A stretch of 27,452 nt of DNA from Promethearchaeota archaeon (GTDB lineage Archaea; Asgardarchaeota; Lokiarchaeia; Sigyniarchaeales; SOKP01). Positions 1 through 27,452 of this stretch are shown here, piece by piece. The position numbers and the translations under genes are program-made. The notes beneath the pieces were generated by a model. The model did not search any database and was not told the origin of the DNA. It saw only the letters and a program-made list of their open reading frames with translations. How positions within the stretch are numbered: position 1 is the first letter of the stretch; every line of letters starts with the position of its first letter. Location: contig JBHLON010000041.1 of the NCBI GenBank assembly GCA_048940445.1, positions 1-27,452 on the forward strand, given 5' to 3'.

Positions 1-171
1 ATGGCTAAAAATGCTGTTGATAAGGGTGCTGTTGGTGTAGATATGGGAAGAAATATTTTTGAATCAGACAGTCCGATAGGTATGATTCAAGCAGTAAGGG
101 CAATAGTGCATGAAAATGTTTCATTAGATGATGCATTTGAAATTTACAAAAATGGTCCAAAAGGATTATAA
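1..171 (+). CDS. lsrF: C-terminal fragment of an LsrF-like class I aldolase/thiolase (DhnA family); 5' end lies outside the window
   Basis: Frame 1 reads MAKNAVDKGAVGVDMGRNIFESDSPIGMIQAVRAIVHENVSLDDAFEIYKNGPKGL* (TAA 169-171). GVDMGRNIF..D.P..M..AV.A.VH is the LsrF-type C-terminal signature. Confidence 0.8.
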   Translation: MAKNAVDKGAVGVDMGRNIFESDSPIGMIQAVRAIVHENVSLDDAFEIYKNGPKGL

Positions 172-191
172 TTTTTTTATATTTTTTTCTT
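172..191 (+). terminator. Probable archaeal oligo-U terminator
   Basis: Two T7 runs (TTTTTTTATATTTTTTTCTT) directly after the stop codon. Confidence 0.45.
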
Positions 192-267
192 GTCTAATTT
201 AGTTTGCAATTTTAAATACTAAGCTATGTAAATTATAATATAACTTAAAAAATAGGGTAAGTTATAA

Positions 268-1725
268 TTGAATATCGCATTAATTAACCCTGGACCGGGT
301 ACGATTTTGGATAGGGGTAGGCTTCAAGCAAATGCTGATCATCTTTATCCTCCTTTAGGAATGTGTTATGTAAGTGCTGTTTTAAAGAAAGAGAATTATA
401 GTGTTAACATAATTGACCAGGCTGCAATGGGACTTAATTTAGGTCAAATAGTTGAATGGATTAAAAAAGTCGATCCTGATATTTTAGGATTCTCGACATT
501 AACAACTTCAGGTTCAGGGATTAGTGCTGCCATAACAGCAAAAAAGATTAAAAAGTGGAACCCGAACATTAAGATTGTATTTGGAAATCGTCATGCCACT
601 GTTAATGATTGTAGGATTTTAAATAAGTATCCAGAAGTAGATATGTGCGTTAGAGACGAGGGAGAATATACATTTTTAGAACTAATTAAAGCTTTTGAAA
701 AAAATCTTCCTTTAAAAAGTATTAAGGGGATAACCTATAGAAGCAATGGAAATATAATTCAAAATGAAAAACGAAAATTAATTGAAGATTTAGATGCATT
801 GCCCTTTCCTGATAGAGATTCTTTAAATTTCAGATATAGCGTGAGTTATGGTAAAATAGAATTGTTCCCAGAAAAAAGTGCTTCATTTGTTTCTTCTCGT
901 GGATGTCCATATCAGTGTACCTTTTGTTATGGAAAAAGAAATGTGGGATATAGAAGTCGCTCAGTCGAGAACATTCTAGAGGAAATTTTATATTTAGAGA
1001 GCGAGGGATACAAATCAATAATTTTTGTAGATGATAATTTTACTGTATCTAAGAAAAAAGTGATAAAACTTTGTAAATTACTGCGAAGTAATAAGGTTGA
1101 TATGAATTGGTTTTGTGAGGGACGGGTAAATCAAGTGTCAGATGAAATGTTGAAAGAAATGCAACGTGCTAACTGTAGAACTCTTTATTATGGTATAGAA
1201 AGTGCAAATCAGAGAATTCTTGACTATTACAGAAAAGAGATTACTCCCACACAATCAATTTTAGCCGTAAAAAAAGCCAGAAAAGCAAAAATTCCCTTTG
1301 TTATTGGTTCTTTTGTTGTTGGAGCACCAGGAGAATCTTACGAGGAAATCTACAACACTTTAAAATTCCCTCAGAAATTGGATATAGATTTTCCACTCTA
1401 TAATATTCTAGGAACCGCACCAGGATCTGATATTTGGGATGAGTTAGTAGAGAGTAATCTCATAGATGAAGAGAAATTTTGGGAAGAAGGTCTTCGCGTT
1501 TCAGATGTGGACCCAAACGGAGTACCAACAAAAGTAATATCAAATTTAGTAAATAAAATGCTAAGAGAATTTTTTACAAATCCTAAATACTTGTCAAAAG
1601 CAATGATTAGGTTTACAAGGAGCAAATATAGAGCACTGAAATATATTAGTATTTTTTTTCATAATCTTAAAAATTTTAAAGATTTCCAAGGGGTTAAATC
1701 CTTTTGGAATCCTGACAATGTTTGA
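268..1725 (+). CDS. Cobalamin-binding radical SAM enzyme (class B methyltransferase-like), paralogue 1
   Basis: N-terminal B12-binding domain (YPPLG, DILGFS, VFGNRHAT, GEYT), SSRGCPYQCTFC CxxxCxxC motif, FVDDNF, GIESANQRIL; TTG start. Confidence 0.9.
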   Translation: MNIALINPGPGTILDRGRLQANADHLYPPLGMCYVSAVLKKENYSVNIIDQAAMGLNLGQIVEWIKKVDPDILGFSTLTTSGSGISAAITAKKIKKWNPNIKIVFGNRHATVNDCRILNKYPEVDMCVRDEGEYTFLELIKAFEKNLPLKSIKGITYRSNGNIIQNEKRKLIEDLDALPFPDRDSLNFRYSVSYGKIELFPEKSASFVSSRGCPYQCTFCYGKRNVGYRSRSVENILEEILYLESEGYKSIIFVDDNFTVSKKKVIKLCKLLRSNKVDMNWFCEGRVNQVSDEMLKEMQRANCRTLYYGIESANQRILDYYRKEITPTQSILAVKKARKAKIPFVIGSFVVGAPGESYEEIYNTLKFPQKLDIDFPLYNILGTAPGSDIWDELVESNLIDEEKFWEEGLRVSDVDPNGVPTKVISNLVNKMLREFFTNPKYLSKAMIRFTRSKYRALKYISIFFHNLKNFKDFQGVKSFWNPDNV

Positions 1726-1739
1726 ATTATAAAATAGCA

Positions 1740-3206
1740 GTGAATAATATTAAAATCGCACTAATTAATCCAGGACCGGGAGAAAGCCTGCAAAGAGGTA
1801 GAATTCTTGCAAATGCTGATCGTGGTTACCCCCCTTTAGGGATCTGTTACTTAAGTTCCATGTTAAAGGAACATAATTACAATGTTGATTTAATTGACCA
1901 AGCCGCAACAAATTTAAATTTAGACGATCTAATGAAATGGATAAAAAAATTAGATCCCGAAATCATTGGATTTTCTACTCTAACAGTGTCTGGTTCAGGA
2001 ATGAATGCTGCTTTAATTGCCAGAGAAATAAAAAAGTGGAATTCTGAAGTAAAAATTGTATTTGGGAATCGTCATGCTACTGTTAATGATTATAAAATTT
2101 TAAATAAATACCCTCAAGTAGATATTTGTGTAAGGGATGAAGGTGAGTTTACATTTTTAGAACTTGTAAGAGCACTTGAGAGAAGAGAATCACTACAAGA
2201 TATTAATGGTATAACTTATAGAAGCAATGGAAGGATTATTCGAAATGATAAGCGAGAGCTAATTGAGAATCTCGACATTTTACCATTTCCCGACAGGAAA
2301 TCGTTGAATTTTAATTATAAAGGGAGTTATGGTAATTTAGATCTAGGTCCGGAGAAATTTGCTATGATCATCTCTTCCCGAGGATGCCCTTATCAATGCA
2401 CATTTTGTTATGGAAGAAGAAAGGTTGGATTCAGAGTAAGATCAATTGAAAATGTAATGGAAGAAATCCTCTATTTAGATAGCGAGGGATATAAAGCTTT
2501 AATTTTCACAGATGATAACTTTACATTTTCAAAAAAAAGAATAATAAAATTGTGCCAATTAATGCGAAAAAATAAAGTTGAGATGAATTGGTTTTGTGAA
2601 GGGAGAGTTAACCAGGTTTCTAATGAAATGCTAAGGGAAATGAGACGTAGTAATTGTAGACTTCTTATGTTTGGAATAGAAAGTGCAAATCAGAGATTTC
2701 TTGATTATTATAAGAAAAAAATAACCCCTGATCAATCAATATTGGCTGTAAAAAAAGCCAGAAAGGCAAAAATTCCTTTTATTGTAGGATCTTTTATAGT
2801 TGGTGGACCAAGTGAAAGTCTTACAGAAATATATAATACTTTAAAATTTGCCCAAAAATTAGATTTAGATTTTCCACTCTTTAACATTCTTGGTATAACT
2901 CCGGGAACTGATGTATGGGATGATATGGTAGAAAAGAAGTTCTTAGATGAAGAAATATATTGGGAGGAAGGTGTTCGAGTTTCAGATATAGATCCCGATG
3001 GTGTATCGACAAAAGTAATATCTAATTTGATTCTTAAAATGTTGAAAAAGTTTTTTAGCAATCCTAAATATTTGTTAAAAGCGCTCCTAAGAACTACTAT
3101 GAGTTCATATCGAGTCTCAAAGTTTCTAAACATTTTAACAACTAATATAAGTAATTTTGAAAATTTTCATGGAGTTAGATCCTTTTGGAATCCAGATTAT
3201 GTTTAA
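1740..3206 (+). CDS. Cobalamin-binding radical SAM enzyme, paralogue 2
   Basis: Same motifs (YPPLG, FGNRHAT, SSRGCPYQCTFC, GIESANQR). GTG 1740 is preferred over TTG 1722 because it aligns with the GTG start of paralogue 3. Confidence 0.88.
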   Translation: MNNIKIALINPGPGESLQRGRILANADRGYPPLGICYLSSMLKEHNYNVDLIDQAATNLNLDDLMKWIKKLDPEIIGFSTLTVSGSGMNAALIAREIKKWNSEVKIVFGNRHATVNDYKILNKYPQVDICVRDEGEFTFLELVRALERRESLQDINGITYRSNGRIIRNDKRELIENLDILPFPDRKSLNFNYKGSYGNLDLGPEKFAMIISSRGCPYQCTFCYGRRKVGFRVRSIENVMEEILYLDSEGYKALIFTDDNFTFSKKRIIKLCQLMRKNKVEMNWFCEGRVNQVSNEMLREMRRSNCRLLMFGIESANQRFLDYYKKKITPDQSILAVKKARKAKIPFIVGSFIVGGPSESLTEIYNTLKFAQKLDLDFPLFNILGITPGTDVWDDMVEKKFLDEEIYWEEGVRVSDIDPDGVSTKVISNLILKMLKKFFSNPKYLLKALLRTTMSSYRVSKFLNILTTNISNFENFHGVRSFWNPDYV

Positions 3207-3245
3207 TACAAAGAAATTAAATTATAATAATGATGATTTAAAAAG

Positions 3246-4712
3246 GTGAAAAAGTTTAAAGTCGCTTTAATTAACCCTGGGCCAGGACAAGTGATTCAGA
3301 AAGGAAGACAGCTTGCAAATGCAGATCATACTTATCCACCATTAGGAATGTGTTATGTAAGTGCTGTATTGAAGAAAGAAAATTATAATGTTGAAATGAT
3401 TGACCAGGCAGCTATGGGTTTAAGTTTACATGAAATTGTAAGATGGATTAAAAAGAAAGATCCAGACGTTCTTGGATTTTCAACTTTAACTGCGTCTGGT
3501 TCTGGAATTAGTGCAGCTAGAACTTCTAAAGAAGCGAAAAAATGGAATCCCAATATGAAGATTGTTTTTGGTAACCGCCATGCTACTGTCAATGACTTTA
3601 AAATTTTAAATAAATACCCTTATATTGATATTTGTGTTAGAGACGAGGGTGAATATACATTTTTAGAACTAATCAGAGCACTAGAACAAAATAACTCTTT
3701 AAAGGATATTAAAGGAATTACCTACAGGGTCAATGAACATATTAGAAGAAATAAAGACAGAGAATTGATTAGAAATCTTGATGCTCTACCATTTCCTGAT
3801 AGAAAATCACTCAATTTTAATTATAAAGGAACCTATGCCAATCTTGAATTTGCTCCAGAAGGCTTTACATCTATGGTTTCATCCAGAGGATGTCCTTATA
3901 AATGTAGTTTTTGTTATGGGAGTAGAAGTACTGGGTTCAGGACACGCTCAGTAGATAATATAATCAAGGAAATTCTATATTTAGAGAGCGAGGGATTTTC
4001 ATACATAAATTTTGTTGATGATAATTTTACTTTTTCTAAGAAAAGAGTCATTAAATTATGTCAATTGATGCGGAAAAATAAAGTTGATATAAATTGGATA
4101 TGTGAAGGAAGGGTTAATCAAGTGTCTGATCAGATGCTAAAGGAGATGCAACGAGCTAATTTTAGAATAATGTGTTACGGGGTAGAGAGTGCAAATCAAA
4201 GAATTCTAGATTATTACAATAAAGGAATTACACCCCAGCAATCTGTTCTAGCAATAAGAAAAGCGCGAAAGGCTAAAATTCCCTATCTTTTAAGTTCATT
4301 TATAGTTGGGGCTCCTGGCGAGACATTCAAAGAAATATATAGCACTTTAAAATTTGCCCAAAAATTGGATATAGATTTCCCACTTTTTAACCTTTTAGGA
4401 ACTATGCCTGGAACTGATATTTGGGATGAAATGGTGAATAAAAGTCTTATAGATGAGGAAAAATATTGGGAAGAGGGAGTTCATATTTCTGATATTGACC
4501 CTAATGGAGTTCCAACTGAGGAAATTTCTAATTTAATTTTAGTTATGCTCAAGCAATTTTTTGGGAACCCTAGGTATATTTTTAAAACCTTTTTAAGAAC
4601 TGTTTCGAGTTCATATAGAGCCTCATCATCAATTAAAATCATTTTACATAACATGAATAATTTCGAGGATTTTCATGGAGTTAGATCCTTCTGGAATCCA
4701 GATAATGTTTAA
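3246..4712 (+). CDS. Cobalamin-binding radical SAM enzyme, paralogue 3
   Basis: YPPLG, FGNRHAT, SSRGCPYKCSFC, FVDDNF, GVESANQRIL; GTG start. Confidence 0.9.
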   Translation: MKKFKVALINPGPGQVIQKGRQLANADHTYPPLGMCYVSAVLKKENYNVEMIDQAAMGLSLHEIVRWIKKKDPDVLGFSTLTASGSGISAARTSKEAKKWNPNMKIVFGNRHATVNDFKILNKYPYIDICVRDEGEYTFLELIRALEQNNSLKDIKGITYRVNEHIRRNKDRELIRNLDALPFPDRKSLNFNYKGTYANLEFAPEGFTSMVSSRGCPYKCSFCYGSRSTGFRTRSVDNIIKEILYLESEGFSYINFVDDNFTFSKKRVIKLCQLMRKNKVDINWICEGRVNQVSDQMLKEMQRANFRIMCYGVESANQRILDYYNKGITPQQSVLAIRKARKAKIPYLLSSFIVGAPGETFKEIYSTLKFAQKLDIDFPLFNLLGTMPGTDIWDEMVNKSLIDEEKYWEEGVHISDIDPNGVPTEEISNLILVMLKQFFGNPRYIFKTFLRTVSSSYRASSSIKIILHNMNNFEDFHGVRSFWNPDNV

Positions 4713-4754
4713 GTGAATGAATAACTATAGTAAAAAATTGGATGTTATATAAAC

Positions 4755-5819
4755 TTAAATTTCTGGTTCCATTTCTTCTGGTTCTAATATCACCTTTAAG
4801 GAGTTTTTTGCTTCACAAACCAATTTGAAGGCTTCATCAGCTTTATTTAAGGGAAATCTGTGTGTAATTAAATCTTCTACATTAATTCTTTTTGCTAAAA
4901 TCCAAGTATAAGCTTCTTGTAAATCATCGGGAGCAGCTCCATAAGAGGTCATAATTGTAATCTCATTTCTCCAATAATCATTGATAGGAATTTCTAATTT
5001 AACATCTGGTTCAGGGACAGCAAAAAATATTATTATCCCACCTGGAGCGATACATTCTAATGCTTGCTTTGCTGCTGCTACTGCTCCTGTACAAACAATT
5101 ACAACATCAGCTAAACGATTATCATTAAATTCTTTAATTTTAGAAGGAATATTATTATGAGTAGCATGAAGTACAACATCAGCACCAAATCTTTTAGCCA
5201 TATCTAATCTAAACTCGTCTAGATCTGTAGTAAAGATTTTCTCTGCTCCTCTCAGTCTTGCTAACTGAATATGTAGAATTCCTGAAACTCCAGAACCTAA
5301 TACTAGAATTGTTAATCCTTTTTTTATGTTAGCTAATCTTTGAGCACGACATACACATCCTAACGGTTCAATAAATACAGCTTCTTCATAAGATACTGAT
5401 GGGTCTAAAATATAAACACCTCTATTTTCGATATTAATCTTTGGTATTCTTACATATTCAGCAAAACCACCCGGATCAAAATTAGTATTATGCAAAAGAT
5501 TGCATGCTGTATGATGTCCCTGAATACAATAATGACAGCTAAAGCAGGGTACATGATGAGAAACGAATACACGATCTCCTACTTTAAACTTTTTTATCCC
5601 TTCTCCAACCTCAACAATGTCACCAGCAATTTCGTGACCAAGAATTAGATTGTCTACCCCAAGTTTTTTCATTTTCGCTAATCTATAATATTCTAAAATA
5701 TCAGAACCACAAATCCCTGATTTCTTTACTTTTACCAATAATTCTCCAGAGCCTATAGTTGGTTTCGGAATTTCATCCGGTCTCACATCATTATTATTAT
5801 AATATCTAGCTACTTTCAT
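4755..5819 (-). CDS. Zn-dependent medium-chain dehydrogenase (sorbitol/threonine dehydrogenase-like)
   Basis: GICGSD, LGHEIAG, structural-Zn CFSCHYC...C, IEPLGC, Rossmann GSGVSG. Confidence 0.92.
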   Translation of the reverse strand: MKVARYYNNNDVRPDEIPKPTIGSGELLVKVKKSGICGSDILEYYRLAKMKKLGVDNLILGHEIAGDIVEVGEGIKKFKVGDRVFVSHHVPCFSCHYCIQGHHTACNLLHNTNFDPGGFAEYVRIPKINIENRGVYILDPSVSYEEAVFIEPLGCVCRAQRLANIKKGLTILVLGSGVSGILHIQLARLRGAEKIFTTDLDEFRLDMAKRFGADVVLHATHNNIPSKIKEFNDNRLADVVIVCTGAVAAAKQALECIAPGGIIIFFAVPEPDVKLEIPINDYWRNEITIMTSYGAAPDDLQEAYTWILAKRINVEDLITHRFPLNKADEAFKLVCEAKNSLKVILEPEEMEPEI

Positions 5820-5986
5820 ACCTTCATTAAGAAAATAATCAATATATGTATCTTAAAGATATAATGATATGAAATTATTTAATATTTTATTTAGGGTGAT
5901 ATTAATTAGTTTAAGCAGTTTAAAGTTTAAATAAAAAAAAGATATTACTTCAATTAATATAAAATTATTTAATCAAGATAAGCTCC

Positions 5987-6436
5987 ATGAAAAATAGTGA
6001 TTTATCCTCAAAAGAATTGGAAGAAATCAAAAAAATCAAAATTGGTAAATGGGATATTATCTCTGAATATAGTCGAATTGACTGGCTAAAGAAGGGTCAC
6101 AGTGAAGAAGAAGCAAAAATTCATGGAATTGTAATAGCTGTAGTGGGTTATCAAGCTCGATTAGGAAAGCAAGTTCAGAAGTACCAAATCGAAGAAAAAG
6201 GTAAAGAAAAAGGTGTTTCATTAACTCACCGCAAAGAAGAGAAATGGATTACCACAAAAGATTTTGATAAAATTATTAATAAAATAGGAGAGAAATATTA
6301 TAAGACTATTTTTTCACCAGCTCTTGAAAATTTATACAATGAAGGTTACTCTTATGATGAGGTTAAAAAAAAAATTGATATACCTTCTAAAATTGGAGCG
6401 AAAATATCCTTAGATAAATTTATACCATTTTTATAA
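5987..6436 (+). CDS. Hypothetical protein (149 aa)
   Basis: ATG-start ORF with normal protein composition and no competing ORF; no family recognised with confidence. Confidence 0.75.
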   Translation: MKNSDLSSKELEEIKKIKIGKWDIISEYSRIDWLKKGHSEEEAKIHGIVIAVVGYQARLGKQVQKYQIEEKGKEKGVSLTHRKEEKWITTKDFDKIINKIGEKYYKTIFSPALENLYNEGYSYDEVKKKIDIPSKIGAKISLDKFIPFL

Positions 6437-6487
6437 AGTATTAATTTCTTAAATCTATCAAATAAAATTAAATTATAATAAGGTAGC

Positions 6488-6961
6488 ATGAGTAAAATGG
6501 TAGAAGTAAAAAAAGAACTTTTAGCGCCATGTGGGTTATATTGTGGGGTATGTTCAATTTATATCGCACATAGAGACAATAATGAGAAATTTAAGCAAGC
6601 TTTATTGCCCGTATATAAGGCTTTTGCTAAAAGTGTTGAAGATATAGCTTGTACAGGTTGTTTATCTTCTGGTATTGTTTTTCCTGTATGTAGAGCATGT
6701 CCAATTAAAAAATGTAATAAAGAAAAGGAGCTTGAAGGATGCTATCAATGCAATGATTTTCCTTGTAAATTTATCAATAACTTCCCCGTCCCCGTTGCGA
6801 AGAAAGTTATGTTACGAACTATTCCTTTTTGGAGAGAAAATGGAACACTAAAGTTTGTAGAAGAAGAGGAGAAAAGATATATCTGCCCGGAATGTGAAAA
6901 TTCTCTCTTTCGTGGCGTAAAAAAGTGTAATAAATGTGGACTGATAGTGGATTTAGATTAA
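6488..6961 (+). CDS. DUF3795-like Cys-rich protein with a C-terminal zinc ribbon
   Basis: APCGLYCGVC, CTGC, CRACPIKKC, CYQCNDFPC, then CPEC...CNKC; AAGGTAG SD-like motif before the ATG. Confidence 0.82.
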   Translation: MSKMVEVKKELLAPCGLYCGVCSIYIAHRDNNEKFKQALLPVYKAFAKSVEDIACTGCLSSGIVFPVCRACPIKKCNKEKELEGCYQCNDFPCKFINNFPVPVAKKVMLRTIPFWRENGTLKFVEEEEKRYICPECENSLFRGVKKCNKCGLIVDLD

Positions 6962-6986
6962 AAAATTAGAAAATAAATATGGTTAT

Positions 6987-7187
6987 TTACCTATGAGTTA
7001 AACTGCTTCTTAAAAGCATTTTGAAGGATGAATCTTCTAAATTGTTGTACATTTCCAATTCATCTTTTAAGAAATCTTTTAAAGCAATCCTAATGGCTTC
7101 GCTTCTTGATGGGTATACCCCTAGATCATTTAATGTCTGGATTGCGGCTAAATATTTTTCTGGCAGATTTATTGTTATGATCTTCAT
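6987..7187 (-). CDS. Ribbon-helix-helix (CopG/NikR-like) DNA-binding protein
   Basis: MKIITINLP...L..LGVYPSRSEAIRIALKDFL is a typical RHH pattern; ATG 7187 is preferred over TTG 7196. Confidence 0.88.
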   Translation of the reverse strand: MKIITINLPEKYLAAIQTLNDLGVYPSRSEAIRIALKDFLKDELEMYNNLEDSSFKMLLRSSLTHR

Positions 7188-7361
7188 TTTAATCAACCCT
7201 TAATAAATTAAAAATTGAAATTTTGAGAGGAGTTAGATTAATTATTAATTATATTTTGTCGGATTATATATAAATCATTTCTATTAATCCTTTAATGGTG
7301 TTAATGGCTTAATTCATAACGAATATCATAGAAAAAGGGAAATTAAAAAAATATAGGAGAC

Positions 7362-8114
7362 TTAATATAGTTTTTCAAATGATTTTACGCGCAAAACTAG
7401 AGAATATGCTGACTTGTATAATTCTGAATGACTCACTTCTTTAATATCTTTTAGGAATTTAATTGTATGATCTTCTTCTCGTTTGATATAAGTAATGTCC
7501 CTTGTTTTGTATTGGTAGTCTAAATAAACATCAATCTTAAGAATATTTTCATCTAGTTTTCCAGGTAATTGAGGCATCATGTTAAAAGTAAATATCAAGT
7601 CTGGTTCTGATTTGTTTTTGGCATTTATTACAAATACAATATTAGGTTGCAGATATGAAATAAAAGATTCCATAGAATGAAAGAGATCGTCAACTTTTAT
7701 GATTAATTTAGAATTATCTAAAGCGCTGCAATCACTTATTAAAGGGAGAGAAAATTTCTCTTTTCCACGAAAAGCTAATGAAATTTCATTAGAATTTAGA
7801 GATTTTTTAAAAACCTCATTATCTTTATCTAGGAGAAACTTATCAGAAATAGGAGAATTTTTACAATATATTACCATAGTACCGGCTGTAAGCAAATTGA
7901 TCTTTTGAAAATAGATTTTATGAATGGGACTGTATGGTAAGCTAATTATTTCTTTATTCCCCCCAAATCCAAGTTGTGCCATTAGATCCATAGAAACTTG
8001 ACTAGTGAGTGTAAATAGAAGGAAAGATCTAAAATCCTCAACCTCAATAAAATTAGTAAAATCTTTAAAATATCTGGAAACAATATCAATGCTCTCTTTA
8101 ACTTTTTCAGCCAT
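7362..8114 (-). CDS. Hypothetical protein (250 aa)
   Basis: Long ATG-start ORF; no motif recognised. Confidence 0.75.
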   Translation of the reverse strand: MAEKVKESIDIVSRYFKDFTNFIEVEDFRSFLLFTLTSQVSMDLMAQLGFGGNKEIISLPYSPIHKIYFQKINLLTAGTMVIYCKNSPISDKFLLDKDNEVFKKSLNSNEISLAFRGKEKFSLPLISDCSALDNSKLIIKVDDLFHSMESFISYLQPNIVFVINAKNKSEPDLIFTFNMMPQLPGKLDENILKIDVYLDYQYKTRDITYIKREEDHTIKFLKDIKEVSHSELYKSAYSLVLRVKSFEKLY

Positions 8115-8173
8115 TTTTAATCGAATTATGAATTTGATACTTTAGATTTTTGAAGGAATAATATTAATTAAGT

Positions 8174-8593
8174 TTATTCCCTATAATTAGAAAGAAATTT
8201 CCTTAAAGAATTTTTTATGTTTTGTGTGATATGATGCTCAATTTCATGCGTTATAGATTCAATTACTTGATCATCTTCAATTTTTAAAACTTCTCTGAAA
8301 AAAATTCTAAGCAATTCATGTATTTCATCAAGTTGAATTGCAATTTTTTTTCCTTCTTCAGTAAGTCTTATAGCCCTTCTAGGTTCCCATTTAATATAGC
8401 CTCTCTTTTTTAGTTTTTCAAGCATACCAGATACTGAAGCAGGTTCAACATGAAGTGTTTCAGCAATTTCTTTATTTGACACCCAGCCTCCTTTCTTTTT
8501 CTTTGAGATTTGAAAAATAACATCTAAATATCTTTGGAAACTTTCTTTAACGTTTAATATATCTGAGTCTTCAATTTGATTATTATTATTCAT
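8174..8593 (-). CDS. DtxR/MntR-family metal-dependent transcriptional regulator (no SH3/FeoA domain)
   Basis: RYLDVIF, EIAETLHVEPASVSGMLEKL HTH, IRLTEEG, HELLRIF, HEIEHHI metal-site motif. Confidence 0.9.
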   Translation of the reverse strand: MNNNNQIEDSDILNVKESFQRYLDVIFQISKKKKGGWVSNKEIAETLHVEPASVSGMLEKLKKRGYIKWEPRRAIRLTEEGKKIAIQLDEIHELLRIFFREVLKIEDDQVIESITHEIEHHITQNIKNSLRKFLSNYRE

Positions 8594-8703
8594 TTTAGAG
8601 AATGATCTTAAAATTTATGCTATGTATAATATCAATAATTATTAATAAAACTCTTTTTGTTTTTTAAATAAGCGAGAATTAATACAAACACGAGATATTA
8701 ATT

Positions 8704-9279
8704 ATGACAAAAAAATTCAAAGGTACATTATTTTTAGTAGTCGGTAATTCTGGTTCGGGCAAGGATTCAATAATTCAAGGAGCTCTTGAAAGATATCCAA
8801 GCCAACGAAATAAATTATATGCCCCAAAAAGATATATCACACGCCCTCCTTCAGAAACAGAAGATAACATTTCTGTTTCTCCTGAGGAGTTTAAAACTTT
8901 ATCCCAACAGGGAAAATTTGCTTTAGAATGGCATATTTATGGACTAGATTATGGCGTTCCTATTGAAATTGATGAATTATTAAAAAAGGGTCATTCCGTA
9001 GCCATAAATGTAAGCAGAGAGATAGTACCAAGCGCAAGAGAGATTTATAAAAATATTAAAGTTATATTTATAGAAGTGCCACTTGAAATTACTTTAGAGC
9101 GGTTAAAAGGACGTGCTAGAGAGACAGGGAAACGATTGAATGAAAGGATAGAAAGAGCAAGGAATAATCAACATTATCACGAAGCAGATAGTATCATAAA
9201 TAATACTGGTAAGCTTAATGATGCTATTGATAAATTTCTAAATTATATAATTAAAGTCTCAGAAAGCAAAAATAAATAA
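8704..9279 (+). CDS. phnN: Ribose 1,5-bisphosphate phosphokinase PhnN-like kinase (guanylate kinase fold)
   Basis: VVGNSGSGKDS P-loop, RYITRP, FALEWHIYGLDYG, NVSR, RL..RARE....I.R. Confidence 0.8.
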   Translation: MTKKFKGTLFLVVGNSGSGKDSIIQGALERYPSQRNKLYAPKRYITRPPSETEDNISVSPEEFKTLSQQGKFALEWHIYGLDYGVPIEIDELLKKGHSVAINVSREIVPSAREIYKNIKVIFIEVPLEITLERLKGRARETGKRLNERIERARNNQHYHEADSIINNTGKLNDAIDKFLNYIIKVSESKNK

Positions 9280-9285
9280 AATTTT

Positions 9286-9293
9286 TTTATATA
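9286..9293 (+). promoter_or_regulatory. TATA box of the tRNA-His gene
   Basis: TTTATATA ends 25 nt before G-1 (9319), the canonical archaeal spacing. Confidence 0.65.
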
Positions 9294-9341
9294 GTCATAT
9301 TATTAGTAAATAAAATATGGCCCGGTTCGTATAGTGGTTAG

Positions 9342-9372
9342 GATGCTAAGGTTCCAGAACCTATGTAACCAA
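9342..9372 (+). other. tRNA intron 1 (31 nt, position 22/23)
   Basis: BHB with central helix GGTT/AACC and bulges AG^G and AA^T; internal hairpin AGGTT-CCAG-AACCT. Confidence 0.82.
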
Positions 9373-9407
9373 TATTGGGGACTGTGAATCCCTAGAGACG
9401 GGTTCAA

Positions 9408-9436
9408 ACAAGAAAAGTTATGTTTTTTTGGAACAA
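9408..9436 (+). other. tRNA intron 2 (29 nt, position 58/59)
   Basis: BHB with central helix GTTC/GAAC and bulges AA^A and AA^T; inner helix CAAGAAAA/TTTTTTTG closed by loop GTTATG. Confidence 0.85.
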
Positions 9437-9547
9437 TTCCCGTACCGGGCCCTTCTTTCCTTTTTCTAGTCCATTATTGGTTTTTATTCTAAAAATGGAA
9501 ATTTAATATCCTTTTGATGATTTTCATATTCAATTTAAGATGATATT

Positions 9548-10012
9548 ATGAATATTATGACTAAGTTAGATTCCGAGAAAGTTAGAGACATTCCAGGTTG
9601 GGGAAAAGATGCACCGATTCATATTTGTATGGGTGCCGACTATCGAGGATTAACTTTTTGTTGCAAACCAGGATATTCATTAACATTTGGATTCAAGTGT
9701 AAAAGAGACAAGATTCTTCGAGAGATTGGGATGTCACCGCAAGAATTTATTCGGATAAAAGAAGAATTTTCAATTGAAAATGGATGGAATTCTAATTTAG
9801 TTTGTTTTGGGTCCCTCTCTTATTGTTGCATGCGAAGAGGTGGTTGTGAAAGGAGGGATCCAGCTTTAGAACTAAGATATCCTGATAAAACTAAGGAAGA
9901 GAGAATGCAAATTTATTTTAAGAAGAAGAAAGAATTGGCTAGAAGACTTTTGAAAGCTGTATTAGATCCAAAAGGCAAGAAAAAAGTTAAACCTTATTTA
10001 TCTTATTGTTAA
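9548..10012 (+). CDS. Methanogenesis marker 9 domain-like Cys-rich protein
   Basis: W.DAP.HIC.G.D.RGL.FCC.P ... QEFIRIKEEF ... CFGSL.YCC....C..RD pattern, recognised from memory. Confidence 0.75.
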   Translation: MNIMTKLDSEKVRDIPGWGKDAPIHICMGADYRGLTFCCKPGYSLTFGFKCKRDKILREIGMSPQEFIRIKEEFSIENGWNSNLVCFGSLSYCCMRRGGCERRDPALELRYPDKTKEERMQIYFKKKKELARRLLKAVLDPKGKKKVKPYLSYC

Positions 10013-10033
10013 AAATTTAAATTTTTTAATAAA

Positions 10034-10990
10034 ATGATCATTTCAATAACTCATGAGCATGATTTGGATGGAATCGGTTCTCAAGCAATCTTAAAGAGGT
10101 TTTTTGACTTATTTGTTGATAATGAAACTTCTGAATTTAACCAATACTTTGCTCATTATTTAGATTTTGTTGAGAAAGTAAAAAAGATATCAAAATCAGA
10201 TTCTCTCCCCCATAAGTTAATTATTACAGATATTGGATTTAATGAAGATTTTCGAGAATTGTTCTTTATATTTGAGCAACTTAGAAAGAAAGGAACACAA
10301 ATTTATTGGTTTGATCACCATATAGTTACCAATCAAATTAAAGATAAGTTAAATAAAATAATTCATCTTTATTTAAATGATCCTTCGAAGTGTGCTGCTG
10401 AAATTGTTAAAGATTATTATTTACCTAATGATTCAGTTGCAAAAAAAATAGCTGATTTAGCTAGAGATTCTGACTTTAAAACCCGTAAATTCGAGTTTGC
10501 TGAAGATTTACAATTAATAATTGGATATAATCGAGGGGAAGATAATTATCAAGATAAGCTGAGATTAGTATCATTACTTTCTAAAGGAATTTTTCAGGAT
10601 CCATGGTTTAAGGCTCAATTAAATGATTTACAAACATGGCTTAAAGAAGAAACAACTTATGTATTAAATCACATTGATTTAATAAATTTTGAAAATTTTG
10701 GAAATATAGCTATATCCTTTGCAAAAATTAGTGGAGGAAAAATAACGGATATCATAAAGGGCAAATATCCTAACATGAAAGCTTACATAGGAATTGATAC
10801 CAGATTTAATGAGATTATTATTTCAAGTGAGTATATTAATTGTAGGGATTTTGCTATCAAATTTGGTGGAGGAGGCCATAAACCAAGAGCAGGGTTTAAA
10901 CATAAAGAAATTTTTTCAGAAAATGAAGTTATAAACCCAAAATTTATTTATGATATCAAAAAATCATTAAAAAAGATTTATAATGATTAA
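10034..10990 (+). CDS. DHH/DHHA1 family phosphoesterase
   Basis: THEHDLDG, IITDIG, WFDHH, KCAAE, FGGGGHKPRAG. Confidence 0.9.
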   Translation: MIISITHEHDLDGIGSQAILKRFFDLFVDNETSEFNQYFAHYLDFVEKVKKISKSDSLPHKLIITDIGFNEDFRELFFIFEQLRKKGTQIYWFDHHIVTNQIKDKLNKIIHLYLNDPSKCAAEIVKDYYLPNDSVAKKIADLARDSDFKTRKFEFAEDLQLIIGYNRGEDNYQDKLRLVSLLSKGIFQDPWFKAQLNDLQTWLKEETTYVLNHIDLINFENFGNIAISFAKISGGKITDIIKGKYPNMKAYIGIDTRFNEIIISSEYINCRDFAIKFGGGGHKPRAGFKHKEIFSENEVINPKFIYDIKKSLKKIYND

Positions 10991-10994
10991 ATCC

Positions 10995-11402
10995 TCATTT
11001 TGCTAAATTATGACCAATTACATTCCCCGATGCATCTGTTTTGTATGTACCTTTAGAAGAATCAAGAAGAATATATTTATTATCCCATGGATCTTTAACA
11101 ATCACGCATTTTCCAATTGGAATATCAAATGGCTCTGAGACTATTTTTCCACCGGAATCTTTAAAAAATTTAGCAGCAGTCATCACAGAATTTACTTTGA
11201 AATCAACTTCAAACTCACCTGGTTCTGTAAATATAACCAATTCAGCTTCACTCTCAGGAATCTTTAAACCAATACTTGTGCTCGTACGCCAAATTAATTC
11301 ATGACCAAGAGAATCTCTATAAAACTTTAAACCTAAATCTAAATCTGTAACAGGAACTCTTATACAGTCAACTTTTCTAATTAAGCTTGTATCTTTAGTC
11401 AT
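10995..11402 (-). CDS. VOC (glyoxalase/bleomycin-resistance) family protein
   Basis: VTDLD.GLKFYRDSLG, GGKIVSEPFDIPIG, VKDPWDN. Confidence 0.88.
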   Translation of the reverse strand: MTKDTSLIRKVDCIRVPVTDLDLGLKFYRDSLGHELIWRTSTSIGLKIPESEAELVIFTEPGEFEVDFKVNSVMTAAKFFKDSGGKIVSEPFDIPIGKCVIVKDPWDNKYILLDSSKGTYKTDASGNVIGHNLAK

Positions 11403-11749
11403 TTTCTTTTTTTAAATTATTGATTGAATATTATCTATATATAAATCTAAGTAATATTTAGCTATTTTATTTCAAACGTGAAATTGGCGTTTCACGAAAT
11501 TCTTATACAAAAAATTATAATCTATAAGTTTTTACTCCTTTGATAAATTTGTATGTTCTCTACACTGTGTAGAAAAAAGGTAAAATTCTATTTTAAAGTA
11601 GCAAAAATCTTAAATTATTTTAAAGAAATTGTGATATTGGTCTTAATTGTCAAACTTTCTATTGATTTTCCTCGTTAAATATAAATTCATTTTTGTCAAA
11701 TGAAAAAGCGCAAATTTTTTTAATTTCGAAAGTTACAATAAAAATTAAT

Positions 11750-11893
11750 ATGGATTTAGAGAAAGTTATTCGCCACGGAAATAGGGAAGATATGTATATT
11801 TATAAAGTCTTATCTCCTCAAGATAAGATAGATACCAACGACAAAAATATTCTTAAAAATATTCTTTTAAAGGAAGTTGGAAAAGAGGAATAA
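11750..11893 (+). CDS. Possible small protein or gene remnant (47 aa from ATG 11750; 66 aa from TTG 11693)
   Basis: Purine-rich, coding-like ORF in a 520-bp gap; no motif. Confidence 0.3.
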   Translation: MDLEKVIRHGNREDMYIYKVLSPQDKIDTNDKNILKNILLKEVGKEE

Positions 11894-11922
11894 GATTAAG
11901 TTTTGCAGTAGTAAATATTATA

Positions 11923-12585
11923 CTAATCAGAAATTTTTATATCGGTTTCTCTCTCATCAATCTTTTTTAATTTTATCTCAAGAATGCCATTCACATATCG
12001 TGCTTTGGCATAATCAGAATTAATTGCGGTAGGTAACTTTACTTCTTTAAAATACTTTCTGTTTGATTCCGGTCTAGTCGAAATAGTTAAAGAACGTGTA
12101 GTTGCTTTTAATTCTATATCATCTCTTGTGACTCCAGGCATCTCTGCAACAACAATGATTTGATTTGCATCCTGACTAACTTCTACTAAGGGCTCTCTTT
12201 CTTTCTTTACTTTTGTTTTTCCTGTGTAAGTTTCAGGCTTTAAAGTACCAAATGAGTCAATAACTGGCTTTCCATCTGGTCCAGAAGTGATATTAAAACC
12301 GTACATAATGGGACTCTTAATATATTTATGACGATTTTTCCAAATCTCTCTTGTTATTTCTTCTGGAGTCATGTCTTGCAAATTTTTCGGCAAATCTTTC
12401 ATAATCTGTTTAAAAACTTGCTTGAAAATCTGTTGAAATTGTTCTGCATTGAAGAATTTTCCCAGATCAAAATTTTTAAATAAATCTTCTGGGTTTCCAA
12501 ACTTTTTAAATAAATCATAAGGATCCTCATCTTCATCGTCTTCATCTTTATCATTTTCATCTTCCTTTCTTTTTTTTGGCGTCAT
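11923..12585 (-). CDS. hsp20: Archaeal small heat-shock protein Hsp20
   Basis: P.MYGFNIT.GPDGKP.I..FG, EREPLVEV, VVAEMPGV, A.YVNGILEI, C-terminal IxI (IKI). The AGGTGA covering the called GTG 12600 is more likely the SD for ATG 12585. Confidence 0.93.
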   Translation of the reverse strand: MTPKKRKEDENDKDEDDEDEDPYDLFKKFGNPEDLFKNFDLGKFFNAEQFQQIFKQVFKQIMKDLPKNLQDMTPEEITREIWKNRHKYIKSPIMYGFNITSGPDGKPVIDSFGTLKPETYTGKTKVKKEREPLVEVSQDANQIIVVAEMPGVTRDDIELKATTRSLTISTRPESNRKYFKEVKLPTAINSDYAKARYVNGILEIKLKKIDERETDIKISD

Positions 12586-12818
12586 AAATTCATTTCTCAC
12601 CTAAAAATTATTAATAATATGGTTAAATAAATTTTTAAATTTGAATTTTAATATAAAATACATAGAAGCTAAAAATATTACAGCTTATATTCTAGAAAAA
12701 ATTGTTTAGATTAATAAAATTATTCCAATTAAAAATTTTGTAATTTATTATTAAAATTATTAAATAAAGATAAGAGTGGATTAGTATTTATTCAGAATTA
12801 AGTGATGATGACAAGCAA

Positions 12819-14594
12819 ATGTATCTAGATGTATTAAGAGAGGCTCCTATCTTGCCATTTAGCAATTTTGTTTCACGAGGAGATATAGCCGACAAGGTTG
12901 ATATCAGCAGACCGAGAAGTCATATAGATAGAGAAGTTTATAGGTTAGTTCGTCAAACTTACAGAGATAGAAGCTCAAGACTCATCCCAATATTAGGTTC
13001 TGCAGGTACTGGTAAAACTCATGCATACCATTCATTCAAAGATAAAGAACGTGAAAATAGGAAAAAGTTAGAGCAAGCAACAGAGGAAGAGGAAGTAGAA
13101 ATAAGCCAATTGGAACCCGTGGACTGGAGCATAGCTTATGTGCCTAGTCCACCCGCAAGTATCAGGGTCCTATTACACGTATATACATGCTTGATCGAAG
13201 ATTTAGGTGCTGGAATCCTTGATATTGTCTCAGAAAAGTTAGTTAGAGAGAAATGGGGGGGTAAAAAAGGTGGTATCTTTCAAAAACCGAAAGTTGATGA
13301 GGTTATCCAAAAAGGAATAAGAGAATTTCCTGGAGTTTTCGCAGATTGTGTTAAAGCCTTAGTATTGTATCAACTTGACAAAAGCAAGAAAGCGCTAGCA
13401 GAGAGGTGGTTATTGGGTGAAGACTTGGAAGATGAAGAACTAACCGAACTAGGAATTAATAGCGTTGTTGAGGATGATGATGTGTGTTTGGCTATGATAA
13501 AAATTATTACTGAAAATTTAGATACCGTGCTTATTCTTTATTTTGATGAATTAGAATCTCCATATAGAATGTTGGGAGATTCTGCTGAGCAAAAATTCCT
13601 TGAAATATTGAAAAGATTATATAATGAGGTAAAAGGTTTAGTCATTATAGTGGCTGTACTAAAAGAGATTTGGCCTCGTATTTTAGAAATAGCAGATCAA
13701 CCTCTACGTTCACGAATGGAACCCGAACAAGATTTAAAGCCCTTTAGCCTAAATGATTTAAAAATATTTTATTCTAGAACTATGGAGGTTTTTTGGGATG
13801 ATAATAATTTGAATCCTCCGCTTTACCCTTTATTTCCCTTAAATGAAAAAATTATTGAGATGATCTATGAGAAGACTCAAGGAAATCCAAGAAATTCTAT
13901 AAAATTATGCAGGAGATTTATTGATAAATTAGTAATGGAAGAAATGAGTATAGAAGAATTAATGGAAGTTGGAGCTGAACTGGTTGCTTCTCCAAGGCCT
14001 CCTTCGATGGAAGAAGAAGAAATCATTGATTTTTCGAAACCACGAGATGTTATTAAGAAAACAATAGAAGACATATTAGCAGAAGAGGAATATGCGATAG
14101 ATGTCAATCCGTCTTCAGTAGCAGGAGCAGCATTAAAAAGTATTATTAAGATAGGTGAAGATAAGGGTAAGAAATTTCAAACTCAGATGGAATACAAGTT
14201 TATGTTGGGGAAACGAAGTCAAACATTAGCGGCTTTAGTTGAAGTTGGAGATAAAAAGTGGGGTCTCGAAATACCTTCAATAAAGACTTTCGATAGAAGC
14301 GCTGGAGTAGCAGGGTATTATGCCGCAAAGCGTCTAAAAGATGCCATTGATGTTGATGCGATTGATGCTGCAATTTTAATTGTTCCAACTGGAAGTGCTG
14401 GAGCGAAATTTGAATTAATTTTAGAAAATAACCCAAATATCCATAAGGTCGAGCTTGATAATAATACTGGAGAAGATTTAATTTCCAATGCGCTAACTTA
14501 TCCGAGTAAAGAAGGATGGAACATTGCAAAAATTTTATTTCCTGATATTGGAGAATATCAACCACTTGAAGAAGAAAAACCTACAGAAGAATAA
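12819..14594 (+). CDS. P-loop AAA-type ATPase (BrxD/DUF2791-like) with a C-terminal alpha/beta domain
   Basis: Walker A ILGSAGTGKT, RWLLGE, Walker B LILYFDELE, candidate Arg finger LRSRM, sensor-2-like GNPRNSI. Confidence 0.8.
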   Translation: MYLDVLREAPILPFSNFVSRGDIADKVDISRPRSHIDREVYRLVRQTYRDRSSRLIPILGSAGTGKTHAYHSFKDKERENRKKLEQATEEEEVEISQLEPVDWSIAYVPSPPASIRVLLHVYTCLIEDLGAGILDIVSEKLVREKWGGKKGGIFQKPKVDEVIQKGIREFPGVFADCVKALVLYQLDKSKKALAERWLLGEDLEDEELTELGINSVVEDDDVCLAMIKIITENLDTVLILYFDELESPYRMLGDSAEQKFLEILKRLYNEVKGLVIIVAVLKEIWPRILEIADQPLRSRMEPEQDLKPFSLNDLKIFYSRTMEVFWDDNNLNPPLYPLFPLNEKIIEMIYEKTQGNPRNSIKLCRRFIDKLVMEEMSIEELMEVGAELVASPRPPSMEEEEIIDFSKPRDVIKKTIEDILAEEEYAIDVNPSSVAGAALKSIIKIGEDKGKKFQTQMEYKFMLGKRSQTLAALVEVGDKKWGLEIPSIKTFDRSAGVAGYYAAKRLKDAIDVDAIDAAILIVPTGSAGAKFELILENNPNIHKVELDNNTGEDLISNALTYPSKEGWNIAKILFPDIGEYQPLEEEKPTEE

Positions 14595-14643
14595 AAAGTT
14601 ATACTGAAAAAGGTATTTTTCTCTACCTTATTTTACATATTTT

Positions 14644-15579
14644 TCAGTCTTTTGAAAAGTTCTCAAAGAAATCTTTAAATTTTTTATCTAGATTGAATAG
14701 TTCCTTAGCAAGCTGATCGGCTCTTTTAAAATCAATAGAAATTTTAGATAAAGCTTCAGATATATTTTGCTCTTCAAAAATATTTGAAATGTTAATCAAT
14801 TTGTTAACTGGTTTGAGTAGTTCATGATAGAGATGTAATTTATTCTGGTGCAATAATGTTATTAACTTTTCAACTTCTTTGAGAAGAAGATCACGTTCCT
14901 TAATTAACTCCGGAAAATTATCTATTTGCTCCGCCTTATTTTCCAAAAATGATTGAATTTCATTTTCTTGAATGGTTCCTGCTAATTCCGCTGCATTTAA
15001 AAAGCTTTTTTTTGCTTTTTTATACAATTTTTCTTTAAGTAGCTCCTCTGCATTTAAGATTTCTTCAGATAACTTTTCAGGTACTTCTTCACCAAGGGCA
15101 ATTAATTCTCTTGCTTCCTGCAGTTTGCCATCATCTATCATTTTCTTTGTTTTATCATTTATAGTATCTTTAATCAAGGTTGGCTCTTTAAGCTTTTCCA
15201 TTAAAGAAAAAATCGAATTCAGTTCCTTTTTCAATAAATTTTCCATCTGTGCTCTATCCTTAGAAAAGTTTTGGATTATTTCATCAGCAATTTGTTTAAT
15301 AATGCTTTTCATTGAGACCAAATCCTCTTCTTCCTTTAGAATAAAGCCGATATATAAATTTTCCTTTTGAATGGACTTTGCTTCAACCTTGCTAGAAAAA
15401 TACCTTAAATCATTTTTTCGTACAGAAGCATTTAAAAATTCTTTATCTACATGATTCTCTATAAATTCTTTTAAGATCTCTGGGGTAATTTTACTTGTTT
15501 GGGATAAATAATATTCTGCTAGAATATTAGGCCCAAAAGATTCATCTATTTCATAGAGAAGAATTCCTACTGGTGACAT
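14644..15579 (-). CDS. Longin/uDENN-like N-terminal domain plus helical (TPR/coiled-coil-like) C-terminal region
   Basis: GILLYEIDESFGPNILAEY beta-hairpin, later strand LYIGFILKEEED then helix; helical C-terminal half; AAGGTG SD. Confidence 0.6.
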   Translation of the reverse strand: MSPVGILLYEIDESFGPNILAEYYLSQTSKITPEILKEFIENHVDKEFLNASVRKNDLRYFSSKVEAKSIQKENLYIGFILKEEEDLVSMKSIIKQIADEIIQNFSKDRAQMENLLKKELNSIFSLMEKLKEPTLIKDTINDKTKKMIDDGKLQEARELIALGEEVPEKLSEEILNAEELLKEKLYKKAKKSFLNAAELAGTIQENEIQSFLENKAEQIDNFPELIKERDLLLKEVEKLITLLHQNKLHLYHELLKPVNKLINISNIFEEQNISEALSKISIDFKRADQLAKELFNLDKKFKDFFENFSKD

Positions 15580-15724
15580 TTTGGCACACCTTATTTTTCT
15601 TAATATATTTAATAGTTAAATAGCTTTTAACTTTAAAATTTTTTTCCTTCTTAATTAATAGATTAATTACATCTATTTTTTAGATTTTAAAAAAGTATTG
15701 GAGTATTAGGATTTTTAAAACTAG

Positions 15725-16408
15725 CTATTTTTTATATTTAAAAACTTCTTCTCCTTTCATAGTATTAATAGAAAGCCCTTTTTTATATCTAGCATATTTC
15801 TGATATTTCTCTTCAAACACATGATCTATTTCTTCTAAGGGTAAATCAGCGTAGACTCCTCTATCTTTTACATATTCACCAAAAAGATTACCCTCATTAT
15901 CATAAGGAGGAAAAACGGCATCGGATTCTCCATCAAATTCTACCATTGGAAGGAAGCCTCCTTTAATAGCAGTTGCCTTGTCGAAAGAGGGAGTTAGCTT
16001 TATCCATTTACCATTTAAGTAAAATTCACTATATCCATGGTAATACATAACATTATGGCCCATAAAGTCAATAACTCTTTGAGAGACTTTATGATTTATC
16101 AAATCGACGAGATGAATACGAGCAGGGATATCAATTGCTCTGGCAAATGAAGATAATAAAATAGATTTAGATACACAAAAACCATTTTTCCTCCGTAAAG
16201 TAACGCTTGCTTTGAAATTGGATTTTGAATTAGGCAAATAAGTTGCCATATTATATTTAATCTCATCCCGTACCCAATAAAATAAAGCTATCGCCTTTTC
16301 TTTTGCAGTATTTAATCCTTCAATAATTTCTTTTAGTTGATTCTGTACGATTTTTTTGTCAAAATCGAAAAATTCTGTAGGTTGAAGATAAATTGAGAAA
16401 TCCTCCAT
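15725..16408 (-). CDS. Transglutaminase-like family protein
   Basis: YLQPTEFFD, LFYWVRDEIKY, GFCVSKS (Cys), GYSE preceded by His, WIKLTPSFD. Confidence 0.88.
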   Translation of the reverse strand: MEDFSIYLQPTEFFDFDKKIVQNQLKEIIEGLNTAKEKAIALFYWVRDEIKYNMATYLPNSKSNFKASVTLRRKNGFCVSKSILLSSFARAIDIPARIHLVDLINHKVSQRVIDFMGHNVMYYHGYSEFYLNGKWIKLTPSFDKATAIKGGFLPMVEFDGESDAVFPPYDNEGNLFGEYVKDRGVYADLPLEEIDHVFEEKYQKYARYKKGLSINTMKGEEVFKYKK

Positions 16409-16494
16409 GATAGAATAAAATTGAGATCGTTTTATAATGTTTTTATTATGTATTTAAAATTTTTAATTGAAGAGAAATCCTAATATCAATTATT

Positions 16495-17913
16495 TTAAAG
16501 TGATTTTATTGCTTCTCTGAGAGAATCTTCGAAAAGTTCGCATATTCTATCAGTTTCTTCATCATTTATAATTAGAGGGGGTTTTATTTTTAAGGTGTTT
16601 TGAATATAATACCCCGCTGTGGACATAATCTGCATTTGCTCACCAAAAAATATCCCATTTTTCCACCCTACATGAATTATCCTATTTAGTAATTCATTAT
16701 GAGGTTCTCGAGAGGTATTATCCTTTATGAATTCAACTCCAATGAATAAACCAGGTCCCCTGACATCTCCTATTTGTGGAATTTCTTCTGCTAGGTTTTT
16801 AATAAAGGACGAGATTTTTTTCCCTTGTTTTGCAGCATTTTCGGGAATTTGATGCTTTTGTAAAATTTCAATGTTAATTAAGCATGAGGCCATTGCTAGA
16901 GGAGGTGAAGAAAAAGTCGAGTGTTCTTCAAATTCTGTTAATGTGCGTAGTTTAGGTGAAGCGACAGTAATACCAATTGGAACACCAGCAGCCGCGGCTT
17001 TAGTTAAAGTCATAATATCTGGAGAAATATCTTTTCCATACCTAGATTTATACCATTCAGTAGCAAACATTTTACCTGTGCGTCCAAATCCCGTTTGGGC
17101 TTCATCATATATTAGCAGGATGTTATTATTTTTACATATTTGTTTCAAACCCATTAAAAAATCTACTGGAGCCGGAATTTGACCACCAGGACCTTGTATT
17201 GGTTCAATAATACATCCTATTGGAGTTCCGGTGGCATATAATTCAATCCTCTGTCGAACTATTTCTAAACATTCAAGACTACATGATTTATCGCGCTCTC
17301 CTCCAAATCCTTCTTTATAATTCCATGGACATCGATAACAATAAGGATAAAAGACTCTGAGCCAGTGTTCGCGTCCAAAACCTGAAAATCTCATGGGTAG
17401 GCGCTGCGAAGCTCCCATCATAACTAAGTTTGAACCGTGATAAGCCCTTCTAAACACTATAAATTGATCTCCCCTTTTATTATTAATCATCGCTAATCTC
17501 ATTGCACATTCAAGTGCCCATCCCCCTCCAGAATTATTAACACTAACTTTGCCACCTTTCAATTGACCAGGAGCGATCTCCGCCAACTTATTCGTAAATC
17601 TTATTCTAATCGGAGTTAGAAAATATGACCATGTATGAGTATTAATTTGGGACTGAAGACCTAATGTATAACTGATGTCCGGATTGTTATGTCCTAAATT
17701 GAATACCCAAGCTTGAGAGGTGCAATCTAAAATTTCACGACCTTCTTGAGTCTTGAAATAAACTGACCCTGGTACAGGACTACCTACAATTATATGCTCT
17801 CGAACATTTACTAATAGATGATTTTTGCGACATTTATCAATTTCTTCTTCAGTCAATGGGGCAGTTAATAAATTATGGATTTCCTCTTCTGTCAAATACT
17901 TTGTTTTATACAT
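16495..17913 (-). CDS. Class III PLP-dependent aminotransferase
   Basis: NLGHN, AYHG, IIEPIQGPGG, LIYDEAQTGFGRTG, PDIMTLTK (PLP Lys), DVRGPGLFIGVE, KIKPPL. Confidence 0.92.
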   Translation of the reverse strand: MYKTKYLTEEEIHNLLTAPLTEEEIDKCRKNHLLVNVREHIIVGSPVPGSVYFKTQEGREILDCTSQAWVFNLGHNNPDISYTLGLQSQINTHTWSYFLTPIRIRFTNKLAEIAPGQLKGGKVSVNNSGGGWALECAMRLAMINNKRGDQFIVFRRAYHGSNLVMMGASQRLPMRFSGFGREHWLRVFYPYCYRCPWNYKEGFGGERDKSCSLECLEIVRQRIELYATGTPIGCIIEPIQGPGGQIPAPVDFLMGLKQICKNNNILLIYDEAQTGFGRTGKMFATEWYKSRYGKDISPDIMTLTKAAAAGVPIGITVASPKLRTLTEFEEHSTFSSPPLAMASCLINIEILQKHQIPENAAKQGKKISSFIKNLAEEIPQIGDVRGPGLFIGVEFIKDNTSREPHNELLNRIIHVGWKNGIFFGEQMQIMSTAGYYIQNTLKIKPPLIINDEETDRICELFEDSLREAIKSL

Positions 17914-18177
17914 TTAACACCAACTACTTATTACAGAGATTATTATAGAATTTTAAAATTTCATTAAGAATTATTTAAAACCTTATTATATATAATAATT
18001 CTCTGAGAATTTTTATTGATATTACGAAAGTAAAGATTTTCAATATAAGCATTGAATTTCAATAAAGAATAGCTTAAAAAATCTTAATTTATTAAACCCT
18101 TATTTTTAAAAGTGTCATTTTAAACTTTTTTATGACAAAAGAGAAATTTAAAATATATAACATTGGAGGTTATTTAT

Positions 18178-18375
18178 ATGAAAAAAAGTCTTAAAGGTAT
18201 AAAGTCTAGAATTTATGATGATGCGATCATCACAAAAGCAAATGAAGAAAATGAGACAAATATGGATGAAAAAGAATTAGAAGAAGAAGAGGAAGACTGG
18301 GATAAAGAACTTAAAGAAGAGAAGGATAGAGGATACAATGATTATAATTGGTATGAAGGAGACTATGATTACTAA
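18178..18375 (+). CDS. Small highly acidic hypothetical protein (65 aa)
   Basis: Strong SD GGAGGT (18165-18170) 7 nt before ATG 18178; stop overlaps the stop of the convergent gene. Confidence 0.7.
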   Translation: MKKSLKGIKSRIYDDAIITKANEENETNMDEKELEEEEEDWDKELKEEKDRGYNDYNWYEGDYDY

Positions 18376-19619
18376 ACTTTTAAGGCAATAAAGTCAATAA
18401 TATCCATTACTTTTATTTTCTCTTGGACTTTTGAATCTAATTGCCTCCAAGCATCTAAGAGGTTCCCGATACAAAATGGGCAACTTGTCAGTAAGAATTC
18501 AGCATCAGTTTTTATTGCTTCTTGGATTCTTTCCATAGAGATTTTAATAGCTAAATCAGAAAATTGACTTTTTACTCCTCCTCCTGCTCCGCAGCACCAT
18601 GCATTGTTTTTATTTCTTTTCATTTCAATTAGTTCAATGTCGGGAATTTTATTTATAACTTCTCTTGGTATATCATATAGGTTCATATGGCGTCCTAAAT
18701 GGCAAGGATCATGGTATGTAACTTTAATTTTTTCTCCGTTTCCACTTTTAAACACAATTTCATTATTTCTTAGTAGATCTATTAAAATCTCTGTTATATG
18801 TTTTACTTCAAATGGTAATTCTTCACCTATTAATTCAGGATAATCTTTTTTCCATGTTCGATAACATCCTGCACATGCAGTAAATAAAACCTTAGCACCT
18901 TTACTTTTAAATGTCTCAATATTATGTTTGATTACTTCAGATAATGATTTTTCATCACCTATTCGCAAAGCTATAGAACCACAACACCATTCATCTCTAG
19001 ATATAGCTATATCCTTTTTTGCTACTCTTAAGATTTTCATCATATTCTTTAGAGTGTCAGTTTGTCTCAATGGTATAGTACATCCACCAAAAAACATTAA
19101 TTCTCCAGTTTCCTTAATCTCAGGAAATTGATTTATCCACTCGAATTTTTTCTTTCTATCTTCTCCGTATGGATTCCTCATCGTATCATTGTTCATATAT
19201 TCAATCAATTCAGTATGCCGTTCAAGCGGGGCAAATCCTGCTTCGATTAAATCTTTCCTTAGAGCCTCCCACACTTTAACGTGATCAATCCAATTACACG
19301 TAGGAAGAATTATATTCTCATTTTGAGACATATGGCAAACCTCTGTGCAGTTTTTGCACTCACTACACTGATAAACCCATTCAGCTAATTCCCTACTCAG
19401 AGGGATCTGCCCTTGCAATATACTTTTAAGAACATTCATTCTACCTCGCGAAAAGTAGATTTCAAATCCAGTATCTTCTTTTGCTTCTTTTACAGGACAA
19501 GTTAAATATCTCCCTACTGCAGGTCTAATGGCAAATCCGCAATCTCCGCATCCCATACATGAAAAAATGGCTTTCCATTCTTCTTTTAAATGTTTTAATT
19601 CACTCACTTTTTGATTCAT
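18372..19619 (-). CDS. Fe-S oxidoreductase with two CCG domains (GlcF/HdrD-like)
   Basis: CMGCGDC...CP, CSECKNCTEVC, FGGC, EWCCG, TACAGC, YHDPCHLGR, WCCGAGGG, TSCPFC; overlaps the upstream gene by 20 nt. Confidence 0.9.
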   Translation of the reverse strand: MNQKVSELKHLKEEWKAIFSCMGCGDCGFAIRPAVGRYLTCPVKEAKEDTGFEIYFSRGRMNVLKSILQGQIPLSRELAEWVYQCSECKNCTEVCHMSQNENIILPTCNWIDHVKVWEALRKDLIEAGFAPLERHTELIEYMNNDTMRNPYGEDRKKKFEWINQFPEIKETGELMFFGGCTIPLRQTDTLKNMMKILRVAKKDIAISRDEWCCGSIALRIGDEKSLSEVIKHNIETFKSKGAKVLFTACAGCYRTWKKDYPELIGEELPFEVKHITEILIDLLRNNEIVFKSGNGEKIKVTYHDPCHLGRHMNLYDIPREVINKIPDIELIEMKRNKNNAWCCGAGGGVKSQFSDLAIKISMERIQEAIKTDAEFLLTSCPFCIGNLLDAWRQLDSKVQEKIKVMDIIDFIALKV

Positions 19620-21126
19620 CCCAAAAATTGAATTTTCCTCTGCTTAATATCATGTTAGGATCTAACAACTTTTTTATGCCTTTCATTAAAGTGTAATATT
19701 CTTCTGAATATGCTCCGATATCAACCATCAAGCGAGACATATAATCCCCCATCATATACCATTGTACTCCATGTTCGGTAACCCTTTTCAATAGTGATTT
19801 CCATAATTTAATGTTCAACTCTTCAATCTCTTTGTATATTTTTCCATCATAATAACTCCAAAAACTGGTAAATCCGCAAGTAATTTCCACATTGTTACCA
19901 TCTATTAATAGAATAGGACCACTTCCTGATATAGGGCGTACTTTCGTTATTTCAAGTATTTTCCTCATATCAGTATCATGTTCTAAATCCCATTGATCTA
20001 TATCTTGCAAAATCACAGGAAATAGATTAATAGGGCAAAAACATTCAGATGTCAATGGTTGCAAAGTAGGAAATAATCCCCATAGGTTATGATAAAATTG
20101 CCAATATCCTTGTTCAGTATAATGCCATTTAGCAATATTTCCATCTGCTATTTCAGGACCTAAGTATTCTGATTTTGTATTTAAAATGATTTGATCTAAT
20201 ACTTTAACATTTTCTTCTAGTTCTTTTTCACTATTAGCCTCTATAGTGTAAAAAAGCATTCCTCTCTTTCTTTTTATATGTTCCCATAACGGAGAAAATC
20301 CTTGTTGAGTAGTAAGAGCCACGACAACATCAGGAATAAACATAGTATCATAAACATCAATTCCTTTAGCACGAATTTCAGTCATTATTTGAGCTGCTGT
20401 ATCAGCAGATTTTCGTGGCATCAGAAAAGTTTTATATTCTGCAAATTCTGGTTTAGGGAAGATTTGTAAAGAAATTTTTGTTTTAACTCCATAAATTCCA
20501 TTGTCCCCACAAAAAAGTCCGGTTAAATCAGGTCCATTCCCAAACCTATTAAAAGGGTGTTTAGAATGTTTATTTGACTGAGAACCGGTCTCAATAATTT
20601 CACCCGTAGGTAATACAACTTCTAATGAGACTAATTGATTCGTACAAGCTCCATACTTAGCACATCCTCCACCTCCGACAGAATGATGGGAGATTCCTCC
20701 CCCAATTGATGCAGACATTCCAGAACCAGGTCCCATACATCCAGTATAAAGACCATACTGGCATAGATATTCATTTAATTTTCCCCAAGAAATTCCAGCC
20801 TCAACTGTAACAATTAGGTTGTCTTGATCTAAATTAAGAAAGTTATTCATTCGTTTCATATCGAGAACAATACCACCATTTCCAATAGGTTTACTACCTC
20901 CAAATTCACAAATACCAGCACCGCGAGGTATTACTGGAATATTTTCTTCATTCGCAACTTTTAAAATTTCAGAGATCTCTTTAGCATCCTTAGGTCTAAT
21001 CACAACATCAGGTATACCCTGTAATACTAGATCTACATTTCTCGAATAAGCATGTCTCACATAAATACTATTTGAGATATTTTGTGTAGATACAATTTTC
21101 TCTAATTTTTGATAAATTTCTGTCAT
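19600..21126 (-). CDS. FAD-binding oxidoreductase (FAD_binding_4, GlcD/D-lactate dehydrogenase-like)
   Basis: PDVVIRP, IPVIPRGAG, LDMKRMN, VEAG, LEVVLPTGEII, GPDLTGLFCG..GI.GV.T, IKKLLDPNMIL. Confidence 0.88.
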   Translation of the reverse strand: MTEIYQKLEKIVSTQNISNSIYVRHAYSRNVDLVLQGIPDVVIRPKDAKEISEILKVANEENIPVIPRGAGICEFGGSKPIGNGGIVLDMKRMNNFLNLDQDNLIVTVEAGISWGKLNEYLCQYGLYTGCMGPGSGMSASIGGGISHHSVGGGGCAKYGACTNQLVSLEVVLPTGEIIETGSQSNKHSKHPFNRFGNGPDLTGLFCGDNGIYGVKTKISLQIFPKPEFAEYKTFLMPRKSADTAAQIMTEIRAKGIDVYDTMFIPDVVVALTTQQGFSPLWEHIKRKRGMLFYTIEANSEKELEENVKVLDQIILNTKSEYLGPEIADGNIAKWHYTEQGYWQFYHNLWGLFPTLQPLTSECFCPINLFPVILQDIDQWDLEHDTDMRKILEITKVRPISGSGPILLIDGNNVEITCGFTSFWSYYDGKIYKEIEELNIKLWKSLLKRVTEHGVQWYMMGDYMSRLMVDIGAYSEEYYTLMKGIKKLLDPNMILSRGKFNFWDESKSE

Positions 21127-21202
21127 AATTTTAACTAAAATGGCTAACTTTATGATCTTACTAATTTAATTTAATAAAAATTAATTCTTTTATATTTATA
21201 AC

Positions 21203-21247
21203 TTAACCAATAAAAATTTTTATTTTTTAAATATCTTTATTGGTTAA
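21203..21247. promoter_or_regulatory. 12-bp inverted repeat between divergent genes
   Basis: TTAACCAATAAA (21203-21214), 21-nt spacer, TTTATTGGTTAA (21236-21247). Confidence 0.55.
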
Positions 21248-21279
21248 ATGCTAAAAACTCAATAAAGGTTTAGGGGAAT

Positions 21280-21876
21280 TTGAACAAGAATACAGGGTAT
21301 ACGATTAGATTTTTCATTTTTTTATTACTAATAATTCCCATTTTTCTTAATGTATTTTTAAAGTTTTTCTTTATTAGAGAAATAAATTTATTCATAATTC
21401 TGATTCTCATATTTGGATTTGTGGTTCTTTTTATACTCGGAAAGATCATTGAAATATATGGTTATAATGTAGAGACTGTCCATATCATTGAAAAACATGA
21501 CGTTATAAAATCTTTCATTAAAAGCAATAATAAACTTATTAGATGGTTAGAGTTTCTTTTAATTATGATTACTGAGGAACTAATCTTTAGATACTATTTA
21601 ATTGGCATCTTTTTCAATTTATTACACTTGGAAATACTGGTCGCGATTATTATATCAAGTTTAATCTTTTCATTTTATCATATCCATACATGGTTTTCTT
21701 ATAAAAATGTTAGAATAGTAGCTATTTTTCTCTTCTATTCTTTTTTTCTAGGGCTTTATAATGGATACCTTTTATTAACTTTAGGAATAATTCCATGTAT
21801 ATTTGTTCATTATACTTTAGCTTATATTTTGTATTATGGGATTTTTGTTCGATATTTTAAAAGAAGTTCGAATTAA
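21280..21876 (+). CDS. CPBP (Abi/Rce1, CAAX protease type II) intramembrane glutamic endopeptidase
   Basis: Several hydrophobic segments, EELIFR, FSFYH, C-terminal H (FVHYT). Confidence 0.85.
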   Translation: MNKNTGYTIRFFIFLLLIIPIFLNVFLKFFFIREINLFIILILIFGFVVLFILGKIIEIYGYNVETVHIIEKHDVIKSFIKSNNKLIRWLEFLLIMITEELIFRYYLIGIFFNLLHLEILVAIIISSLIFSFYHIHTWFSYKNVRIVAIFLFYSFFLGLYNGYLLLTLGIIPCIFVHYTLAYILYYGIFVRYFKRSSN

Positions 21877-21888
21877 AGGTGCTCAATA

Positions 21889-22761
21889 TTGGATTTATAT
21901 TTTCGAGAATTAAATAATGATGATATACCACAGATACTAGATATAACTAAAGATCTTTGGGAAGGTGAAGATTATGTTCCAAATGTGATTAAACAGTGGT
22001 TAAGGGATACAGATTGTTTAAATTATGGAGGATTCAAAGATAAAGCTACTACTCAATTGATAGGATTTGGTCGAGTTAAGATGTTTCCAAACAAAACAGC
22101 ATGGTTAGAAGGTGGGAGAGTTAAAGCTAATTTGCAGAAAAAAGGCATAGGAAAGGTTTTAATGAAACATGCTATAGATTATGCTAAAAAAGTCGGAGCT
22201 AAAGTCGCTCAATATGATACTTCTTCTGAAAATGTTGGTTCTTTAGCACTTGCTAAATTTTTTGGGTTTAAAGAAAAAAAGAGTATGGAAATTCTCGATT
22301 GTAAATCTGAAAACTTAATTATTCATAAAAGAGAGATTAAAAGAGTCAAAGAAGTATCTCTAAATGAGGCAATAGAGATATATAAAAAGGTAAATATTGG
22401 ACCTGGGAATGAGGTCTGCATTGGTTGGTCATTCGTGCCGCTGGATTATCTTAGAGATGAAAATTCAAATTGGTTTGTTAAAGACAATGCAATCCTGCAA
22501 AAAATTGAATTTAAATACCCTATCACCGAAGAAGGACCAGATAGCAAAGAATTATGGATGATAACTTATGGAAATGAATTAAATGTTAAAGATTTAATTG
22601 AATTTACCCTTTTAAACAAACTTAAAGCTAAAGAGAATGAAATATTTGTGATTTTTTGTAAACCTGAAATTGTGGAATTTGTAGAAAAATTAGGTTTTAC
22701 TTACACTCATTGGGAAAATAAACCTCTTCATGTTAAATTATTTGAAAAACTATTGAACTAA
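21889..22761 (+). CDS. GNAT family N-acetyltransferase
   Basis: WEGEDY.P, AWLEGGRV, QKKGIG acetyl-CoA motif, N..SLALAKFFGF; AGGTG SD and TTG start. Confidence 0.87.
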   Translation: MDLYFRELNNDDIPQILDITKDLWEGEDYVPNVIKQWLRDTDCLNYGGFKDKATTQLIGFGRVKMFPNKTAWLEGGRVKANLQKKGIGKVLMKHAIDYAKKVGAKVAQYDTSSENVGSLALAKFFGFKEKKSMEILDCKSENLIIHKREIKRVKEVSLNEAIEIYKKVNIGPGNEVCIGWSFVPLDYLRDENSNWFVKDNAILQKIEFKYPITEEGPDSKELWMITYGNELNVKDLIEFTLLNKLKAKENEIFVIFCKPEIVEFVEKLGFTYTHWENKPLHVKLFEKLLN

Positions 22762-22766
22762 GTATT

Positions 22767-22784
22767 GAAGCTAATATTAGCTTC
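22767..22784. promoter_or_regulatory. Perfect 18-bp palindrome, candidate operator
   Basis: GAAGCTAATATTAGCTTC is its own reverse complement and lies just upstream of a BRE/TATA-like GAGAAAGATCTTAAAT. Confidence 0.6.
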
Positions 22785-22830
22785 TGGGAGAAAGATCTTA
22801 AATGTTTTCTTAATTTAATGATATTCTGAA

Positions 22831-24141
22831 ATGATAACAAAAAATAGTAAGACCCAAGCAATTAGCCCTAGAATAATTAGACTTAGAGAGGAAATTAAAC
22901 TCTCAGGGGAAGATGCCGTTTCAAATTTTTGGAAAGAGATTGAAGAAAGTGGAACACCAATCTTTGAAAAAATTGAAGGAGATGATAAATATAACATCAT
23001 CACTTTTCTGGTTCGAGAAGAAGAGGAAGAAGCAAATATTATTTGTTATAATTTATTTGTTAATGATGATATAAAAGAAGGTTTACTTGAAAGAATTGAA
23101 GATACAAACATTTATTTCAAATCATATAAAATTCTTAAAGGAATACGAGACACATATTGCTTAAGTAAAAATAATCCACTTGAACCAAACAACCCAATCG
23201 AAAATTTGTTTAAGTTTGGAGACTTGGTTTTTTATGACCCTTTTAATTCCAAACTCCACCAATTCAAGGTAGATGGCTTCCAATTTCAATTGAATGAATT
23301 TGAATCTCCAGATGCACCCCCCCAACCTTGGTATGGGGAAAGAATTAATATAGATCATGGTAAAGTAGAAAAATTTACATCCTACAGTGAAGTATTAGAT
23401 AAAAAACGCAAAATCCTAGTTTATTCACCCCCACATTATTCTAAAAAGCATTCTCCTTACCATTTTCTTTTATTATTTGATGGAATAATATTTGAAGAAA
23501 TAGCAAAAACATCATCAACTCTCGATAATCTCATTGCGGATGACAAAATTCCTCCAGTAGTAGCTATTATGATAGAAAATTTCCTGCCTATAAGTATTGC
23601 TCAACGAGCTGCTGAATTACATCCGAACCCAAAATTCATGAGCTACATCATTACAGAATTAGTACCATGGATTCGAGAAAATTTCAATGTTACAACAAAT
23701 CCATCTCAATCTATTATTGCTGGAGCTAGTTATGGAGGAATCGCTTCTACATTTATAGCATTTAAACATCCAGAGATATTTGGTAATATCTTATCTATGT
23801 CAGGAACTTATTCTTGGTATCCAGGTGCAGAATTTTGGGTTCAACGAATAAAAGATCTTGACAATATTGAGCATTGGTGGACAAAACAGGATGAAAAGGA
23901 GCCAGAATGGCTTGTTCATCAATTTGCTCAAAGCGAGAAATTACCTTTAAAAATTTATCTTGATGTAGGTGTTCTTGAGGAAACAAATGATGTAAATTTA
24001 CTTAATTCTAACCGGAATTTCCGTACAACATTACAAGATAAGGGATATAATGTTCATTACGTAGAATTTCAAGGCGGGCATGACATGGTATGTTGGCGAG
24101 GTTCAATAGCGGAAGGATTAATTTATCTAATAGGAATATAA
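22831..24141 (+). CDS. Enterochelin esterase (Fes)-like alpha/beta hydrolase
   Basis: FW.EIE..GTP..E, ITFL, DPFN, VYSPP, LFDG, LDNLIA..KIPP, GASYGG nucleophile elbow, FQGGHD..CWRG. Confidence 0.85.
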   Translation: MITKNSKTQAISPRIIRLREEIKLSGEDAVSNFWKEIEESGTPIFEKIEGDDKYNIITFLVREEEEEANIICYNLFVNDDIKEGLLERIEDTNIYFKSYKILKGIRDTYCLSKNNPLEPNNPIENLFKFGDLVFYDPFNSKLHQFKVDGFQFQLNEFESPDAPPQPWYGERINIDHGKVEKFTSYSEVLDKKRKILVYSPPHYSKKHSPYHFLLLFDGIIFEEIAKTSSTLDNLIADDKIPPVVAIMIENFLPISIAQRAAELHPNPKFMSYIITELVPWIRENFNVTTNPSQSIIAGASYGGIASTFIAFKHPEIFGNILSMSGTYSWYPGAEFWVQRIKDLDNIEHWWTKQDEKEPEWLVHQFAQSEKLPLKIYLDVGVLEETNDVNLLNSNRNFRTTLQDKGYNVHYVEFQGGHDMVCWRGSIAEGLIYLIGI

Positions 24142-24221
24142 AGATTATCAATAGAGATCAGGATTTATACTATCAAGAAGAACTCAATGATCTTATAATA
24201 TTAAATAATTAAAAAAAAAGA

Positions 24222-24746
24222 TCAATATTGTTCCATTTCAATCATATTAATCTTAAATCCTTTACCGCATAAGGCACAATACGCAATTCCTCTTTCAACT
24301 AATTGTTGTTGCATTCTCTCTGAAAATTGAGAACCACAAGCAGTACAATAAGCTGCTCTGGGGTCAATGACATCAAGTGGATCTTCAGAAATTTCAATTT
24401 TTGGGGCTTCAGGCTTCTGTTGTACTTTGGGAACTACTTCTTGTTCTTCTTTTTGTTCAACTGGACAACAAGATTTTCCGGAAATTACATAGTAAATTGT
24501 TTTAAATAGCTTATAAAAAAGAAGTCCAATGCCTTTTAAAAGAAGATAGACACCTTTTAAAATGTAATAAACTAGATAAACTACTCCTTTTAATATATAA
24601 TACACTGCAATAACAGTTAAAACTAGAACAGCAGCCATTCCAATAATAACTAAAATTTGACCATAAAGAGGAATACTTAGAAACCAATTCATAAACTCCT
24701 GCAAATAAATTAATGTGGTTTCAGCAACATAATTCCAATCTACCAT
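24222..24746 (-). CDS. Membrane protein with repeated YYILKG helix and C-terminal zinc ribbon
   Basis: Hydrophobic N-terminal half, CTAC...CALC; AAGGTGAT SD. Confidence 0.8.
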   Translation of the reverse strand: MVDWNYVAETTLIYLQEFMNWFLSIPLYGQILVIIGMAAVLVLTVIAVYYILKGVVYLVYYILKGVYLLLKGIGLLFYKLFKTIYYVISGKSCCPVEQKEEQEVVPKVQQKPEAPKIEISEDPLDVIDPRAAYCTACGSQFSERMQQQLVERGIAYCALCGKGFKINMIEMEQY

Positions 24747-24856
24747 TTATTTATCACCTTAATTTAGAATTAAACTTTCAATGTTTAAATGAAAACTGTT
24801 TATAGTGGATTAAAAAAAATTTGGAGTCCAGTTTTTAGCCAAAATTGATTAATTAT

Positions 24857-26257
24857 TTAAGAGTAAGAAAATCGATTAAATGAATTCTTATAATCATACA
24901 TCATTTTTAATGCTTTTATAGCGTGGTTTATATGGGTCATAACTGGTATGTTATATTTAAAACTATGATCTAAAAAATAATCCTCAGTCCATCGAGAGCC
25001 AAAAACACAAATAATAACAGGTTTTTTAAATCTTTCAGAAAAAGTTCTTAATTCTTTCAGATGTGGCCGGATTGATAAAGAAAATGACTCAATTGGTTTC
25101 TTAGGAACAGCAAAAATGTAGAGAAGCGCATCAATATTCTCATCTTCCATTAATGCCTTTATTGTAGGATGAAATGTAGCAAATAATGAAGGTCCTAAGT
25201 CTACAGGATTAATGATAGATGTCCATGTGGGTGAAATCGATTCTAAGGTAATAATAGTATTCTTATCTAGTGCAGCGAGTTGTAATCCTTCTTTTTCAAT
25301 TAAATCGCACGCTAAAATACCTAAACTTCCTGATGTCGTGATTATAGCTAGTCTATTACCTTTTGGTAAAGGTTGAGTAGCAAATACATTTGCAATGTTA
25401 AACATCTCAAAAAAATCATTAACACGATAGATATTTGGACATTGTTTGAAGATTGCATCATAAATTTTGTCATTTCCTGCAATAGAAGCTGTATGGCTTT
25501 TAATGGCTTTCGACCCTATAGCACTACGTCCATTTTTTAAGATCAAAACAGGTTTCTTCATACTTTTAAATAAATCAAGGAGTTCTTGGCCTCTTTTAAC
25601 ACCTTCCAGATAGACTGTTATAACTTCTGTATTAATATCTTCTTCGAGATATCTTAACATATCAACCTCATCAACATCAACCTTATTACCCAATGTTACT
25701 GATTTTGATAACCCTATTTTTTGAAAAGAACACCATTCAATGAACACATTTCCAAGAACTCCAGATTGAGCTATGATTGAAATTTTTCCATCTTCTAATG
25801 TCTCATTGAAATCAATTTCAGCACTAGTGAATTTATTATAGAAGTTTGTAATACCAACGCAATTCGGTCCAATAATCCTCACTGCATTATTTTTAGAATA
25901 TCTTTCAATTTCTTTTTGAATTTCTATATACTCTTTTATTCCAGTTTCTGCAAACCCTGCAGTCTCAATGATGATTCCCTTTACTCCCTTTTCTACACAA
26001 TCTTTTAGGGATTCAAGAACTTTATCATTATTGACAATAATTATTGCTAAATCTACAACATCTGGTATCTCTTTAACATTTTTATAAGTCCTACTTCCAA
26101 ACACAAAATCCTTATTCGGATTCACTGGATAAGTTTTGAAGTTAGATTGAAGAAGATATTCTGTTGTCCAGTATCCAAATTTGAGAGATTCTGAAGCACC
26201 TATGAGTGCTATAGATTTTGGCTCAAAAAATACATCTAGTTCAGATATATAAATCAC
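24857..26257 (-). CDS. ADP-forming acyl-CoA synthetase alpha-subunit-like CoA-binding protein
   Basis: FEPKSIALIGAS, YPVNP, IIGPNCVG, QSG, LGNKVD, YLEG, SHTASIAG (phospho-His), NPVDL; no fused ATP-grasp domain. Confidence 0.9.
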   Translation of the reverse strand: MIYISELDVFFEPKSIALIGASESLKFGYWTTEYLLQSNFKTYPVNPNKDFVFGSRTYKNVKEIPDVVDLAIIIVNNDKVLESLKDCVEKGVKGIIIETAGFAETGIKEYIEIQKEIERYSKNNAVRIIGPNCVGITNFYNKFTSAEIDFNETLEDGKISIIAQSGVLGNVFIEWCSFQKIGLSKSVTLGNKVDVDEVDMLRYLEEDINTEVITVYLEGVKRGQELLDLFKSMKKPVLILKNGRSAIGSKAIKSHTASIAGNDKIYDAIFKQCPNIYRVNDFFEMFNIANVFATQPLPKGNRLAIITTSGSLGILACDLIEKEGLQLAALDKNTIITLESISPTWTSIINPVDLGPSLFATFHPTIKALMEDENIDALLYIFAVPKKPIESFSLSIRPHLKELRTFSERFKKPVIICVFGSRWTEDYFLDHSFKYNIPVMTHINHAIKALKMMYDYKNSFNRFSYS

Positions 26258-26345
26258 TTTTTATTCGGAGTATTTAATCTTTAATTAAAAAATTAATTTA
26301 TAGATAAACTTGAAGGTTTAAAAAGTTATAATTAAGGTAATTATT

Positions 26346-26807
26346 TTGAAGGTTAAGTTTGTTTGCCCAACCTGTAAAAATTCAAAAGAGATTACTATTC
26401 CCCAATATTCAACTGTTCATCTAATTACGGTATCAATACCGAAAGGCATGATTTGTGACCATCACTTTCAAGCTTTTATCGATAAGAACTATTCTGTGCG
26501 TGGATACCAAAAAGTGGATATAGATTTGAAAGAACAAGTTATCGAATCAAAATTGGAAACCCAAAAGAATGATCAAGAGTTTCATGAAGTAGATCGGGAA
26601 GATCTAGAACCAAATGCCAAGAAAATACTTTCATTGAAAGAAATGTATGATGAGTTCTGGGAATTTATTGATACTGATAACATCCTTTTTGCTGATCTTA
26701 TAAAAAATGATGGTAGAAGAATTTTAATTGAAACTAGGAATGAAAATATGAAAATAAAAGAATTTATTTCTAATCTAGAAAATGATATTGTAAGTCATAG
26801 CAGTTAA
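26346..26807 (+). CDS. Putative Zn-binding hypothetical protein of a Lokiarchaeia-type family
   Basis: CPTC...IP...ITVSIPKG.ICDHHFQAFIDKN..VRGYQKVD; family recalled from memory. Confidence 0.75.
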   Translation: MKVKFVCPTCKNSKEITIPQYSTVHLITVSIPKGMICDHHFQAFIDKNYSVRGYQKVDIDLKEQVIESKLETQKNDQEFHEVDREDLEPNAKKILSLKEMYDEFWEFIDTDNILFADLIKNDGRRILIETRNENMKIKEFISNLENDIVSHSS

Positions 26808-26885
26808 AAACTCCAAATAATTAGTATTTTTGCGTTCGCTATTATTTCTTTTTAATATTCAAGAATGGTTACTTTAATATAGCAT

Positions 26886-27452
26886 TCATATTAAATCAGG
26901 GAGATACTTTTCATAGTCTTCTCTTGAAGCTCGTTTAAGAGAATCCGTTGCACCGCACTTCTCACAAAATCTGCTTAAGCTATTAGAAAATTCATGGCAA
27001 TTATTGCAAATATATCTAAAAGTTTTCTTATAGTTTTTTATTTTCTCTTCTAATTTCTTTTTTGAGATTCTATGTATATTATGTTTATGTTTGATATATA
27101 AAACTGTTACTAATGAAATAAACCCTATGATCGCGATAACGGTAATAATTACGAGGAGTTCTAAAGGGAATTGGAATGGGATATAAGTTAGTCCGTAGGA
27201 ATAATAAATATCCATTTCATTATTTCTTGCATCAGACCAAGCTATATGGGGGATATTATTATTATCTAACTGAATAGTAAAATATTCACCGGGTCTAGAA
27301 AAATAGTCAGAGCTAAAGCTCTGAGTAATTGCGATTTCTTCAGAAAATTCTACTTCATTTCGATAAGCTCCAGTTAAATTTAATGTTCGGTAATATGGTC
27401 TGTATCTACCTCCTTGTTCGCTATAGTATACTATATGAAGTCTTCCCGATTC
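26886..27452 (-). CDS. C-terminal part of a secreted sialidase/BNR-like beta-propeller protein with TM anchor and cytoplasmic zinc ribbon; 5' end lies outside the window
   Basis: The frame is open from 27452: ESGRLHIVYYS...RPGEYFTIQLDNNNIPHIAWSDARNNEMDIYYS, then TM LLVIITVIAIIGFISLVTVLYI, a basic stretch, and CNNC...CEKC. Confidence 0.75.
   Translation of the reverse strand, partial: ESGRLHIVYYSEQGGRYRPYYRTLNLTGAYRNEVEFSEEIAITQSFSSDYFSRPGEYFTIQLDNNNIPHIAWSDARNNEMDIYYSYGLTYIPFQFPLELLVIITVIAIIGFISLVTVLYIKHKHNIHRISKKKLEEKIKNYKKTFRYICNNCHEFSNSLSRFCEKCGATDSLKRASREDYEKYLPDLI

Follow-up and report, generated by a model that had tools for sequence, protein, structure and literature searches.

A tRNA-His Gene with Predicted BHB Introns in the D-Stem and the T-Loop at a Syntenic Locus of Loki-Type Asgard Archaea

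Results

A tRNA-His Gene in Three Exons

The stretch of DNA analysed here, referred to as the window, is 27,452 nt long and belongs to a Promethearchaeota archaeon whose genome assembly (G000) comprises 3.64 Mb in 139 contigs, with 30% G+C and an estimated completeness of 93%. Between the genes of a PhnN-type ribose 1,5-bisphosphokinase and a methanogenesis-marker-9-domain protein the window contains an element of 133 nt (Table 1). An initial annotation, made from the letters only, had described it as a tRNA-His(GUG) gene split at 22/23 and 58/59, with no intron at 37/38. Its reading of the sequence and its intron coordinates match the letters at this locus, and the proposed structure agrees with an identical intronless orthologue and with an ARAGORN call, both described below. 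The names given to the flanking genes, phnN and marker-9, were also appropriate, the former scoring above the TIGR02322 cut-off and the latter being a TIGR03277 domain match that falls below its cut-off.

Joining the three exons after excision of both introns yields a 73-nt tRNA-His(GUG), and ARAGORN calls this joined sequence as tRNA-His(gtg) with a full cloverleaf. The residue G-1 is encoded in the genome and pairs with the discriminator C73, giving an acceptor helix of 8 bp. The D-stem is formed by G10-U13 and G22-U25, the D-loop contains GG, the variable loop has 4 nt, and the T-loop reads UUCAAUU. CCA is not encoded at the 3' end of exon 3, and there is no intron at 37/38. A covariance score had been suggested as a check on the spliced model; the intronless orthologue, which has the same sequence as the spliced product, obtains 57.4 bits with RF00005 (cut-off 29, E 3.5e-11), which is not a poor score.

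The gene is preceded by a candidate TATA box and followed by a candidate oligo-T terminator (Table 1). A/T-rich runs similar to the former are found upstream of tRNA-His in relatives too, at a distance that varies. Further downstream, the motif AAAAUGGAA(A/G)AUUAA occupies positions 9492-9508 of the window, about 40-55 nt upstream of the marker-9-domain gene. The same motif is present in the otherwise unalignable intergenic DNA of three related loci (L066, L014, and L002) and could be a promoter or leader element of the marker-9-domain gene.

Table 1. Features of the tRNA-His locus and related features of the host genome. Coordinates without a prefix are positions in the window.
Feature	Coordinates	Strand	Description
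PhnN-type ribose 1,5-bisphosphokinase, upstream	8704..9279	+	TIGR02322, 167 bits (cut-off 156); PF00625
Candidate TATA box	9286..9293	+	TTTATATA; ~29 nt upstream of G-1; tentative in a genome of 30% G+C
Exon 1	9319..9341	+	23 nt: G-1 (9319), acceptor 5' strand, U8, C9, D-stem 5' strand, D-loop, G22
BHB motif 1	9332..9377	+	central helix GGUU 9336-9339 / AACC 9367-9370, 4/4 Watson-Crick
Intron 1	9342..9372	+	31 nt, at 22/23, within D-stem 3' strand
Exon 2	9373..9407	+	35 nt: U23 to A58; remaining D-stem, uninterrupted anticodon arm, 4-nt variable loop, T-stem 5' strand, T-loop UUCAA
Anticodon GUG	9384..9386	+	in exon 2
BHB motif 2	9400..9439	+	central helix GUUC 9402-9405 / GAAC 9431-9434, 4/4 Watson-Crick
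Intron 2	9408..9436	+	29 nt, at 58/59, T-loop
Exon 3	9437..9451	+	15 nt: U59, U60, T-stem 3' strand, acceptor 3' strand, discriminator C73 (9451)
Candidate oligo-T terminator	9452..9466	+	tentative; pyrimidine-rich trailer, T5 run 9461-9465
Methanogenesis-marker-9-domain protein, downstream	9548..10012	+	TIGR03277, 74.7 bits, below cut-off 96.2
EndA alpha	L023:1171-1773	+	200 aa; matches A. pernix catalytic subunit 3P1Z_B, E 2.9e-38
EndA beta	L024:1423-2040	-	205 aa; Ala at catalytic His position of M. jannaschii EndA
HisRS	G000:C92:3698-4648		encoded in host genome
Interrupted tRNA-like spans (examples)	C61:59342-59519; C108:12991-13138; C72:26564-26699	+	

An Intronless Orthologue Fixes the Intron Boundaries

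A second genome of the same genus (G007) contains an uninterrupted tRNA-His (L005:801-873, minus strand) whose sequence agrees with the predicted spliced product at every one of its 73 positions and which lies between the same flanking genes as the element in the window; its initial 23 nt are exon 1. Because this identical intronless orthologue exists, the boundaries of both introns are fixed. Those of intron 1 are unique. Those of intron 2 may be shifted within a CAA repeat by as much as 3 nt with no effect on the product, and a 4-bp central helix is obtained for this intron only with the 58/59 placement. When the 133 nt were compared by BLAST with 40 related genomes, the exons were recovered in 18, separated by gaps of variable length. 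Intron 1 is missing from L005, L010, and others, while homologous introns occur in L003/L065 and L004/L040. Intron 2 is missing from L005, and homologous introns of 30 nt are present in 16 other distinct genes.

Standard Finders Miss This Gene and Much of the tRNA Set

The initial annotation expected that standard annotation would miss the gene, and both finders that we applied did so: the unspliced locus is detected neither by ARAGORN nor by Rfam/Infernal at the gathering score. With permissive filters and E<=10 on a 331-nt stretch, Rfam still does not report it. An intact tRNA-His elsewhere in the genome had been named, together with an absence of junction reads, as the observation that would speak for a pseudogene; none was found in the 93%-complete assembly by ARAGORN, RF00005, exon BLAST, or a scan for GUG anticodon arms.

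The tRNA-His gene is one of many that these programs do not see, since ARAGORN and RF00005 together detect only about 20 tRNAs in the host genome. A scan for an intact T-arm with a matching acceptor stem returned 28 spans, compared with 10 in the reversed genome. About 22 of the 28 are G+C-rich and tRNA-like, and some 15 of these, being 90-178 nt long, are interrupted. One tRNA-like span reaches 178 nt and another is a tRNA-Leu(UAA) with two introns in the D region; many isoacceptors are still without an assigned gene. A SPLITS-like scan for BHB motifs gave 22,370 raw candidates in the genome and 22,273 in its reverse, and these similar counts imply that the motif alone does not discriminate. 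When BHB excision is followed by ARAGORN, this tRNA-His is recovered together with Val-GAC, Gly-GCC, Gly-UCC, Gln-CUG, Arg-UCG, and the two-intron Leu-UAA; the reversed-genome control covers the raw motif scan, and the ARAGORN step was run on the real genome. The hidden tRNAs are thus recoverable by a BHB scan only when it is joined with ARAGORN after excision.

A strict pattern for other T-loop 58/59 introns in the genome (T-stem, UUCRA, BHB core, and h' of at least 3 bp) matched this gene only. Searches with blastn-short for paralogous copies of either intron in the genome returned only short, low-complexity matches, so that nothing points to transposition of introns inside this genome. The best of these matches (C82:15358-15376, E 0.08) lies in coding sequence and not in a tRNA. 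In the protein genes of the window no convincing BHB mini-introns were found; excisions that join reading frames there were either spans across gene boundaries or AT-rich chance pairings.

Both Introns Carry BHB Motifs

In archaeal BHB motifs, intron bases -6 to -3 form the central helix with the four exon bases that precede the 5' bulge, and cutting takes place after the second base of either 3-nt bulge. This layout agrees with PMC4090602 and with the methods of bioRxiv 10.64898/2026.10.13.758758. At intron 1 the 5' bulge is formed by 9340-9342 (AG/G, the slash marking the splice site) and the 3' bulge by 9371-9373 (AA/U), the final six bases of the intron being AACC followed by AA. The outer helix h has 4 bp (9332-9335 with 9374-9377; U-G, A-U, G-U, and U-A), two of them G-U, and the inner helix h' has 3 bp (9343-9345 with 9364-9366; A-U, U-G, and G-U), again with two G-U. 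A 5-bp hairpin within the intron pairs 9349-9353 with 9358-9362. At intron 2 the bulges are 9406-9408 (AA/A) and 9435-9437 (AA/U), and the intron ends in GAAC followed by AA. Here h has only 2 bp (9400-9401 with 9438-9439; G-C and G-U), while h' has 8 bp (9409-9416 with 9423-9430) around a 6-nt loop. At both introns h and h' therefore each have the 2 bp or more that define an hBHBh' motif. All elements of the geometry first proposed (GGUU/AACC, GUUC/GAAC, 3-nt bulges, and AA/U in both 3' bulges) are present, and the occurrence of such cores and bulges at both introns is far beyond chance.

The initial annotation had further pointed to weak outer helices and to refolding of the D- and T-arms. 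Both points are correct: h is rich in G-U at intron 1 and has 2 bp at intron 2, and BHB motif 1 can form only if the D-stem is unfolded. With ViennaRNA the precursor has a minimum free energy of -44.7 kcal/mol when unconstrained, -41.5 kcal/mol when the D-arm core is forced, -43.3 kcal/mol when the T-loop core is forced, and -39.0 kcal/mol when both are, a cost of 5.7 kcal/mol; the full hand-drawn motif has -26.8 kcal/mol. Judged by nearest-neighbour energies, the BHB folds can be reached but do not dominate. The ensemble probability is about 0.16 for the D-arm central helix and about 0.07 for the T-loop central helix, and a decoy AACC at 9358-9361 inside intron 1 pairs with the exon GGUU with a probability of 0.72. 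Intron 1 has two AACC tetramers, at 9358-9361 and 9367-9370, and pairing of the inner one would misplace the bulges.

The motifs are conserved among relatives. In an alignment of 17 distinct sequences with the 58/59 intron, the BHB is paired in 96.5% of cells. Its central helix is paired in 100% of cells, the only changes being from G-C to G-U or from U-A to U-G, and changes on both sides (compensatory changes) occur in 7 of the 9 h' pairs. None of 500 shuffles matches any of these measures. In a slide control pairing peaks sharply at register 0 and drops to 64-69% when the pairing partners are shifted by one column. In an alignment of 14 distinct sequences with the 22/23 intron, which fall into several sequence families, the BHB is paired in 97.9% of cells (60% or less in slid registers) and the central helix in 94.6% of cells in the relatives; both scored h' pairs covary. 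This conservation places the two introns of the window in two widespread and structurally constrained position classes.

The T-loop intron may also be viewed as a relaxed motif, in which the native T-stem pairs 49-52/62-65 serve as the outer helix and the 3' cut falls within a 5-nt bulge, AAUUC, so that cleavage would depend on a broad-specificity endonuclease of the CSL type. ViennaRNA selects this arrangement when central helices and bulges are forced. The outer helix of the strict motif consists of G-C and G-U only and, being invariant among the 17 genes, does not receive support from covariation; moreover, the EndA alpha subunit of the host (see below) has the CSL lysine that has been tied to cleavage of relaxed motifs (PMC5829648). 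On the other hand, a strict 3-nt bulge with a 2-bp outer helix can be drawn in 17 of the 17 genes, and nearest-neighbour energies are a poor guide for RNA bound to a protein. We consider the relaxed arrangement possible, if somewhat unlikely; the product is the same with either motif.

Interruption Is the Normal State of This tRNA-His

The survey of tRNA-His in related genomes that had been suggested was carried out on two sets. A set of 50 loci came from an exact-pattern search of species-representative genomes with exon 1, and spliced alignment to the mature sequence gave 67 tRNA-His genes from related genomes, 54 of them distinct. Records in the 50-locus set are mostly labelled Promethearchaeota/Promethearchaeia, with a few other Asgard labels and one label that is plainly wrong, being bacterial. 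The initial annotation had left the Asgard identity of the host conditional; the relatives that share the locus are Promethearchaeota/Promethearchaeia, in agreement with that identity. The order of genes for a DtxR-like repressor, the PhnN-type kinase, tRNA-His, the marker-9-domain protein, and a DHH protein is kept in 67 of 68 related loci. By this synteny the tRNA-His genes are positional orthologues, and differences among their introns are therefore real presence or absence.

Three of the 54 distinct genes have no intron, 12 have one, 25 have two, 13 have three, and one has four. With 51 of 54 interrupted, interruption is the normal state of the syntenic gene. Introns are most frequent at 45/46 (29 distinct genes), ~32/33 (27), 58/59 (22), and 22/23 (15), and less so at ~48/49 (5), 59/60 (3), and 37/38 (1). 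Introns at 15/16 (2 genes) and ~11 (1) are minimum figures in that positions upstream of 22 are under-sampled, because the 50-locus set was chosen by an intact exon 1.

Seven of the loci (L014, L016, L030, L039, L044, L050, and L066) have inserts of 31 nt at ~48/49, between the variable loop and the T-stem. With the alignment boundaries used, those of the L014/L066 group form poor BHB motifs, in which only 1-2 of the 4 central pairs are present. Either these boundaries are wrong by more than 4 nt, or the inserts use a different or relaxed motif. In a separate case, a same-genus tRNA with a GUC (Asp) anticodon arm (L022, G015:C124, ~1090-1200, plus strand) has an intron of about 30 nt after UUCAA. 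Like intron 2 of tRNA-His it is rich in A-runs and T-runs, and BLAST aligns the two with 73% identity over 69 nt (E 0.003), exon included. The two introns may belong to one family, or the BHB motif may have imposed the resemblance by convergence.

The locus with the bacterial label, L055 (DATKTW010000051.1), is titled 'Candidatus Nanopelagicaceae bacterium' and has an archaeal arrangement of phnN, a three-intron tRNA-His, and marker-9. Its tRNA-His gene is identical to that of L011, and the contig is probably mis-binned or mislabelled. Other loci in the same clades bear differing Asgard phylum labels (Hod-, Hermod-, Thor-, and Odinarchaeota).

These comparisons bear on the idea that the element is a decaying pseudogene, disabled by two insertions that are not removed, while a working tRNA-His resides in unassembled sequence. 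The assembly leaves some room for it, being in 139 contigs and 93% complete and having about 20 tRNAs visible to standard finders. It is nonetheless very unlikely, because the exons are identical at all 73 positions to those of the intact orthologue while the flanking proteins of the two loci are only 59-65% identical. The BHB cores of both inserts are without a mismatch, introns with compensatory changes occupy these two sites in the 15 and 22 distinct genes counted above, nearly all syntenic copies are interrupted, and the searches described earlier found no second copy in the assembly.

The Host Encodes a Two-Subunit EndA

The initial annotation suggested that an endonuclease of relaxed specificity may be needed and that its subunits should be typed. 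The host genome has two EndA paralogues as separate genes, both of which match PF01974 and PF02778 (the N- and C-terminal EndA domains). In the alpha paralogue the catalytic Tyr, His, and Lys all align with those of A. pernix 3P1Z_B, and its residues 50-60 match the Crenarchaea-specific loop (CSL, L1) of A. pernix in a gap-free alignment, with K58 opposite K44. This CSL lysine (A. pernix K44) confers cleavage of relaxed motifs (PMC5829648). In the two-domain profile NF006795, beta matches the N-terminal (structural) half and alpha the C-terminal (catalytic) half. As typed from their sequences, the subunits are a catalytic alpha with a CSL lysine and a beta lacking the catalytic His, presumably assembled as an (alpha-beta)2 heterotetramer, and an EndA of the broad-specificity type thus appears to be encoded, as the initial annotation had anticipated. 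The host genome also encodes RtcB and HisRS, and the tRNA-His is predicted to be charged by HisRS and used in translation.

Removal of the inserts by a route other than EndA (self-splicing or another nuclease), or their retention as expansions of the mature tRNA, is extremely improbable: EndA cleavage is here deduced from sequence, yet group I/II ribozymes are far larger than these inserts of 29-31 nt and Rfam finds nothing, the D-stem and the T-loop would be lost if the inserts were retained, and geometry and covariation are exactly those that EndA recognises.

Our reading, to which we assign a probability of roughly 0.9, is that 9319-9451 on the plus strand is the one tRNA-His(GUG) gene that can be detected in this Loki-type Asgard archaeon, and that its two introns are removed by EndA and its exons joined by RtcB. 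We infer transcription, actual cleavage, the order of splicing, and assembly of the heterotetramer. The 133-nt body would be transcribed with its introns in the D-stem and the T-loop, and in the precursor the final four exon bases 5' of each 5' splice-site bulge would pair with intron bases -6 to -3. The two-subunit EndA, with its CSL-lysine alpha and its His-less structural beta, would cut each bulge after the second base; RtcB would then ligate the three exons, the D- and T-arms would refold, and CCA would be added later.

The tRNA-His Allele of the Window Conflicts with Its Flanks

The history of the introns can be followed on a tree built from both flanking proteins, with 55 loci and 341 columns. 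On this tree the minimum number of presence/absence changes is at least 8 for the 22/23 intron, at least 9 for the 58/59 intron, and 11 each for those at 32/33 and 45/46. The exon allele types take 12 changes, where 7 is the lowest possible number and shuffling gives 33 on average, so for the most part the alleles agree with the flank tree. The window departs from this pattern: it groups with L066 as its sister (SH-aLRT 97) within a clade whose seven other members, L066, L014, L030, L039, L044, L050, and L016, carry another allele, one that differs in an acceptor pair, has a G5/C5 T-stem, and is interrupted at 32/33 and ~48/49. The allele of the window, in turn, is identical in its exons to genes in other, distant clades. 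An AU test rejects grouping of the seven without the window (p 0.007), with the group having been named post hoc from the tree.

The conflict between allele and flanks could be due to whole-cassette exchange or to homoplasy. No recombination breakpoints around the tRNA could be located, the intergenic DNA being too diverged to align, with identities of 0.2-0.8 in all comparisons. That intron-bearing tRNA-His genes move between Loki-type lineages as whole cassettes, by recombination at the phnN / marker-9 locus, is a speculation that we regard as unlikely. If it is true, exchange of alleles would be among the ways in which a lineage acquires tRNA introns; how such introns arrive is a question left open in bioRxiv 10.64898/2026.10.13.758758.

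Discussion

Genes of this type have been described in Asgard archaea. In three Asgard genomes, 92-95% of tRNAs were found to be interrupted, frequently by several introns (Valentin-Alvarado et al., PMC11291895). Asgard tRNA inserts lie at BHB boundaries and have been gained repeatedly, and tRNAscan-SE misses about 30% of them, mostly in the D-arm (bioRxiv 10.64898/2026.10.13.758758). Asgard (alpha-beta)2 EndA with an L1 loop, together with incomplete tRNA predictions for Asgard genomes, was reported in 2018 (PMC5829648). Because multi-intron non-canonical tRNAs and this form of EndA are already published for Asgard archaea, the gene presented here is a well-supported example and not a new kind of thing. 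The bearing on the origin of eukaryotic tRNA splicing that the initial annotation had foreseen does not materialise: the known picture is unchanged.

The published Asgard tRNAs, from Atabeyarchaeia and Freyarchaeia (PMC11291895) and from a motif-free census (bioRxiv 10.64898/2026.10.13.758758), resemble those described here in many respects. They come from the same phylum, and each gene tends to have several introns of ~20-30 nt, located in the D-arm and the T-arm. These introns also share BHB boundaries, are partly hidden from standard annotation, and show repeated gains among relatives. The two studies centre on Atabeyarchaeaceae, Freyrarchaeaceae, and Jordiarchaeaceae, and Lokiarchaeia are not named in the text of the preprint, whereas the host here is of Loki type. 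Unlike those studies, ours follows one syntenic tRNA-His locus across some 54 distinct genes, among them a copy that has no intron and matches the spliced product exactly.

For Thermoproteales it is textbook knowledge that BHB introns can be multiple and can lie at non-canonical positions, 22/23 and T-loop sites among them (PMC4090602). In Thermoproteales/Crenarchaeota a gene may have as many as three BHB or relaxed-BHB introns, at positions such as 22/23, 45/46, 56/57, and 59/60, and these are cleaved by an EndA of (alpha-beta)2 form that has the Crenarchaea-specific loop, as is predicted here (Sugahara 2007/2008; Marck and Grosjean 2003; PMC4090602). The phylum differs, however, and the present genome is AT-rich and presumably mesophilic; position 58/59 is absent from those named in PMC4090602. 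Intron transposition has been described in Thermoproteales, whereas our searches gave no indication of near-identical introns common to different tRNAs of this genome. The A. pernix EndA (PDB 3P1Z, 3AJV) and its Asgard homologues (PMC5829648) consist, like the host enzyme, of two paralogous subunits of ~200 aa. As in A. pernix, alpha has the Tyr/His/Lys and the L1 lysine and beta is without the catalytic His, the host enzyme being known from its sequence alone. The T-arm introns of ARMAN-2 / DPANN (53/54, 59/60) likewise lie within an arm that must refold, but that superphylum is a different one and its EndA is of the epsilon2 form, with an L2 and not an L1 loop (PMC5829648).

What is new is that tRNA-His at one syntenic locus has from 0 to 4 introns, which are spread over about nine positions and have been gained or lost many times, and that the series is Loki-type, follows an orthologous locus, includes a clean intronless control, and reveals a disagreement between allele and flanks. 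The gene in the window supplies the missing tRNA-His of this genome. About half of the tRNA set expected for this genome is invisible to ARAGORN and Rfam, and the intronless orthologue provides the control by which annotation of Loki-type Asgard genomes with these tools is seen to miss essential tRNAs. The locus is a compact natural series in which the gain and loss of BHB introns, and the tolerance of EndA for weak outer helices, can be followed.
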